A stretch of DNA of 63,681 bases, filler included, from an uncultured virus (IMG/VR IMGVR_UViG_2061766007_001711) (lineage: Duplodnaviria > Heunggongvirae > Uroviricota > Caudoviricetes). It is 5 parts of one record of this genome, joined end to end, with 100 filler letters (N's around TTAATTAATTAA, not from the genome) between each part and the next. Parts side by side here need not be neighbours in the genome. Positions count along the whole stretch, not along the records: positions 32,233 to 54,293 come from IMGVR_UViG_2061766007_001711; 4 more parts are not named here. One strand, given 5' to 3'. Under the pieces are notes generated by a model. That model ran no database searches. It was given only the letters and a program-made list of their open reading frames with translations, and had not been told where the DNA came from. Each line of letters starts with the position of its first letter. The stretch's first letter is position 1. Positions 1 to 63,681 of the stretch are shown here, piece after piece. Both the position numbers and the translations under genes were made by a program.

Positions 1-46
1 CTATGAAGGCAACTCCACTAGACGAATACGGACATGAGGAGGCGAA

Positions 47-181
47 GTGAAGAAGAAAAAGGGAGTATCTGACATCGGTCTCGGGTGTATAATGGTATTC
101 GGGGGCTTGATTGTCGTTGCATCCATCTGTATGTTTGCCGGCTCGGTTGCACTAGGGACATGGAGTTGGCTGCATGGATGA
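47..181 (+). CDS. small membrane peptide (44 aa, GTG start)
   Basis: GAGGAGG RBS, then GTG-KKKKGVSDIGLGCIMVFGGLIVVASICMFAGSVALGTWSWLHG-TGA: basic N-terminus plus a hydrophobic helix. Read by hand; below the ORF-track cut-off. Confidence 0.55.
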   Translation: MKKKKGVSDIGLGCIMVFGGLIVVASICMFAGSVALGTWSWLHG

Positions 182-377
182 CGTGAGTGTGAATTCTGGA
201 TATGTTGCATACAAGTCAGGCGACTGTGATGTGCATGCAAGCATAGAGATGAGATTGAATACAAATGAACGCGAATGCAAGTTTGCCAGGTGCGTCAAGT
301 GCAGGAGGAGGCTCCCTGTCGACGAGATGGTGCTGGTTGGCAATGATTGCTATGAATGTAAGGAGTGCTTGAAATGA
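174..377 (+). CDS. small Cys-rich (putative zinc-finger) protein; true start may be downstream
   Basis: CVKC and CYECKEC motifs; stop overlaps the next ATG (ATGA). Confidence 0.5.
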   Translation: MDDVSVNSGYVAYKSGDCDVHASIEMRLNTNERECKFARCVKCRRRLPVDEMVLVGNDCYECKECLK

Positions 378-1036
378 GCAAGGAACTAAACAAGATTATG
401 GGCATGGTGTGCGAACGTGAGCGCATGTACTACAACGCTGCAAAAGTTGATGTGCTCCTAGCCAAGAAGGACAAGGAAATCGCAGAACTCAAGGCGAGAA
501 TCCAGTTAGACGATGACGAAATGGCAGGATTCTTGCAGTTGGAAGAAGAATGTGGCGGTGGTGACTTGCGCAACTACATCGCAGAACTCAAGCAGATACT
601 TGAGGATGCGAAGGCATCGCACTCCGCCGAGATGGTGGACGCAGGTATGCGTGAGCGCAGGCTCCGCAGGGCGTTGTGGCTGGCGAGGGCTGAAAGGGCG
701 AAGGAGCATTTATGGCACGATGTGAAACTTGATGGTTCTCCAAAAGAAGATTACAAGGGGCAAGATTGGGTGTTGGTACAACTTCGTGAAGTGGGTGGTA
801 TTGAACTTATCCCAAGAGTTGCAGAATACAGGAGACACGTTAAAAGATGGGTATTTATTGACGAAGATTATGACACCGAAAATTCACACGAATTTCGTTA
901 TCTTCGTGATAAGTGCATTGTAATAGGTTGGCGAGATATAGACTTTGCATATTATGGCAAAAAGTTTTTCGTTCAGCAAGAAATCAACAATAACGTAGAA
1001 CGTAAGTGCCTAGCCAAAGCGGAGGAGTACAAATGA
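374..1036 (+). CDS. mosaic hypothetical protein, cassette family B
   Basis: Shares KDKEIAELK, [23 protein letters not shown] and NNVERKCxAKAEEYK blocks with 41305-41766; the intervening segments are unrelated. Confidence 0.75.
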   Translation: MSKELNKIMGMVCERERMYYNAAKVDVLLAKKDKEIAELKARIQLDDDEMAGFLQLEEECGGGDLRNYIAELKQILEDAKASHSAEMVDAGMRERRLRRALWLARAERAKEHLWHDVKLDGSPKEDYKGQDWVLVQLREVGGIELIPRVAEYRRHVKRWVFIDEDYDTENSHEFRYLRDKCIVIGWRDIDFAYYGKKFFVQQEINNNVERKCLAKAEEYK

Positions 1037-1324
1037 GTGAACTGAAAGCCACAACAGTCTATGATGCATACTGGACAGCAAATTCTGTAGGCGAAGGAAC
1101 AGGCATCCAAGTCTACCTCAAATCCGAAGCCGACAAGGTGATTGCCCATAACAAGCGCAAGCGGTGCTTGGCGATGTACCGCTATTGCGCAATTAAAGCA
1201 TTATATGAATTGGACTTAAAAGGAAACGATGTAGAATGGAAATGGTATAGCAAATGGATGCACTATTGGTTCAACCTTGCCAAAGAACCTACGTGGGCAA
1301 AGTTCCTGCAACTGATTCACAAGG
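1033..1324 (+). CDS. mosaic hypothetical protein, cassette family A (3' end at gap)
   Basis: MSELK...YLKSEADKVIA...KRCLAM...EPTWAKFLQLIHK blocks shared with six other copies. Confidence 0.75.
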
Positions 1325-1358
1325 NNNNNNNNNNCAAGTTCAAGGAGGCGAAGTAGGT

Positions 1359-1517
1359 ATGAATTATATAGTACATATTGAGGCAGATATAGTCGTTGAT
1401 GCTAGTGATGAGCTTGACGCAGAACAGCGAGCGCTAGACCGCTTTGTTAGTGACGAATATAAAGGGGCTATGAAGGCAACTCCACTAGACGAATACGGAC
1501 ATGAGGAGGCGAAGTGA
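1359..1517 (+). CDS. hypothetical protein
   Basis: AAGGAGG RBS; its 3' end is repeated at 1-50 with a different downstream gene. Confidence 0.6.
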   Translation: MNYIVHIEADIVVDASDELDAEQRALDRFVSDEYKGAMKATPLDEYGHEEAK

Positions 1518-1768
1518 TGAAAAAGATTAGAAAACTTATCTACAACTATGTATTTAAACGAGTTGTTGCATGGCAAGAAGGGCGTATTGAAGACCAAGAG
1601 CTGACGGATGCTCTCTACACATACTGCGACACGAATCTCAAGGAAGCGAAGATTTGTGGAGAGCATCCACGTTTCGGATGTGCTACGGAAATGAAAATCA
1701 ATGACGAAATGGACGATGTTTCGGATTGGGCCAAAGACGCAGCAAAGAAACTGACGGAGGATAAATGA
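1514..1768 (+). CDS. hypothetical protein (MKKIRKLIYNY...)
   Basis: Coupled start/stop; partial alleles at 41182-41280 and 38314-38432(-). Confidence 0.65.
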   Translation: MMKKIRKLIYNYVFKRVVAWQEGRIEDQELTDALYTYCDTNLKEAKICGEHPRFGCATEMKINDEMDDVSDWAKDAAKKLTEDK

Positions 1769-1835
1769 AAACGCTCACGCTTTCACTCAAGAAAAAGTGG
1801 TTCGACATGATTAAGGCTGGAATCAAGAAGGAGGA
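1765..1835 (+). CDS. ASCH-domain protein, N-terminal fragment
   Basis: MKTLTLSLKKKWFDMIKAGIKKE, a typical ASCH N-terminus; the rest lies in the N gap, with a C-terminal YFVITWEA at about 2533-2566. Confidence 0.7.
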
Positions 1836-2565
1836 NNNNNNNNNNNNNNNNNNNNNNNNNNNNNNNNNNNNNNNNNNNNNNNNNNNNNNNNNNNNNNNNN
1901 NNNNNNNNNNNNNNNNNNNNNNNNNNNNNNNNNNNNNNNNNNNNNNNNNNNNNNNNNNNNNNNNNNNNNNNNNNNNNNNNNNNNNNNNNNNNNNNNNNNN
2001 NNNNNNNNNNNNNNNNNNNNNNNNNNNNNNNNNNNNNNNNNNNNNNNNNNNNNNNNNNNNNNNNNNNNNNNNNNNNNNNNNNNNNNNNNNNNNNNNNNNN
2101 NNNNNNNNNNNNNNNNNNNNNNNNNNNNNNNNNNNNNNNNNNNNNNNNNNNNNNNNNNNNNNNNNNNNNNNNNNNNNNNNNNNNNNNNNNNNNNNNNNNN
2201 NNNNNNNNNNNNNNNNNNNNNNNNNNNNNNNNNNNNNNNNNNNNNNNNNNNNNNNNNNNNNNNNNNNNNNNNNNNNNNNNNNNNNNNNNNNNNNNNNNNN
2301 NNNNNNNNNNNNNNNNNNNNNNNNNNNNNNNNNNNNNNNNNNNNNNNNNNNNNNNNNNNNNNNNNNNNNNNNNNNNNNNNNNNNNNNNNNNNNNNNNNNN
2401 NNNNNNNNNNNNNNNNNNNNNNNNNNNNNNNNNNNNNNNNNNNNNNNNNNNNNNNNNNNNNNNNNNNNNNNNNNNNNNNNNNNNNNNNNNNNNNNNNNNN
2501 NNNNNNNNNNNNNNNNNNNNNNNNNNNNNNNNAAAAGAGTATTTCGTGATTACGTGGGAGGCGTG

Positions 2566-2946
2566 ATGAACTGGGAATCTCTAATCTCATCACGAATGCG
2601 TCCGTGCTCGAAGATGGCGGCGCAAGACTACGAGCACTCCGAAGGACGGAAGCGACAGCACAAGGCGTGGGCGAAGTCTGCGGAGGGACAATTAAGTTAC
2701 AGGCGCCGACAGGAAAAATGGAGAGCTTCGGAAAAAGGACGGGAGACGTGCAGAAGAAAGTCCTTGAGGTTCTACGATCGGCACAAGAACGACCCCGAAT
2801 TCAAGGCGAAACGGCACGATTACGAGAGGAAGTTCCGCCTGCGCCATAGACCGGGAAAGCTCCGGCAGATTGATTTCACCATAACGCTGCTCGGTGGCGG
2901 AACTTTCACCGCCCACGTGCTCACAACCCGCCGCACTGCGGCATAA
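2566..2946 (+). CDS. basic Arg/Lys-rich hypothetical protein
   Basis: GGGAGG RBS; repeated SE(K)GR motifs resembling 3503-3814. Confidence 0.65.
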   Translation: MNWESLISSRMRPCSKMAAQDYEHSEGRKRQHKAWAKSAEGQLSYRRRQEKWRASEKGRETCRRKSLRFYDRHKNDPEFKAKRHDYERKFRLRHRPGKLRQIDFTITLLGGGTFTAHVLTTRRTAA

Positions 2947-2970
2947 ACCCTAAACCAAAAGGAGACCATC

Positions 2971-3030
2971 ATGGCATGCGGTAGCAAGAAGCCGTCCGGC
3001 AAGAAGAAGCCGACAACCAAGAAGAAGTAG
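2971..3030 (+). CDS. 19-aa Lys-rich micropeptide MACGSKKPSGKKKPTTKKK
   Basis: AAGGAG RBS 6 nt upstream, AAG-rich codons, followed by a hairpin (3039-3066). Confidence 0.55.
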   Translation: MACGSKKPSGKKKPTTKKK

Positions 3031-3097
3031 TCCTTCTCCCGGCATCCCCCGAGAGGGAGGTGTCGGAAAAAGGTCTAAATAACAAGGAGACGAAATC

Positions 3098-3301
3098 ATG
3101 CTCGAAAAGGAAGCCCGGATAAACCGGGATTACGCGGACTCCCGACACAGCTCGATAAGGGAGCGTAATGAAGTGACTCCCGACACGCCATCCACCGCGA
3201 CGTGCTGCTCCTGCGGCGTAAGGGGCGAAGCCGTTCTCATGGGCCACGTGGGAGACGGCCTCTACAAGTGCGCCAAGTGCCTGGGGGTTGCCAATGCCTA
3301 G
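3098..3301 (+). CDS. small zinc-finger-like protein
   Basis: AAGGAG RBS; CCSC and CAKC motifs. Confidence 0.6.
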   Translation: MLEKEARINRDYADSRHSSIRERNEVTPDTPSTATCCSCGVRGEAVLMGHVGDGLYKCAKCLGVANA

Positions 3302-3506
3302 GAAGAATATCGACAAGCACGAGTTCAAGATTTGCGAAGCCGTGGCCCTCGGGCTTACCCACTACTACATGGGGCCGCGAGACAAGCGCGAGGTCACCGC
3401 GTCGGAACGCGCCGAGGCCCTCGCCATCCTCCCCACCCTGGAGCCGGGATGGATGCAGGAGGCGCACGACTGGGATGCCTGCGACAACTACGGGAGGACC
3501 GCGTGA
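3294..3506 (+). CDS. hypothetical protein
   Basis: Overlaps both neighbours; GC3-rich codons. Confidence 0.6.
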   Translation: MPRKNIDKHEFKICEAVALGLTHYYMGPRDKREVTASERAEALAILPTLEPGWMQEAHDWDACDNYGRTA

Positions 3507-3814
3507 ACATATATGAAGAAGCTCGAAGGAGGACCGCGGAGCTTGAGGAGATGAAGGCCGCACAGGAAAAGGCCGTTTCCGAGCGCTCCAGGGACCTCGC
3601 GAGAAAAAGGGTGTCGAAATACGCACGGACAGAAAAGGGACGCCAGAGCAACGCCAGACGATGCAGGAAGTACCGGGAGAAGAACCGCTCAAGGCTCAAC
3701 GACTACAACCGCGAATGGCATGAAGCCTTCGAGAAGGAGCACGGCATGAAGTACGGCACGTACCGTTACAGGCTTAAACACGGGCTCTTGAAGGAGGAAG
3801 AAAAATGCTTATAA
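3503..3814 (+). CDS. basic helical hypothetical protein (GTG start)
   Basis: GGGAGG RBS, GTGA overlap; KYARTEKGRQ...RKYREKN. Confidence 0.6.
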   Translation: MNIYEEARRRTAELEEMKAAQEKAVSERSRDLARKRVSKYARTEKGRQSNARRCRKYREKNRSRLNDYNREWHEAFEKEHGMKYGTYRYRLKHGLLKEEEKCL

Positions 3815-4902
3815 AGAAAAATGTCCTCATACTGCACCCGGCGGACAAGAGCGCCTGCGCCTTCTACCGCTGCCACGCCGTCGCCATGCTCCTCAACTCC
3901 TCGGCAGGAGGCGACGTCGAGGTCATAGTCTCACGCGCCGAAATCACCGACGAGTACGTCCTCAAGTACACCGCCGCCGTGGTCTTCTTCCGCGTGACAA
4001 CGGAGCAGCAGGCCACGATGGTGATGCACTACAAGCGCAACAGGCGCCGGTTCGGTTTCCGCATATTCTGCGACTACGACGACCTGGTCTTCGACGTTGG
4101 CCGCTTCGACCGCCTCCCAGCATGGAACCCGAACCCGGACGAGGACCTCAGGAAGAATGCCGAGGTGATGAAGGGAGCGCTCTCCGACATCGACGGGATA
4201 ACTGTAACGACGGAATGGCTCAAGGGCTGCATGGAGACGCGCTTCGGTTGGCCCCACGTCCGCATCCTCCCGAACGCCGTCCCGCGCTATTGCTTCGGGA
4301 GGAATCCGAGGAAGGGCGTTGACGAGGACATCATGCGCCCGCGCGTGCTCTACGCGGGCTCCACGTGCCACTTCTCGGAAGGGAACCCGGGGGACTTCGC
4401 TGGGCCGTGGATCGGGTGGCTCCGTAGCGCCGTGGAAAGGGACGAGATGGAGCTGCACCTTTTCCAGATGCCGGACTTCCTCGCAGGACTCGAGGACAAG
4501 GTGACCGTACACGGGCAGACATCGGCGGTGGAGTTCCCGTCGGTGGTCGCATCGATAGAGCCCCACTTCTACCTTGCCCCTCTTGCGGACAACTTCTTCA
4601 ACAGGGCGAAGTCGAACTTGAAGCTGCTGGAGGCTACGGCGGTAGGCGCCGTGCTAATCGCCAGCTCGTTCATATGGAGCCCGTACGAGGAGGCGTTCCC
4701 GGTCGCGAAGGTGGCGAAGGGAGACTCCGAGACCATGCTTGCCTCGCGGTTCAGGAGCCTATGCGACGTCAGGTGCTACAACTACGCACTAGGATGGCAG
4801 CGTAGCGTAATGGACCGCGGTGGCCTGTGGATGGACTCGAGGTCCTACCTGGAACGGTGGCTCCGGTCCTGGTTCGGAGAGACGCTCGTCGTGAACGGAT
4901 AG
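3805..4902 (+). CDS. glycosyltransferase (GT-B / family 4-like)
   Basis: FYR, DYDDL, ITVTTEWL, LPNAVP and APLADNFFNRAKSNLKLLEATAVG motifs typical of phage GT-B enzymes. Confidence 0.85.
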   Translation: MLIKKNVLILHPADKSACAFYRCHAVAMLLNSSAGGDVEVIVSRAEITDEYVLKYTAAVVFFRVTTEQQATMVMHYKRNRRRFGFRIFCDYDDLVFDVGRFDRLPAWNPNPDEDLRKNAEVMKGALSDIDGITVTTEWLKGCMETRFGWPHVRILPNAVPRYCFGRNPRKGVDEDIMRPRVLYAGSTCHFSEGNPGDFAGPWIGWLRSAVERDEMELHLFQMPDFLAGLEDKVTVHGQTSAVEFPSVVASIEPHFYLAPLADNFFNRAKSNLKLLEATAVGAVLIASSFIWSPYEEAFPVAKVAKGDSETMLASRFRSLCDVRCYNYALGWQRSVMDRGGLWMDSRSYLERWLRSWFGETLVVNG

Positions 4903-4904
4903 AG

Positions 4905-4934
4905 AAAGCCCCGCCCGTGAAGGCGGGGTTTTTT
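4905..4934. terminator. bidirectional intrinsic terminator
   Basis: AAAGCCCCGCC-CGTGAA-GGCGGGGTTTTTT between convergent genes. Confidence 0.85.
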
Positions 4935-4951
4935 GCGTCAGGAGGTATCCC

Positions 4952-5314
4952 TTAATTTTCCACGATGACTAGCTTCTTGACATTGCGGCAGAGCATCGTG
5001 ACCATGGTCTCTGCTGGTTGCGATTCGACGAGCTTGTCGCCATTACAGCCCATGCCGACGAGGACGCACCCTATCGAATCCTTGTAGGAGTTTCCGACGT
5101 GGATGCGGATGCCGCGCTTCGCGGGTACGGCGGCATTGTAGAGCAGCGGGAGCTCGCGCTTGAACTTCGTGGACTTGCTGTTCTCGATTGAATAGAGCCC
5201 CGCTGGTATGGCCTTGGAGGCGTTTTCGAGGGTGAAGCATATAAAAGTACTGCCGAGAAAAAGACGGCCTTGTACAGCCGTTTCTGTGAACTTGTCGCGT
5301 ATGAGCGTGAACAT
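4952..5314 (-). CDS. DUF5675-like protein, putative endolysin
   Basis: GRLF..CFTLE..AIPAGLY..GIRIHVGN..DSIGCVLVG pattern (His/Cys dyad); last gene of the late operon. Confidence 0.75.
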   Translation of the reverse strand: MFTLIRDKFTETAVQGRLFLGSTFICFTLENASKAIPAGLYSIENSKSTKFKRELPLLYNAAVPAKRGIRIHVGNSYKDSIGCVLVGMGCNGDKLVESQPAETMVTMLCRNVKKLVIVEN

Positions 5315-5509
5315 CTAGAACCTCACCACCATCGAACACTTGTCGGCCACCTTGTAGTCGTCCGAGCCCCAATGATTAGAACCGCCCGCGAACCACTCCA
5401 CCGCCTTGTCTGCGCACCCCGCCTTGAACCTGCCGATGCCGGACTCGCGGAGCAGCCCCCGGAAGATGTCGTCGCACTCCTCGCGGCGCAGGATGGAGTA
5501 TCCCTTCGT
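5315..5509 (-). CDS. DUF1353-like protein, C-terminal fragment (allele)
   Basis: KGYSILRREECDDIFRGLLRESG aligns with 59332-59793. Confidence 0.65.
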   Translation of the reverse strand, partial: TKGYSILRREECDDIFRGLLRESGIGRFKAGCADKAVEWFAGGSNHWGSDDYKVADKCSMVVRF

Positions 5510-5553
5510 NNNNNNNNNNNNNNNNNNNNNNNNNNNNNNNNNNNNNNNNNNNN

Positions 5554-5565
5554 TTAATTAATTAA
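5554..5565. other. artificial contig-joining linker TTAATTAATTAA (also 7703-7714, 32177-32188, 54338-54349)
   Basis: Identical 12-mer with stops in all six frames, embedded in N runs four times. Confidence 0.97.
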
Positions 5566-5609
5566 NNNNNNNNNNNNNNNNNNNNNNNNNNNNNNNNNNN
5601 NNNNNNNNN

Positions 5610-6294
5610 ACCTTCCTCGGTGTCAATGCCACAATCTACGAAACAGAAACTGTGTTGTGCAATCGCAGGGTCTTGATTGGACAATCTTTCATACATTTCC
5701 AACATCCCATACTTCACATTTTTCGCAAACTCAAATGANNNNNNNNNNNNNNNNNNNNNNTGCCGAGTTCTTCCAATCGGGTGCACTGTGCAAATATACT
5801 GCTTACATTAGCGTCGTCCTTAAAACTGAGATTCGGGGTTTTTTTCAAGTTGGTGTTGTAGAACATATACAACGCTACCAATGACCCCGGGAAGGACAGG
5901 TCACAACAAGATACAATATTGTTCGGTTCAAAATCAGTGGATTGGAACATTCCAAAGGTTCCGTACACGTTAGACGTATCACCTGCAGCGATTACTCGCA
6001 CCTCGTTGTCTAAATCGGGGAAAGCATCTTGGAAAGCGGATGTCCATTCTGTATTCGTGTTTGTCCAATCCCAGACGTTTGCGTTCGGGAATTCTGTTTT
6101 CTTGGCCCACGTTCCGGAGCTACCTACGCCAGCTTCTGTAGGGTCGTAGTCCGATTTTGAAAACATAAATCGGAGTGTATTTGCAGGGAGTTCCGTCGAC
6201 GCATCGTCGCCAAGGTTGTACACTCCGCCACCCTTGTAGATTGATGCCTGGTTGTACACTCCGCCGCCATTGTATATTGATACACGGTTGTACA
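5610..6294 (-). CDS. BspA/DUF285-like repeat virion-associated protein (fragmented allele)
   Basis: YN..SIY.GGGVYN repeats, then TLRFMFSKSDYDP...AGVGSSGTW...AFPDLDNEVRVIAAGDTS, homologous to 56574-57758. Confidence 0.7.
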
Positions 6295-6411
6295 TCTTCT
6301 CCTCATCGTTACACGTTGGTGTCGTCCGCAGTGAGGAATTCAGCCTCGACTTCGAGTTCGAGAGTCGGAACGAGTTCCATTCCAATGTAGTTAGTTTGCA
6401 CNNNNNNNNNN

Positions 6412-6669
6412 GAGGAAAAAGAACGCATTCTGCAAGGTGTTGTTCGGGTCGAATGACTTCACCCTGAGCAGTTTCTGTGCCAGCCAAGGGATGCTCCCGC
6501 AGTTGCTGATGTAGCCTTCCCCGACCTGCCAAAGGTACTTGCCCCTTGACGTATACAACAGCATCCCGAAATCCTTCTCGAATGCATATACGATGTCGCC
6601 CTTCAGCTTGCCTTCTGCGACCTGCATAGGCTTGAGTATCTTTGCCGAGTTGAGTACGACTGCACCCAT
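6412..6669 (-). CDS. DUF1353-like protein, N-terminal fragment
   Basis: Near-identical to the N-terminus of 59332-59793. Confidence 0.7.
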
Positions 6670-6762
6670 TCCCTACCTCCTTTTCCAGTCGTCGATGTCG
6701 AACAGCTTGCCGCCCACGATGGCGACGGCGAGCAGTATTCCGAAGGCTATGACGAGCCCCGT

Positions 6763-7643
6763 CACTTGCCCACCTCCATCTTGCCACGTATGAAGGACAC
6801 GTCCGAGCGTATGTCGGAGAGGACGGAACGAAAGTTGTCCATTTCTCCGTCAACCCTTGCACGCCACGGCTGNNNNNNNNNNTGGGTGCAATTCTTTGGA
6901 AAAATTGCCTAAACTTGTTGGTCTCAGTAATAGCATAACAAACGCTAGTTCCGCTTTTAGCGGTTGTTTGAAAATACCCGAAGTTCCTCTGTTTGACACT
7001 TCTAACGTGACAGCCATAGTTTCTATGCTTTCGGGTTGCCGTGAGATTACGAAAATTCCGGACTATAATCTTTCCTCTGTCACTGGAAATGTGAACTACT
7101 TTGCACGGAATACTTATAAAGTAAAGGAAGGGATTCTTGAAACTTACAACAAATTCCTTGACAGGGGAGAGTCTATTACATCTCATATAGAGGCTTTTTT
7201 GGANNNNNNNNNNCGAATATCGGACAGAACGGAACGAAAGTTGTCCATTTCTCCGTCAACCCTTGCACGCCACGGCTGTAGAGTCTCAGTCTGCACTTCC
7301 AATGCAGTGAGACGGGAGTCAACCGAAGATGACTCCGTGCGTTGCAGGTACATGGTNNNNNNNNNNGCGTATGTCGGATAGGACGGAGCGGAAGTTGTCC
7401 ATTTCTCCGTCAACCCTTGCACGCCACGGCTGGAGCGTCTCCGTCTGCACTTCCAATGCTGTGAGACGGGAGTCAACCGAAGTTGAATCCGTCCGTTGAA
7501 GGTACATGGCGGCGGCACTCATGAGGGCGCACAGGCCGACCACTACCGGCTTGAGAAATTCCATCCACTGCTTCTGNNNNNNNNNNCAAGGCGACTAGAC
7601 CGACTGCCACCGGCTTGAGAAATTCCATCCACTGCTTCTGCAT
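6763..7643 (-). CDS. holin-like membrane protein, several partial alleles separated by 10-N joins
   Basis: MQKQWMEFLKPVVVGLCALMSAAAMYLQRTDS...SDIRSDVSFIRGKME fragments; one TM helix plus coiled coil; homologue complete at 59087-59335. A + strand fragment of the BspA-like gene (6883-7203) is interleaved. Confidence 0.55.
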
Positions 7644-7758
7644 AAACTATCCCTCTGCNNNNNNNNNNNNNNNNNNNNNNNNNNNNNNNNNNNNNNNNNN
7701 NNTTAATTAATTAANNNNNNNNNNNNNNNNNNNNNNNNNNNNNNNNNNNNNNNNNNNN

Positions 7759-8396
7759 ATTGAAGTCGTGGACGAAAAGTTCAGAGCTAGTCTTCACCTT
7801 AATATTGAACAGGTCGCCTTCTTTTACGGGAGCGACGAACACGTCCTTGTCTTCCCATTCNNNNNNNNNNGTTGAAGTCGTGGACGAAAAGTTCAGAGCT
7901 GGTCTGCACCTTAATATTGAATAGGTCGCCTTCTTTTACGGGAGCGACGAACACGTCCTTGTCTTCCCATTCGTTCCAGCGGTTGAGCGTAACGTTCACG
8001 TCCTCGTTCACGTCGCTGCCGCTAACGTTCACTATGAAACGGAGGTCGATAGACGCGGCGATGGGACCGCCGGAAACGACTCCGGGGGCTCCGGTCGAAA
8101 CGACCCGGGCCTTCGTAATATGGAGGCTGTTGACGCATGGAACTTTAACTTCCTTGCCGGAACGTTCCGTCTCCGTCGCCNNNNNNNNNNCGCCGCTAGT
8201 GTTCACTACGAAACGGAGGTCGATAGACGCGGCAATGGGACCGCCGGAAACGACTCCGGGGGCTCCGGTCGAAACGACCCGGGCNNNNNNNNNNGAACCC
8301 AAAGGAAGGACTGAAAGATGCGTCGGCGTCGCCGCCCGTGAGGGTGTACTTGCAAGAGCTGCCGACGAAGGGGATGGAAAGTGTGTACTTCTTCAT
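7759..8396 (-). CDS. putative virion/tail accessory protein (fragmented)
   Basis: MKKYTLSIPF... start with GAGG RBS after the tail adaptor gene; homologous start at 56375. Confidence 0.5.
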
Positions 8397-8421
8397 GGTT
8401 TACCTCTGTTGTTTAATTCCT

Positions 8422-9228
8422 TTATAATTCGTATTCAGTGCCGAAAACGTTCCACGTAGAGCCTGCGTCTAACGATGACGCCTGTAAATGGTAAATCCAG
8501 TTCTTGCTGTTGCGCCTGTAAGGTACTGACGAGAACGTCATCGTGCGGCTCATGCCGTCCGAACGCTTCGTGGCAAGGTGTAGCGTTATAAGGTTATTGT
8601 TGTCGTTTGGGTCAACCCTGCTGATACTTATGTCCTTTAGGGTAGCGGCGAGCGCATACACGAGGCCCATCGGGGTGTCCGAGCCTAGATACATGCTGCT
8701 GGATAGGTCACCGAGCAATATCTTGTAGGGGTTTCCCGAGCTGTCGAGGAATACGCCGTAGGCGTCCTGGTCGTGGAGCGGGAAATCCGCGATGCCTACG
8801 CCCGTTGCCGAGCTCGGGTCCATTTCGACCTGTGCAGTGGTCTGGTCCATGGAAGCCTTGATCCATCCGCTGCCCTCGACGCTGTTCAACCCCTGCACCA
8901 CGTTCGTCGCGCTCACGCTCGCGCCGATGACCGATACATTGTCTACGGTCAAAACCGGCGATTCCTGGGAGTGCTCCGCGTCGTAGACGCACACCTTGTA
9001 CGTGCTACCCTTGCTGCCGATTACCTTCGTCGCTGTGCGCCCGCTGTTGTCCAGCTCGATGCGCTCCTGGTTCGCCGTGCCGTCGAAATTGGCGTAGGTG
9101 ATGACGGGAGTGGAGCTGCCCGCGATGAACACCTTCACATAGCCGTTACGGATTGTCCGCCCGTCCGGGGCGGTGAACGGGACGAACGGGTCGACGATGT
9201 AGCCGTATTGGGTTGTAGACAAAGCCAT
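8422..9228 (-). CDS. tail fibre/tailspike adaptor with head-binding-like N-terminal domain (short allele)
   Basis: DGRTIRNGYVKVFIAGSSTPVITY...IELDNSGR matches podovirus fibre/spike N-termini; longer allele at 55057-56358. Confidence 0.75.
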   Translation of the reverse strand: MALSTTQYGYIVDPFVPFTAPDGRTIRNGYVKVFIAGSSTPVITYANFDGTANQERIELDNSGRTATKVIGSKGSTYKVCVYDAEHSQESPVLTVDNVSVIGASVSATNVVQGLNSVEGSGWIKASMDQTTAQVEMDPSSATGVGIADFPLHDQDAYGVFLDSSGNPYKILLGDLSSSMYLGSDTPMGLVYALAATLKDISISRVDPNDNNNLITLHLATKRSDGMSRTMTFSSVPYRRNSKNWIYHLQASSLDAGSTWNVFGTEYEL

Positions 9229-9240
9229 TATCTGCCCTCC

Positions 9241-9756
9241 TTACTTCATGTAGGACTTCAAGATAGATTTACGAAGGGCGTCGTTCGTGATGCCCCTGCT
9301 CCTCAGCTTGCGCTTGCTGGCGAGCGTCCGCAGGTCGGCGGTGGACACTCCGTCGAGTGCGTTGGAGTTGCTCCTCAGTTGCTTGCGGGCGCCGAAGTCG
9401 GCCCCGGTGTACACGCCGTTGGATACGGGCGACTGGGTGAGCGTGAAGATGCACTTGCAGTTGGGGTGGTGTCCCACCGTCCCGTCCTGCATGATGATGT
9501 CGGCGCCGCGGAATACGCGCCCGTTGCACCGGAGGCAATATTGGCACGTGCCGGACTTTGATGCGCCAGGGTTGATGGCCTGCTTGTACGAGCTCTTGTA
9601 GAGCGCCTGCGGGTTCACCTGGGCCGCGGACTCGCCTCCCATGAGGGTCACGGGTCCCATGTTGCGCTCCTGTTGATCCAGGGCGCGGTCGAAGGCCCTC
9701 GCAGTGGGGTTCATTGCGAGGAGCTTGTCTAGTACAAAGTTTCCCGTTCGTGCCAT
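9241..9756 (-). CDS. small MuF-like (minor head) protein
   Basis: CQYC..CNGRVF...HHPNCKC matches the MuF C-terminal CxxC...HPNCRC motif; allele at 54526-55044. Confidence 0.65.
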   Translation of the reverse strand: MARTGNFVLDKLLAMNPTARAFDRALDQQERNMGPVTLMGGESAAQVNPQALYKSSYKQAINPGASKSGTCQYCLRCNGRVFRGADIIMQDGTVGHHPNCKCIFTLTQSPVSNGVYTGADFGARKQLRSNSNALDGVSTADLRTLASKRKLRSRGITNDALRKSILKSYMK

Positions 9757-9772
9757 ATACTACCAATATAAA

Positions 9773-11538
9773 TTATTTTTCTTCTTCGGGCCAAACCGTT
9801 CCTGCAATTTCCGGGACCTGCGGCAGGAGGTAGCGTGTGAGCGCCTTCGGTGCGTACCGTGCGGCAGTCTTCGCTCCTTCCATGGAAAGCGGCCTCTCGT
9901 AAGCCACGGGAGCCTCCGCCACGTACTTCAACAGTCCNNNNNNNNNNTAATTTCCGGGACCTGCGGCAGGAGGTAGCGTGTGAGAGCCTTCGGTGCGTAC
10001 CGTGCGGCGGTCTTCGCTCCTTCCCTGGAGAGCGGCCTCTCGTAAGCCACGGGAGCCTCCGCCACGTACTTCAACAGTCCGCGGGCCTCGCTCGGGCGCG
10101 TTCCGATGGTGGAGAGCACCTTCTTCGCCGCCTGCTCGCCCTTGAAGGCGTTCGCCGCCTTCTTGTGCGTCCTGAACCACTTCTCGATTTCCTCCGACTC
10201 TCTGGCGATCCTGTACTCGTCGGGGTTGGATGTCTTTACGCCGGAAACGCCGACGAAGGACTCCCTGCCTTCCACGTCGCGGAGCCCCTGGCTCTGCAGC
10301 TTCCTCAGCAGGTCGCCCGCGTCCTTTTCTGAAAGTCCTCGGCTAACCTCGTCGAACGAGAGCTTCTGCGTGGTCGTGGTCTCGAGGGCCTCCTGGCCCA
10401 TCTTCTTCGCCTCGGCCTGGACTTCCTTCTCGAAGCCCTTGCCGATTTTCTTTGAGGTCTTGAGGGTCTCGGATGCCTTCTCGACGACTTCCTTGTCGCC
10501 TCCGAGGAGATACTTGTCCAGTACCTTCACGGCCTGCTTCCTTTCTCCTTCGGAGAGTCCGGCCCGTGCGACTTCCTTCACTGCATCCTCCGCGTACGGG
10601 TTGACGGCAGGGTTCGCCATGCCGCCCGTGAGGGCCTTCTTCGTGGCTTCCACGACCTGGCGGCGGGAACCTTCTCCCGTTCCCTTCGTGATGTTCTGCA
10701 GGGTCTTCTCGCCGAGCTTCTGCCCGCCGAGATATTGACGGAGCCCGCCCTTGAGAATGCGGCCTCCCGGACCCATGGCGCGGCTCAGTCCGCCGCCTCC
10801 GATAATGTAGGCGCCGATGTCCGCGCCGAGGTTGGCGGGGAGGTCCTTCACGGAGACGTCCTCGTCCGTAGCCACGTCCAGGACGTTGCGGACGGCCATG
10901 GCCGGAAGTGCAACGACCGGCGGGGCGGCCTCGCCTACGCGGAGGACGTCGGACACCACGTCCGAAGTAGTGACGGGTTCGCCCGCGTAATACTTGCCGG
11001 ACGTCCTCGGGGTGGTAACTTCCTCCTTGAGTCCTTCCTTGAGCCCCCTCGCTTCCTTTTCGGCCTGGAGTTCCTGCTTCTGCGCCGCTATCGACTGCGC
11101 TTCCGCGGCCCTCATGCGGTCTTCATTGTTGTCGAAATCGAGCCCGGCCTTGCGGAAGTTCTCGCGGGTGACGGCGAGCCATTCGCGGTTGCTCATGCCT
11201 TCCTTCGGCGGGAAAAGGTTATCGGGTACGCCGTACTGAATCTCGGCCTTTTCGCTGAAGATGTCTGCGAAAGATTCCGGGAAAGCCTCCATGATTTCCT
11301 CGTCGGTCATTCCCTCGGTGAGCGGATCGTCGGAGCGCACCGACTCGAGGAGGTCTCCACGCTTGGCGAGCTTCTGCTCCGCCTCGATGGCTTCAATGGC
11401 TCGGCGGTTCATCTTATCGCCCATGAACTTCTTCAAGTCCTTGGCATTCTTGATACCCTTAAAAGCGTCGTAAACGCCCGGGAGGTTGTTCCTCTCGGCA
11501 AATTCTCTCATCATTTCGTCGTTAATCTTGATAGCCAT
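9773..11538 (-). CDS. large ejection (DNA transfer)-type protein
   Basis: Long helical Ala/Glu/Lys-rich ORF between tail hub and fibre genes; 3' end duplicated across the 10-N join; divergent 5' allele at 12055-12393. Confidence 0.6.
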
Positions 11539-12399
11539 GGGAGCCTCACTTCTTGCCGAGCAATTCGCCCAGCTTGGGGTAGGAGTTGTATTCCTTGTCG
11601 TTCTTTGCAAACTCCATGATGCGGTTAAACGCGCCGACCTTCACCTTGTCGTTACGGGAAGTGGACTTTTTGAAGTTCCCGAGAACCTTGGACACGTCTC
11701 CGGCACTCTTGATTCCAAGCGTGGCCATGTCAGCCTTGATGCCTGCAAGTTGTTCCTTGCGTTGGCGATCGGCTTCGGCCTTGTCGTTGATGACGTTCTG
11801 TGCCGTCTGCTTAATAGAGCGCTTTTCCTTATTCGTGGTGTCGCGCTCATTGAATTTCGTCAAAAGGTCGCGGGTTTTCTTGTTGCCCTTGAGAGCGTCT
11901 TCTTCTTCGGTCGTCAACGTGACGTCCACGACTTCGTAAACGGTCTTATCTTCGGAATCGCCTTCGCTTGCAGATTTCGGCGCGTCCTCGGTCTTGGCGT
12001 ATTCTTCCCACTTGACGCCGTAGTTCTTGAAGAACTGGTGCTTGNNNNNNNNNNTCCTTCGCGGGACGGGAAGAGGTTGTCGGGGATGCCGAACTGCACC
12101 TCGGCCTTTTCGCTCTCGATGTCGGAGAAGGTCTCGGGGTCCAGTTCGACAAGTTCCTCGTCGGTGGCGCCTTCATAGAGGGAATCCTCGCGCAGCTTGT
12201 TAAGCGCGTCGATTTTCTTGTTGCGCTTCTGTTCTATCTCGATGGCTTCCACCGTGCGCTTGTTCAGCGTGTCGCGCATGAACTTCTTCAAGTCCTTGGA
12301 GTTCTTGATGCCCTTGTATGCCTCGTAGACTTCCGGGAGGCCGTTCCGCTCGGTATATTCCTTTATTACTTCGTCTGTAATCTTGATAGCCATAAATCC

Positions 12400-13413
12400 T
12401 CACTTGAACAAGGTGTCGAGGGATTTCCAGTTCTTGAAATCCTTGTCCGCGCCTACGAACTTTTTAATCCGTGCGACTGCGGCGCGCTTGACCGGGTCGT
12501 TACTGTCTGCCGAGCGGTCGAATCCGTTAACGATTTTTGCGGCGTCCATGCCGGACTTCGCGCCGATCGTGGAGAGGTCGGCCTTGATGCCCTTGAGCTG
12601 TTCTTCCCTGCGGCGCTTGGATTCCGCATCCTCGCGGAGCTTCTGCTGCGCCTTAGCCTGCATCGCTCGCTTTTCCTTGTTGGTCGTGTCTCGCTCCGCG
12701 AACTTGGCAAGTTCGGGTTCGGTGAGAGTCGCCTTTTCTTCCTCGGTGAGGACCACATCGACTGCAGCGGAAGGTTCTTCCCCGTCCGCGGCCTTGGGCG
12801 CCTTGCCTTCTGTCTGTTCATCGACCGTGGCGTATTCTTCCCACTTGACGCCGTAGTTCTTGAAGAACTGGTGCTTGAGCGTGTCCAGCTTGTTCTTCTT
12901 CGCGAGCACGTTCTTGTCGGTGCTCGCCGCCTTCTCGTCGGTCGCCATCTTGGCTTCCTCGAAGGCGCGGGTGTATTCCGCGTCGGCGTCGAAGATTGCC
13001 TGCGCGTCGTTAGACTTGTTCTGCTCGCGCATGGCCTCGGCCTGCTCTTCAAGGGCCTTCTGCTGCCCTGCGCTAACAGAGCGGGCGCTGCGCTGTGCGC
13101 GTGCCTGGAGCCACGCATCGATGTCGGAATCCTTGATGCCCTTCGCCTTCGCCATCGCGACGACCTTGTCCTCGTCCATGTCGGAGAGGGAATTCGCCTT
13201 GATTTTGTCGCGTCGGGCGCGGAGCTCGTCGTTCTGCGCCTTTAGGTTCGCTATCTTGGTCTGCAGTTCCTCACGGCGGCCCCTAATCTGCGCCGCCTGC
13301 TGTGCGTCCCGCATCTGGGTGTCTACTGCTGCAAGGGTATTGATGGCCGGGGCCTTCTCCGTAAAGGGGATGCCAGTCTGCGGTTTGCTTGCTATGTAGT
13401 CGGAAAGAGCCAT
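12400..13413 (-). CDS. ejection-type coiled-coil protein
   Basis: Position and composition; alternative C-terminal allele at 11546-12044. Confidence 0.6.
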   Translation of the reverse strand: MALSDYIASKPQTGIPFTEKAPAINTLAAVDTQMRDAQQAAQIRGRREELQTKIANLKAQNDELRARRDKIKANSLSDMDEDKVVAMAKAKGIKDSDIDAWLQARAQRSARSVSAGQQKALEEQAEAMREQNKSNDAQAIFDADAEYTRAFEEAKMATDEKAASTDKNVLAKKNKLDTLKHQFFKNYGVKWEEYATVDEQTEGKAPKAADGEEPSAAVDVVLTEEEKATLTEPELAKFAERDTTNKEKRAMQAKAQQKLREDAESKRRREEQLKGIKADLSTIGAKSGMDAAKIVNGFDRSADSNDPVKRAAVARIKKFVGADKDFKNWKSLDTLFK

Positions 13414-13416
13414 TCG

Positions 13417-13683
13417 TCAACCCCCAAGAGCTTCGAGTTCTGCTTTGAGCTTTTCAATCTGTTCTTCGTTCTCCTTGATCTGCTCGTCGATGGCGGAGAG
13501 TTCCTCGGAATCGTCGAACTGCGCGAAGAAGTCCCTCGTCCTCTGCGCGTCGTATGCGTTCTTGACGGTCCCTGCTATGGCGCCGAGACCAGCTCCCGCG
13601 CGGGCGAGGTTGTCCGCCTGCTGCCGGATGCCCGTCTGCAGGTCGAACTTGTATGCGGAAAGTGGCGTAAAATTGAGAGCCAT
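13417..13683 (-). CDS. small virion protein (Gly/Ala hydrophobic patch plus coiled coil)
   Basis: GGGGTG RBS; AGAGLGAIAG segment; lies in the ejection cluster. Confidence 0.6.
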   Translation of the reverse strand: MALNFTPLSAYKFDLQTGIRQQADNLARAGAGLGAIAGTVKNAYDAQRTRDFFAQFDDSEELSAIDEQIKENEEQIEKLKAELEALGG

Positions 13684-13694
13684 TTTTCACCCCC

Positions 13695-14927
13695 TTACGA
13701 CTTGAATCCGGAATAAATCTGCGCCGCGCTACCGCCGAGCCCGAGGAGCTGCTGGAGCCACGTGGGCTGGCTCGCCGCGTCGATGCCGAGCTGCGCCATG
13801 GCCTGCGCGAGCGAGAGATTCGTCCCAGTCTGCGCCATGAGGAGGTTCACGAGGTCCTCGTTCGTCCCCTGCAGGTTGCCGACGTAGGAGCCCGCGAGGT
13901 TGCCGAGCTGCTCGGTCTTGAACTTGGTGGTGTCCATGCGCTGCTGCGCCTCGGTCTGTTCCGCTGACGTGATGTCGCGGGCCTTCTGGTATTCCTGCTC
14001 CGTGGCCTTCATCATGCGGTCGAAGGCGTCACCGTAAAGTTCGCCCGCCTTGGCGGACGCTTCCGCCTGGAGCGCACGTGCGGCACTTCCGCCGGTAAGT
14101 CCGCCCTGTCCCGCCATGGCCTGCTGCGCCGCCTTGACACTCTCGTCGATGACGTACTCGGCGTTGGGGTCGAGGTACTTGGAGACGTCTCGGTCGAAGC
14201 CGAACCCGGTCAGCGCATCGTGGCCGGAGGTGTAGTCGGTAGGGCGCATCTCGTAGAGCGTACGCTTGTACTTCTCCATGGTCTCGGGGCCGATGATGTC
14301 TGCAATCTCCGCACGGTTGGCCCCTATCATTTTGGCGGCCTTACCGTACGCGGCGTTGGCCGCGGCCTGCTGTTTCGAGAGCGTCTTCTGCGCTTCGGAG
14401 TAGGCTTTCTCGGTCTCTCCCTTGTTGGTGAGCCCAATCGTGTCGGTAGCTCCCTCCANNNNNNNNNNGCGGTCGAAGCCGAACCCGGTCAGCGCCTCGT
14501 GGCCGGAGGTGTAGTCGGTCGGGCGCATCTCGTAGAGCGTACGCTTGTACTTCTCCATGGTCTCGGGGCCGATGATGTCGGCAATCTCCGCACGGTTGGC
14601 CCCGATCATATCTGCGGCCTGCCCGTACGCGGCGTTGGCCGCGGCCTGCTGTTCCGAGAGCGTCTTCTGCGCTTCGGAGTAGGCTTCCTCGGTCTCTCCC
14701 TTGTTGGTGAGCCCAATCGTGTCGGTAGCTCCCTCCAACTTTCCGCGGGCCCAACTTCCGAGCTCGGAACCGAGGCTAGAGCCACTATCCCCGGTAAAAA
14801 ATCCTTTAGCGACTCCAATCGGAGTATAGTCAATCAGATCTCCGACGAAATCTCCGAAGCCTCCCAAAAACCGTTGCTGGTTGGTAGGGTCAACAGATAC
14901 CCTGTACTTATCGAGTGCGCCTGCCAT
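13695..14927 (-). CDS. DNA transfer/ejection protein (P22 gp7-like position)
   Basis: YLDPNAEY...AMAGQGGLTGGSAARALQ motif, Gly/Ala/Gln-rich; internal repeat is an allele duplication at 14459-14468. Confidence 0.7.
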   Translation of the reverse strand: MAGALDKYRVSVDPTNQQRFLGGFGDFVGDLIDYTPIGVAKGFFTGDSGSSLGSELGSWARGKLEGATDTIGLTNKGETEEAYSEAQKTLSEQQAAANAAYGQAADMIGANRAEIADIIGPETMEKYKRTLYEMRPTDYTSGHEALTGFGFDRXXXXEGATDTIGLTNKGETEKAYSEAQKTLSKQQAAANAAYGKAAKMIGANRAEIADIIGPETMEKYKRTLYEMRPTDYTSGHDALTGFGFDRDVSKYLDPNAEYVIDESVKAAQQAMAGQGGLTGGSAARALQAEASAKAGELYGDAFDRMMKATEQEYQKARDITSAEQTEAQQRMDTTKFKTEQLGNLAGSYVGNLQGTNEDLVNLLMAQTGTNLSLAQAMAQLGIDAASQPTWLQQLLGLGGSAAQIYSGFKS

Positions 14928-15256
14928 TATAGGTTCTCCTTTATCAAAAGTGTCGCCTCCATGTATGCGACGGAGGTCTCGTTAATTTCCAATTCAGTGC
15001 GCCCAGCGGCTATCACGAACACCTTGTCCGGGATGGCCTCTAGGAGTTCCTGCGGGTCCTTCTCGTATACCTTCACGGCGAAGGCGAAGCGGGAGTCCGG
15101 GAACTTCAACGACGGGACGTTCGATAGGTCCACGAAGCCGTCGGTGAAGAGGTGCACCATCTGCCCGTTCTTGACAGAAACGAAGGGCGAGAAGGTCATG
15201 GTGTCCACCACTCCGTTCCCGAGGTCCGCGTGCTGTAATACTTGCCTGTCCGCCAT
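14927..15256 (-). CDS. hypothetical virion protein
   Basis: Coupled between the tail hub and ejection genes. Confidence 0.65.
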   Translation of the reverse strand: MADRQVLQHADLGNGVVDTMTFSPFVSVKNGQMVHLFTDGFVDLSNVPSLKFPDSRFAFAVKVYEKDPQELLEAIPDKVFVIAAGRTELEINETSVAYMEATLLIKENL

Positions 15257-15258
15257 GA

Positions 15259-17340
15259 TTAAATCCTGTTACCGCATTGTAGATAGCTCAAGTACGCCGT
15301 GGCGATTTCGAACTGCACGGGGTCCGCCATCCTCACCTTGAAGGCGAAGCGGGCGCCCCTTCCGAGGCAATTCCACCGCACGCGGTATTGGTACTGTCCG
15401 ACCTTGCCGGCGTATGCCCACAACTCGTTGGACCACGTGCGGCCTCCGTCAATACTCACCTGCAGCATGACCTTGGGATTGTACGCCGCCCCGTTCGGGT
15501 TCGCGTCCATGGTGGCCCCCGCGTTCATCACGAGCTCGAGGGAGGTCGCCACGATGTCGTTCACCCCGTCGTACTTGATGCCCGTCACGCGTTCCTTGCG
15601 GAGGTAGTACGGGGAGGTGGAGAGGTTGTCTTCGTCCATGTAGCGGTCGGTCCCGGAGGATGGCCAGAACTCGCAGAGGCGGACCTTCCCGCCCTTGGTG
15701 TAGGTGGCGAAGAAGGGACGGCCCTCGAACTGGATTGCGTCGAAGACGTTCCAGGCGAGACGATCGCCGCGCTCGTCGAATGTGGCGCGGTCCGCCCACG
15801 TATCCTCGGTCAGNNNNNNNNNNCGCTCACCTGCAGCATGACCTTGGGATTGTACGCAGCCCCGTTCGGGTTCGTTTCCGTGGTTGCCCCCGCGTTCATC
15901 ACGAGCTCGAGGGATGTCGCCACTATGTCGTTCACACCGTCGTACTTGATGCCCGTCACTCGCTCCTTGCGTAGGTAGTACGGTGCGGTGGAGAGGTTGT
16001 CCTCGTCCATGTAGCGGTCGGTCCCGGAGGAGGGCCAGAACTCACAGAGGCGGACCTTCCCGCCCTTGGTGTAGGTGGCGAAGAAGGGTCGGCCCTCGAA
16101 CTGGATGGCGTCGAAGACGTTCCAGGCGAGACGGTCGCCGCGCTCGTCGAATGTGGCGCGGTCCGCCCACGTATCCTCGGTCAGGTCGTAGGCGAAAGTT
16201 TCCTCAAACTCACCGTAATATTCAAAAATGGAAACGACGAAGAACGAGTGACCCTTGTACGAATAGGTTATCGTCCGGATGTCCTTAATTCCAGCGGTTC
16301 CCATATAGCGAGCGAGGCGCTGGTCAACGGAGCGGTTGGAAATCTTGCGGACGTTGCCGGACTCGTCGACGGCATAGACGCCGAGCATACCGCCCGGACC
16401 CTTGCCGACAAAATAACACTCGTTGCCGATAACCTTGACCGCGTTCGCGAAATCCACGCCGGCGAGCGAAGTCTTCGCCACGATTGCGAACGGGGCGGTG
16501 GTGGAGTTCTGCCAACGCAGGATTTCCAAAGAGTTGTGACCGAAGACGAAAAGGGAGGAGTCCGTNNNNNNNNNNACCTATCACCTTGACCGCATTCGCG
16601 AAATCCACTCCGGCGAGAGAAGTCTTCGCCACGATTGCGAACGGGGCGGTGGTGGAGTTCTGCCAGCGCAGGATTTCCAAAGAGTTGTGACCGAAGACGA
16701 AAAGGGAGGAGTCCGTGGCGCGTAGGGCCACGACGGAGTCGGCCTTGAAGTCCATCTTCATCGAGTTCAGGGACGATGTGTAGGTCTGCCTCGTCTCCAG
16801 CGTCGCGGGGTCGTACGTTCCTACAGCCGGGGCGTAGAAGACGTTGTCGTCCCACGTGACCTGGGTCCCGTCGGCCTTGGTGTACTTGTACTGCGTGAGG
16901 TTCTGCTCGAAGGCGTGCGTGTCGTTGGCGTCCGTCGGCCTGTTGAGCTCGCTCCAATAGATGTAGTCCCGGTCCTTGTCGTTCAGCACGATGCGGAAGT
17001 TGAGCTGCGCTATCTGCGAAGGCCATATGGTTCCGGCGTGGTCGAAGGCGTTGGGGAGGGTCAAGGACGGGCTGTACTGCGGAGGGGTCGCTTCCACGTA
17101 TGCCTGGGAAGGGTCGACAACGACCAGTTTGTAACCGCAGAGGACGATGGCGAGGCCGTTGGGCATCTCCTCTATGATGGAGTGGGTGCCGACACCTGGC
17201 GCGGTGAACATCCCGACCTTGGTCTTCGTTCCGCCGTACGTGTTGTAGATGTTGTAGTCGTCACCCTGCGCGACGACGAGGACGGACTCATTGATACTGT
17301 CATTGCCGAACGGGTTGGAGTTTACGACACCGAAACCCGA
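15259..17340 (-). CDS. packaged-DNA stabilisation / tail hub protein (P22 gp10-like), main part
   Basis: beta-propeller-like LFVFGHNSLEIL, YSYKGHSFFVV, TFAYDLTEDTW and C-terminal PKVMLQVSIDGGRTWSNELW...GQYQYRVRWNCLG; split by allele joins; N-terminus at 21421-21672. Confidence 0.85.
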
Positions 17341-17963
17341 NNNNNNNNNNNNNNNNNNNNNNNNNNNNNNNNNNNNNNNNNNNNNNNNNNNNNNNNNNNN
17401 NNNNNNNNNNNNNNNNNNNNNNNNNNNNNNNNNNNNNNNNNNNNNNNNNNNNNNNNNNNNNNNNNNNNNNNNNNNNNNNNNNNNNNNNNNNNNNNNNNNN
17501 NNNNNNNNNNNNNNNNNNNNNNNNNNNNNNNNNNNNNNNNNNNNNNNNNNNNNNNNGGAAAAAACCTTTAAAAAGAAAGCTAGAGCCCGTCCTTCTTCGA
17601 GGTGGTGAAGATGTCGGGGCTCTAGCTTGTTTTCTTACANNNNNNNNNNNNNNNNNNNNNNNNNNNNNNNNNNNNNNNNNNNNNNNNNNNNNNNNNNNNN
17701 NNNNNNNNNNNNNNNNNNNNNNNNNNNNNNNNNNNNNNNNNNNNNNNNNNNNNNNNNNNNNNNNNNNNNNNNNNNNNNNNNNNNNNNNNNNNNNNNNNNN
17801 NNNNNNNNNNNNNNNNNNNNNNNNNNNNNGCCGGAGTCGTCGAGCTTGACGCTGTCGAGTTCCACGTTGCCCTTTTGGAANNNNNNNNNNACTTAAGGAG
17901 AAATGAAAGATTTTCTCCCGTCCCGGAGGCTAGGGACCGGGCGGGAGAACATGGGGACACGAA

Positions 17964-19178
17964 CTAGTTCAACTGGATGTAGCCGAGGGACACGCGGCGG
18001 CTGTCGACTGCGCCCGAGAGGAACGCGACGTCGAAGCGGTACGTGCCGTTGCGGTTCACGTCGCCGTGGACAACTGCGGACATTTCCAGCTTGCCGCTCG
18101 GGCTCTTGGCGGAAACTTCTTCCAGACCGGAGTCGTCGAGCTTGACGCTGTCGAGTTCCACGTTGCCCTTCTGGAACGCCCAGATGAGTGCGTACTTCTT
18201 GTTGGCGGTGTGCTTCCAGGTCACGGCGGCGGTCGCTGCCGGGAGTGCGGACACGTTCTTGTGGGCGCCCGTGGCGTTGATTTCGCCGACCTTGAGCGAG
18301 ATGGTTCCGCTTCCGCCCGTGGCGTCAGCCTGGACCACGAACACCTTGTCGTCGGCCATTTCGTGACCGAGCACGTCGCACTTCAAGACTCCGGCCACCG
18401 TGAAGATGGAACCGGCCTTGATGACGGTCGCGGTCGTGATGTTGGCGGAAGCCAGCACGATGGTGTCGGAGCCTTCGGTCGGCTTTGCGCTCACGGTCGT
18501 GGAGGCCGGGGCGGCACCGAGGGAGAGGACCGGCATCGGGGTGTTCTTCCACATGACGTTGGCGTATTCGCCGATTTTAGCCTTGCGGTAGAGTTCACCG
18601 GCAATGGCCTCCTGGTTGAACATGCTGAGGCCCTTCTTGGCGATCTTGGACTTCATGCGGCCACTCATGTAGCCGACGAGTTCACCGCCGCAGCGGGCGT
18701 CCTGGAGGGCTCCGGCCATGTCGGAAAGCAGGCCGTAACCGTCAAAGCTTGCGCTCGTGCCGTCCTCGACGAACACGGAGTCGGAGTAAAGGCCGGACTC
18801 GGAGATGATGGCTTCCTGTACGGAGGCGCCGAGTTCCGGAGAGCGGGGCTGGGAGACTTCGGTCTCGAAGGAGTCGAGGTCGACGACCTTCTCGAGGGAG
18901 TTGATGCCGGCGGCGTTGGTCGCGACGCAGACGGTGAATTCGCGTTCGAATTCCTTAACGTCGGTATTGGTGATGTCGCCGCCTTCGCCGATAGTCGGGA
19001 TGCCGCCCTTCTTGACGAAGGTGTGGCCCGGGTCGGGGATGGCGACCTTGATCTTGCCGCCCTTGCGGCCACGGAGGCCGGTCTGGGTCGAGCGGGTGTC
19101 TTCGATAATCGGGCAGGATTCTTCGATTTCAGCGGTGAAGATTTCAAGGCCCGGTACGGTAATAATGGAGTTAGCCAT
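17964..19178 (-). CDS. major capsid protein (P22 coat family)
   Basis: 404 aa; GSIFTVAGV...VFVVQADATGGSGTISL...KNVSALPAATAAVT resembles the P22 I-domain; follows the scaffold gene. Confidence 0.9.
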   Translation of the reverse strand: MANSIITVPGLEIFTAEIEESCPIIEDTRSTQTGLRGRKGGKIKVAIPDPGHTFVKKGGIPTIGEGGDITNTDVKEFEREFTVCVATNAAGINSLEKVVDLDSFETEVSQPRSPELGASVQEAIISESGLYSDSVFVEDGTSASFDGYGLLSDMAGALQDARCGGELVGYMSGRMKSKIAKKGLSMFNQEAIAGELYRKAKIGEYANVMWKNTPMPVLSLGAAPASTTVSAKPTEGSDTIVLASANITTATVIKAGSIFTVAGVLKCDVLGHEMADDKVFVVQADATGGSGTISLKVGEINATGAHKNVSALPAATAAVTWKHTANKKYALIWAFQKGNVELDSVKLDDSGLEEVSAKSPSGKLEMSAVVHGDVNRNGTYRFDVAFLSGAVDSRRVSLGYIQLN

Positions 19179-19194
19179 GATGAATTCCTCTTGT

Positions 19195-20151
19195 TTAGCG
19201 GATTGGATAGCGTTCCGGTCTGTTCTTCTTCAACCATTCCCTGGCGTTGAACTTCCCGGCCGCCTGTGTTTTGCCCACCGCCCCGGTAGAGGGGATACCG
19301 CTAGTCGTCGGCTTGGCGGGCGTCTGTTTTCCTGCCTCGGTCTGCGTAGCGGGCGGCGTTGCCGTCTGCGTCTGCTTTTCCTTGGCCTTCTGCAAGAGTG
19401 CGTTCTCGAAATTCTGCAATTTCATGAAGAGCAGTTCCTTGGACCAGGACTTCATCTGTTCCTGCACCTTGGCGTCCTTGCCTATGGCCATTGCCATGAG
19501 GAGGCCGACGGGTGACTGGTCGATGATTTCCTGGTAGAGCTGGCCTTCTTCCGTCTCGAGCCATTCGGAGTTGTCCTCGAGAAATTCCGAAAGGACCTCG
19601 TTGAACTCCTGCCTCTGCTCGGGAGTGCGGAAGGTCTGCTCGACCTTCTTCTGCGCCTCGGCGTTCTTGGCCGCTGCCGCGTCCCTGTCCGCCTGGGTCT
19701 TCTGCTGTTCCTCAAGGATTTCCTTCTTGAGTTCCTCCTTTCGGTATTCTTCGAACGCTTCGGACGTCGGGAAATCTTCTCGCTTGAGCTTCGGCGCCTT
19801 CCCTTCCAGTTTAGCCTTGAGGTCGGCTATCTGTGCTTGGAGGGCCTCCACTGTCCTGCGGTGGCTGCGCTCTTGCCTGTGCAGCCTCTTTTCGAAATTT
19901 GCCTGCGTCTTTTCCCACCGCCTGTCGTCCTTGCCGCTATTGTCCGGCTGCGCTCCGTTCGAATCGGAGGAGTTGGGAGTCGTGTCGGTGTGTTCATCGC
20001 CGCTTCCGTCCGTATCGCCGCCCGTCGGCTGCGTTTCCGTCTCGGTCGTGGTCGTCTCCGCGTTAGTTTGTTCGGGATTAGCGGGTTTATCCTTGGCCGC
20101 GGCCTCTTCGGCGCGGTACTTGTTCAAAAGTTCCTGGCTGGGTAATGCCAT
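19195..20151 (-). CDS. scaffolding protein
   Basis: Acidic low-complexity N-terminus, coiled coils, PKLKREDF, basic C-terminal tip; between portal and coat. Confidence 0.8.
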   Translation of the reverse strand: MALPSQELLNKYRAEEAAAKDKPANPEQTNAETTTTETETQPTGGDTDGSGDEHTDTTPNSSDSNGAQPDNSGKDDRRWEKTQANFEKRLHRQERSHRRTVEALQAQIADLKAKLEGKAPKLKREDFPTSEAFEEYRKEELKKEILEEQQKTQADRDAAAAKNAEAQKKVEQTFRTPEQRQEFNEVLSEFLEDNSEWLETEEGQLYQEIIDQSPVGLLMAMAIGKDAKVQEQMKSWSKELLFMKLQNFENALLQKAKEKQTQTATPPATQTEAGKQTPAKPTTSGIPSTGAVGKTQAAGKFNAREWLKKNRPERYPIR

Positions 20152-20173
20152 GTCTCACCTCTTTTTTTTGAAT

Positions 20174-20213
20174 AAAATAATTTAAAAATTTCAAAAATGC
20201 AAACGGGAAAAGG
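20174..20213 (-). promoter_or_regulatory. sigma70-like promoter upstream of scaffold/capsid
   Basis: Minus strand TTGCAT-17 nt-TATTTT preceded by CCTTTTCCCGT. Confidence 0.55.
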
Positions 20214-20216
20214 CGG

Positions 20217-21410
20217 CTATACCGCCACTCCCGGTGCGTTTAGTTTGTTCGTAAGTGTATTGTTAATTGACTTACCGAGTTTTTCGATAAGGTCTGCCCG
20301 GAACTTCTCGGACTCGAGGCGGAGGCGCTCCGCTTCCTGGAGGGCCTTCACGACGGAATCGCGTGCCCTGGTGTCGGCATTGCGGCTCTCGATGAAGAGG
20401 CGCTCGGCTTCCGCCCTCTGCTCACCGTTCATCTTTGCGAGCTCGAGCTGGCGGTCCTTCTCGTTCTCCATGGCCTTCGCCTCTATTTCGACGAGCTTCG
20501 AGCGGAGTGCCGCCTCGTTGTTCATGCGGGTGATGACGAGCTGGTTCTGCCCGGCGATGATGTCCGCGTCGATGGTGCGGCGGTAGTCCTCCACCTGTTG
20601 CGCCTGCTGCTGGTTCTGCTGCGTGAGGAGCGCCACCTGCTGCTGTAGCGCAACGATGTCAACGCCGCCGTCAAGGCCGAGGGCCTGCTTGATTTCCGGC
20701 GGGAGGGTCGTGTAGATTGCCGCGGCGATTGCCTCTGCGTTCTCGAAGTCGCCTGTCTTGATGGCCTCGGCGAGGAGGATGGGCTTCACCGCTTCCGGGG
20801 CGAGACTCTGGAAGGCGAGAATCTGCTGGCGCCTCTGTTCGCGCTTGAGCGCGTCCTCGGGACCCTTGAGCAGCTTCACGGAGTAGGTGTTCTCCATGTT
20901 GTTGTAGATGCAGAGCATCTCGACGATGACCTCGGCCACGTGCTGGATGGAGCGCTGAAGGTGGCGATAGTAGTGCGAGACATTCGTCACGAGGGCGGAG
21001 GAGCGCGTGAGGATTTCGGCGGCGGTCTTCTGCACCTCCGTGGATGCGTTGAAGCCGAGGCCCTCTTCCGGGATTCCTATCATGCGCGAAATCTTGTTTA
21101 GCGAGTCGTTGATGACGGGGATGAGGTCCGCGGTCATGACGACCGGGTCGACGCGGTTCGGCTTCGGAAGTTCCACCCAGGATTCTCCCTTCTTCGTATA
21201 CGCCTTGTACCTCTTGTAGCGGGCCATGTCGTTCTCGTAGTCCTTGGTGAGGTTCTCGATGGACTCGGCAGACACCTCGGTGTAGGGTACGCTCGGGACG
21301 CTAACGCGCTCCCACAGCGACACGTAGCAGCCGTTCACGATCTTACAGAGGTGCTTTGTGTCGCGGACAAAACCCTTGTAGAACTTCTTGCGGTCATCCT
21401 TGAAGCGCTG
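20217..21410 (-). CDS. portal protein, C-terminal part
   Basis: GFVRDTKHL, KTAAEILTRSS, YSVKLLKGP...REQ and a long C-terminal barrel coiled coil as in P22-like portals. Confidence 0.8.
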   Translation of the reverse strand, partial: QRFKDDRKKFYKGFVRDTKHLCKIVNGCYVSLWERVSVPSVPYTEVSAESIENLTKDYENDMARYKRYKAYTKKGESWVELPKPNRVDPVVMTADLIPVINDSLNKISRMIGIPEEGLGFNASTEVQKTAAEILTRSSALVTNVSHYYRHLQRSIQHVAEVIVEMLCIYNNMENTYSVKLLKGPEDALKREQRRQQILAFQSLAPEAVKPILLAEAIKTGDFENAEAIAAAIYTTLPPEIKQALGLDGGVDIVALQQQVALLTQQNQQQAQQVEDYRRTIDADIIAGQNQLVITRMNNEAALRSKLVEIEAKAMENEKDRQLELAKMNGEQRAEAERLFIESRNADTRARDSVVKALQEAERLRLESEKFRADLIEKLGKSINNTLTNKLNAPGVAV

Positions 21411-21420
21411 NNNNNNNNNN

Positions 21421-21672
21421 GGACTCCTTGATACTGTCATTGCCGAACGGGTTGGAGTTTACGACACCGAAACCAGAAAAACGTTCCTGCGAGTAGAGGG
21501 AGCCCTGGTTGAATCCCTCCACGCCCTTGAGCATCTTGGTGGTGTAGGTGTCCGTCGCGGTGACGGTCTCCGGGTACATATTGAGCGACTCCTCCATCCC
21601 GAGAAACTCGGAATCGAGAAGGCGCGAGGAACCCCCGCAGAACGAGTTTATCTGCACGGTGCGGGCTGCCAC
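21421..21672 (-). CDS. gp10-like tail hub protein, N-terminal fragment (misplaced by scaffolding)
   Basis: VAARTVQINSFCGGSS...SLNMYPE; its end FGVVNSNPFGNDSI overlaps 17290-17340. Confidence 0.75.
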
Positions 21673-22349
21673 TAGAACACCCCCGGAAGGCGACCTACTC
21701 CGCCGTAGAACTTGTCGTCGATGCTCGGGACCGTGCTCGGCACGTCCAGCGCCTGGGTCTCGATGTCCTTGATGTACTGGAGCAGCGTGTCGCGCTCGGA
21801 CTTCTTCCCGGCCTTGAGCGAATCGTTGATGGAGAGGTTCTCGACCCACCTGTACTGAACGTCGGCGGTGAGTAGGTTTATGAACTCGGGCGGGAGCGTG
21901 AGTACGTCGTCATCGTTGAACGGCTCCATGTCGTAGGACACGACGGCCACGATCTCGTACATGGAGTTGCGGTCCAGGTAGAGCTTGCCGCGGAGTTCCG
22001 AGCCCTCGAAGAACTTCTCGTATGCGAAATTGTACGGGCAGGAGCCCACGCCCTCGTATGCCGGGAGGTTGTGGAACTGGACGGGCCTCAGCTTGACGTA
22101 GTTCTCGCCGCTGCGGTAGAAGACCGTGTTCACGTTAAGCGGGACCTTGTCGGAAAAGAGGAACTCCTTCCCGGTTCCAAGGTTTAGACGGGAGTGCGTG
22201 AAGTGGAGGAAACCCTGCACGTTGTATTCACGTACGCACTTGTTGATGAGACGGCGGCAGCGTGCGGCGTCCGCATCGGTCGCGGGCTGGCCTCCAACGA
22301 GCTGGCCTATTTCGTCAAGGATGTCCTGGATAAGTTCGCGTACGAGCAT
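21672..22349 (-). CDS. head-tail adaptor (P22 gp4-like)
   Basis: MLVRELIQDILDEIGQL..GQPATDAD N-terminus and LTLPPEF motif; directly upstream of the gp10-like start. Confidence 0.75.
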   Translation of the reverse strand: MLVRELIQDILDEIGQLVGGQPATDADAARCRRLINKCVREYNVQGFLHFTHSRLNLGTGKEFLFSDKVPLNVNTVFYRSGENYVKLRPVQFHNLPAYEGVGSCPYNFAYEKFFEGSELRGKLYLDRNSMYEIVAVVSYDMEPFNDDDVLTLPPEFINLLTADVQYRWVENLSINDSLKAGKKSERDTLLQYIKDIETQALDVPSTVPSIDDKFYGGVGRLPGVF

Positions 22350-22360
22350 AGAAAAACCTT

Positions 22361-22420
22361 TACAAAGAAAGCTAGAGCCCTTCCTTCTTCGAGGTGGTGA
22401 AGATGTCGGGGCTCTAGCTT
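22361..22420 (-). terminator. long-stem, large-loop terminator-like hairpin downstream of the capsid region (allele at 17569-17628)
   Basis: 12-bp AAGCTAGAGCCC/GGGCTCTAGCTT stem followed by a T-rich tail on the minus strand. Confidence 0.6.
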
Positions 22421-22441
22421 GTTTTCTTACANNNNNNNNNN

Positions 22442-23426
22442 CCCGTATATCGGGACGACCGGCAAGCACGAGAGCCCCTTGAACTGCACGCGCTTGATGA
22501 CCTTGTCGCCCACCACCTGGATGAACCACACGCCCTGCGCGTCCTTGCGGTAGAAGTGGACAAGGTTCACGGAGCCGATTGACGAGTTNNNNNNNNNNTC
22601 CGTAAATCGGGACAACCGGCAGGCACGAGAGCCCCTTGAACTGAACGCGCTTGATGACCTTGTCGCCCACCACCTGGATGAACCACACGCCGTTGGCGTC
22701 CTTGCGGTAGAAGTGGACAAGGTTCACGGAGCCGATTGACGAGTTGTAGTTCGCGAAGCTCCACGTCTTCGTCTGCTGGATTCTTTCCTTGCTCGGGATG
22801 GTGACGCCGTTGGCCTCGGCCATATCCTTCACGCGGTCGTACGGGAGCTGCTCGACGATGCCGAAGAACTCCGCGTCCCTTCCGTCCAGCTTGCGGGAGC
22901 ACGGGTCGAAGATGCAGGCGCTCGGCTCGTAGGCCAAGTTAATCTCGATGCGGCCATCCTCGGTCGTAAGGTACATGAAGGAGCCGCCCTCCTCGAGGAT
23001 GTCCTGGAGCCCTTCCGAGAACACGGAAACGTCTGCGTCGCTGTTCGTGAATGTTTCCTGGAGCTGCTGGTCGAGGAAGTCGCGGAACTTGTCGCCGTTC
23101 CTCGCCTCCACCTGCGCCTTGAATGGGTTCGTGAGGAAAAGGTTCTTTGTCGCGTTGACGTAGAGAGGGAGCGGGTTCACCGTTGCCGTGGCGCGGTTCG
23201 CCGTCATGGCCTTTATGTCCACCTCGTTGAAGGCTACCACGTCGGCATATACGCGGGCGTCGTCGCGCTTGCGGTCGTTCTCCACGTTGAAGTAGTCGTT
23301 CGACTTCTCGGCCATCTCGACGATGTCCTCGATGATCTTGCGTTCCTCTTCCGGCGAGGGGAGCGCAGCCTGCGGGTTTATGTCCTGCGGTACGATGTCT
23401 ACCGCTTCTTCGTTTTCGTTAGCCAT
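22442..23426 (-). CDS. portal protein, N-terminal part
   Basis: RATATVNPLPLYVN, IFDPCSRKLDGRDAEF, LPVVPIYG are P22-like portal motifs; coupled to the TerL stop. Confidence 0.85.
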
Positions 23427-24858
23427 TAGTAGCTCCTTGTGGGTGCGGGAATGAATTCTTCCTCGGTTTCTTCTGTTAACGGTTGCGGGTCTCCACGGTA
23501 GCAGGCGAGACACATGGCGTCGGCCTGGTCCGGGGACTTCCCGATGATGCTCTTGATGTACTTCTTCGGGGTTAGCTGTATCTGCCCGGAGTTGTTCATG
23601 AAGTACGTCTGCGGTACGAGCTCGTCTTCCACGTCGGTGTCCCCGATGTAGAAGCCGTTCTCGATAATCATGCGGCGGGCGTTGAAGTAGATGTACGCCC
23701 TCATGTTCGCGAACTTGGGGTCCGGCGACGGAGCGCCGAAGTTTACCTTGTTGACCGGCACCTTGATTTTCTCCTGTTCCATGAGTACGATGAAGCCCGC
23801 GTCGAAGCCGCCCGTATGGTCGAGCGATAGGGACTCGAAGTCCCACTTCTGGTGCATCCGCTTGAACTCCTCGAAGCACTTCCGACCATTGTCCTTCCCG
23901 ATGACCTTCTTCTCTGCTATGCCGCAGTCGTCCACCGCGAAGATGCAGGTCGTGTCGTTTCCCTCGTAGGCGAAGTCGATGCCGCAGCGCTTTCGGCCCC
24001 CGGAGACGCGGCGCACCGTGGCGAACGACGATGGCGGGAAAACGAGGTTCATTTCCTCGGCGTCAAGGTCGCCGAATAGTTCCTGGCGCAAGAAGGCCGG
24101 AGTGTCGAGGAGTGACTCGTAGACGGTGCGCTTGTACTGCGCCGTCGTGAACGGGTTGTCGAACGTTGACGCGGTGAGTATGAGATGGTCGACGACTGGC
24201 GGCGCCTTCGCCNNNNNNNNNNGAGCTCCTGACGCAGGAATGCCGGAGTGTCGAGGAGGGACTCGTAGACGGTGCGCTTGTACTGCGCCGTGGTGAACGG
24301 GTTGTCGAACGTTGACGCGGTGAGGATGAGATGGTCGACGACGGGCGGCGCCTTCGCCATCTTGTTGAAGTACGAACCGGCGAGGCCAGTGGAGGTGTAG
24401 CACTGGGTCGTGGAGAGGCCCTTGTTGGAGCGGCAGGCGAGCAGGCCGTTCTTGATGGCCTTCTTCGGGACGTACGCCGCCTCGTCGCAGTAGAAGTCCT
24501 CGAGGTTGGTATAGCCGCGCGGACTGTCCGGGCGCGTCCCGGATAGGAACACGATTTTCCCATAGCGCGTCTCGATCGTGTGCTCGGTTAGGTTGGCCTT
24601 GTACTTGACGTGGAAGTGGTCGAACCACTCCTGCGTGGCGGGCATGATGGTCTCGCGGATTAGGCCGAAGGTCGGGGCGATAAGCATGGCCGAGCGCCCG
24701 AAGTTAACATTCCTGTACGCCAGGCGGCACGTCACGCCGGAAGTCTTCCCGGAAGCTCTCCCGCAGCACGCGAGCGTGAACTCGTTGTCCGCGAATATCA
24801 GCTTCTGCTGAAATGGCGAAATCTTGAGCCTGTCTCCGTCACTTGCTCCCCATTGCAT
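23426..24858 (-). CDS. terL: terminase large subunit
   Basis: Walker A GRASGKTS, Walker B FYCDEAAY, STFDNPF, nuclease GIDFAYEGND and SPDQADA; one allele join at 24213-24222. Confidence 0.93.
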
Positions 24859-25567
24859 CGAGGACCTCCTGCGGGATGGCTTCGGGAACCTGCACCTCGA
24901 AGACCACCTTGCCGGACGTCGGTGCGTCGGGTTCCTCTATGTCGGTCTTGAAGAAGTGCTCCAGGAACCAGATGGTGTGGGAGCGCGTCTGCGCGTTGAG
25001 GAAGTAGGCATCGTTCTCGATGTACTTCTTGAGGTCTTTCTTAGTTTGTACGAAAATCTTTTCTAGGTCATCGATGACGGACTTGAACTCCTCGCGGTCC
25101 GCTTCTTCCTTGTACTGTTCCGCGTACTTGAGCGGCGAGAAGTAGTGCGAGATGTACGGCAGCTCCTCGACAAGCGAGAAGAGCGAGAAGATGAACGCCT
25201 GGACGGTGAAGTCGGAGATGGCGGCGTGTGTGATCATGAGGCACTCGTACTCGTGCTGGTCTACGCATTCGGAGCGGTGCTTGAAGGTGATGACGAACTT
25301 CTCGTTCATCCACTTGATACCCTCGCGCAGCTTCTCGACCATCGGGCGCCTGTCTTCGCGCATCTTGCGACCGAGGAATCCCTGCTTCTCGCGGAAGGTT
25401 TTCGTCTCGGGGATGAAAGTGCGTGCGAGTCTCGAGTTCCCGTTCGCTGGAGCCTGCCTGTGTGCTCCCGTTCGCTTGTACGGATGCGATGAGGTAGGGA
25501 TGCGGGGCTTCGGTTCCTTCTTTGGTTTGGCCTCCGCCTTTTCGGTCTTCCTGGACTTCGTAGCCAT
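24839..25567 (-). CDS. putative terminase small subunit
   Basis: Directly upstream of and overlapping terL; basic N-terminus. Positional call only. Confidence 0.5.
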   Translation of the reverse strand: MATKSRKTEKAEAKPKKEPKPRIPTSSHPYKRTGAHRQAPANGNSRLARTFIPETKTFREKQGFLGRKMREDRRPMVEKLREGIKWMNEKFVITFKHRSECVDQHEYECLMITHAAISDFTVQAFIFSLFSLVEELPYISHYFSPLKYAEQYKEEADREEFKSVIDDLEKIFVQTKKDLKKYIENDAYFLNAQTRSHTIWFLEHFFKTDIEEPDAPTSGKVVFEVQVPEAIPQEVLDAMGSK

Positions 25568-25576
25568 GGCGACCTC

Positions 25577-25801
25577 CTAGCGGAACGTGAACGGGTTCTC
25601 CGCGTTTCTCGTGACGGGCTTCGGCTTGAGTTCTGCGAGACCCTTCTCTACACTCGCGAGCCTGTCGGAGATGTCGCTGGACGCGACGGGACCCGAGGAA
25701 GCGACAGCGGCCTTCAGGTCTTCCACTTCCTTCGCGAGTTTGAGTGTGAGGTCCTCCTGGACCTTCAAACGGTTGTCGAGTTCTTTCAAAGTCAAAGCCA
25801 T
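25577..25801 (-). CDS. small coiled-coil protein
   Basis: GGAGAGGTG RBS; first gene of the late operon. Confidence 0.7.
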   Translation of the reverse strand: MALTLKELDNRLKVQEDLTLKLAKEVEDLKAAVASSGPVASSDISDRLASVEKGLAELKPKPVTRNAENPFTFR

Positions 25802-25819
25802 AATCGCACCTCTCCGTTT

Positions 25820-25870
25820 AAAGTAGAAACTTTCAAGGATGAAAGCAAACGGTGAAACACGGGAAAAGGG
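25820..25870 (-). promoter_or_regulatory. sigma70-like promoter of the late operon
   Basis: Minus strand TTGCTT-17 nt-TACTTT with upstream CCTTTTCCCGT, shared with 20174-20213. Confidence 0.55.
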
Positions 25871-25954
25871 CCATTAGACCTACACGTTAGGTTGTATGCG
25901 TGTATTGTTAGTTTATATGGTTTTTGAAAACCACGGACCGTGTGAAAGCACCCC

Positions 25955-26235
25955 TCGTCTCGCGCGCACGCGCCGAGTAAAGAGGGTGTTATGGACATAG
26001 GTCTGGAAATAGTAAAACCTGTACAATGGTACTAAACCTGTTCTAGATTCTAGCATCTTACTCTTCTAGCTTCTAGAGTCTGTTTTGTTTAGGTTTGTAT
26101 TTAGCTTTTGTTTTGCTTTTGTTTAGGTTAGCCTGTAGGTTTTATTTAGCTTTAATTTTGGTTTTGGTTTTTCAAAGCCAAACAAAACCCGTAGGTTTTA
26201 ATTAGGTTTTATTTTGGTTTGTCTGTTTTTAGAAA
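25955..26235. repeat. putative replication origin: strand-skewed iteron-like repeats
   Basis: Repeated TAGGTTT/TAGCTTT/TTTTG motifs, a TTCTAG repeat cluster at 26041-26077 and an adjacent AT-rich tract; non-coding. Confidence 0.55.
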
Positions 26236-26264
26236 CTTTTTATAAAAATTTTTACTTTTTCCTA

Positions 26265-26292
26265 TTGCTTTTTTAAAAATATTTTTTATATT
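26265..26292 (+). promoter_or_regulatory. early promoter, module A
   Basis: TTGCTT-16 nt-TATATT upstream of an AAGGAG RBS. Confidence 0.55.
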
Positions 26293-26324
26293 TTCTTTGA
26301 AAAGAACCTTATCAAGGAGTAAAG

Positions 26325-26498
26325 ATGGCCCAAGACTTCATCGTTAAACCCGTGCCCAGGCAGAAGGCCGAGCTTATCCCCGACCTGCAGAAGGCGTACT
26401 CGGAACAGCTCGGCGTCACCGTATCGCAGGCCGACGCCATCGGGCTCGCGCTCGCCAACGAACACAAGAGGCTGGCCGATGACACCAAAGTGGGTTAA
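26325..26498 (+). CDS. small putative ribbon-helix-helix regulator, module A
   Basis: MAQDFIVKPV...VSQADAIGLAL; RBS AAGGAG; positional equivalent of 27482-27646. Read by hand. Confidence 0.5.
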   Translation: MAQDFIVKPVPRQKAELIPDLQKAYSEQLGVTVSQADAIGLALANEHKRLADDTKVG

Positions 26499-26913
26499 GA
26501 TATGGATAGCAGACCTCGCCATGCTTAACGACCGATTCCGCGACGAGAACGGGACCATAGACTTCGCAGCGCTAGGGCGCGAGGAGTACCTGTTCCGCAT
26601 GGCCCTCGTGACCGGCGACCTCAAGAAGTCGCAGAGGGCTAGGGACGCCTTCGACAAGGCGAGGAAGGCCTGCGAGGTGTCGCAGGAGAACGGATCGAGG
26701 GGAGGAAGGCCTTCGGGACCGATGCCCTCCGACAAGCAGCTCGTCTACGATTTCGCCGAGGCCGAGGGGCTCGACACGGCGGACGCCTACGAGTGCTGGG
26801 AGGCGACAATGGAACGCGGCGGAAAGACCGCTGACGGAAAGAAGGTCACGAGCTGGAAGGCCTACGTCAGGACGTGGTGCTCCACCAGGAAGGAAAACCG
26901 GAGGTCCGCATGA
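26479..26913 (+). CDS. replication initiator / replisome organiser, module A
   Basis: ENGSRGGRP motif and C-terminal KKVTSWKAYVRTW domain typical of phage initiators. Confidence 0.7.
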   Translation: MTPKWVKIWIADLAMLNDRFRDENGTIDFAALGREEYLFRMALVTGDLKKSQRARDAFDKARKACEVSQENGSRGGRPSGPMPSDKQLVYDFAEAEGLDTADAYECWEATMERGGKTADGKKVTSWKAYVRTWCSTRKENRRSA

Positions 26914-27323
26914 GCTACAGACTACTTACTCCGAACGAGAAGGCCATCAACAGGGACAGGGCCATGCAGCACCTGTGCTGGCTTCTCGGGCCTTCGATGT
27001 ACATGCAGTTCTGCCACGTACACGTCCACGACAAGGTGGACGGGCGCTACACGTGGAAGTTCCCGCAGGAGCGGGACCAGTTCTTCTCCACGTTTACGCC
27101 TGTGATGGAACACTTCGCGCAACGCTACTACACCGAAGGGAAGAATCCCGACAACCTGGACCATCCCGTCCGCATCGCGCTCGAATGGCACAACGGTAGA
27201 CGGATAAAGGACGCATTCCTCAAGGCCTGGCCGGAAAAGGCGAAGATGCTGCCCATGGTGAAGGCACGCTGCGACAAGCTTGGTATCACACTCAACGTAC
27301 CGGAGAGCGAATGGACAATATGA
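26910..27323 (+). CDS. hypothetical protein (helicase-loader position), module A
   Basis: ATGA coupling to the initiator; GGAGG RBS. Confidence 0.6.
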   Translation: MSYRLLTPNEKAINRDRAMQHLCWLLGPSMYMQFCHVHVHDKVDGRYTWKFPQERDQFFSTFTPVMEHFAQRYYTEGKNPDNLDHPVRIALEWHNGRRIKDAFLKAWPEKAKMLPMVKARCDKLGITLNVPESEWTI

Positions 27324-27416
27324 CATACGAGATCAAGAGCACGCGCTCGAACACCATCTTCACGGTGACGGGCGACAAGTCNNNNNNNNNNTTTACACGA
27401 AAAGTTCTTTTTACTA

Positions 27417-27450
27417 TTGCTTTTTGTGGTAAAAAGTATTAAATTATAGT
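27417..27450 (+). promoter_or_regulatory. early promoter, module B
   Basis: TTGCTT-17 nt-TAAATT, preceded by TTTACACG...CTA as at 29262-29292. Confidence 0.5.
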
Positions 27451-27481
27451 GCAGGTTAAACCTTAACGAAGGAGCGCCAAG

Positions 27482-27646
27482 ATGGCCGATTCACTTTCCA
27501 TCAGGCTCCAGCCGCAGTGCGTAGAGACTATCGAGAAGATAGCGAAGAAGCGCCTCGGCGAGGGCATCAAGGACAGCAAGTCGAGGATCATTGCGGAGGC
27601 CGTCGCCGGTCTCGCGAAGGAAGAGCTCGCCGATGCAAGAGACTGA
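27482..27646 (+). CDS. ribbon-helix-helix regulator, module B
   Basis: MADSLSIRL (beta strand)...SKSRIIAEAV (helix B); AAGGAG RBS. Read by hand. Confidence 0.65.
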   Translation: MADSLSIRLQPQCVETIEKIAKKRLGEGIKDSKSRIIAEAVAGLAKEELADARD

Positions 27647-28319
27647 AATCACAAAGGTGCAGCTCGTCGTCCGCGAGTTCCTGTTCGAGACCCGTGGCCT
27701 CGACAAGGACCCGCAGAAGGCGGCGGAGTGGCTCTCGTCGTTCCGCGACACCCTGCTCTACCACGAACTTGCGGAGGAGCCGAACGGCTACGCCCTGGAA
27801 CTCATAGAGGAGGCCCGTGGGTTCAGCGACCAGCAGCGCAAGAACGCGCAGCTCAAGCAGGCCCGCCGTGCGCTCGCCGAGGAAGGCAACAAGAAGCCGA
27901 CCAGGGACGAGGTGGAGGCGGCGTGGCGCAGGATGTACGAGGGAAAGGTACCGGAGCCGCAGGAGGAGCAGAAGGCAGAGCCGAGGAAGCCCGCACCCGT
28001 ACCAGCCGCCGGCAAGGAGGCGTTCGGAACGTTCGGCAACGTGATGCTCACGCACGAGGAGGCGTCGAAGTGGTTCTCGTCGTGCGCCGAGGCTTCCGAC
28101 CTGGTCGAGGAGCTGTCCAGCTATCTCGCGAGCTCGGGCAAGCGCTACAAGAGCCACTACGCCACCCTGCTCAACTGGCAGAGGAGGAAGTCGCGCGAGA
28201 ACGACACGTCCAGGCAGAGGTTCAAGACTTCGGAGGACATCTCGCGCGAGAACTACGACAAGTCGCTGAAGCTCCTGGAACAGATGGAGAACGGGAGGAA
28301 GGATGGAACCAATCATTAG
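27633..28319 (+). CDS. replication initiator / replisome organiser, module B
   Basis: C-terminal FGTFGNVMLT...LSSYLASSGKRYKSHYATLLNW domain typical of phage replisome organisers. Confidence 0.75.
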   Translation: MQETEITKVQLVVREFLFETRGLDKDPQKAAEWLSSFRDTLLYHELAEEPNGYALELIEEARGFSDQQRKNAQLKQARRALAEEGNKKPTRDEVEAAWRRMYEGKVPEPQEEQKAEPRKPAPVPAAGKEAFGTFGNVMLTHEEASKWFSSCAEASDLVEELSSYLASSGKRYKSHYATLLNWQRRKSRENDTSRQRFKTSEDISRENYDKSLKLLEQMENGRKDGTNH

Positions 28320-28806
28320 AGCAATACACGACGAGCTTGTCCTCTCGTACACCCAGGCCGGACGCGTCGTCCCGTCCACGGTGGCGATAGTGGCGCAGGC
28401 TCTCCGCGACGCCCTGGGCTTCGAGGACGAGCGCGAGGTCCACGTCGTCTTCTCCAAGGCGAGGGACATGGCGGACGTCCCGACGCAGAGGGTCCTCAAG
28501 GAAGCCCTCCTCAACTACCGCCAGGAGCATAAGGCGTACCTCCCGCACGCGCCCGAGACGCAGCGCATCGGGAGTGACGGTTCGAGGATGGCATCTAACG
28601 AGGAGGCGCGGTTCTTCATGGCGGCGCAGACCATGGAGGGGTTATACGTCCACATGGACCTGGACGAGGCGAAGCGCATAGTGGACGAGTTCAAGGCTGA
28701 CCCGAAAAACTCGGACGTCGTGGAGTACGAGCGCCGCTGGATCATCGAGTACAAGAAGAAGCACGCCAAGGAAATCGAACTTTACAGGAGCAGAGGATGG
28801 CTCTAA
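28303..28806 (+). CDS. hypothetical protein (helicase-loader position), module B
   Basis: Overlaps the initiator end; GC3-rich codons. Confidence 0.6.
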   Translation: MEPIIRAIHDELVLSYTQAGRVVPSTVAIVAQALRDALGFEDEREVHVVFSKARDMADVPTQRVLKEALLNYRQEHKAYLPHAPETQRIGSDGSRMASNEEARFFMAAQTMEGLYVHMDLDEAKRIVDEFKADPKNSDVVEYERRWIIEYKKKHAKEIELYRSRGWL

Positions 28807-29000
28807 ACTACGAAATCAAGAGCACGCGCTCGAACACCATCTTCACGGTGACGGGCGACAAGTCCAGGGCGTACCTCACGGTTTCAGGCGAGGCGTCCAC
28901 GAACCGGAAGGTGCTCGCCGAGGTAGACCGCATCAGGCGCGGCGGGTCGGACTTCGCCACGGCGAAATGGACCGCCAACCAGCTCGCGCGGACATACTGA
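28797..29000 (+). CDS. hypothetical protein common to both replication modules
   Basis: YEIKSTRSNTIFTVTGDKS also begins at 27320-27381. Confidence 0.65.
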   Translation: MALNYEIKSTRSNTIFTVTGDKSRAYLTVSGEASTNRKVLAEVDRIRRGGSDFATAKWTANQLARTY

Positions 29001-29033
29001 CAAAATGCACAACTAATCAACAGGAGAAAGAAA

Positions 29034-29255
29034 ATGAACATGGAAGACTTGAAAATTCTCGAGGCCGAACACGACAGGGCGGTCCGCGAGGTGCAGAACG
29101 TGGCCGTGAACATCGCCGAGAAGGTGGTGGCCGGCGAAGAAGTCCCCGAGGCCATGCGCCTCGTATACAGGGCCGCGAAGGGCCGCGTGCTCCGCGTCAA
29201 GGCGGACCTGGCGAGGGCCCTCGAGAACGAGTTCGAGACGGTCCTGCGCGGATAA
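29034..29255 (+). CDS. hypothetical protein
   Basis: AGGAG RBS; codon bias. Confidence 0.65.
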   Translation: MNMEDLKILEAEHDRAVREVQNVAVNIAEKVVAGEEVPEAMRLVYRAAKGRVLRVKADLARALENEFETVLRG

Positions 29256-29286
29256 AAAATTTTTACACGCTTTTTTTTAAAAACTA

Positions 29287-29315
29287 TTGACAATACACTT
29301 ACGCTAATATATATT
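29287..29315 (+). promoter_or_regulatory. near-consensus sigma70 promoter of the recombination operon
   Basis: TTGACA-17 nt-TATATT with an AT-rich upstream element. Confidence 0.8.
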
Positions 29316-29335
29316 ATTTACAACAAGGGGACAAA

Positions 29336-30595
29336 ATGCAAAAACTTACCAACAGCGCACGCAACAAGTTCGCAGCGTGCCACAGGGCCTACCAGCTATT
29401 CTACGTCCAGGGCAAGAGACCCGTCATCCCTTCCGACGCCCTCGGCTTCGGGACAGCCATGCACGCGCTCCTCGAGGGNNNNNNNNNNAGTTCGCAGCGT
29501 GCCACAGGGCTTACCAGCTATTCTACGTCCAGGGAAAGAGACCAGTCATACCTTCCGACGCCCTCGGCTTCGGGACAGCCATGCACGCGCTCCTCGAGGG
29601 AGTGTGGGGAGGCTCTTCCTCCAGGGCGAAAGGTGAAGGCGACGGCGAGCCGTCGTTCAACACGGGCGACCCGTACCGCGACATGACCCTCAAGGCGCTC
29701 TACGAAGGCTACCTCGACAGATGGGAGCGCGACGACGATGAACGCTTCGAGAATGTTGCCGCCGAGGTCTACTTCGAGGCACCGCTCATGAACCCCGAGA
29801 CAGGCGGCATCTCCAAGACCTGGGTGCTCGCGGGAAAGATCGACGCNNNNNNNNNNAAAGGCTCTCTACGAAGGCTACCTCGACAGGTGGGAGCGCGACG
29901 ACGATGAACGCTTCGAGAAGGTGGCCTCCGAGGTCTACTTCGAGGCACCGCTCATGAATCCAGAGACAGGCGGCATCTCCAAGACCTGGGTGCTCGCGGG
30001 AAAGATCGACGCCATAGCACGCGAGAAGTCCTCGGGAAAGCTCTACATCATCGAACACAAGACCACGTCGCAGGACATCGGCCCAGGCTCCGACTACTGG
30101 CGCCGCCTCGCCATCGACGGCCAGGTGTCCGGCTACTACGTGGGAGCGCAGGCCAACGGCTACGACGTGGAGAACTGCCTCTACGACGTGATCCGCAAGC
30201 CCACCATCAAGCCGTACAAGGCTACTCCGGAGGACAAGCGCAAGTACAACAAGGACGGAAGCCTCTCCAAGACGTGCCGCGAATTCGACGAGACCCCGGA
30301 AGAATGGTATCACCGCCTCGAGCTGGACATCATCCAGCGCCCAGACTACTACTACGCCCGCGTGGAAGTAGCAAGAAGCGCCGACGACCTCACCGACTAC
30401 CTCTTCGACATGTGGGCCGTTGGCCGCGAAATCGCGGACGCGCAGCGCCTCGGACGCTTCTCGCGCAACCCGCAGAACTGCCAGAGCTACGGCAAGTGCG
30501 AATTCTTCGACGTGTGCTCGGGATGCGCCGACATCGACGACGTGACGCTGTTCAGGAACGCGGAAGACCCGAACGAAGAACTTACAAACAACTAA
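29336..30595 (+). CDS. PD-(D/E)XK exonuclease (RecB/Cas4-like)
   Basis: FAACHRAY, FGTAMHALLE, LAGKIDAI...IIEHKTT, QVSGYY and C-terminal CQSYGKCEFFDVC Fe-S cysteines; two allele joins. Confidence 0.88.
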
Positions 30596-30613
30596 CAACA
30601 GGAGAAACGGAAA

Positions 30614-31519
30614 ATGGATATCAAATCCCTTATCAAGAAAGGCCCCTCCACCCGCCCGCCCAAGATCATGCTCATAGGCGTGGAAGGCGTCGGAAAGTCC
30701 ACGGCGGGGGCCAACATGCCGAGCCCCGTCTTCATGTGCTCGGAGTCCGGCCTGGTCGGCCCGCAGTTCGCGGACGTCCCGAACTTCACGCCAAAGTCCT
30801 GGAAGGAGGCCCTAGAGTTCATCGACGCTCTCGCCGCAGACCCGGGCGACTTCAAGACGCTCGTCGTGGACACGCTCGACTGGCTCGAACCCATGCTCTA
30901 CGATTATGTGGTAGCCGCAGCGAAGAAGCCTGACATCAAGCACATCGAGGACTTCGGATACGGCAAGGGCTACGTGCTCGCGCAGAACGAGGCTCGCCAG
31001 CTTATCGCACGTCTCGACAAGGTCAACGCCGCGGGGATGAATGTCCTCCTGTTGAGCCACAGCCAGCTCAAGACGGTCAAGAACCCGACGGGCGAGGACT
31101 ACGACCACTTCGAGAGCAAGATCAACGCCAAGGTCGGCGGCATCTTCAAGGAATGGGCGGACGCCGTACTGTTCGCACGATTCGAGGTATTCACGCGCAA
31201 GGACGGGCTCAAGGCCAAGGCTTACGGCGGCGACACCCGTGTCGTCGAGACGACGCACTCCGCCGCCTGGGACGCGAAGAACCGCTTCGGGCTCCCGGAA
31301 CAGATGCCTCTCGACATGGGCTCCATCCTGGAAGCCATCACGCACGGGGTAGGCGACGAACAGAAGCTCGTCAAGGAAATCGAGAACCTCGTCGGGGAGT
31401 TGCCGGTGGACAAGGCCGACAAGACGATAGAGTGGCTCAAGAAGCCGCACACCGCGACGGAGCTCCGCAAGGTACTGAACAACGTCAAGAACGCAATCAA
31501 GGAGGCCGACAATGGCTAA
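30614..31519 (+). CDS. sak4: Sak4-like AAA ATPase recombinase
   Basis: GVEGVGKST Walker A, TLVVDTLDWLE, FGYGKGY, EWADAVLF, AWDAKNRFGLP. Confidence 0.85.
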   Translation: MDIKSLIKKGPSTRPPKIMLIGVEGVGKSTAGANMPSPVFMCSESGLVGPQFADVPNFTPKSWKEALEFIDALAADPGDFKTLVVDTLDWLEPMLYDYVVAAAKKPDIKHIEDFGYGKGYVLAQNEARQLIARLDKVNAAGMNVLLLSHSQLKTVKNPTGEDYDHFESKINAKVGGIFKEWADAVLFARFEVFTRKDGLKAKAYGGDTRVVETTHSAAWDAKNRFGLPEQMPLDMGSILEAITHGVGDEQKLVKEIENLVGELPVDKADKTIEWLKKPHTATELRKVLNNVKNAIKEADNG

Positions 31520-32024
31520 CTATACCGCAACCATCACGGGCCACGGCTTTGCCGAGTCCAAGAATACCCACACGCCGAGCATCAAGTTCTCGCTCAAGGC
31601 CACCTACGACCTTGACGCACAGCAGCCGGTGGACAAGACCTTCTACGCCGACCTGTGGCTCTCCGACAAGGCCATCGAGAACACGTGCCGCACGCTCCGC
31701 GAGATCGGGTTCAATTCCGACAACATGGCGGACCTCAACGACTCGCAGCTGATGGTCGGCACGGTGGTCGAGATAACGACCGAGTGGGAAGACTACAACG
31801 ACAACTCCTACGAGAAGGTTAAGTTCATGAACGCGGCGGGGAGCTACGCGCGTCGCGGCGTTAAGCCGATGGACAGCACCCAAGCGAAGAAGCTTGCTGC
31901 GAAGTACAACTCCGCGCTCAAGAACGCGCAGAAGCGCGCACCGCAGCACCAGCCGAGACCGGACCAGTTCGGTGCGACGCAGGGCAACAGCGCACCAGAA
32001 GAAGACGATTCGCTCCCATTCTAG
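31512..32024 (+). CDS. single-stranded DNA-binding protein (DUF669-like)
   Basis: Follows the Sak4-like gene; acidic tip EEDDSLPF. Confidence 0.75.
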   Translation: MANYTATITGHGFAESKNTHTPSIKFSLKATYDLDAQQPVDKTFYADLWLSDKAIENTCRTLREIGFNSDNMADLNDSQLMVGTVVEITTEWEDYNDNSYEKVKFMNAAGSYARRGVKPMDSTQAKKLAAKYNSALKNAQKRAPQHQPRPDQFGATQGNSAPEEDDSLPF

Positions 32025-32120
32025 CCGTTTCTCCGGCTAAGGCGGCGTGGCCCCGGCCGCCGGGGAATACGGGGCGAACCTGAACGAGTCAGTACAGCTT
32101 CACACTTCCACACAAGACTC
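32022..32120 (+). ncRNA. structured RNA: hairpin, H-type pseudoknot and C/A-rich-loop hairpin
   Basis: TAGCCG/CGGCTA; GGCGGC/GCCGCC crossed with GCCCCG/CGGGGC; GAGTC/GACTC. Confidence 0.45.
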
Positions 32121-32232
32121 CGAAGACAACTGNNNNNNNNNNNNNNNNNNNNNNNNNNNNNNNNNNNNNNNNNNNNTTAATTAATTAANNNNNNNNNNNN
32201 NNNNNNNNNNNNNNNNNNNNNNNNNNNNNNNN

Positions 32233-32473
32233 TTCGATATACCGTACAAGGGTACGGCGGAGTATGATTTCGACTTTGATTATGACCGTTTTTATAGGAT
32301 GTTTGCAACGCTTGAAAAACCCGCTTTTTTAAGCGAGTACAACTCCAGCTACACCTGCGTCAGCGCTTTTAACAAAAGGGCATTGTATAGAGATTTGTCA
32401 CGCAAGAAGGGCAAACGCGAGAAGCTGGAGAAGCTCTACTTCAACGGCACGATGGACGACTACAAGCGCCTCA
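32233..32473 (+). CDS. D12-class adenine methyltransferase, C-terminal fragment
   Basis: DIPYKGT...FDYDRFY...FLSEY...EKLY. Confidence 0.65.
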
Positions 32474-32611
32474 NNNNNNNNNNCTGGAAGGCAATATGTG
32501 CTCGAATACGAAGAAGTTGGCGGTGATATACCCGGCCGTGNNNNNNNNNNTGGGCGCGGAATATAGGCCCCTCGACGAGGGCAAGCAAATAGACATTTTC
32601 GAGGGGGTTGC

Positions 32612-33193
32612 ATGACCGACCAAATCTCCTTTTTACCGATGCTGGACGAGATTGATAAGCCGGAGCCGTTGTACGTCAAGGTTAAGCGCAGGGCCGAGGC
32701 CATCTGCAAAGAGCTATGGAACAAGCACAAGGGCAACGTCCGCGAGTACGTCGCGGAATGTGTTGACCGCTTCGCAAAAGAAAACCTCCCGTGGTACGAT
32801 TTACGCGAGGACGATCGCGTGCAATACGACGACGTGGTGGGCGAGTGCTTCTCATGCGGCAAGCCTATTACTGCGCGGGATATTTGCAAAGTGAGTGCTA
32901 TTCACTACACGTGGGTTCGCAAGGACGGAAAGAACATAAACGCATACGTACATTACGACGATGTATGCACTAAAAAGAGCTTAATGGACTACGAGGAATT
33001 CCACGAAGTTTATTTACGGCTCACTGGCTACACCGACGAGGAATACATACAGAACATGAAGCGCGACCATCCGAGCGTGTTCTACGCTCGCGTCAAGGCC
33101 GGAGTGTATGACGAAGAAGGACACCGCCTGCACCCTGAAGGATGGCTATGCCAACCGAAAAGGAAGAAGCGCAAGGCGAAGGAGGTGGCATGA
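32612..33193 (+). CDS. hypothetical protein
   Basis: 193-aa ORF with GAGGGG RBS; CFSC motif. Confidence 0.65.
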   Translation: MTDQISFLPMLDEIDKPEPLYVKVKRRAEAICKELWNKHKGNVREYVAECVDRFAKENLPWYDLREDDRVQYDDVVGECFSCGKPITARDICKVSAIHYTWVRKDGKNINAYVHYDDVCTKKSLMDYEEFHEVYLRLTGYTDEEYIQNMKRDHPSVFYARVKAGVYDEEGHRLHPEGWLCQPKRKKRKAKEVA

Positions 33194-33251
33194 CACGCAA
33201 GATTAAGGACACAATCAAGCAGGCGGCGCTCTGGGTCGTCGNNNNNNNNNN

Positions 33252-33351
33252 TTGCAGCGACTCGCAGGCTTATCGGATGTTGGGCAACGGCTGGACGGTC
33301 GAGGTCATCAAGCACTTTTTCTCGTTCCTGCCGTTCGAAAGGGAGGCATAA
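33252..33351 (+). CDS. C5 cytosine methyltransferase, motif X fragment
   Basis: SDSQAYRMLGNGWTVEVIKHFF. Confidence 0.8.
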
Positions 33352-33479
33352 TGAAGGACACAATCAAGCAGGCGGCGCTCTGGGTCGTCGCCGTAACAGC
33401 GACCATGTTCATCGTCTGCTCCGTCATGGGCGGAATCGCGCTCATGATTTTCGGGGCGATTAAGTGGATTGGAGGATAG
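33351..33479 (+). CDS. small membrane protein
   Basis: MKDTIKQAALWVVAVTATMFIVCSVMGGIALMIFGAIKWIGG; alleles at 33190 and 40482. Confidence 0.6.
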   Translation: MKDTIKQAALWVVAVTATMFIVCSVMGGIALMIFGAIKWIGG

Positions 33480-33494
33480 AATGANNNNNNNNNN

Positions 33495-33540
33495 GCTCCA
33501 CAGCATCGTCTCGCGGGTCCGACTCCCGCGATTGCCTCTA
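33495..33540 (+). tRNA. degenerate tRNA-like 3' half (5' part lost in gap)
   Basis: T-arm-like GCGGG-TCCGACT-CCCGC followed by 7 nt, T and CTA (not CCA). Confidence 0.3.
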
Positions 33541-34281
33541 GCCTGCGGGTGCAGGCGAACGAAGCCCCAGCGCACGGATTCAGCGGTGGACACCTTCTTT
33601 TGAAGGTGGACAGATAGTAACAAAGACGTTACGAGAATCTTCTCTGTTCTTCGCTTGCGACTAGATGGCCACTTATGAAGAAGGCGTGAAAACACGCCCC
33701 TTATGGGACGTGGGAGTTCGTAACACTACGAATACTCGAAAAACGGTTCTCTAGCATCTCGGGGTATGTCATCCGGACCGCACGGGCGGAGATGCAGCGG
33801 TAGGAACGGCGAGACCCGTTCCGGCATATTTCGAGGATTGGGCGCGGTCACGCACCTCGGTAAAACAACNNNNNNNNNNCGTAGGGGTGATTATTACGAG
33901 ATTCGGCTCTTATTCCACCGTTGCTGTGGGCTACTGCTAAACCTTGCTGATAAGCACAAACGGAAAAATTCCGGCCCCTGCTCAAGAAGGGTATGTCACC
34001 GCACCGTGGCGGTCTTGAGCACACGGAGGCAAGGCTAGACCCTTGTCGGCATATTTCGAGGATTGCAGGCGGTCAAGTACCTCGATAAAACAACCTGCAC
34101 AATTTTGGCCCACGGGTGCATACAGAATAAGACCGAAAGCATACCCTTACGACCGCACCCTACGGGCCCACGAACTAGCCCCTCCGAGCACTCCAAACAC
34201 GGACCCCTTCACGCTCGGACGGGGCGACAAGAATGCCGAGGATGAACTAACGATTCCGAGGCAGGCGGGGCTGGAATCATG
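33537..34281 (+). ncRNA. cluster of structured non-coding RNAs (two strain versions)
   Basis: No credible ORF; dense hairpins; the module at 33754-33869 recurs at 33979-34099 with compensatory changes. Confidence 0.75.
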
Positions 34282-34348
34282 NNNNNNNNNNAAACCAGTA
34301 AAAGTCGAACCGACGAAAGCCCCGCAAAACTTTTAAAAGGACAAAAAG

Positions 34349-34462
34349 ATGGCGCAGCTTGACTTATTCCCAGACTTGAAAATTAAACGGACGAGAGCCT
34401 CCAAAGAATACTGGGCTTTCACGGACAAGTTCAAGACCAAGCTCACGACAGACGACTGCTAC
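34349..34462 (+). CDS. N6-adenine methyltransferase (NPPF type), N-terminal fragment
   Basis: KFKTKLTTDDCY continues as TPEPVY at 36555. Confidence 0.65.
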
Positions 34463-34609
34463 NNNNNNNNNNCTCCGAAATCGACAAGCACGCCATCAAG
34501 CAGACGATGCTGAACTTTCCCGACACCGTCCAGCTTGGCAGCGTGACCGAGGTTGACGCACGTAAACTCGGACACATTGACCTGCTTATCGGTGGNNNNN
34601 NNNNNAAAA

Positions 34610-35048
34610 ATGATAATGAACCTCGGACTACCATATAAAGGGAGTAAGAACACCATCGCGAACGACATCGTGAAGGCGCTCCCGCGCGGGAAGAAGCTCC
34701 TCGATGCGTGTTGCGGTGGCGGCGCGATTTTGATGGCGGCGGCCATGAGCGGACGCTGGGAGAAGGTCGTGGGGAACGACCTCAACGCGGCGACGATTGC
34801 CTTGCTTGACTCGGTGCTCATACACAAGGGTCAAATCGAATACGAACACCCGCCCGTCTGCACGCGCGATGACTTTTTTCACAGCCTGCAACGCATCGAG
34901 AACGGCGACTTTACCATCCAGGACTGCGTGAACAAGTACTGCGCGAGCTTTGGGAATGACGGAAAGACGTATTTATACGGGGCCGATTTGGAAGCGTGCA
35001 AGACGACCGCAGAGGAAATGCTCGCAGGCGCCACTCTTGAAAACAGAC
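34610..35048 (+). CDS. D12-class adenine methyltransferase, N-terminal fragment
   Basis: GLPYKGSKN...LLDACCGGGAI...VGNDLN...SFGNDG; a middle fragment with LER repeats is at 36004-36259. Confidence 0.8.
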
Positions 35049-35058
35049 NNNNNNNNNN

Positions 35059-35993
35059 CACGAACGAGGAAATCTACACGCTTGACCGCTACCTTGAACT
35101 GAAAAAGCAGGGCTTCGAGTTCGACGGCGAATCGTTCCTCTTCTGGGAATATATGCGCATCTTGGGCGAGGTGCGCGAAACGAACCCCGACGTGTTCTTT
35201 TTCCTCGAGAACGTGGAGATGGGCGAGAAATGGGAATCCGTGCTGACGAAGGCAATCGGCATCCCAGGCGTGCATATCAACTCTGCACTCGTGAGCGCGC
35301 AGAACCGCAGGAGAATCTATTGGACGAACATCAAGACGAAAACCGAGGGTCTTTTCGGGTGGACGGTGCCGGACATCCCGCAGCCGGAGGACAGGGGCAT
35401 AATGCTCGCCGACGTGCTTGAAGACGATGTGGACGGCAAGTATTACCTCAAGGACGAGGTGGTGGATAAACTGCTTGCGAACGGGGTCAAGGGTGCCGAA
35501 AAAGATGTCGTGTTATCCTAGTGGTAGGTCGGGGGTAATGATTACCAACCCAAACAAAACTATGTCACTTATGGCGAATTATTGGAAAGGCTATGGCAAC
35601 GAATTTGCAAGACCCTATGTGCTCGAATACGAAGAAATTACTTGTGTACCCGATATGGCATCCAGGAAAGGATGATTTCGGGCTTATTGCAAAGGAAGAT
35701 GTTTTTTTATGCAGCACTTACTACAAAGGAATGGAGATGCACGGGTATAGGCCGTACATAATGGAATATGAGGAACTTTGAGCAGATAGGCTTTACAGCA
35801 ACGCACGGATGCGAGAACGCTAACAACGGGCCGTTCTTCTTCTGGAAATCCGGCGGCTGCGACAACGCTTTAACGATAAACTCCTGGTGGCATCAAAACT
35901 TTATCATGGAATACGAAATTATACCCATTCTCCGCATCAAGGAGGCGACAAAGGCCGGATTCGTGGAAATCCACCCCGGCGAGTGCTTCGACG
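35059..35993 (+). CDS. C5 cytosine methyltransferase core plus frame-offset variable-region units
   Basis: FFLENV (motif VI), AQNRRRIYW (motif VIII), then repeated units ending YVLEYEE/YIMEYEE/FIMEYE in successive frames, then RIKEATKAGF. Confidence 0.75.
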
Positions 35994-36211
35994 NNNNNNN
36001 NNNATCGTTCGGGAATAATGGGCAGACCTATTTATGGAATCCCGAGATAGAAAAAATTAAGGTAAACGTGGAGCAGATGCTCGTCGCGACACGATTGCCC
36101 CAGCGCAGGCGAGCATTTAGAAAATTTATAGCCTACCTCGAAAAGCAAGCGGAGTTCGACATCGCGAAGCTGGAAAACATACAGCAACTGCAAAATCTTG
36201 AAAGATTGCAA

Positions 36212-36259
36212 CGGCTTGAACGGCTTGAACGGCTTGAACGGCTTGAACGGCTTGAACGG
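36212..36259 (+). repeat. 9-bp tandem repeat (CGGCTTGAA)n encoding LER
   Basis: At least five perfect units running into a gap. Confidence 0.9.
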
Positions 36260-36325
36260 NNNNNNNNNNACGCAAAAGAGATTTTAAAACGATTGAACAA
36301 GAACACCTAACACAAGGAGAAACGC

Positions 36326-36532
36326 ATGGAAAGACAATCGCAGAACGCAGGCATCCTGCAAGCACTGAAGGAGGGCGCGAAAATCACGCCGATGGGGGCG
36401 CTCCGCCGCTTCGGGTGCTTCCGCTTGAGCGCAAGAATCGCAGACATCCGCAAGATGGGCTACAAGGTCAAGACGCGCATCGTATCGCGCAACCGCAAGA
36501 ACTACGCGGAATACTACCTGGAGGCGAACTGA
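36326..36532 (+). CDS. winged helix-turn-helix protein
   Basis: SQNAGILQALKEGAKITPMGALRRFGCFRLSARIADIRKMGY; allele at 44811-44958(-). Confidence 0.8.
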   Translation: MERQSQNAGILQALKEGAKITPMGALRRFGCFRLSARIADIRKMGYKVKTRIVSRNRKNYAEYYLEAN

Positions 36533-36554
36533 TGAAAGACGAACNNNNNNNNNN

Positions 36555-36827
36555 ACACCCGAGCCCGTCTACAACGCCGTGCGCGACTGGTGCGTGGAAC
36601 ACTACGGACTGCAAGGTCGCGAGATTGTGCGCCCGTTCTGGCCCGGTGCGGACTTCGAGATGTACGACTACCCAGAGAACTGCGTAGTGATTGACAACCC
36701 GCCGTTCTCCATCTACGACCACATCCTTGATTTTTACACGAACGAACGCCCGACCGACTTTTTCCTTTTTGGCCCCGCCTTGACCCTTTTCAAGAAGTAC
36801 GACGCGTGCTACGTGATTTGCAACGAG
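36555..36827 (+). CDS. N6-adenine methyltransferase (NPPF type), central fragment
   Basis: VRPFWPG...VVIDNPPFSI; further pieces at 44675-44775(-) and 36947-37205. Confidence 0.75.
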
Positions 36828-37125
36828 NNNNNNNNNNGAAGATGCTTGTGTACTGGATTGCGGCAGGCGTGCTCACTTTTTCCGTAACGTGGATGTAGGA
36901 GGAGTAAGATGGGAATTACCGTTCTTTCACTTTTCGNNNNNNNNNNGCGAACGCGCAGAACAAGCCGAAAAAGGAAGATTTACCGATTATCAAGTACCCC
37001 GACTGCTTGATTAGTTCCGCATTACTCGGCAAGACGGCGCGCGCGGATTTCGCGTTCCGTCGCGAGGACTGCGAGTTCATCACGAAGCTAAACGATAAGC
37101 GGATATTTGGCGGTGCGTTCTTGAT

Positions 37126-37174
37126 GGCAGACCGAGCGGCGGCAGACCGAGCGGCGGCAGACCGAGCGGCGGCA
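37126..37174 (+). repeat. 15-bp tandem repeat x3 encoding ADRAA
   Basis: GGCAGACCGAGCGGC three times in frame. Confidence 0.9.
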
Positions 37175-37811
37175 AGGCGAACGATCGTTCAGGAGCTAGA
37201 CGAGANNNNNNNNNNNNNNNNNNNNNNNNNNNNNNNNNNNNNNNNNNNNNNNNNNNNNNNNNNNNNNNNNNNNNNNNNNNNNNNNNNNNNNNNNNNNNNN
37301 NNNNNNNNNNNNNNNNNNNNNNNNNNNNNNNNNNNNNNNNNNNNNNNNNNNNNNNNNNNNNNNNNNNNNNNNNNNNNNNNNNNNNNNNNNNNNNNNNNNN
37401 NNNNNNNNNNNNNNNNNNNNNNNNNNNNNNNNNNNNNNNNNNNNNNNNNNNNNNNNNNNNNNNNNNNNNNNNNNNNNNNNNNNNNNNNNNNNNNNNNNNN
37501 NNNNNNNNNNNNNNNNNNNNNNNNNNNNNNNNNNNNNNNNNNNNNNNNNNNNNNNNNNNNNNNNNNNNNNNNNNNNNNNNNNNNNNNNNNNNNNNNNNNN
37601 NNNNNNNNNNNNNNNNNNNNNNNNNNNNNNNNNNNNNNNNNNNNNNNNNNNNNNNNNNNNNNNNNNNNNNNNNNNNNNNNNNNNNNNNNNNNNNNNNNNN
37701 NNNNNNNNNNNNNNNNNNNNNNNNNNNNNNNNNNNNNNNNNNNNNNNNNNNNNNNNNNNNNNNNNNNNNNNNNNNNNNNNNNNNNNNNNNNNNNNNNNNN
37801 NNNNNNNNNNN

Positions 37812-38136
37812 TTTCGCCATGTTCAGCTCCCCATTCATGGCGACCCGTTCCGATGCGGATGCGTGGGTTCTTGAACGTGAGCCTGCGTTCGGTGTCGTCC
37901 GCCTTCGGGTAGCCGAGGGTGAAGACGAGGCGGTCGTATTCCTTGGCGAATGCCTCTTGAGCAATTCCATTCGCTAACGGAGTCATATCGGACACTCCGT
38001 AGAATTTTTGTACATCTTTGACTCGGAACAACATTGTCAACCAGTGATACTTCAATTCCCTATACTCTTCCTTTTTCTCGCCCGACTTAATCATGTCAAA
38101 CCATTTTTTCTTGAGTGAAAGCGTGAGCGTTTTCAT
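37812..38136 (-). CDS. ASCH-domain protein
   Basis: LKKKWFDMIKSGEKKEEYRE...FTLGYP...GRHEWGAE. Confidence 0.85.
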
Positions 38137-38590
38137 TTTTCCTCCTTTAAACTTATCGTATCTGTTTTGATAATATTGCAACCCTTTGTGATGCAATACG
38201 TGACATCATAACACTTGTCTTTTCCCTTCGCAACGTCAAGACTTATTGTCAAGTTGTTTCCGAACAATCTGCGAAGAGTTTCTTCGTCCTGTTCGTCATA
38301 CCTTATAAGCATCTATTTTTCCTCCATGAGTTTCTTTGCGGCTTCTTTAGCCCATTCCGACACGTCGTCCATTTCGTCGTTTATTTTCATTTCCGTAGCA
38401 CATCCGAAACGTGGATGCTCTCCACAAATCTTNNNNNNNNNNCGATAAAGTAAGTGTTTTCACTTCGCCTCCTTGATTAGTCTGTGGTAGATTAAGAAAA
38501 GCAAGAGAAAATCGGCTTGTTGGTATTCATGAAGTGCAAAGAAGGCAAACGCAATAACCGCGAACACAATTTCAAATATTCGCCAAATCT

Positions 38591-38980
38591 TCACTTTGCC
38601 TCCTTGTGAATCAGTTGCAAGAACTTTGCCCACGTAGGTTCTTCTGCAAGTGCGAGCCAACGCTTGTGCCACTTATCATAAAATCCTAGTTTAGTTGGAA
38701 CTTCAGCGAAATTATGAACGAGCCATTTTTCGTTGCATAACTTCGCCATCGCCAAGCACCGCTTGCGGTTGGAGTGACAGAGTTCATCGTAGTATACATT
38801 GACCTTTCCCCACGCAGAATCGGTTGCATTTTGGAGTTCGCCGATATGTTCTTCAAGTTCTTCAATCTTCTCGTCCTTCTCCGCAATCACCTTGTCGGCT
38901 TCGGACTTGAGGTAGACGTGGCTAAAGTGCAATTCTCCGTTTTCTTCCCATCTGATTCCAATTTCTTTTAGTTCGCTCAT
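38591..38980 (-). CDS. mosaic hypothetical protein, cassette family A
   Basis: All three constant blocks plus a coiled-coil insert shared with 48255-48812. Confidence 0.8.
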   Translation of the reverse strand: MSELKEIGIRWEENGELHFSHVYLKSEADKVIAEKDEKIEELEEHIGELQNATDSAWGKVNVYYDELCHSNRKRCLAMAKLCNEKWLVHNFAEVPTKLGFYDKWHKRWLALAEEPTWAKFLQLIHKEAK

Positions 38981-39045
38981 TTGGTCCTCCTATCCGTTGT
39001 ATTCCTCGGCTTCCTTCCTCGTCCTAAAGAAGTGGNNNNNNNNNN

Positions 39046-39198
39046 CCCGGTCTCGCCCTTTCGGAAAAGTCGCGAGGACAACGGCTCCAGGAATCGCTTC
39101 TCATAGTACGGTTTGATTTCGCGATACTCCTCTTTTTTCTCGCCCGACTTGATGAGGTCGAACCACTTTTTCTTGAGCGACAGCGTTAGCGTCTTCAT
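39046..39198 (-). CDS. ASCH-domain protein fragment (allele)
   Basis: MKTLTLSLKKKWFDLIKSGEKKEEYRE with a different middle segment. Confidence 0.75.
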
Positions 39199-39401
39199 TT
39201 TGCCTCCGTCAGTTTGCGCCCACACATCGGGCAATATTGGATTTTTATAAACTTCTGGCTTTTGCCAAGCTTTCCCCAAGTTGAAATAGAAAGATAATGG
39301 CCAAATTTATGTTTTACAATATGGATAAAACGAATTGAACCAGCCAAAAAGCAAACTTTGTTTTCGTATACAGGCTTTACGCCTTCGCAATATTCGCACA
39401 T
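39195..39401 (-). CDS. small zinc-ribbon protein
   Basis: MCEYCE...IQYCPMCGRKL. Confidence 0.75.
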   Translation of the reverse strand: MCEYCEGVKPVYENKVCFLAGSIRFIHIVKHKFGHYLSISTWGKLGKSQKFIKIQYCPMCGRKLTEAK

Positions 39402-39580
39402 AATAACCGCCNNNNNNNNNNNNNNNNNNNNNNNNNNNNNNNNNNNNNNNNNNNNNNNNNNNNNNNNNNNNNNNNNNNNNNNNNNNNNNNNNNNNNNNNN
39501 NNNNNNNNNNNNNNNNNNNNNNNNNNNNNNNNNNNNNNNNNNNNNNNNNNNNNNNNNNNNNNNNNNNNNNNNNNNNNNNN

Positions 39581-39732
39581 TCGTGTTCCTTGAGGAACCC
39601 GGCGTGGACTCCGCACTCATGCCCTCGGCAGATGACGTACGGCATGCCGTCGGTGTTCGTGGGCTTCGCCTGTGCTACGCTGTCCTTGCGGACGTAGGTG
39701 ACGCCGTTCAGTTCGATTTCTTCGTTTACCAT
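39581..39732 (-). CDS. conserved phage protein fragment
   Basis: IELNGVTYVRKD...YVICRG..CGVHAGFL motif. Confidence 0.6.
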
Positions 39733-39770
39733 CTTTGATCCTTTGCCCTACTGGGCGGTTAGTGGTTTGT

Positions 39771-40220
39771 TTAGTACATCCTTGTAAGCTTCGCCTCAGT
39801 TATTTGTTTAGGCTTGTCAAGCAACACACTCAAAATTTCATTTACCATTTGTTCGTAGTTTTCAAACGAATACGTGTTCTTCCACAGACCATAACCGATT
39901 CTGAACTTTTCCATTTGTTCATTGAGTTTATCCATTATCGGCTTGATGCAGGAAAAGTCTTTGCCAAACTCGGAAGGCCCATACTTGATTATTTTGCTGC
40001 CGTTTATTCCTGGGCCCAGTCCGTACCTTGGTATCTTTTCAGTTTCGACAATTTCTTTCGCAATGCAAGCAATTTGAACAAACGAGCAAATAAACCTACC
40101 TGTGAACGGGTCGCCATGCTGCAAAAGGTCATTCAGTTTTTCACGTCTTTTCGCAATGGCAATCTCGCTAGAGCTCATAATCTCCGGGTCTTTTCCGGGT
40201 ATTGTCGGCATACCTTCCAT
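39771..40220 (-). CDS. hypothetical protein
   Basis: Uses the AAGGAGG at the end of the upstream family A gene; AT-richer than its flanks. Confidence 0.65.
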   Translation of the reverse strand: MEGMPTIPGKDPEIMSSSEIAIAKRREKLNDLLQHGDPFTGRFICSFVQIACIAKEIVETEKIPRYGLGPGINGSKIIKYGPSEFGKDFSCIKPIMDKLNEQMEKFRIGYGLWKNTYSFENYEQMVNEILSVLLDKPKQITEAKLTRMY

Positions 40221-40471
40221 CAGTTTTCCTCCTTATGTATCAGTTGCAAGAACTTTGCCCACGTGGGTTCTTCGGCAAGTTCCAGCCAACGCTTACGCCA
40301 TTTACTATAAAAGTCTCCCTTCTTGCAAAAGTATTCAGCATCCTGGCCCGGTTCAAGATTCCAAAAGTCCTCGGTAACTTCGTATGTCCTCATCAATCTC
40401 AGTGATTCTCTGCACCACCTCGCCATAGCCAAGCACCGCTTGTACTTGTTATGGGCTATCACCTTGTCGGC
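40220..40471 (-). CDS. cassette family A protein (partial)
   Basis: ADKVIAHNKYKRCLAMA...EEPTWAKFLQLIHKEEN. Confidence 0.75.
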   Translation of the reverse strand, partial: ADKVIAHNKYKRCLAMARWCRESLRLMRTYEVTEDFWNLEPGQDAEYFCKKGDFYSKWRKRWLELAEEPTWAKFLQLIHKEEN

Positions 40472-40537
40472 NNNNNNNNNNCATGGGCGGCATCGCGCTC
40501 ATGATTTTCGGGGCGATTAAGTGGATTGGAGGATAGA

Positions 40538-40695
40538 ATGAAAAGACCAGAACCGATAGAGCTTGAAAACAACCTCGGCCCCGACGCCGTAACCGGGGAA
40601 ATCAACAGAGTCCCGTGGATGGCATACGACGTGGACGAGATGGGTGGCTGAAAGTAGAACGCAAGTGCCTCAAGAAAGCGGAGGAGTACAAATGA
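40538..40695 (+). pseudogene. internally deleted cassette family B gene
   Basis: N-terminus of the 41305 gene joined out of frame to the VERKCLKKAEEYK end. Confidence 0.55.
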
Positions 40696-40967
40696 GCGAA
40701 CTGAAAGCATATATAGGCCCTGCACCTGACGAGAAAGGGCTTGCGGATTACTACCTCAAGTCCGAAGCCGACAAGGTGATAGCCCATAACAAGTACAAGC
40801 GGTGCTTGGCTATGGCTAATTGGTGTTTTGATGAAGGAAAGGGAACTCCAACCGTCTACGAAGTGAGAACATTTTATTGGGGTCGGTGGGGCAATATATG
40901 GCTTGCACTTGCTGAAGAACCCACGTGGGCAAAGTTCTTGCAACTGATACGCAAGGAGGCGAAGTGA
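40692..40967 (+). CDS. cassette family A protein (minimal form)
   Basis: All three constant blocks with short unique inserts. Confidence 0.8.
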   Translation: MSELKAYIGPAPDEKGLADYYLKSEADKVIAHNKYKRCLAMANWCFDEGKGTPTVYEVRTFYWGRWGNIWLALAEEPTWAKFLQLIRKEAK

Positions 40968-41158
40968 TGGCAAACGCAAACGAATTTGTCATCACCGAGC
41001 ATAAGTGCGAAATGTGCAAATCCTACGGCCCCTCTGCCGAATGTACGATGAACATTGAAGGCAAGGTTATCGCACGATTTTGGCTCTGTATCGGATGCCA
41101 AAAGGAAATGCTAGAAACTTACAAGGATGTACTTAACAAACCACTAACCGCCCAGTAG
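40967..41158 (+). CDS. small zinc-finger-like protein
   Basis: CEMC and LCIGC; TGATG coupling. Confidence 0.65.
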   Translation: MANANEFVITEHKCEMCKSYGPSAECTMNIEGKVIARFWLCIGCQKEMLETYKDVLNKPLTAQ

Positions 41159-41304
41159 GGGAAAAATTAAGGAGAAAACGAATGAAAAAGATTAGAAAAC
41201 TTATCTACAACTATGTATTTAAACGAGTTATTGCATGGCAAGAAGGGCGTATTGAAGACCAAGAGCTGACGGATGCTCTCNNNNNNNNNNGATTGGAGGG
41301 TAAT

Positions 41305-41766
41305 ATGAACAGACCGGAACCGATAGAGCTTGAAAACAACCTCGGCCCCGACGCCGTAACCGGGGAAATCAACAGAGTCCCGTGGATGGCGTACGACGTG
41401 GACGAGATGGACATTTACATCGCCGAAAAGGATGCGGAAATCGCAGAACTCAAGAAAAAACTGATGCCGTGCCTAAATGGCGATTGCATCTTGACGTGCG
41501 AAGTCGTAGAGAAATACGGAAAAGAGAACGCGGAACTCAAGAAGAAACTAGAGGATGTGCAAGCATCGCACTACGCAGAGAGCGTGGATGCGGGTATGCG
41601 TGAACGCAAGCTGAAACGCGCGTTGTGGCTTACAAGGGCTTTTCGTGCAAGAGATATACAAAGATGGTGGATAGCGGTTACTTGTTCCAAGACAACGGAA
41701 CGAGCGTGTAGTGTTTGGAACAATGTAGAACGTAAGTGCAGGGCGAAGGCCGAGGAGTTCAAATAA
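41305..41766 (+). CDS. cassette family B protein
   Basis: Constant blocks shared with 374-1036. Confidence 0.75.
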
Positions 41767-42343
41767 TGACACAGGAAGAACTTGACAAAATCGTAAAACA
41801 GCACCAGCACTGGCTCAAAGAGGACTGCGACGGCTGGGAAGATATGAAGGCCAACTTGCGCTGGGCCGACTTGAGCAGGGCCAACTTGAGCGGGGCCAAC
41901 TTGAGCGGGGCCGACTTGAGAGGGGCCAACTTGAGCAGGGCCAACTTGATAGGGGCCAACTTGAGAGGGGCCGACTTGAGCGGGGCCGACTTGAGAGGGG
42001 CCAACTTGAGCGAGGCCGACTTGAGCGAGGCCGACTTGAGCGGGGAAGAAAAATTCCGTCTTGGCAAGGTGCTGGATGAACCGCTCACCGGCTACAAGAA
42101 AACGAAGGAAGGAGTGGTTATCACGGCAGAGATTCCAACGGGAGCAATCGTGTTCTGCATCAACGGTAGCAAGTGCCGCACGAACAGGGCGAAGATTACC
42201 GACATGGATGGCCACGAAGTCTTGCACTCCAGCTACGACAATTCCTTCGAGTACCGTCTCGGGCAGGAAATCAACATCAAGGACTTCAATCTTATGTACA
42301 ACGTAGAATGTGCAAGCGGATTCCACTTCTTTAGGACGAGGAA
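41766..42343 (+). CDS. pentapeptide-repeat protein with DUF5758-like C-terminal domain
   Basis: About 13 A(N/D)LxG/R repeats, then GYKK...SKCRTNRAK...[12 protein letters not shown]. Confidence 0.9.
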
Positions 42344-42367
42344 NNNNNNNNNNAATCTTGCGTGTCA

Positions 42368-43561
42368 TCATGCCACCATCCTTATCTTGTGCAGTTCCGC
42401 CCACTTCTTCAGCGCGGTCTGCGCCTTCCTCGGCGCGTTGCAGTTTTCCTTCGCTTCGTCCCCGTAGAACTGGCCGAGCTTGAACTTGCGCCCCTTGCAT
42501 ATCAGCTCGGCGGTGGCGAGGCTCTCGCCTTTTTCCACCACGAAAACGAGCACGATTTCCTTCTTGATTACCTTGTCGATATAGTTGTTTGCAATCAGGC
42601 ATTGGTGAAGGGCCTTCGCCTGCTTCTCAATCTGTTGCACGTTGTCGGGGACGAACACCTCCACGCCACGGCCCTTGTAGGTCTTGCCCAAAAATCTTTT
42701 GATCGTCGCGATGTAGTCGGTCTGCTTCTTCTTCAGTTCCTCTGCTTTCTTCATCGCGCGGATGTTCTCCACCTCGCGCATGACCTTGTCGTGCGCCTTC
42801 TTCAAGTCCTTCGGGAAATGCCAGTAGGGGTCTTTCAAATCGTGGCCCGCTTCCTTCGCCATTTCCTTGTAATCGCGGTACATGGAGCGGGAGCGGTTGT
42901 CAAGCCATTTCCACTCCTTGTAGGTCAGATAGCCCGACCATCTATCCCTATTGTCAAGTTTCCACATGTTCAGTTCAGGAATCCCGATATTCTCGCGGAG
43001 CATTACGCGGATGTCGTTCAGGTTCACTTCCTTGCCTTCCTCCGGGTGTTCGCGGAGCCATCCGAGGATTTGCTTCTTGTCCTTCGCGGTGTAGGTCTTG
43101 GAATTGAGCGCGAGGGCGTAGAAGTCACCCGCGACAAGGGCTTCCACCTGCGAGGGGTACTTCTTCCAGAGAGGGAGTAATTTAAAGAGGTCGTTCGTGT
43201 TGATGCGCTTGTCGGCCTTCTTGAGCACCCACTTAAAGTCGGGATAGAGCTTGCAAATCACGCGCTCGTCGGCCTTCTCTACGAGGTGGTAGGAAATACC
43301 CTCGCACTTGCCGCCGATTCGCGTCCACGGGTCGAGCGTGGCGGTGTACTGTGTGCCGTAGTATCTTTCGTGATACTTTCGTCCAGGTACGGCCATTACC
43401 CAACCCGCGATAGGTACACAGTCGATGTTTCGGACATACACGCGCCCGTCCTCGTAAATCTTGGCGACATCCATGGCGAACTTGCCGACCTTACCCGTGA
43501 CAACGCGGACGAGTAGTCCATCTTCAATCGTGAGGGCTTCTTCACTTTCGAACCTAGTCAT
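42368..43561 (-). CDS. PcfJ-like domain protein
   Basis: YRDYKEMA...FPKDLKKAHD...ALHQCL...ATAEL...QFYG C-terminal pattern. Confidence 0.8.
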   Translation of the reverse strand: MTRFESEEALTIEDGLLVRVVTGKVGKFAMDVAKIYEDGRVYVRNIDCVPIAGWVMAVPGRKYHERYYGTQYTATLDPWTRIGGKCEGISYHLVEKADERVICKLYPDFKWVLKKADKRINTNDLFKLLPLWKKYPSQVEALVAGDFYALALNSKTYTAKDKKQILGWLREHPEEGKEVNLNDIRVMLRENIGIPELNMWKLDNRDRWSGYLTYKEWKWLDNRSRSMYRDYKEMAKEAGHDLKDPYWHFPKDLKKAHDKVMREVENIRAMKKAEELKKKQTDYIATIKRFLGKTYKGRGVEVFVPDNVQQIEKQAKALHQCLIANNYIDKVIKKEIVLVFVVEKGESLATAELICKGRKFKLGQFYGDEAKENCNAPRKAQTALKKWAELHKIRMVA

Positions 43562-43968
43562 TACACCTCCCCCGCGAAAAGCGCCCCGAACATGTCTATC
43601 TGTCCGTTTACGGGTTCCACCTTCTTCGGCTCGACCTTGACGTGTTCGGGCCTGGGTTCTTCGGCCTTCTTCACGACTTCGACCTTCTCGGCCTTCTTGG
43701 ATTTCTTCGCCTTCTTGCCCTGCGGTTCTTCCTTCCAGAGCTCATCGTTGAAATAGTCCCGGCAAATCTTGAAGCATACCTCGTCGGGGACTTCGCCGTT
43801 CTTCCCGTCGAGGATTTTACGAGCCACGTCCACGAGGTGCTTCACGCAGTCCTTCAGCTTCTTCGGGTCGTACTTTTCGCAGTTGGCCTTCAGGTGCGCG
43901 TCTATGCGTTCCTCCATCGTTCCCTGCTTCGCCATCGCCTTGTATTGTTTCAGGAGTTCGTCTTTCAT
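43561..43968 (-). CDS. PcfK-like protein
   Basis: KKLKDC...VPDEVCFKICRDYF, Lys-rich tail ending QIDMF; coupled upstream of the PcfJ-like gene. Confidence 0.7.
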   Translation of the reverse strand: MKDELLKQYKAMAKQGTMEERIDAHLKANCEKYDPKKLKDCVKHLVDVARKILDGKNGEVPDEVCFKICRDYFNDELWKEEPQGKKAKKSKKAEKVEVVKKAEEPRPEHVKVEPKKVEPVNGQIDMFGALFAGEV

Positions 43969-44015
43969 CAGTTCGCCTCCAGGTAGTATTCCGCGTAGTT
44001 CTTGCNNNNNNNNNN

Positions 44016-44642
44016 CACGTCCGCGAGCATTATGCCCCTGTCCTCCGGCTGCGGGATGTCCGGCACCGTCCACCCAAAAAGACCCTCGGTTTTCGTCTTG
44101 ATGTTCGTCCAATAGATGCGCCTGCGGTTCTGCGCGGACACGAGGGCCGAGTTGATATGCACGCCTGGGATGCCGATGGCATTCGTCAGCACGGACTCCC
44201 ACTTTTCTCCCATCTCCACGTTTTCGAGGAAAAAGAACACATTGGGGTTGGTCTCGCGCACCTCGCCGAGAATGCGCATATATTCCCAGAAGAGGAAGGA
44301 CTCGCCGTCGAACTCGAAGCCTTGCCTTTTCAGTTCGAGGTAACGGTCGAGCGTGTATATTTCCTCGTTCGTGGTGGTGTTCATGCCGTTTCTGCGACCG
44401 GCAAAACTGAAATTTGTGCACGGCGAGCCCCCGATGAGCAGGTCGATGTGTCCGAGTTTACGCGCGTCCACCTCGGTCACGCTGCCGAGCTGGACGGTGT
44501 CGGGAAAGTTCAGCATCGTCTGCTTAATGGCGTGCTTGTCGATTTCGGATGCGTAGTATTTGTCCACCTTGATTCCGAGTTCCTTGAGCGCGATCTGTCC
44601 GCAGCTCATGCCGTCGAAAAGTGAAAGAACGGTAATTCCCAT
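44016..44642 (-). CDS. C5 cytosine methyltransferase, N-terminal core
   Basis: VLSLFDGMSCG (I), SEID (II), LLIGGSPCTNFS (IV), FFLENV (VI), QNRRRIY (VIII). Confidence 0.92.
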
Positions 44643-44968
44643 CTTACTCCTCCTACATCCACGTNNNNNNNNNNGGTCAAGGCTCGTCGCAAAACTCGTA
44701 TTTACCTCCGCCCCGTTCGCGTATGTCACTTTCTCGTTGCAAATCACGTAGCACGCGTCGTACTTCTTGAAAAGGNNNNNNNNNNCAATATGGTCGGGAA
44801 TAGCTTCTCCATCAGTTCGCCTCCAAATAGTATTCCGCGTAGTTCTTGCGGTTCCGCGATACGATGCGCGTCTTGACCTTGTACCCCATCTTGCGGAGGT
44901 CGGCTATCCGCGCGCTCAAGCGGAAGCAACCGAAGCGGCGGAGCGCCCCCATCGGCGTNNNNNNNNNN

Positions 44969-45230
44969 GTGCTCCGAATACTGGATTACAAGATTCCAAA
45001 AGTTATGCTCATGCTTTGAATATTTCCACGCCGCACCGCATAACAATGTCATGCGGTCATGTAGCGGACTGAATGTTGACCGCCTCGTCTTTACACTCGG
45101 ATACCCGAAGGCAGGCGACACCGAACGCATGCTAACGTTCAAGAATCCGAAAATCCGCATCGGAACGGGGCGCACAGAATGGGGTGCGGAGCCGGGCAAG
45201 ATGTATTTCGTGATTACGTGGGAGGAATGA
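44969..45230 (+). CDS. ASCH-domain protein, C-terminal fragment (allele)
   Basis: RLVFTLGYPKAGDTERMLTFKNPKIRIGTGRTEWGAEPGKMYFVITW. Confidence 0.7.
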
Positions 45231-45736
45231 TGAAAAAGCGCAAGGTCAAAAGGACTACTCCACTGAAGGGGCCAAAATTCGGCCCGATGATGGGGAGAGG
45301 ATGCGGGCTTCACGTTCTGCCGTTTACGCTTAACGACGAAATGGACGACGTGTCGGAATGTGCTAAAGAAGCCGCAAAGAAACTCATGGAGGAAAAGTGA
45401 ACATTTACCAGATGGCACGGCTACGCATGGCGGATGTAGACTTCATCGCGACAAGGAGCCACGCCGCAGGAGCTCTCCCGAGCCGTCCGTCGTGAAGCGC
45501 AGGGCTCCGGCCATCACCCTCGAGCACTGCTGCATCTGCAANNNNNNNNNNATGGTATGTTTGCTTGACATTTGTCACAGTATATCATCATGTCTCCTCT
45601 ACCCAGTGGTCGCATATACCGAGTGTATCGGTATCTGATGTTTGATATGTCGGAACTTCAATAAGGTTTAGATCGATCAAACGTTTGTATTCTTCCGGCG
45701 TGCATGTGACTAGCCTTCCGTGCAATTGAATTTCCA

Positions 45737-46003
45737 TTATTCAAATACCCTCCATTTTTCATATGGAACCCAACGGCCGTCTATGTTCACTTGGCATCCG
45801 GCAAAGAAGTCCCAGGTGCATTCGTATCCAGACGGAGCAACTTTCTGTTCACATTGAAACGACGGCCACCAAATCATACAACCGTAAACTAGTCCTAGCA
45901 CTACGATAATCATAAACATGTACAGAAATACTTCGGTATTTCCGGTGACCAAGAGTACTATTGCGGCAACAATTATCGCTATGATTATAACACCTATTAA
46001 CAT
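45737..46003 (-). CDS. two-TM membrane protein (allele at 46384-46650, +)
   Basis: Two hydrophobic helices plus a Cys-containing tail; both alleles keep the frame. Confidence 0.75.
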   Translation of the reverse strand: MLIGVIIIAIIVAAIVLLVTGNTEVFLYMFMIIVVLGLVYGCMIWWPSFQCEQKVAPSGYECTWDFFAGCQVNIDGRWVPYEKWRVFE

Positions 46004-46383
46004 TGGTTACCTCCCAAACATGTTTTCATCATGAAGCATGCGACTCTCGCGTGCTTCTGTTTCTTCAGGACTCTCGGTAAGTAAGTCCCATATCATTGTA
46101 ACTAATTCCCATGCCAGTATGAATGGGAAGGCTATTAATTTACCGATGTTTATAAATAAGTACTTGATGCGTTTCATTTTGTCTCCTTGTAAAATGGATT
46201 CTTAACATTCATTNNNNNNNNNNATACTTATTTATAAACATCGGTAAGCTAATAGCCTTCCCATTCGTGCTGGTATGGGAATTAGTTACAACGATATGGG
46301 ACTTACTTACCGAAAGTCCTGAAGAAACAGAAGCACGTGAAAGCCGCATGCTTCATGATGAAAATATGTTTGGAAGGTAATTA

Positions 46384-46650
46384 ATGTTAATAGGTGTTAT
46401 AATCATAGCGATACTTGTTGCCGCGATGGTACTCTTGGTCACCGGACATACCGAAGTATTTCTGTACATGTTCATGGTTATAGTGGTGCTAGGATTAGTA
46501 TACGGTTCTATGATTTGGTGGCCGTCGTTTGAATGTGAACAGAAAGTTGCTCCGTCTGGATACGAATGCACCTGGGACTTCTTTGCCGGATGCCAAGTGA
46601 ACATAGACGGCCGTTGGGTTCCTTACGAAAAGTGGAGGGTATTTGAATGA
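46384..46650 (+). CDS. two-TM membrane protein (allele)
   Basis: Near-identical to 45737-46003. Confidence 0.75.
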   Translation: MLIGVIIIAILVAAMVLLVTGHTEVFLYMFMVIVVLGLVYGSMIWWPSFECEQKVAPSGYECTWDFFAGCQVNIDGRWVPYEKWRVFE

Positions 46651-47063
46651 GCAATGAATTGAAGGCATACAGATTTGTGCTTGCAACAGAAAACACCAAC
46701 TTGGGTGGTGCAGTCTATAATTCGAACTATGTTTATGCGCAGGACGATGTAGACAAAGTGCTTGCCGAGAAGGACGCGCAAATTCGAGACTTAATGAAAC
46801 GGGTTCTAAAAGAACGTGCAGCCAAGGTGGACTACAAAATATCGGCCAACGACCTAAATGACGGGCTCAAGAAAGCGTACGAGGAAATTGATCACCAAAA
46901 GCACAAGCGGTGCTTGGCGATGGCGCAATGGTGTATGGATGCTGAATGTAAAACTGAAAAGGATGCCGACTTTCTTGTCAGGTGGGAGTACCGTTGGCTC
47001 GCACTTGCCGAGGAACCTACGTGGAAAAGGTTCTTGCAACTGATACACAAGGAGAGACAATAA
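46647..47063 (+). CDS. cassette family A protein
   Basis: VDKVLAEKD...KHKRCLAMA...LAEEPTWKRFLQLIHKE; absent at the same position in the 45737 allele. Confidence 0.8.
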   Translation: MSNELKAYRFVLATENTNLGGAVYNSNYVYAQDDVDKVLAEKDAQIRDLMKRVLKERAAKVDYKISANDLNDGLKKAYEEIDHQKHKRCLAMAQWCMDAECKTEKDADFLVRWEYRWLALAEEPTWKRFLQLIHKERQ

Positions 47064-47227
47064 TGGAAATTCAATTGCACGGAAGGCTAGTCACATGCAC
47101 GCCGGAAGNNNNNNNNNNGGCATATAGCACGTATCACAAATTCTGTGGTAATATGGCCCTTTGTTACCATCTGTATCGAAAGCGACATACTCTGCGCCAC
47201 AATTATCACATTTGACAATTTCATGTG

Positions 47228-47431
47228 TCACTTATCCTCCTCATCAAAACGTGTTGTATGTTCCCATCTGCTACAGGCTTTTCCGTAGTAGTCATGCAAC
47301 GGGCCTGGTATTCCATCCAACTTGCACCAGCACTTGTGTATTGGCCCATCACCTGTATATGTTGTAGTCGTAGGCCCACAATGCTTGCAATACTCGCATC
47401 GGTTGTAATATTGGTCGTTCCAATCTATCAT
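47228..47431 (-). CDS. small Cys-rich protein
   Basis: CEYCKHC...CWC...CSRW. Confidence 0.6.
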   Translation of the reverse strand: MIDWNDQYYNRCEYCKHCGPTTTTYTGDGPIHKCWCKLDGIPGPLHDYYGKACSRWEHTTRFDEEDK

Positions 47432-48186
47432 TACTTCGTCTCCTTGCACTTATTGTAAGAATCAAGTCTATCTAGATATTCGTTACGTTCTATTTGAACC
47501 ATTTTCCCATTTTCGTTTTCTTTGTAAAACTTGTCGATCGGTATTACCTTTCCATCTGGACATTCGATTCTCAATACAGCGACGGTGTCAAAACATCCAG
47601 GCTTTGCATTTACATGATCGAATGTACGGTCGTATACTTTGTACGGCTTTGTGGACGGCATATACGGAAACTTAATAGGGAATAGCTTGTCAACCTCGTT
47701 TGATGATAGTCCTAAATGGTGGCCGTATTTTTCTTCATCGTCAATGCAGATTGCGTAGTCATTGTCAGTGTATTTAACGTTTCCGTCTTTATCTACATGC
47801 TTAAACACCGCAGAGCATCTGTTGTTTTGGAAAATCTTTTCGCCATCACAAGTTGCCCAGCCACATTCAATCCATTCGTCATCGGAATCCGTCAGAGGAG
47901 TGAGCGGCCTATGGTTCATAAGACGAATAAGTGCATTTTTAGTGAAGCCCCAAGAGCATCCTGAGTGCCCGTCTTTTAACATAGACTTGAAAGCTCGCAA
48001 AGCAGATGCGTAAATTTCTCCGCCATATGAAAAATCCTTTGGATTATATTTGCGGCCGTGTTCTTCAGCATCTTTTCGATCTGCCTCATGTTCACGCTTA
48101 ATGGCTATGGCTATCTCGCGTTCAGCCCAAAATTCCATGACTGACTTCTTTCTAAAGAATCTCTTAAAGAATTTCATTGTGTTCAT
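47431..48186 (-). CDS. conserved phage hypothetical protein
   Basis: WAEREI...SALRAF...GHSGCSW...RPLTPL...FQNNRCSAVFK pattern common in gut/rumen phages. Confidence 0.75.
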   Translation of the reverse strand: MNTMKFFKRFFRKKSVMEFWAEREIAIAIKREHEADRKDAEEHGRKYNPKDFSYGGEIYASALRAFKSMLKDGHSGCSWGFTKNALIRLMNHRPLTPLTDSDDEWIECGWATCDGEKIFQNNRCSAVFKHVDKDGNVKYTDNDYAICIDDEEKYGHHLGLSSNEVDKLFPIKFPYMPSTKPYKVYDRTFDHVNAKPGCFDTVAVLRIECPDGKVIPIDKFYKENENGKMVQIERNEYLDRLDSYNKCKETK

Positions 48187-48254
48187 CCCTTTGTCTGTAT
48201 GACGGTTGTATTATTGGGTTTAAGTTCATCGGCGAGTCTTTGCCTCCTTATGTA

Positions 48255-48812
48255 TCAGTTGCAAGAACTTTGCCCACGTAGGTTCTCGGCAAGTGCGAGC
48301 CATTTGCGTTTCCATTTTCCATACCATAAAGCCCTTTTCCAGCACCACGAATCTTTGAAAAAAGTCCCATTTTTTTGTGCCGTTTCAAGCATCATGCAAT
48401 CCATAGTATAGCACAGCTTCGCCATCGCCAAGCACCGCTTGTACTTGTGGTGGCGGAGTTCATCGTAGTATACATTGACCTTGCTCCACGCATAATCGGT
48501 TGCCTTTTGGAGTTCGTCGATATGTTCTTCAAGTTCTTCAATCTTCTCGTCCTCGATGCGGTCAAATGCCTCGCGCACGGCGATGGCGTTTTTGAACCCT
48601 CGCTTTGCGAACCCGCAGCCTTCCCAGAAGAAGTCGTGCATCAGGCACTCGTCCTTCAGTTTGGCAATCTCCTTGTCCTTTTCGGCAATAACCGCATCGG
48701 CTTCGGACTTGAAGTATACTTTAGCATAGCCAGCCTTTATAGCAGATGCCTTTTGTTTGTCCGGTGCATCCAAGTACGGGATGTACACCCAGTTCCATTT
48801 AAGTTCGTCCAT
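48255..48812 (-). CDS. cassette family A protein (longest form; 1-nt deletion near 3' end)
   Basis: YFKSEADAVIA, KYKRCLAMA; the EPTWAKFLQLIHK block is present in the DNA but out of frame. Confidence 0.75.
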   Translation of the reverse strand: MDELKWNWVYIPYLDAPDKQKASAIKAGYAKVYFKSEADAVIAEKDKEIAKLKDECLMHDFFWEGCGFAKRGFKNAIAVREAFDRIEDEKIEELEEHIDELQKATDYAWSKVNVYYDELRHHKYKRCLAMAKLCYTMDCMMLETAQKNGTFFKDSWCWKRALWYGKWKRKWLALAENLRGQSSCN

Positions 48813-49258
48813 TCAATATCTCCTTGTTATTCCATTTACAGTTATAACCTGGATAGCAGCGGTCATAACGAACGCATGACCAACAATATTCAGGCAATGA
48901 TGCTCGCCAACGATTATACAGCGTAGCCACACTGGCCGCAGACTTAGATCTAGACTTGTGCCGCTGATATTCGTTGATAGCATAGATATTATCTAAAGGT
49001 CTCACGTGTTCTTCGAGGTCTACCTTGCCACTCATTAACAATCTCCCGGTCAAATATCCGACGACACTTAAATCCTTTACAACATTCTTTGCGATGTTGG
49101 CATAATGTGCATGGACTTGTTATCACCAGTGCCTCCAAATATTTACAAGGTTAAGAATACATAATGCGATGTTGCCGATAGCTCCGATCATAGTCCAATT
49201 CACGGTAGTTTGTCCTTCATNNNNNNNNNNCAGTCCTAAATGGTGGCCGTATTTTTCT

Positions 49259-49592
49259 TCATCGGCGAGTCTTTGCCTCCTTGTGTATCAGTTGCAAAAA
49301 CCTTTTCCACGTAGGTTCTTCGGCAAGTGCGAGCCAACGCTTCCGCCATTTACTATAAAAGTCGCCTTTCTTGCAAAAGTATTCTGCATCATGCCCAGGT
49401 TCAAGTTTCCAATAGTCGTCAGTAACCTCATATGTCCTCATCAATCTCAGTGACTCTTTGCACCACTTCGCCATCGCCAAGCAACGCTTATGGTTGGAGT
49501 GACTGAGTTCATCGTAGTATACATTGACCTTGCTCCACGCAGAATCGGTTGCCTTTTGGAGTTCGTCGATATGTTCTTCAAGTTCTTCAATC
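49259..49592 (-). CDS. cassette family A protein (partial)
   Basis: Combines the insert of 38591/48255 with the second variable segment of 40220. Confidence 0.75.
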
Positions 49593-49730
49593 NNNNNNNN
49601 NNGATAGAGTTGAAAAGGTTCTTGGTTTCTTCGTCAGACAGCGCAGCACTTTCGATGATGGTGCTCTGTCCGAGCTTGTACGACTTGTACACAATAATAT
49701 ATCCACCGATGCATGCCATTTGTGTTCTCA

Positions 49731-51762
49731 TTAGCAAATCTCCATGTACTGGTCGTTCTTACTATATGGAATTTCGTACTGGCGAATAGAATCGCCCAAG
49801 AACTTTTCAAGCAATGTTGAACTATTGAACGTTCTAAACATACAATTATCAAGCATAATGCCTGTTTTGCTTTTGAGTTTTCTGGACACCGCGTCAAGTT
49901 CATCCAGGCGCTCTTTCAAACGTCTGATAAGAACTTGCTCCGGAAGTTCGCATGTCATGTACGAACTATCTCTGGCAATCTCGAAACTTACATCCGGGAA
50001 CCACGATTGTATAGTTGCAGCAGCATAGTTCAATTGTTCCGGCTTTGCTTCACTGCTCAGACGGTAAATATCAATACGAGATGTATCACCTTCTTCACAG
50101 ATAAACTTGTCAGGATCCATGTTCGTGCTGAATAATGCACGCAACACAGGGTTCTTAAGACTGCCGAGAACAATTTGTTGCGGCTTGATGTTCAATGCCG
50201 ATACTTCGTTATCTTTGAGAATATAGTCGAGCAACGAATGGGCCATGCTTTCTCGAATTTGAGAAGCACTTCCGTCGAAGATGTTTCCAAAGAACTTGTC
50301 TAGATACGCTTGATTGTGGCAGTACCTTGTTAACATCGCATGAAGAAGATTGCTGCAATGAAAGTTCTGAAGACGACGTTTAATACCACTATCTTCAAAG
50401 TAGATATATCTATTCGATGAAATGACAAAGTTTTGATACGTATCTGCAACGATCGGATCTACGCCTTTGCCTTCATACTGGAAACGGTCTCGGCCAGTCA
50501 TCGACTTCATTATGCCTTGGAGCTGGTCGTTAACACCACTCGCTTCAAACTCAGATATGGACACGAGCCGTTTGCCCATAAGAGACATTGTGAAGCGAAG
50601 TTGTTGAGGTGCGAACGCGGTAAAGGTGTCGCCAAACATCGTTTGCAGTATAGAGACAAGTTTTGACTTTCCATTACCGCCTGCGTCAAAGTCATTAAGG
50701 TATAGGATTATTCCAGTTGCACTATCTGGATAACGAACCATGAAGTGTATCACTTTGTACAGCTGTGCCCAATCCTCAGCTCGTCCACCAGAAACTAAGA
50801 ACAGCAGTAACATTGCGCGCTCGAGGTTTTCCTCAGACACAAGTTCAGGATTCACGTGCGTCATTTGAGCGCATACGTTTCGATACATACGATCGTCGCG
50901 CACAAAGAACCCAAATGGGTCACTTGCTTTGAATGACGATATGATTTTGATACGCTGCAAGTTTGGTGCCAGATGTTTGAACACGCCATCGTACGGAGCT
51001 TCGTATGGTTGTTCCTTCAGGAGGTCAAGACCATCGAACTTTTCGACACCACCGATTTCATTGAGCCTAGACTGCGAGAGCTTTGCACCAATAATACGCT
51101 CGTCGGCATCAAGTCCGTCCAGCGGCATACTTTCCGGNNNNNNNNNNCGCACATACGTTTCGATACATACGGTCGTCGCGCACAAAGAACCCGAATGGGT
51201 CACTCGCTTTGAACGATGATATGATTTTGATACGTTGCAAGTTTGGTGCCAGATGTTTGAACACACCATCGTACGGAGCTTCGTAAGGTTGTTCCTTCAG
51301 AAGATCAAGACCATCAAACTTTTCGACACCGCCGATTTCATTGAGCCTAGACTGTGAGAGTTTTGCTCCAATGATTCGTTCGTCAGCGTCAAGTCCGTCC
51401 AGCGGCATACTTTCAGGCGAACAGTTCTTAGACCGAGGAATAAGTCTGAAGTCGCCGTTACGATTGCGATATACAAAGTCGCGGATATATTCAATTTGTG
51501 TATCATCGAATGTAAGTTTCGAACGTACAGGTTGACGATCACCGAATGCCGCGAGCACATCGGCATCCGCGACCGGCAGTGATACATATACGTCAAGAAC
51601 TTCACGTTGTGTAGCAGATTTTGCTACAGAACGCATGGTCTCGACAATATCGCGATAAACTTCACCAGGTGTTTTATTGTCGAAGTCTATCTTTTGCATC
51701 ACAAGTTTTTGCGATTTAACTGGCATAGTTGCCAGTATAGAAAGAAGTTTGTCAAGTACCAT
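49731..51762 (-). CDS. primase-associated SF3 (D5-like) helicase
   Basis: Walker A GGNGKSKL, Walker B KRLVSISE, motif C FVISSN, IKRR; allele join at 51138-51147. Confidence 0.8.
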
Positions 51763-52898
51763 TAAATGAAGTCCTTACGAATTAAGTCTCCGAGAGATTT
51801 GATGCCTTTGCGTTGGATCTTGGACAAATGAGTTTCCACGAGATCTTCACGATGCCACAAGGTAAGTTCAACGTCAAGGTCGCGACGGTACTGACTGAAG
51901 TCGATATACTTAAAGTATTTTTCGAGTTCAGGCATATCTTGAGACCATACGCCAAATCTTGCTTTGATTGCGCCAGACTTGCGGTCGATGAGTTCTCGAC
52001 TAAAGCCAATAGGCACTGCATCAGGACAATCACGAGTAGTCCACATGAAGTAATAGTTCTTATGCTCCATGGGTTGGCCATCGATCATCGCATATTTGCT
52101 CGCGGCCGATTTGTGGTACTTAACAATGAAGTCGTCCCACTTGAAGTTTTCCCAGTCGACGATTGCATGGTCCGAAATCAAAGACCTAAACAGGCAATTG
52201 TACATTGCACGGTTAGAGTTCTTATTGACAATGTCGGAATACGCAGTTCCCTTACCGCCAGTGATCACGCCGTTTTCATCGTACATAATGTAGTTGTTAA
52301 CGTCGCGAATATAAACTTCAGGCAGATATTCTTCTTCCAAAGTCAAACCGTACTTCTCTTGCATCTTCTGCATCATCATGCGACAAGCATTGATGTTTGC
52401 TTCACCTCGCACGAATACGGAGTCGGTATTGATTTCGATAAGGTTTTCAAATTCAGGACAAGCAAACGCCAGTTCTGAAATGAGAAGTTGACCGATGTAA
52501 CACATCGCTTCGCCTGCAGCAGGGTCAAACATTGTACTATATGCTGCCTTCACGCGGAAGGCACCAGACGGAGCATTCAAGAAGAGTTTCAAGCCGTGGT
52601 CCACAATCTGTAGTTCAGGGTTTGTTTTCTTCTTATGTTTGACTTCGTTGATACGATACAAGCGTTTATCGTTGTAAATCATATTGGCACGTGCGGTCTT
52701 GAGCAGATTCCACAATGCAATGATCGACGGATACAGACTTGCAAAGTCGAAAATCCACATGCCTTTGTAATGACCAGGACGAATGAAATGCGCACCGCCC
52801 TTGCCATATACAATGCCTTTATATGTCGTTTCGAATTCCAACGAAGGAGCTTTCGCGATGTAACCAATTATCAACTTCACGTCAACCGGCACGTCGAA
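51762..52898 (-). CDS. family B DNA polymerase, polymerase domain (5' part missing)
   Basis: FDFASLYPSII (A), LKLFLNAPSG (B), EINTDSV (C), RDVNNY; allele at 52909-53247, upstream piece at 54394-54492(+). Confidence 0.88.
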   Translation of the reverse strand, partial: FDVPVDVKLIIGYIAKAPSLEFETTYKGIVYGKGGAHFIRPGHYKGMWIFDFASLYPSIIALWNLLKTARANMIYNDKRLYRINEVKHKKKTNPELQIVDHGLKLFLNAPSGAFRVKAAYSTMFDPAAGEAMCYIGQLLISELAFACPEFENLIEINTDSVFVRGEANINACRMMMQKMQEKYGLTLEEEYLPEVYIRDVNNYIMYDENGVITGGKGTAYSDIVNKNSNRAMYNCLFRSLISDHAIVDWENFKWDDFIVKYHKSAASKYAMIDGQPMEHKNYYFMWTTRDCPDAVPIGFSRELIDRKSGAIKARFGVWSQDMPELEKYFKYIDFSQYRRDLDVELTLWHREDLVETHLSKIQRKGIKSLGDLIRKDFI

Positions 52899-53280
52899 NN
52901 NNNNNNNNTGGACAAGCAAATGCCAGTTCTGAAATGAGAAGTTGACCGATATAACACATCGCTTCGCCTGCAGCAGGGTCAAACATTGTACTGTATGCTG
53001 CCTTCACGCGGAACGCACCAGACGGAGCATTCAAGAAGAGTTTCAAGCCATGGTCAACAATTTGTAGTTCAGGGTTCGTTTTCTTCTTGTGTTTGACTTC
53101 GTTGATACGATACAAGCGTTTATCGTTATAAATCATATTGGCACGTGCGGTCTTGAGCAAATTCCACAATGCAATGATCGACGGATACAGACTTGCGAAG
53201 TCGAAAATCCACATGCCTTTGTAATGACCAGGACGAATGAAATGCGCNNNNNNNNNNTAAATATCAATTTTATCTTGCAC

Positions 53281-53513
53281 TCATTTTAAATTTACCTCAT
53301 GTACTATTCCGGCACCTTCATTGTTATGCCGATGTTGATCGTGCTCTGCCCAATATCTGTTATCTGTCCACTTTCTGATCATATCGCGGAACTCATTATA
53401 GCACACCGGGCATAGATCTATCCAGAACGGTCCAAACGTGTTATCGCTATTACATCCACGAATTGTTCGATCTGGTATATGTGCTTGGCATTTGTCACAG
53501 TACATCATCATCA
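53281..53513 (-). CDS. small zinc-finger-like protein (several alleles)
   Basis: YCDKC...IDLCPVC; partial copies at about 45552-45592, 53567-53707, 54159-54293 and 63604-63640. Confidence 0.65.
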
Positions 53514-53755
53514 TGTCTCCTCTACCCAGTGGTCGCATATACCGAGTGTATCGGTANNNNNNNNNNAATGTTGATCGTGCTCTGCCTAGCATCGGTTATT
53601 CGTCCACTTTCTGAGCATATCGCGGAACTCATTATAGCACTCCGGGCATAGATCTATACAGAACGGTCCAAACGTGTGATCGCGATTACATCCACAAATT
53701 GTTCGATNNNNNNNNNNTGATAGAGTTCGTATCGGTGGGTTATATAATAAATAAT

Positions 53756-53784
53756 AAAAACCCTGGATATTCTCCAGGGCTTTC
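53756..53784 (-). terminator. intrinsic terminator
   Basis: CCCTGGA/TCCAGGG stem with a T-run on the minus strand right after the 53785 stop. Confidence 0.75.
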
Positions 53785-54162
53785 TTATATCATATCAATC
53801 TTATCTACCGGCCAAAGTTTAACGTGCTCATCATTAATCTTAGGCGCAAAGAATCTTACGCTAATACGTTGGAAGGTACGAGTGAAGTGTAGTTGATATA
53901 TCTTGTGCTTAATAAATGTGGCTAATGTTTCTGTATATGCACGTATAATCGAATCTGCCAGTTTATTTATTGTCATATCCGTGATTTCCATAGCACCTTG
54001 TATTGTGCTCATTGGCGGTATTTCGTAGTCGACACCTATTTGCTGGATGTTGTCTTCCATGATGCTACGTATACGTGCCATTTCATATGCGCACTCACGC
54101 CCATATGATTCGATTATTTCTATGCGTTTCTTTAGCTTTTTAAGTTTAAGTCTTGCACTCAT
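53785..54162 (-). CDS. hypothetical protein
   Basis: GAGG RBS, ATGA coupling, terminator downstream. Confidence 0.65.
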   Translation of the reverse strand: MSARLKLKKLKKRIEIIESYGRECAYEMARIRSIMEDNIQQIGVDYEIPPMSTIQGAMEITDMTINKLADSIIRAYTETLATFIKHKIYQLHFTRTFQRISVRFFAPKINDEHVKLWPVDKIDMI

Positions 54163-54525
54163 TTTAAATTTACCTCATGTACTATTCCGGCATCTTCATT
54201 GTTATGCCGATGTTGATCGTACTCTGCCCAACATCTGTTATTTGTCCACTTTCTGAGCATATCGCGGAACTCATTATAGCACTCCGGGCATAGNNNNNNN
54301 NNNNNNNNNNNNNNNNNNNNNNNNNNNNNNNNNNNNNTTAATTAATTAANNNNNNNNNNNNNNNNNNNNNNNNNNNNNNNNNNNNNNNNNNNNTATTCCG
54401 CCAAAGACAAATCAACCGCTGGCATTGTTCGACCTGAAGCAATTCGACGTGCCGGTTGACGTGAAGTTGATAATTGGTTACATCGCGAAAGCNNNNNNNN
54501 NNAGTACCTCGCGGAGGAGGACTAG

Positions 54526-55044
54526 ATGGCACGCCGCACCGGAAACATGGTCCTTGACGCGCTCCTCGCCGGCAACCCAGGCGCGAGGGCGTTCGACCGC
54601 GCGCTCGAGAACACCGAGCGCAACATGGGGCCCATCACGCTCATGGGAGGAGAGTCCGCCGCGGACGTGAACCCCAACGCCCTCTACAAGTCCAGCTACA
54701 AGCAGGCCATCAACCCCGGCGCATCGAAGGCCGGAACGTGCGACTATTGCCTGCGCTCAAACGGGCGCGTATTCCGCGGGGCCGACATCATCATGCAGGA
54801 CGGGACGGTAGGACACCACCCTAACTGCAAGTGCATCTTCACGCTCACGCAGTCGCCCGTGTCCAACGGCGTCTACACCGGGGCGGATTTCGGCGCACGC
54901 AAGCAGCTCCGCACGAACTCCAACGCCCTCGACAGCGTGGCGACATCCGACCTCCGCGTCCTCGCGCAGAAGCGCGGACTCCGTTCCCGTGGCATCACCA
55001 ACGACGCCCTCCGTAAATCCATTTTGAAATCCTACATGAAATAA
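54526..55044 (+). CDS. small MuF-like protein (allele)
   Basis: CDYC...HHPNCKC; highly similar to 9241-9756. Confidence 0.65.
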   Translation: MARRTGNMVLDALLAGNPGARAFDRALENTERNMGPITLMGGESAADVNPNALYKSSYKQAINPGASKAGTCDYCLRSNGRVFRGADIIMQDGTVGHHPNCKCIFTLTQSPVSNGVYTGADFGARKQLRTNSNALDSVATSDLRVLAQKRGLRSRGITNDALRKSILKSYMK

Positions 55045-55056
55045 GGAGCAAGAATT

Positions 55057-56358
55057 ATGGCCTTGAGCACCACCCAATACGGCTACATCATCGACCCGCT
55101 CGTTCCGCTTACCGACGACACGGGGCGCACCATCTCGAACGGCTACGTCCGCGTTTTCATGGCGGGAACTTCAACGCCGGTAATCACGTACAAGAACTTT
55201 GACGGGGCGGCCAACGAGGAGACCGTGCAGCTCGACAACAGCGGCCGCACTGCATACCCCGTAATCGGGAGCAAGGGCAGCACGTACAAGGTGTGCGTCT
55301 ACGACGCCGAGCACTCCCAGGAAACGCCCATCAAGACCATCGACAAGGTGGTCCCGACTGGCGCGAGCGTGAACGCGACGAACGTGGTGCAGGGATTGAA
55401 CGCCGCCGAGGGTAGTGGATGGGTTAACGCAACCGTAACGGGCGGCGACACTATGGAAATGAAGCTCGACGTGTCCGCCGTGCCCGACAACAAGGACACC
55501 ATCGCGAAAATATTGGCGTCAAAGAATAATTTCATGGTGCCTCTTGTGTCCAAGGACGGGACGGCGGACGACGCGAAAATCTTGCTCGAGAAATTGACGG
55601 ATGGCTTTTTTTTCAACGCGACCACGTCATCGCTTCCTTCCGCTTCCGACGTTTACGATGCGGTCGCGGGTCGCCTCGACCCGGTAATCTTTTTAAACAC
55701 ATCATCGGGAGGAGTTTCGCTCGTCGTAGCCTTGCGCCTGAACAAGTTCGATAACGCCGGCGACACGAAGCGCATGGTGTTCTCGTCTACGGAATACGAC
55801 AACAAGTTCTACGAGATTAAGTATGAATCCCAGAATGGCGGGACGACGTGGACGAGCTCCTATTCTGTGCACGCGACCGCCATCATCGAGGGCGACGCGT
55901 TGAACACCCCGCCGGAAGGAACGAAGGTTCTCGCGGCGTACAACGAAGGCAAAATCCCGGTCGTCAAAATCTTGACTTCCATCGGGGCTTATCAGGTGTA
56001 CACCATGACGTATGCCAACACGTACGGGTCTACGTACAGACGCTTCTATTTCAACTCTATAACGGCTCGCAACGGCACGGATAACGTGCTCAAGTACGAA
56101 TCCAGCAATGGCGGCTCGTCTTTCACCGCGGACATCTCGCAGAGGAAGTATACGCCGCGCGAAGCCATTGCTGGCGACTACGACACCTCTGGTGTGACGG
56201 AATACAACACGGGCGACCTCGTTTTTCACGAGGATGGCTACGGCGTGAACGGGCTTTTCCGTTGCAATGAGGACGAGGTGTCCGGGATTTGGAACGCATC
56301 GAAGTGGACATCGACCACTGTCGCGGCTGAACTGAAAAGACTCGCAGGTTTAATTTAA
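55057..56358 (+). CDS. tail fibre/tailspike adaptor (long allele)
   Basis: Same N-terminal domain as 8422-9228, then two related domains and a YNTGDLVFH...LFRC...WNASKW module. Confidence 0.75.
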   Translation: MALSTTQYGYIIDPLVPLTDDTGRTISNGYVRVFMAGTSTPVITYKNFDGAANEETVQLDNSGRTAYPVIGSKGSTYKVCVYDAEHSQETPIKTIDKVVPTGASVNATNVVQGLNAAEGSGWVNATVTGGDTMEMKLDVSAVPDNKDTIAKILASKNNFMVPLVSKDGTADDAKILLEKLTDGFFFNATTSSLPSASDVYDAVAGRLDPVIFLNTSSGGVSLVVALRLNKFDNAGDTKRMVFSSTEYDNKFYEIKYESQNGGTTWTSSYSVHATAIIEGDALNTPPEGTKVLAAYNEGKIPVVKILTSIGAYQVYTMTYANTYGSTYRRFYFNSITARNGTDNVLKYESSNGGSSFTADISQRKYTPREAIAGDYDTSGVTEYNTGDLVFHEDGYGVNGLFRCNEDEVSGIWNASKWTSTTVAAELKRLAGLI

Positions 56359-56573
56359 CAAAAAGGAAATGAACATGAAAAAGTACATTCTCTCCATCAA
56401 TTTCGGCAACGCCGGGAAGTACACCCTCACGGGCAACTCCGCCGCCGCTTCCTTCAACCCCTCCGCNNNNNNNNNNTACCAAATGGAAGTTTGAGACGGA
56501 CATCAAGATCGTCAACACTAGTACTCTTAATCCGGAGTCTGTACCCGAGTCGGCAAGCGAGTCAAACCCGCTC

Positions 56574-57758
56574 ATGACTGCGGAAGACACGGAGCGCATG
56601 ATCAACGCGATGAAGCCGATTGATACCATGACACTTCGCTTCGAGTTCAGTAAGAAGGACTACAACCCAAATACGGCGGGAGTCGGTTCTGCGGGTACTT
56701 GGACGAAAGTGGACTCTCCGACCTTGAACATCTGGGACTGGAAGAACACGAACACCGATTGGAGTGAGGCTTTCAAAGGTGCTTTCCCCGATGCAGACAA
56801 CGAGGTGCGTATAATCGCTGCTGGCGACACAAGCAGCGTTACAAAGATGGACAAATTGTTTGCGGGTGTCTATGCCAGTACCCCAACATCAGGCACATAT
56901 TCTGTGACTACAAGGAACAATGTTGTAGGATGTGTTGCATTTGACGTTAGCAGCATGACAAAGATGAACGCTGTGTTTGTTGCAAGCAACCTCAAGCGTG
57001 TCGTGTACTTTGACTTTTCTGCTAACAACAGTAACTGTGAATGTGACTATCTTTTTGCTGACACTCTCATTGAAGAAGTAGGCGATATATCCTTCAAGGT
57101 CAAATACTTAACAGGTGTTTTTGCAAGGTGTAATATGCTCAAGAGAGTAGGTACACTTACGATTGACGAAAATGTTCATTCCTCTACGTCTAACACAGCA
57201 TTTTTCTTAAGATGTGGTCAACTTGAGGAGATTGAAGGAGTGAATGGCACAAGCACAATACAAAAGTTTCAAAGTATGTTTATGGCGTGCAACAAGTTGA
57301 AGAAAATAGGAGGTTCTTTAGATTGTTCTTCTGCCAAGTCTATCAATTCGTGTTTTGGCGGGTGCAATTCTTTGGAAAAATTGCCTAAACTTGTTGGTCT
57401 CAGTAATAGCATAACAGATGCTGCTTCCGCTTTTAGCGGTTGTTGGAAAATACCCGAAGCCCCTCTGTTTGACACTTCTAACGTGACAGTCATAGGTTCT
57501 ATGCTTTCGGGTTGCCGTGAGATTACGAAAATTCCGGACTATGATTTTTCCTCTGTCACTGGAGGTGTGAACTACTTTGCAGCGAATACTTATAAAGTAA
57601 AGGAAGGGATTCTCGAAACTTATAACAAACTTCTCGACAGGGGCACTTCCATCACATCACATACAGATACATTTCAGAATTGCGGACGTGACACTTCTCA
57701 AGGCCGTGCTGCACTCGCGCAGATTCCTCAGTCTTGGGGCGGTCTCGCGGAGGGATAA
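56574..57758 (+). CDS. BspA/DUF285-like repeat protein (true start probably upstream)
   Basis: Repeats of FDTSNVT..SMLSGC / MFMACNKL type; TLRFEFSKKDYNP domain. Confidence 0.75.
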   Translation: MTAEDTERMINAMKPIDTMTLRFEFSKKDYNPNTAGVGSAGTWTKVDSPTLNIWDWKNTNTDWSEAFKGAFPDADNEVRIIAAGDTSSVTKMDKLFAGVYASTPTSGTYSVTTRNNVVGCVAFDVSSMTKMNAVFVASNLKRVVYFDFSANNSNCECDYLFADTLIEEVGDISFKVKYLTGVFARCNMLKRVGTLTIDENVHSSTSNTAFFLRCGQLEEIEGVNGTSTIQKFQSMFMACNKLKKIGGSLDCSSAKSINSCFGGCNSLEKLPKLVGLSNSITDAASAFSGCWKIPEAPLFDTSNVTVIGSMLSGCREITKIPDYDFSSVTGGVNYFAANTYKVKEGILETYNKLLDRGTSITSHTDTFQNCGRDTSQGRAALAQIPQSWGGLAEG

Positions 57759-57833
57759 TCCATGCAGAAGCAGTGGATGGAGTTCCTCAAGCCCTTGGTG
57801 GTGGCATTGATAGCACTTGCCACNNNNNNNNNN

Positions 57834-58331
57834 GAGAACGCAATCGAGACTGCCGAGGACTGGAACCCGGCTCATTGGACACAGACTACTGTCGCCGAGA
57901 TGATGGCCGGTGCAGGTGGCGGCGGCGGTAGCGCGGGCTATACACAACGCGATGTAACTGTCGGTGTTGAAGATGGCGTACATCCAGTAGTAGACGTGCA
58001 AAATCGTAGTGTCACCGTAGCCTCTACTTCTACTGGTAATGCGACTGTTCCATGGAAGATTATAATCGACAATGACTGTACTGATGCCATCATCATCCTT
58101 AAGTTTATTGGCTATACAATGAAACCCAGTAACATTACGATAACTCGTGCCAATAACAATCCATTGACTTTATATGGCACGAAAGGCCAAATGGTTAGCG
58201 CTGAAGTTAATGATGGCGGTTGTGGTTATGACTTTACTCCATTCTTCAATGGAGTAAATAGAGACCCGTGCGCTGAAGTGCTTATTCATATTTGTGGTGA
58301 TACGGCGTTGCTGTCGTTTACAGTAGCATAG
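57834..58331 (+). CDS. tail fibre C-terminal fragment
   Basis: AEDWNPAHWTQTTV module, poly-Gly hinge, beta-rich domain. Confidence 0.55.
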   Translation, partial: ENAIETAEDWNPAHWTQTTVAEMMAGAGGGGGSAGYTQRDVTVGVEDGVHPVVDVQNRSVTVASTSTGNATVPWKIIIDNDCTDAIIILKFIGYTMKPSNITITRANNNPLTLYGTKGQMVSAEVNDGGCGYDFTPFFNGVNRDPCAEVLIHICGDTALLSFTVA

Positions 58332-58332
58332 T

Positions 58333-59106
58333 ATGTATACCGCCCTCCTCCTTACACGATACTTCCTGCAAGAAACCGACTTCGACGAGTGGGTCCAACA
58401 CCACTTGTCACTCGGGTTCTCGCACGTCCATGTCTTTGACAACGGGACGGTATTCGATTTGGAATCCACTTGTAAGAAGTATGGTGACAACGTATCGTAT
58501 GAGAAGGTGGAAGGTCACGTATGCCAGTATGCGTTGTATGAGAAGTACATCAAGGGGTGCGATGCCGAGTACGTCATGCCGATAGATGATGACGAGTACC
58601 TGTCGCTCGGCACGTTCAAGTCCATCGGAGACTTGCTTGAGCACTTCGGCAAGCCGGACTGTTTCGGATTCAGGTGGAAGTACATGTTCCCGAAGCATTT
58701 CGGCAGGGTACGGAATGTTCCGGTACTTAGGTATTGTACTGAAAATGATACGACTGCGGCCAGATTTTTCTTTGGTGACAATACGATAAAGTGCATCGTA
58801 AAGTGCTCCGAATTCGTCCGCTACATGGATTCCGGTGAGAGCATGCAGCGAAACCACATTCCTGTCACGAAGCAGGACTTGGGGGCTCTACTTTGGGACG
58901 GACGACGTACGACTTCGCAGACTGTGCATGACCTAAAGGATGAACCGGTACGACTTCTGCACTGCCCGTATAAAGGATATGACGAGTTCCTCAACACCCG
59001 TGGAAGTGATAGATACGGGGTATCGAGACAACGGGCTGTCATACGAAAGGGTAAGCTACACTTTTTGAAATGGTTGGAGAAAAACAATGAGCGACAAACA
59101 GCCTAA
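58333..59106 (+). CDS. glycosyltransferase (GT-A, family 2/92-like)
   Basis: EWVQHHLSLGFSHVHVFDNG...Q..LY...PIDDDEYL...KCIV. Confidence 0.85.
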   Translation: MYTALLLTRYFLQETDFDEWVQHHLSLGFSHVHVFDNGTVFDLESTCKKYGDNVSYEKVEGHVCQYALYEKYIKGCDAEYVMPIDDDEYLSLGTFKSIGDLLEHFGKPDCFGFRWKYMFPKHFGRVRNVPVLRYCTENDTTAARFFFGDNTIKCIVKCSEFVRYMDSGESMQRNHIPVTKQDLGALLWDGRRTTSQTVHDLKDEPVRLLHCPYKGYDEFLNTRGSDRYGVSRQRAVIRKGKLHFLKWLEKNNERQTA

Positions 59107-59335
59107 CACTTGGATGGAGTTCCTCAAGCCCTTGGTGGTGGCATTGATAGCACTTGCCACCGCAGCCACGGCATATCTCCAGCGCACCGACAGCTCCGCC
59201 ATGGACTCCCGCATGACGGCACTCGAGGTGCAGGTGCAGGAGATACAGCCATGGCGGAGCAAGGTGGACGGCCTCCTGTCAGACATACGCTCGGACGTGT
59301 CCTTCATCCGTGGCAAGATGGAGGCAGGTAAATGA
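59087..59335 (+). CDS. holin-like membrane protein
   Basis: One TM helix plus coiled coil, upstream of the DUF1353-like gene. Confidence 0.55.
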   Translation: MSDKQPNTWMEFLKPLVVALIALATAATAYLQRTDSSAMDSRMTALEVQVQEIQPWRSKVDGLLSDIRSDVSFIRGKMEAGK

Positions 59336-59793
59336 CCGTCATACTCAAGTCGGCGCAGATTCTCAAGCCGATACAGGTGGCCGAAGGTCGTCTCAAGGGC
59401 GACTTGGTGTATGCCTTTGAGAAAGACTTCGCGATGATGATGTACACGTCAAGGGGCAACTACCTCTGGCAGCTCAAGGAAGGTTACATCAGCAACTGCG
59501 GATCTATTCCTTGGCTCGCACAGAAACTACTGCGGGTGAAGTCATTCGACCCCAAGAACACCATGCAAAATGCCTTCTTCTTCTTTCACGACGACCTGTA
59601 CCAGAAGAAGGGCTACGACATCTTCGACCGCGAGGACTCCGACTCCCTTTGCAGGGGAGGCCTGAGGGAATCAGGCAAGAGCAGGTGGCAAGCGTCCACC
59701 ATTGACTTCGGCCTGCACCTCGGCGCATGGGGACACTGGGGCGATAACAAGTATAAGAACCTTGACTATATGTCAAGTCTATCGGAGAAATAA
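59332..59793 (+). CDS. DUF1353-like protein
   Basis: GYISNCGSIP...FFHDDLY...REDSDSL matches the TDxASIP...HDxLY...RxxAD pattern. Confidence 0.75.
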   Translation: MTVILKSAQILKPIQVAEGRLKGDLVYAFEKDFAMMMYTSRGNYLWQLKEGYISNCGSIPWLAQKLLRVKSFDPKNTMQNAFFFFHDDLYQKKGYDIFDREDSDSLCRGGLRESGKSRWQASTIDFGLHLGAWGHWGDNKYKNLDYMSSLSEK

Positions 59794-59794
59794 T

Positions 59795-60934
59795 ATGGCT
59801 CAGACTATACGTACATTTTCTAGTACTATGTCGCAAGATGCTCAAGTAATTGAACGTAGCGATATTCGTAAGTTGAAGTTTTTTCATACTGGCGATCATG
59901 ACCCGTTTGAGACATTTGATCCGATCGGTGATAGTGATACGAACATTGCAATACCGAATGGCGTACCTGCACATACAAATGATGATGCAACAAAATCGCT
60001 TGTGATTGAATCTGACGGTAGTGTGCCTGCTTGGAAACAGCGCGTGTCTGGTAGACTAATTGAGGATGATGGCCATGGCGGTACGACGTCGACTGACATT
60101 GAATCGATGACTATCAATCTCAACGCGTCGACGTATGGTATGATGCGTATACGGCCTGTTGGCGGCTCTCAAACCATGCTGGGATTTTTTGTTCCTGATT
60201 ATACTCTAGGCGCGAATGCAGATAAAGCACTTGTTGTAAATGAGTATGGTAATGGTCTCGAATGGAAGACTCCGCCTACCGCAATTAAGTATTTTATAAT
60301 TGGTGCCGATGCTTCGGACATTGTCGCTGCACTTGATGATGGGTTCTTTCCGATTGTGGTTGATCGCCATACTGGTGGTGGTGGCTATCGTACCGATTTC
60401 ACGTACTATCTCGGTTTCCGCGATTGGCATAATGACGATCTCGTCTTTATCAAGAGCGATGGAAGCGAAGGTTATACCGTAAGCGGTTCGACATGGACTA
60501 AGTTCGATACGCGCGGTGATGAGCTCCGTGTTCTTGATAATAGTAATGTTGACAGTTTTGATACGCCTGGGACGTATTCGTGTGATGTCACGGAAGGCCA
60601 AGTTCTTAATATAGAGCTTGATGCGAATGGTTCTGTACGAATAAATATTGGAACACAGAGTGAGAAAACAATTCACAGCTTAATTTCTGTTGCCTCGGGT
60701 TCTCATTCATGCGCATATTTCACGATGGTTTGGACTGATGAGTCACTAGCTAACCGCGTCATCGAAATTGATACAAGTGTTGCTGATACTTGGCTATTCG
60801 ATGTGACAATCCGTCGTGTACAGTATAACAATCAGTGGTATAGCGTCGCGCGTATTCTTGACTTGCCGTGCGGTTATAGGCCTCAAGCCAACCAGCTCCA
60901 GGTAAGTGACACCAGCTGGATAGGACGTTGCTAA
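59795..60934 (+). CDS. putative tail fibre protein
   Basis: Fibre-like LVIESDGSVPAW / LVVNEYGNGLEW repeats and a DIVAALDDGFFPIV domain related to those in 55057-56358. Confidence 0.55.
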   Translation: MAQTIRTFSSTMSQDAQVIERSDIRKLKFFHTGDHDPFETFDPIGDSDTNIAIPNGVPAHTNDDATKSLVIESDGSVPAWKQRVSGRLIEDDGHGGTTSTDIESMTINLNASTYGMMRIRPVGGSQTMLGFFVPDYTLGANADKALVVNEYGNGLEWKTPPTAIKYFIIGADASDIVAALDDGFFPIVVDRHTGGGGYRTDFTYYLGFRDWHNDDLVFIKSDGSEGYTVSGSTWTKFDTRGDELRVLDNSNVDSFDTPGTYSCDVTEGQVLNIELDANGSVRINIGTQSEKTIHSLISVASGSHSCAYFTMVWTDESLANRVIEIDTSVADTWLFDVTIRRVQYNNQWYSVARILDLPCGYRPQANQLQVSDTSWIGRC

Positions 60935-61371
60935 TGAATATTTTAGCGGTTACACCTATTCGGCCGGGCACAATCATCTCCCCGTGCAATCTTGGCAAGA
61001 TTCCGAGATTAGTTAGTGAGCTTGTGCCGGTACATGATGCGCGCGAAGTCAATATAAACATTAATCGTGCACGTTTGCAAAAGATGTTTGTAGAAAAGTA
61101 TTTCGGCTTGTATGACTTTGTGCTCTTATTGGATAGCGATGTAGCTGTCGATTATCAGACGGTGCAATTACTAGTTGATGCTTGGAAACCCGGTACAGTT
61201 CCATGCGCAAACACGAAAGGTATACAGACAGATCATGTAGTCACGAGTTGCGCATTGATCTCACGTGCTGATTACCGAAATGTCAATTACGTGACTAATC
61301 CGTATACTTGTCAATGTATGAAATTGCCGAGCACTTTTTATGTCAAAGGTGCTTTGGCTAAAGAACTTTAA
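60934..61371 (+). CDS. small GT-A-fold glycosyltransferase-like protein
   Basis: NINRARL...YDFVLLLDSDV (DxD)...SCALIS. Confidence 0.55.
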   Translation: MNILAVTPIRPGTIISPCNLGKIPRLVSELVPVHDAREVNININRARLQKMFVEKYFGLYDFVLLLDSDVAVDYQTVQLLVDAWKPGTVPCANTKGIQTDHVVTSCALISRADYRNVNYVTNPYTCQCMKLPSTFYVKGALAKEL

Positions 61372-61386
61372 TAAGGAGAACCAACA

Positions 61387-61902
61387 ATGGCTAATATGTA
61401 CAAGATGGCAAAAGCATTTGGGCGCGCAGCTCATGGCAACAGTAGTGACGCTGCGAAGTACGCTAGACAATCATATGAACGTGATCTTCGCCGGTATGAC
61501 AAAGATCCTAGCGCATCTGGCCGGGCCGAAGCATTTAATCGTGGAAGCGAAGAAAAGTTCATGGATGAACGCAACCTTACAGTAGATCGTGATGGTCGTC
61601 CTAGCGTTGAGATCGAGCGTGATGAACGTGTTATTGATCAGCACGGTGATGCACGTACCGATGAAAACATGCAGAAAGAACTTAGCGATGCTTTTGATGA
61701 AGCTGCTGAACGTCATGGCTATGACAAGTGGCGCAAGGAAGCTGCGGACAAGCCGGCCGATGATGGTATGGGCGGCGAGATTCATAATGTCGAACGCGAA
61801 CTGACCGAAGACGAAGTGCGCCAGCGCATGATTGATGATCTTAAACGCGGCGCTGATATTTCGGATGTTCTCGAATTTGGGCGCGGTTTCTTCGAAAAAT
61901 AA
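61387..61902 (+). CDS. acidic hypothetical protein
   Basis: AAGGAG RBS; 171 aa. Confidence 0.7.
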   Translation: MANMYKMAKAFGRAAHGNSSDAAKYARQSYERDLRRYDKDPSASGRAEAFNRGSEEKFMDERNLTVDRDGRPSVEIERDERVIDQHGDARTDENMQKELSDAFDEAAERHGYDKWRKEAADKPADDGMGGEIHNVERELTEDEVRQRMIDDLKRGADISDVLEFGRGFFEK

Positions 61903-61929
61903 CAAATATCATCTTAAAAGTTCTATATT

Positions 61930-62036
61930 GAAATATTATCTTACTGGCCCATTTTCTTTTATAAAAACGCGAAAAAAATTTTGAAAATTTTTTTTCAAAT
62001 TTTATAAAGAATTTTAGGGCAGTAAGATATATTTTC
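61930..62036. repeat. AT-rich imperfect inverted repeat (about 105 bp)
   Basis: ATCTTACTGGCCC...TTCTTTTATAAAA mirrored by TTTTATAAAGAA...GGGCAGTAAGAT around an A-run/T-run core. Confidence 0.7.
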
Positions 62037-62080
62037 AGTTTGAAGGTTTCAAGATTAATTTCTAAATACTGGATGCAAAT

Positions 62081-62843
62081 ATGGGAAAGTTTTCACCTGA
62101 ACTGCTTAAATATATATATCGTACAAGCTTGGCGCAAATCCAGCTAGTGTTGCATATAAATTTGATGAATTGCCGGAAGTAGTACGTGATAATTGGTTAG
62201 CATCATTTGGCGATATACGTCAGAATGATTTTCTACGTAAATCTCCGCGCCTAGTAAAACGTGCCGAATTAAGCGGACTCGCATCTAACGTGTCTGGTGA
62301 TTTTGTTCATCCATATGTTTCGACGGTATCGAATATTCAAGTACCGGCCGCGGTGCGTGCGCGTTCTAATCCTGACCCGGAGGTTATTATACATGAAGGC
62401 GTCCATAATATGGATGATGCGCTATATTCAGTGATTAATAGATCAATAGGCGCAGATAAGTCGTTCTTTCTACCTGTGCTTGAGAATACCGGGTCTGATA
62501 TAGGCGCGGCATTGCCACCGATCCCGATAGCTGAACCACTACGGGCATTTGGTGCGAAAGCCGATATGCGTCCTGATTTAGTCGACCGGCACCTTGGTGC
62601 TGACGCGCACGGCCTTGACTATTATAAAAAGACCGGCGACGTAAATTGGGATAAAGTTTCATATGAAGCTATTGCGCAAATGCTTCAAAGGCCAAGACCG
62701 TTCTCAGCGAATAGGGCATATAGTAACGTTGTCGATGTTCTTGAGGCCAATCCGTTAACGCGGTACGATATAACATTCGATAACTTGTTTAGAGATAACA
62801 GTAACATAAGAGAAAATGTACCTGTATTTGTTACTCGTGCTGG
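62081..62843 (+). CDS. HExxH metallopeptidase-like protein, frameshifted at a TA dinucleotide run
   Basis: IIHEGVHNMD plus a downstream YEAIAQ; ATG at 62081 joins the 62170 frame if one TA at 62111-62119 is removed. Confidence 0.5.
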
Positions 62844-63681
62844 NNNNNNNNNNCGCTGACGCACATGGCCTTGACTATTATAAAAAGACCGGCGACGTAA
62901 ATTGGGATAAAGTTTCNNNNNNNNNNNNNNNNNNNNNNNNNNNNNNNNNNNNNNNNNNNNNNNNNNNNNNNNNNNNNNNNNNNNNNNNNNNNNNNNNNNN
63001 NNNNNNNNNNNNNNNNNNNNNNNNNNNNNNNNNNNNNNNNNNNNNNNNNNNNNNNNNNNNNNNNNNNNNNNNNNNNNNNNNNNNNNNNNNNNNNNNNNNN
63101 NNNNNNNNNNNNNNNNNNNNNNNNNNNNNNNNNNNNNNNNNNNNNNNNNNNNNNNNNNNNNNNNNNNNNNNNNNNNNNNNNNNNNNNNNNNNNNNNNNNN
63201 NNNNNNNNNNNNNNNNNNNNNNNNNNNNNNNNNNNNNNNNNNNNNNNNNNNNNNNNNNNNNNNNNNNNNNNNNNNNNNNNNNNNNNNNNNNNNNNNNNNN
63301 NNNNNNNNNNNNNNNNNNNNNNNNNNNNNNNNNNNNNNNNNNNNNNNNNNNNNNNNNNNNNNNNNNNNNNNNNNNNNNNNNNNNNNNNNNNNNNNNNNNN
63401 NNNNNNNNNNNNNNNNNNNNNNNNNNNNNNNNNNNNNNNNNNNNNNNNNNNNNNNNNNNNNNNNNNNNNNNNNNNNNNNNNNNNNNNNNNNNNNNNNNNN
63501 NNNNNNNNNNNNNNNNNNNNNNNNNNNNNNNNNNNNNNNNNNNNNNNNNNNNNNNNNNNNNNNNNNNNNNNNNNNNNNNNNNNNNNNNNNNNNNNNNNNN
63601 NNNCATATGTACTTTGCATTTGTCACAGTATATCATCATGTCTCCTCTACCCAGTGGTCGCATATACCGAGTGTATCGGTA

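Follow-up and report, generated by a model that had tools for sequence, protein, structure and literature searches.

The window, i.e., the entire 63.7-kb stretch of DNA analyzed here, is a tailed-phage contig in which many short stretches are masked as N. Major head protein, portal and large terminase are encoded on the − strand, and the + strand carries genes for an exonuclease, a Sak4-like annealing protein and an SSB and, further on, for a DNA methyltransferase. Flanked by + strand genes lies an ORF-poor gap of ~870 nt (33480-34348), which contains both copies of a repeated RNA module. All pairing strands that a preliminary description had named were found at their positions when the sequence of both copies was checked. 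The same description had put the size of the repeated unit at ~76 nt; two copies are indeed present, but the actual unit measures ~135 nt (33749-33873 and 33976-34098). The direct repeat extends to 33869/34094 with 82% identity between the copies, and its extension past 76 nt carries a second, H-type pseudoknot with the helices S1 and S2. Each copy is made up of two separable blocks, 5′ and 3′ (Table 1). In copy A, the 3′ strand of S2 begins at 33869 and its remainder is masked (33870-33879 are N), legible only in the close relatives L005 and L184.

Table 1. Positions of the RNA features in the window
Feature	Position	Strand	Basis
tRNA-like element (T-arm-like hairpin and acceptor-like strand; 5′ part masked)	hairpin 33512-33530	+	
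CTAG	33538-33541	+	
Covarying hairpin before E1	33542-33555	+	
Conserved element E1 (GAACGAAGCCCC...GGATTCAGCGGTGG)	33556-33592	+	
Copy A, 5′ block	33749-33801	+	sequence, structural parse, covariation, model match 33743-33877
Copy A, P0	33749-33752/33761-33764	+	
Copy A, P1	33754-33760/33789-33795	+	
Copy A, core TATGTC	33765-33770	+	
Copy A, P3	33772-33775/33783-33786	+	
Copy A, P1.1 (loop pseudoknot)	33777-33781/33797-33801	+	
Copy A, 3′ block	33803-33873	+	sequence, direct repeat, covariation
Copy A, P4 (loop CGAGAC)	33803-33809/33816-33822	+	
Copy A, linker GGCATATTT	33823-33831	+	
Copy A, S1	33832-33836/33855-33859	+	
Copy A, S2, 5′ strand	33840-33844	+	
Copy A, loop CGGTCACGCA	33845-33854	+	
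Copy A, A-rich loop	33860-33868	+	
Copy B, 5′ block	33976-34026	+	sequence, parse, covariation, model match 33970-34102
Copy B, P0	33976-33978/33989-33991	+	
Copy B, P1	33979-33987/34013-34021	+	
Copy B, core TATGTC	33992-33997	+	
Copy B, P3	33999-34002/34009-34012	+	
Copy B, P1.1 (loop pseudoknot)	34004-34008/34022-34026	+	
Copy B, 3′ block	34028-34098	+	sequence, direct repeat, covariation
Copy B, P4 (loop CTAGAC)	34028-34034/34041-34047	+	
Copy B, linker	34048-34056	+	
Copy B, S1	34057-34061/34080-34084	+	
Copy B, S2	34065-34069/34094-34098	+	
Copy B, loop CGGTCAAGTA	34070-34079	+	
Copy B, A-rich loop	34085-34093	+	
Three additional hairpins before the next gene	~34106-34168, 34179-34225, 34262-34330	+	inverted repeat; fold of relative L210
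AAAACTTTT	3′ of the last downstream hairpin (~34262-34330)	+	

Relatives with a single module have a gap without ORF of ~730 nt, so that the overall range is 0.73-0.87 kb, and a homologue of the window's SSB gene precedes it. The unit of these relatives is of the A type (like 33600-33869) in some and of the B type (like 33880-34106) in others, and the window carries both types in tandem. The context downstream of the module, analyzed in the N-free relative L210, folded with z = -2.82. A third, degenerate module copy near 34240-34340 was considered and rejected, as the covariance model gave no match there at E<=1. Scans of the locus returned no promoter-like site and no terminator on the + strand, the single terminator-like site being on the − strand. 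In the relatives L209 and L213, a strong hairpin that resembles a terminator and has a T run is found 60-95 nt 3′ of the block. Neighbor genes vary among the relatives; Pfam analysis of the flanking ORFs revealed no constant partner, only ParB and methyltransferase domains on the downstream side of some loci.

Homologues and covariation of the module

Relatives were sought with several sequence patterns. An 18-mer from the linker found nine viral loci, eight of them true, and the same 18-mer in genome contigs gave 16 matches, 15 by chance and one true. With a pattern for the 3′ pseudoknot 17 viral loci were obtained, and a 19-base pattern returned 57 metagenome loci, which by their flanks were judged as 46 true and 11 chance matches. 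We then used a covariance model, built on 10 relatives and run across 64 sources. Its 65 matches comprised 46 full modules (E <= 3.4e-22), to which the window contributed two and every other full-module locus one, and 19 weaker matches, of which 16 were loci with the 3′ part only and three were truncated by contig ends. Within the 63.7-kb window, the model matched exactly the two places at which the module had initially been noticed (89.6 and 105.3 bits).

Examination of the homologues supported the pairings proposed for P1, P3, P1.1 and P4, all of which covary strongly among 35 aligned modules from rumen phage contigs. In these 35 homologues standard pairs occupied 93.8% of 1412 cells, compared with 72.1 +/- 0.8% in shuffles (0/500 as high), and pairing fell to 35.2-39.9% when partners were slid by 1-3 columns. 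Changes on both sides occurred in 29 of 42 pairs versus 22.0 +/- 1.6 in shuffles, with a covariation score of 0.503 versus 0.137. As the alignment was fitted to P1, P3, P4 and S1, values for these four are biased toward structure, and P0, P1.1, S2 and P2 lie outside the covariance model. Among the fitted helices, both sides had changed in 7/7 pairs of P1 (98.4% of cells paired), 6/7 of P4 (95.9%), 3/4 of P3 (92.7%) and 2/5 of S1 (99.4%). For the helices outside the model, the corresponding values were 4/5 for S2 (97.6%), 2/4 for P0 (93.8%) and 4/4 for the core of P1.1 (78%, partly out of register).

Distinct strand pairs were counted in 36 unique modules with the help of a structure-guided parse and amounted to 13 for P1, 15 for P1.1, 13 for P4, 10 for P3, nine each for P0 and S2 and four for S1. 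As a swap control, each strand was combined with the partner of another type and counted if the length of its own helix was reached. Such swaps rarely succeeded for P1 (4/156), P1.1 (7/210), P4 (4/154) and S2 (3/68); successes for P0, P3 and S1 were 14/68, 10/86 and 5/10. G.U pairs are common in the alignment, with 12 at the first pair of P1 and U.G in 35/35 at alignment columns 30-97, and we thus conclude that the RNA is read from the + strand. The single copies gave weak free-energy z-scores (-2.36 and -1.54 on the + strand versus -0.42 and -1.78 on the − strand), which leave the strand undecided; nested folding is blind to knots.

These data also bear on whether the repeat might be a DNA-level signal, i.e., a replication origin or a site for packaging or recombination, or else a repeat that arose by chance. 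The stretch does lie among the replication and recombination genes, downstream of those for the exonuclease, the Sak4-like protein and the SSB, and it contains direct repeats. Against a DNA signal, however, compensatory changes accept G.U and not A.C, and do so on one strand only, and chance is opposed by the swap and slide controls. Moreover, among the loose-pattern matches listed, 0/111 other TATGTM sites gave the fold with our parser. We therefore regard an origin of the pattern at the DNA level or by chance as extremely unlikely.

Both copies are hence members of a new, modular and strongly covarying family of pseudoknot RNAs, encoded on the + strand of rumen phages. The suggestion of a distinct structured RNA class stands, as the family is covarying and pseudoknotted and the Rfam check of the window at gathering score, and of 33300-34400 at E<=10, gave 0 matches, ribozyme models included. 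When the loci of the relatives were compared with Rfam, tRNA was the only family found, and no ribozyme family of the HDV clan was among the matches. No description of the module family was found in the portions of the literature covered. A catalogue of 8,495 candidate RNAs from IMG/VR exists (PMC10690425); four motif strings were absent from the searched part of its csRNA supplement, and an unnamed prior listing there is possible.

Architecture of the two blocks and relation to HDV-like ribozymes

In the 5′ block we found a helix, P0, that was absent from the preliminary description. It pairs 3-6 nt directly 5′ of P1 with 3-6 nt directly 3′ of the P1 5′ strand, and thereby holds this strand in a hairpin loop; examples are GACC/GGTC, GCTACC/GGTGGC, GCTCCC/GGGGGC, CTCT/GGGG, TCCT/GGGA and CCT/AGG. 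The resulting strand order is P0a-P1a-P0b-UAUGUY-P3a-P1.1a-P3b-P1b-P1.1b, with P0 and P3 on either side of the conserved UAUGUY core. In hairpin P3, the loop forms the 5′ strand of P1.1, and the 3′ strands of P1 and P1.1 directly follow each other. The 5′ block thus consists of two H-type pseudoknots that are interlaced via these adjoining 3′ strands, a topology absent from Rfam 15 and from the portions of the literature covered. Only ~5 nt of the block are conserved and its helices vary freely, and an architectural role therefore fits better than an active site. A search for another partner of the UAUGUC core was negative, with no complement kept in the locus and none at all in 6/13 distinct loci.

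The 3′ block is composed of hairpin P4 with the loop consensus CNNGA(N), the linker GGYAKMUUY and an H-type pseudoknot that covaries and has an A-rich loop. In copy B and in relatives, S1 is CGAGG/CCTCG and S2 is GCAGG/CCTGC, and S2 reads GGGCG/CGCCC in relatives of copy A. Both helices are kept by compensatory change in the 35 homologues, as expected of a classical H-type pseudoknot. The stems vary, and the loops AUU, CGGUCAYGYA, RUAAAACAA and CNNGA are, together with the linker, invariant or nearly so. Inspection by eye showed no covariation between P4 loop and linker among the modules, and no pairing of the CUAG that follows the tRNA-like element with a P4-loop CUAG among the relatives.

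Both blocks occur on their own. A scan for E1, the conserved element upstream of the modules, found 27 viral loci, 16 of which had no strong full-module model match, one of these being cut by a contig end. At 15 loci a 5′ block alone lies 23-28 nt behind E1, without P4, linker and H-type pseudoknot. Twelve of these 15 lone blocks parsed automatically; inspection of the other three by eye revealed two with the core UAUGUU and one with a single P1.1 mismatch. The 3′ block alone is represented by 13 distinct sequences, and in L183 a 158-codon ORF is found upstream of it.

The preliminary description had assigned the HDV-ribozyme strand order to the module, which requires a helix P2 between the core and a strand behind P4. 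The core pairing TATGTC/GGCATA can be drawn, but P2 is not conserved as a pairing, with its outer two pairs unpaired in 11/33 and 11/34 cells. Two of its pairs never vary and one cell in total is compensatory among the 35 homologues; P2 is fully paired in 17/36 modules, and the other 19 keep 3-5 of 6 pairs. Variation affects almost entirely the 3′ strand and is uncompensated. This 3′ strand is missing from the lone 5′ blocks next to E1, 13/15 of which have no complement of the core within <=200 nt downstream, G.U allowed, and the linker persists in the 13 distinct sequences with a lone 3′ block, which lack UAUGUC. P2 neither covaries nor is indispensable and hence lies outside the conserved fold. 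From this it follows that the HDV strand order is not the architecture of the family; P0 covaries at this place instead.

HDV-like ribozymes are described as five helices, P1, P1.1, P2, P3 and P4, in a nested double pseudoknot (PMC8495972). Their catalytic cytosine, the general acid, occupies the first J4/2 position, where a C to U change inactivates (PMC10879173, PMC8495972), and they have a G at +1 and an essential G.U wobble at the cleavage site (PMC8495972, PMC10879173). The theta ribozymes are tRNA-linked HDV-like ribozymes of gut phages that cleave within +/-5 nt of the tRNA (PMC10879173). The module resembles this class in that the loop of hairpin P3 pairs with the strand directly 3′ of P1, in the consecutive arrangement of P1, P1.1 and P4, as in the HDV coaxial stack, in a P1 of 7 bp in most modules, which opens with G.U in 12/34 cells, and in its location in a phage locus with tRNAs. 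It could accordingly be imagined as a self-cleaving ribozyme, either a new class or an HDV-like variant; in one version the 5′ block would be a circularly permuted HDV fold that is cut between P0 and P1, with P0 replacing P2 and its 3′ strand occupying the position of the HDV P2 5′ strand.

The sequence details, however, speak against catalysis. The absence of an HDV catalytic strand, already pointed out in the preliminary description, holds throughout: there is no J4/2 with a C at its start, and P4 directly abuts a G or A. The nearest C, that of GGC, is a U in 4/35 homologues (alignment columns 29-98), the core ends in C, A or U, and some 5′ blocks lack both P4 and linker. The 34 cells of the first P1 pair are made up of C-G (12), G.U (12) and G-C (10), in contrast to the G.U described as essential (PMC8495972). 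P1.1 has 4-7 bp instead of the 2 bp of HDV, the block has no more than the few conserved positions mentioned above, and no Rfam ribozyme model matched. Furthermore, the block is not located <=5 nt from a tRNA 3′ end as in theta ribozymes: the window has no tRNA, and in the relatives either P1 lies >130 nt after an upstream tRNA or a downstream tRNA begins 2-3 nt after the unit. The ribozyme reading is thus without any of the HDV hallmarks tested, and we judge a self-cleaving activity of the fold to be improbable.

tRNA neighborhood, expression and host

ARAGORN found 0 tRNA and 0 tmRNA on the whole window. In all relatives with enough flank, by contrast, the blocks are preceded by a tRNA-Met or a tRNA-like element, which agrees with the proposed placement in a phage non-coding RNA cluster. 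A real tRNA-Met takes the upstream position in L176, L043, L208 and L244, and in L232 a 99-nt tRNA match (38.7 bits) lies upstream of the E1 hairpin. In the tRNA-like element, the T-arm is of the type GGTTCGAWTCC and the acceptor-like stem is paired. The order is tRNA or tRNA-like element, then 3-4 nt (CTAG, TAG, TAA or CTA), a covarying hairpin and E1; behind the tRNA-Met of L176, L043 and L244, the E1 hairpin begins after 3-4 nt. On the other side, a tRNA begins 2-3 nt after S2 in three lineages, namely L173/L196 and L176 with tRNA-Thr and L047/L183 with tRNA-Met. L176 hence has its blocks between tRNA-Met and tRNA-Thr within a tRNA array. Most relatives have a conserved RCAAGTTTA, not a tRNA, after the 3′ block. 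With ARAGORN and the Rfam tRNA model, no tRNA or tmRNA overlapping the modules was found in the relatives. We also considered a tmRNA or permuted tmRNA and rejected it, as both tRNA-like halves lie upstream and ARAGORN and Rfam gave no support.

Ten bovine-gut entries on record as RNA contain parts of 33496-33869. Five short contigs (170-312 nt; 4 runs, 3 studies) lie wholly inside 33555-33866, and two of these, from different studies, begin at 33555 and 33558, directly after the E1 hairpin. These are assembled contigs, not reads, from runs that were chosen because they contain 33496-33869 and in which DNA can be present; they are thus a hint of expression only. No cover was found over 33000-33554 and 33871-35000, which is uninformative given the choice of runs with 33496-33869 and the differing flanks of relatives. 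Four of the five short contigs bridge 33753/33754, which speaks weakly against an efficient cut at P1, as they may stem from uncut precursor or from DNA.

E1 matched six genome contigs: four were assigned to Fibrobacter MAGs from ruminants, one to a Coriobacteriaceae MAG (2.6-kb contig) and one to a Bacteroidales MAG, and one Fibrobacter contig carries a full module. The host is therefore likely a rumen Fibrobacter, with the reservation that the binning of phage contigs is uncertain. Cultivated members of rumen Fibrobacter exist.

Possible functions of the knotted blocks

We tentatively favor the view that the blocks are nuclease-resistant, architectural knots of a tRNA-linked phage transcript, a resistance that we infer only from their topology. 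The freely varying helices, the ~5 conserved nt, a possible stacking into a rod and the position at sites of tRNA-processing ends all point in this direction. P0-P1 and P3-P1.1 could stack as one knotted rod of ~20 bp. Such non-catalytic, mechanically stable knots would give a long tRNA-linked transcript nuclease-resistant ends and a fixed architecture. Enzymes of tRNA processing would cut the transcript at the preceding tRNA or tRNA-like element and, in some relatives, also at the following tRNA. The 3′ pseudoknot would then terminate the upstream RNA with an overhang of 2-3 nt, and the hairpin-E1 element, with or without the 5′ block, would begin the downstream RNA. As most relatives have no tRNA behind the 3′ block, end formation by RNase P is possible for a minority only. 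Duplication or recombination may have placed the A-type and B-type units in tandem in the window.

Pseudoknots near tRNA-like structures are found in other systems. tmRNA with PK1-PK4 and the 3′ upstream pseudoknot domain of tobamoviruses carry strings of pseudoknots beside tRNA-like domains. The phage blocks likewise combine several H-type pseudoknots of free sequence and kept pairing with a tRNA or tRNA-like structure; in contrast, two of their knots are interlaced and not consecutive, and there is neither a tag reading frame nor a 3′ CCA end. In MALAT1, a triple helix is followed by the tRNA-like mascRNA, and RNase P makes a 3′ end that is protected by structure. Similarly, in three lineages the compact knot with its A-rich strand ends 2-3 nt before a tRNA, although no blunt triple helix of U-rich and A-rich strands is evident in the knot and most relatives lack a tRNA behind it. 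Exonuclease-resistant RNAs exist in viruses, and the block topology could stall exonucleases as well, a likeness that concerns topology only.

In GOLLD and ROOL, a comparison of another kind is available. These are phage and prophage RNAs near tRNA islands, with GOLLD env-38 downstream of a Met-tRNA (PMC12286853). The stretch studied here is phage-borne, too, has a tRNA-Met, tRNA-Thr or tRNA-like element flanking the loci of relatives, shares the rumen origin with ROOL and offers a long ORF-free region of covarying helices and pseudoknots. The whole 0.73-0.87 kb might then be one large ornate RNA, in which the blocks build a three-dimensional and perhaps multimeric particle. The length of the ORF-poor gap and the covarying hairpins along the full stretch would fit such a particle. 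In contrast, the window and 20 loci of relatives gave 0 matches to the Rfam models of GOLLD or ROOL, in sequence or structure, and the blocks are shuffled among relatives, lost, or split by a protein gene (L183), which suggests independent units rather than one fold. GOLLD and ROOL are each a single RNA of >500 nt that forms homo-oligomeric cages, whereas here we have the ORF-free length (730-870 nt) and short contigs only. We hence consider a single particle-forming RNA rather unlikely. Somewhat more credence, if still doubtful, may be given to an extended form of the knot model, in which the blocks are exonuclease-stalling knots of bacterial viruses, a swappable kit that caps tRNA-excision ends, and together with E1 make up a third class of large ornate tRNA-linked phage RNAs beside GOLLD and ROOL.

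The strictly kept loops of the 3′ pseudoknot, together with CNNGA, have the appearance of a specific site for binding or tertiary contacts; a mere roadblock could do without one. They might thus form a pocket or platform for a ligand, for a phage or host protein or for a tRNA-directed host enzyme, with the RNA acting as decoy or tRNA mimic. The constancy of loops and linker between variable stems agrees with this, as does the distance from P4 to the RCAA of the 3′ block, which at ~75 nt corresponds to the size of a tRNA, and blocks take a gene position in the tRNA array of L176. A start codon follows 10-25 nt after the end of the 5′ block in L232, L244 and L249. On the other hand, no riboswitch or tRNA-like family matched, the Shine-Dalgarno-like AGGA of L244 is outside the fold with no expression platform seen, and the varying neighbor genes offer no constant regulated gene or partner. 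From these sequence features, a binding RNA does not seem very likely.

With ~26 distinct 5′ blocks, >45 loci and covariation in seven helices, the family is well supported and shows phage tRNA loci to be carriers of reusable RNA building blocks, which have been joined, duplicated or dropped much as protein domains are. Should the whole stretch be a single RNA, the large ornate RNAs, of which there are very few, would gain a further class. If the knotted blocks protect RNA ends created by tRNA processing, they would represent a new principle of transcript stabilization in bacteria and their viruses, and could be a source of compact stabilizing elements for synthetic RNA.

Elements preceding the module

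Upstream of the two tandem copies of the module, the two-block pseudoknot RNA of about 135 nt, lie small ORFs, a tRNA-like element and the conserved element E1 (table). The 69-aa and 75-aa ORFs are without a family match. They have a direct repeat in common, the two 45-nt units of which are 93% identical. The pair resembles small paralogous proteins encoded in tandem. At the place of the tRNA-like element, the relatives L176, L043 and L244 carry a real tRNA-Met, and the anticodon region of the element is enlarged in other relatives (L047/L183 and L232). ARAGORN reports the L047/L183 element as a 'tRNA-???' of 92 nt, and that of L232 scores 38.7 bits across 99 nt with the Rfam tRNA model.

E1 has no match in Rfam. 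It was found in 27 viral loci and six genome contigs and is spread more widely than the module. It always comes just after a tRNA, tRNA-like element or other structured region. Between E1 and the module, both in the window and in relatives, a short motif, ACGAGATTCG-CTCTTATTC, occurs two to three times per locus as a hairpin followed by TTATTC.

Features of the RNA locus and its flanks (window positions unless stated otherwise)
Feature	Position	Details
Two small overlapping ORFs	33142-33479	69 and 75 aa; just upstream of RNA locus
45-nt direct repeat	33197-33241, 33346-33390	common to both ORFs
tRNA-like element	33460-33541	5' half masked; T-arm-like hairpin 33512-33530, acceptor-like strand, CTAG last
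Covarying hairpin and E1	33542-33592	E1: GAACGAAGCCCC...ACGGATTCA...GGTGG
Short motif	33629-33650, 33894-33912	
Three further hairpins	34106-34335	remainder of ORF-poor gap
ORF, 54 codons	34349-34513	N mask inside, 34463-34472
Terminator-like hairpin, L209/L213	about 745-780	columns of relatives' alignment A7

Downstream hairpins and possible RNA length

In the N-free relative L210, the fold of the downstream hairpin region has a z of -2.82. After the last stem, GCGGGGCT.../...AGCCCCGC, come AAAACTTTT and the next gene's ribosome-binding site. The N mask probably shortens the 54-codon ORF at 34349-34513. Over its first 38 residues, this ORF shares 82-97% identity with the beginning of proteins in L210 and L218, whose frames span 231-243 aa and are themselves cut by the locus ends.

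In two relatives, L209 and L213, a strong hairpin with a T run, resembling an intrinsic terminator, is located 60-95 nt 3' of the H-type pseudoknot that closes the module. If ended at this hairpin, the RNA there would be about 560-600 nt long.

Probable host of the phage group

Four of the six prokaryote-genome matches to E1 (L252, L254, L255 and L256) lie in Fibrobacter MAGs from ruminants, which points to Fibrobacter as a likely host for these phages.

Follow-up and report, generated by a model that had tools for sequence, protein, structure and literature searches.

A phage cytosine methyltransferase locus that reads as a chain of overlapping genes for detached target-recognition modules

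The C5 cytosine methyltransferase locus described here, from a rumen phage, appears to be a chain of separate, overlapping genes: a catalytic head, several target-recognition domain (TRD) mini-genes and a tail, with the modules acting in trans. We put the probability of this reading at about 0.6. Its parts differ in strength. Judged from sequence, a gene layout of autonomous TRD mini-genes is very probable, and function of the mini-gene products in trans is somewhat better than an even bet.

In this layout the head gene encodes motifs I-VIII and stops just past ..LLANGVKGA. Small genes of ~45-70 codons come next, each with one target-recognition module. The N-terminal strand of the module reads [KR][KR]-h-h-C/Y-x-P, its middle part resembles K..C-L/I..YYKGYG and its C-terminal strand reads Y-[IV]-[LM]-E-Y-E-E. 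Motifs IX-X, together with the final module, make up the tail gene. The start of every downstream gene is an ATG formed by the Tyr codon of the module before it and the G behind that codon (TAT G), and the preceding gene ends a few codons later. The mini-genes would be translated by coupling or re-initiation. Free modules of ~55 aa could then dock on the head-plus-tail scaffold, letting one catalytic core methylate several targets and shield the phage from several restriction systems.

The locus in the window

The window, the whole stretch of 63,681 nt that was analysed, is made of 75 pieces with 74 N runs between them, most of these 10 N long. Four identical 12-nt islands, TTAATTAATTAA, each with 44 N on either side (5510-5609, 7659-7758, 32133-32232 and 54294-54393), look like contig-concatenation linkers. 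Because the window consists of concatenated scaffolds, gene order around the methyltransferase locus is unreliable. The array itself sits in a single uninterrupted piece of 935 nt (35059-35993). The C5 methyltransferase gene is incomplete in the window, with its motif IV region in a gap and motif X on another piece, and fragments from two or more methyltransferase genes lie intermingled around the array. The features are the following.

32484..32540, + strand: 57-nt piece with a junction of a different array variant (..EYEE / NTKKLAVIYPAV), 81% to unit 2 of relative L004
33253..33351, + strand: 3′ end of the tail ORF (..AYRMLGNGWTVEVIKHFFSFLPFEREA) with motif X (GNGWTVEV), a separate piece not contiguous with the array
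34474..34595, + strand: catalytic head fragment (SEIDKHAIKQ...DLLIGG), motif II to just before motif IV, N runs on both sides
34610-35047: D12-class adenine methyltransferase fragment (PF02086, E 2.8e-7), between two C5 enzyme fragments
35060..35521, + strand: 3′ part of the head ORF, motifs V-VIII, ending DKLLANGVKGAEKDVVLS, stop TAG 35519-35521
35493..35675, + strand: TRD mini-gene u1, frame +1, unit HMM E 1.2e-15, stop TGA 35673-35675
35617..35781, + strand: TRD mini-gene u2, frame +2, unit HMM E 3.2e-14, stop TGA 35779-35781
35625..35636, + strand: u1/u2 junction GAATACGAAGAA, EYEE in the u1 frame and (N)TKK in the u2 frame
35764..35775, + strand: u2/tail junction GAATATGAGGAA, EYEE in the u2 frame and (N)MRN in the tail frame, then CTT TGA
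35768..35993, + strand: 5′ part of the tail ORF, start ATG 35768 inside the EYEE of u2, cut by an N run at 35994
43977..44642, - strand: second copy of the catalytic head ORF, residues 1-221, 92% by tblastn to the head ORF of relative L086

The second head copy suggests that the scaffold mixes two related phage variants. The window also holds two differing D12-class adenine methyltransferase-like fragments, at 34610-35047 (SFGNDGKTYLY..) and 36004-36259 (SFGNNGQTYLW..), the latter ending in a tandem CTTGAACGG repeat (LERLERLER..) that enters an N gap.

The stretch is present in animal-gut metagenome runs, mostly bovine, of 15 studies; in RNA runs, 5-7% of sampled window words were present. Logan contigs of four studies (X1 record 4, X2 record 13, X3 record 22, X4 records 28/29) cover 35377-35993 with 0 gaps. 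The X3 contig, 599 nt long, runs across all three junctions, and the X4 contigs have 0 differences to the window. No indel was found across 35377-35993 among the contigs of these four studies, which bears out the judgement of the first-pass annotation that random sequencing error is unlikely.

The head is recognizable on both sides of the gap. The upstream fragment has a weak PF00145 match (E 0.02) and aligns by tblastn with the L086 head ORF at 65% over 34423-34611. Its N gap begins after ..DLLIGG (34595), where relatives continue with the motif IV Pro-Cys as GGSPC(T/Q). The frame from 35060 reads ..LFWEY..FLENVEMG..SAQNRRRIYWTN..DKLLANGVKGAEKDVVLS; 35060-35518 matches PF00145 at E 2.2e-7 and 31 bits (cut-off 22), and this part is 90% identical to the L086 head ORF. 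Motif VI (ENV, in FLENVEMG) and motif VIII (QxRxR, as SAQNRRR) are both in the core frame, and that frame stops after motif VIII at TAG 35519-35521, just as first described.

The tail begins in the array and ends elsewhere. In its 5′ part a resident TRD unit, u3 (MRNFEQIGF...FIMEYE), is in frame with IIPILRIKEATKAGFVEIHPGECFD, and the window tail shares 93-96% identity with residues 1-75 of the tail ORFs of L086 and L004. Those two ORFs are full-length and have motifs IX-X; the L086 tail aligns to M.HhaI residues 271-314 (motifs IX-X) at E 7.7e-4. The separate piece 33253..33351 matches residues 142-177 of relatives' tail ORFs at 85-94% by tblastn.

Three related units of 45-50 codons come after the head stop, in frames +1, +2 and +0. 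They are u1 (KKMSCYP...PYVLEYEE), u2 (KKLLVYP...PYIMEYEE) and u3 (MRNFEQIGF...NFIMEYE), the last returning to the core frame and continuing into IIPILRIKEATKAGF. The first-pass annotation had reported exactly such a series of related units in successive +1 frames ending in the core frame, with lengths of 133, 139 and 145 nt. We find 133 nt from KK (35499) to KK (35632), and unit ends 139 and 145 nt apart. Its junction GAATA(C/T)GA(A/G)GAA is present twice, at 35625-35636 and 35764-35775, and the further junction it placed in the piece 32484-32540 is there too. In L103 and an X1 contig, the unit of that piece comes after u1. The window has two detached modules, u1 and u2, and a third, u3, that is joined to the tail.

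Candidate starts exist for both detached units. For u1 they are GTG 35493 (giving MPKKMSCYP) and ATG 35505, which lies after the KK motif, with an overlap of 17-29 nt with the head ORF; for u2 they are ATG 35617, inside the TAT GTG of PYV in u1, and ATG 35593, with 59 nt of overlap with u1. Near-identical copies of u1 occur in L082 and L103. For u2 there is a DNA-identical copy in L085, and a public protein of 63 aa (P0032) is 91% identical. The G+C content is 41% in the detached units (35499-35770), 56% in the head (35060-35498) and 53% on average in the window.

Starts, stops and frame steps at the junctions

At the canonical junction, GAATATGAAGAA, which reads EYEE / nMKK, the ATG of the next unit lies inside the final Tyr codon of the previous one. 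Placing the new ATG in TAT G gives a +1 frame, and hence units that measure 3n+1 from junction to junction. To survey such sites we took, from 31 clade-1 sequences, every non-redundant [E/D]-Y-E site preceded by at least 25 open codons, and dropped one of the sequences (L097) for having no core match, which left 80 sites. A +1 ORF follows at 51 sites and a +2 ORF at 3, the frame simply continues at 12, and 14 show neither. The step is +1 in 51 of the 54 non-continuing junctions with an open next frame.

At 45/51 junctions the +1 frame has an ATG between codons -6 and +1 (33 in the Tyr codon, 12 in a TAT GTG four codons upstream), a conservation that is partly entangled with the conserved Y-E residues. 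In the +2 control frame the count is 0/51; in the same frame it is 17/51, this being the Met of I-M-E-Y-E. Among the six other +1 junctions, two have a double EYEEYEE with the ATG in the second copy, three have an ATG 8-11 codons upstream, and the sixth, at L092 2531, is not part of an array. TAT encodes the junction Tyr in 33/51 cases, against 2/12 at sites of in-frame continuation (Fisher p 0.0035). For reference, TAT makes up 49/131 Tyr codons in 16 head ORFs, and at array-terminal EYE-IIPILRIK sites the Tyr codon is TAC in 6/6. The old frame stops 1-23 codons beyond EYE.

Starts are also found where the step is not +1, as in GCA TAA TGA at the junction of head and first unit in L003 and AAATGAAG at L003 3587. 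ORFs in L101 overlap by -1 and -4 nt, and ATGA or TAATG overlaps occur at some -1 junctions. Two junctions of the window lack the canonical start: u1 would begin at its GTG or at the ATG beyond the KK motif, and at u2 the junction Tyr is TAC, with the ATG four codons upstream. The u2/tail junction reads GAA CTT TGA G, which we take to resemble the RF2 +1 frameshift site. Shine-Dalgarno sites (AAGGAG, CAGGAG, AAGGAGG) precede the ordinary genes of the window, whereas mini-gene starts mostly have none, so translation of the mini-genes is probably coupled to the upstream ORF.

Relatives, exchange and selection

Searches for relatives of the core gave 170 loci in IMG/VR (80 kept) and 265 in metagenomes (80 kept). 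A search of viral contigs with u1 or u2 as query found no relative; relatives of the units came from the metagenome scan. By script call, 63/80 kept viral loci are a single in-frame ORF from core to motif X, 11/80 have an early stop and 6/80 received no call. Motif X is in another frame in L002, L004 and L007, and lies beyond the fetched flank in L003, L005, L006 and L010-L014. The split forms fall in the closest clade, L002-L007 (at least 80% core identity), and in a second clade, L010-L014 (~62%), with L015 added by HMM. All metagenome relatives viewed with at least 80% core identity are split, and the split layout appears in 30/30 close relatives whose bounds could be set. The check on homologues that the first-pass annotation proposed thus came out in its favour, as relatives share the junctions.

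Some relatives lie close to the window. L082, with 98% core protein identity, carries the very three units of the window. A G-to-T change at its u2/tail junction (1640-1655) turns the u2 stop TGA into TTA, and a TAG stands four codons after the tail ATG; the change may leave L082 with a defective tail, or may itself be an error. In other relatives the catalytic Pro-Cys motif of the head ORF is interrupted by an insert resembling an intein (..VHN|CTNFSFAG), seen in L002 and L003 at ~2700-3000 and in L088/L089, with an open frame of 1289-3232 for this head ORF in L088.

Two phage contigs carry longer arrays.

L106, a 216-kb phage contig: head 4731-5441; modules m1 from 5444, m2 from 5629, m3 from 5839, m4 from 6005, m5 from 6190; tail 6415-6705
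L105, a 33-kb phage contig, 5488-8541: 17 mini-ORFs of 54-72 aa, 16 of them with ATG, and a 98-aa tail without TRD

In L106 there are spacers of 2 nt before m1, 15 nt before m3, 2 nt before m5 and 21 nt before the tail, and the tail (96 aa) consists of motifs IX-X alone, without a TRD. The L105 chain was called by a heuristic chain walker. In neither contig is a TRD covalently attached to the tail, and L101 also has a module-free tail.

When public gene calls were searched with a profile built from 34 units, 57 of 1.84 billion cluster representatives matched at E <=0.001. Of the matches, 52 measure 33-94 aa and the remaining 5 exceed that length. The 24 sequences inspected among the 57 start with M[KR]K and end with EYEE plus a short, often acidic tail. 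Together with the conserved starts, the early stops of the old frame and the non-overlapping genes of L106, these public proteins of 33-94 aa argue for the separate TRD mini-subunits that the first-pass annotation had listed among its mechanisms.

Fusions also occur in nature. One longer protein, P0020 (323 aa), is a tail subunit with, by eye, about five modules in frame, and in L085 the junction at 3480-3500, GAAATGAAG compared with GAATATGAAG, is one base shorter, fusing u2, in frame, to the module after it and to the tail. From these two sequences, a fused product also works or is tolerated. The one annotated relative inspected, a single-ORF homologue in Bacteroides phage SJC10, is labelled "hypothetical protein".

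Searches on the modules themselves gave no family assignment, in Pfam with three unit translations or in PHROGs with 12 mini-proteins, and a PDB sequence search with one mini-protein gave 0 matches. An AF2 model of u2 from 57 aligned sequences shows a small fold of three strands at moderate confidence (pLDDT 78, pTM 0.52). Compared with the PDB, it gave no meaningful match (Foldseek best E 1.6; VIA-align wide best Z 2.7).

Comparison of strains indicates that whole units move. The window and L103 are nearly identical through u1 and lose similarity right after GAATA(C/T)GAAGAA; against L085, the first unit differs, u2 is identical and divergence sets in at ATGGAA. The breakpoint of strain mosaics falls at the u1/u2 junction (35625..35636). 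In the runs, contigs branch at 35500, 35616-35636, 35766/35767 and 35906, with the branching at 35766/35767 seen in X1, X2 and X4, and one X4 contig connects 35765 directly to 35920. Depth in X1 is ~7 over u1-u2 and 60-74 over head and tail. From these sequences, the units behave as cassettes swapped between strains at conserved junctions. Exchange of units at the junctions leads to fragmented assembly, and strain-level cassette variation of this kind breaks metagenome assemblies, the window included.

The units also bear the mark of coding selection. In seven orthologous unit pairs (Nei-Gojobori), pN is 0.009-0.34 and pS 0.37-0.91 in the own frame, and pN >= pS in both other frames; the pairs are hand-picked, the units short, pS saturated and the protein-guided alignment slightly favourable to the chosen frame. 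They come from outside window u1 and u2, whose copies in L082, L103 and L085 are near-identical. In the core frame, variable sites fall on third codon positions in 26/29 cases in the head and 9/11 in u3, counted over 40 inspected rows with 68 further rows outside the count. Decay had been named by the first-pass annotation as the outcome that would speak against it; with pN far below pS, the units do not look like decaying sequence.

Long G/C runs set the arrays of relatives apart from their surroundings. Counting runs of 7 nt or longer, there are in clade 1 45 within 38.8 kb of array and 3 in 129 kb outside; in clade 2 there are 53 in 34.2 kb and 2 in 42.8 kb. Such runs are ~50x denser in arrays than outside. 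The window has none of at least 7 nt. The runs are poly-C or poly-G of 7-11 nt inside units, at PPP or GG (L004 at 3485, 3630 and 3760; seven runs in L095; L010-L014 and others). Tract length varies between near-identical contigs of relatives: 16 tract sites with identical 14-nt flanks in at least two contigs have lengths of 7-10, with 3/16 coming from the L088/L089 duplicate. The in-frame length is usually 8, and by an open-frame heuristic 38 tracts are in frame and 75 out. This pattern suggests per-module phase variation in relatives, with homopolymer assembly error as the remaining alternative. A tentative extension of the mini-gene reading follows, which we hold a little below even odds: free-standing recognition peptides of ~55 residues might plug into a two-piece scaffold, and units swapped at junctions and switched by tracts might together form a combinatorial, stochastic anti-restriction repertoire.

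Alternatives and known systems

Exchange of whole units could also be read in another way. The array could be a silent cassette store, in which only the module fused to the tail is used and the upstream units are an unexpressed reservoir moved in by recombination. Strains do differ in whole units, their breakpoints lying at the junctions, the array has less G+C than the head (41% vs 56%), and u2 stands mid-array in the window and L082 yet is fused to the tail in L085 and in the X4 contig that joins 35765 to 35920. Nevertheless we consider this unlikely. A store would leave nothing expressed in L106, L105 and L101, whose tails have no module, and starts are kept mid-array, with a TAT bias that is absent where no new ORF begins. 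An unsystematic look beside the array noticed no recombinase or inverted repeat. Of the recombinational cassettes offered by the first-pass annotation, what finds support is evolution between strains with breakpoints at junctions, and the programmed switch finds none.

Programmed +1 frameshifting at each junction, giving one multispecific head-modules-tail polypeptide, was another mechanism on that list and is one we think very improbable. It could account for the conserved junction sequence, for the predominance of +1 steps (51/54) and for an old frame that stops soon, and one window junction does have the CTT TGA of the RF2 motif. That motif is found at only 1/3 window junctions, however, and there is no common slippery motif, as the sequences after EYE vary. 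Neither -1 steps nor spacers between genes could be bridged in this way, an ATG would be needless and yet is found at 45/51 junctions, and 3-17 successive shifts would presumably yield very little full-length product. Least credible of all is a decaying pseudogene or assembly artefact. The scaffold is badly fragmented and concatenated, and units in many relatives are broken at homopolymer tracts, but assemblies of four studies agree base for base at the junctions, pN is far below pS in the own frame, and the layout is common to dozens of contigs from different samples. Of the three mechanisms first offered, coupled re-initiation of separate mini-subunits, together with cassette exchange between strains, is the part best supported, and we return to separate mini-genes as the preferred reading.

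We found no description of detached TRD mini-genes in the literature, judged by titles and abstracts. Loci of this kind end up annotated as pseudogenes or as strings of hypothetical proteins. If the preferred reading is true, it would explain how up to 17 specificities fit in about 3 kb of small phages, and the locus would be a natural plug-and-play system to retarget cytosine methylation.

Several known systems share part of this organization. Phasevarions involve bacterial Type I and III enzymes that are switched as a whole by a single tract. Phase-variable methyltransferases of this homopolymer kind are treated in PMC12707154. The likeness lies in the G/C runs of 7-11 nt in relatives' units, whose length differs between near-identical contigs; unlike in phasevarions, each module would own its switch, and the window has no such tract.

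M.EcoHK31I offers a parallel in the encoding of a small C5 methyltransferase part in an overlapping frame. According to PMC2836561 and PMC3404938, it has a small overlapping-frame peptide that is required for activity, a beta chain that supplies motif IX and is wholly nested in the alpha gene. That enzyme has one extra chain, carrying motif IX, whereas the present locus has an array of TRD genes.

M.AquI is built of two chains split in the variable region, chain 1 with motifs I-VIII and chain 2 with the rest and IX-X (PMC3404938). Fragments of monomeric C5 methyltransferases complement each other, and M.AquI and M.EcoHK31I are natural two-chain enzymes (PMC3404938 and PMC2836561). The head stop at 35519 and the tail ORF start at ATG 35768 match the M.AquI arrangement, as do the full ORFs of L086 and L004. 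In contrast to its two chains, 1-17 extra module-only genes lie between the halves (2 in the window and 4-17 in relatives, L086 having four), and some tails are module-free.

The modules themselves have a counterpart in the multispecific C5 methyltransferases of Bacillus phages, M.SPRI, M.Phi3TI, M.Rho11sI and M.H2I, which carry their modules in one polypeptide. Like the SPR type, the present locus has several short, exchangeable modules in tandem between motifs VIII and IX (3 in the window, up to 17 in relatives) and one catalytic core presumably serving many specificities; the likeness is one of arrangement as generally described, with sequence similarity outside the comparison. Unlike the SPR type, where all modules form one polypeptide, most modules here are separate ORFs of 45-70 codons in shifted frames, each with its own start and stop. 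If our reading is true, this would be the first C5 methyltransferase with its specificity modules as separate subunits, following a logic analogous to that of HsdS in Type I systems.
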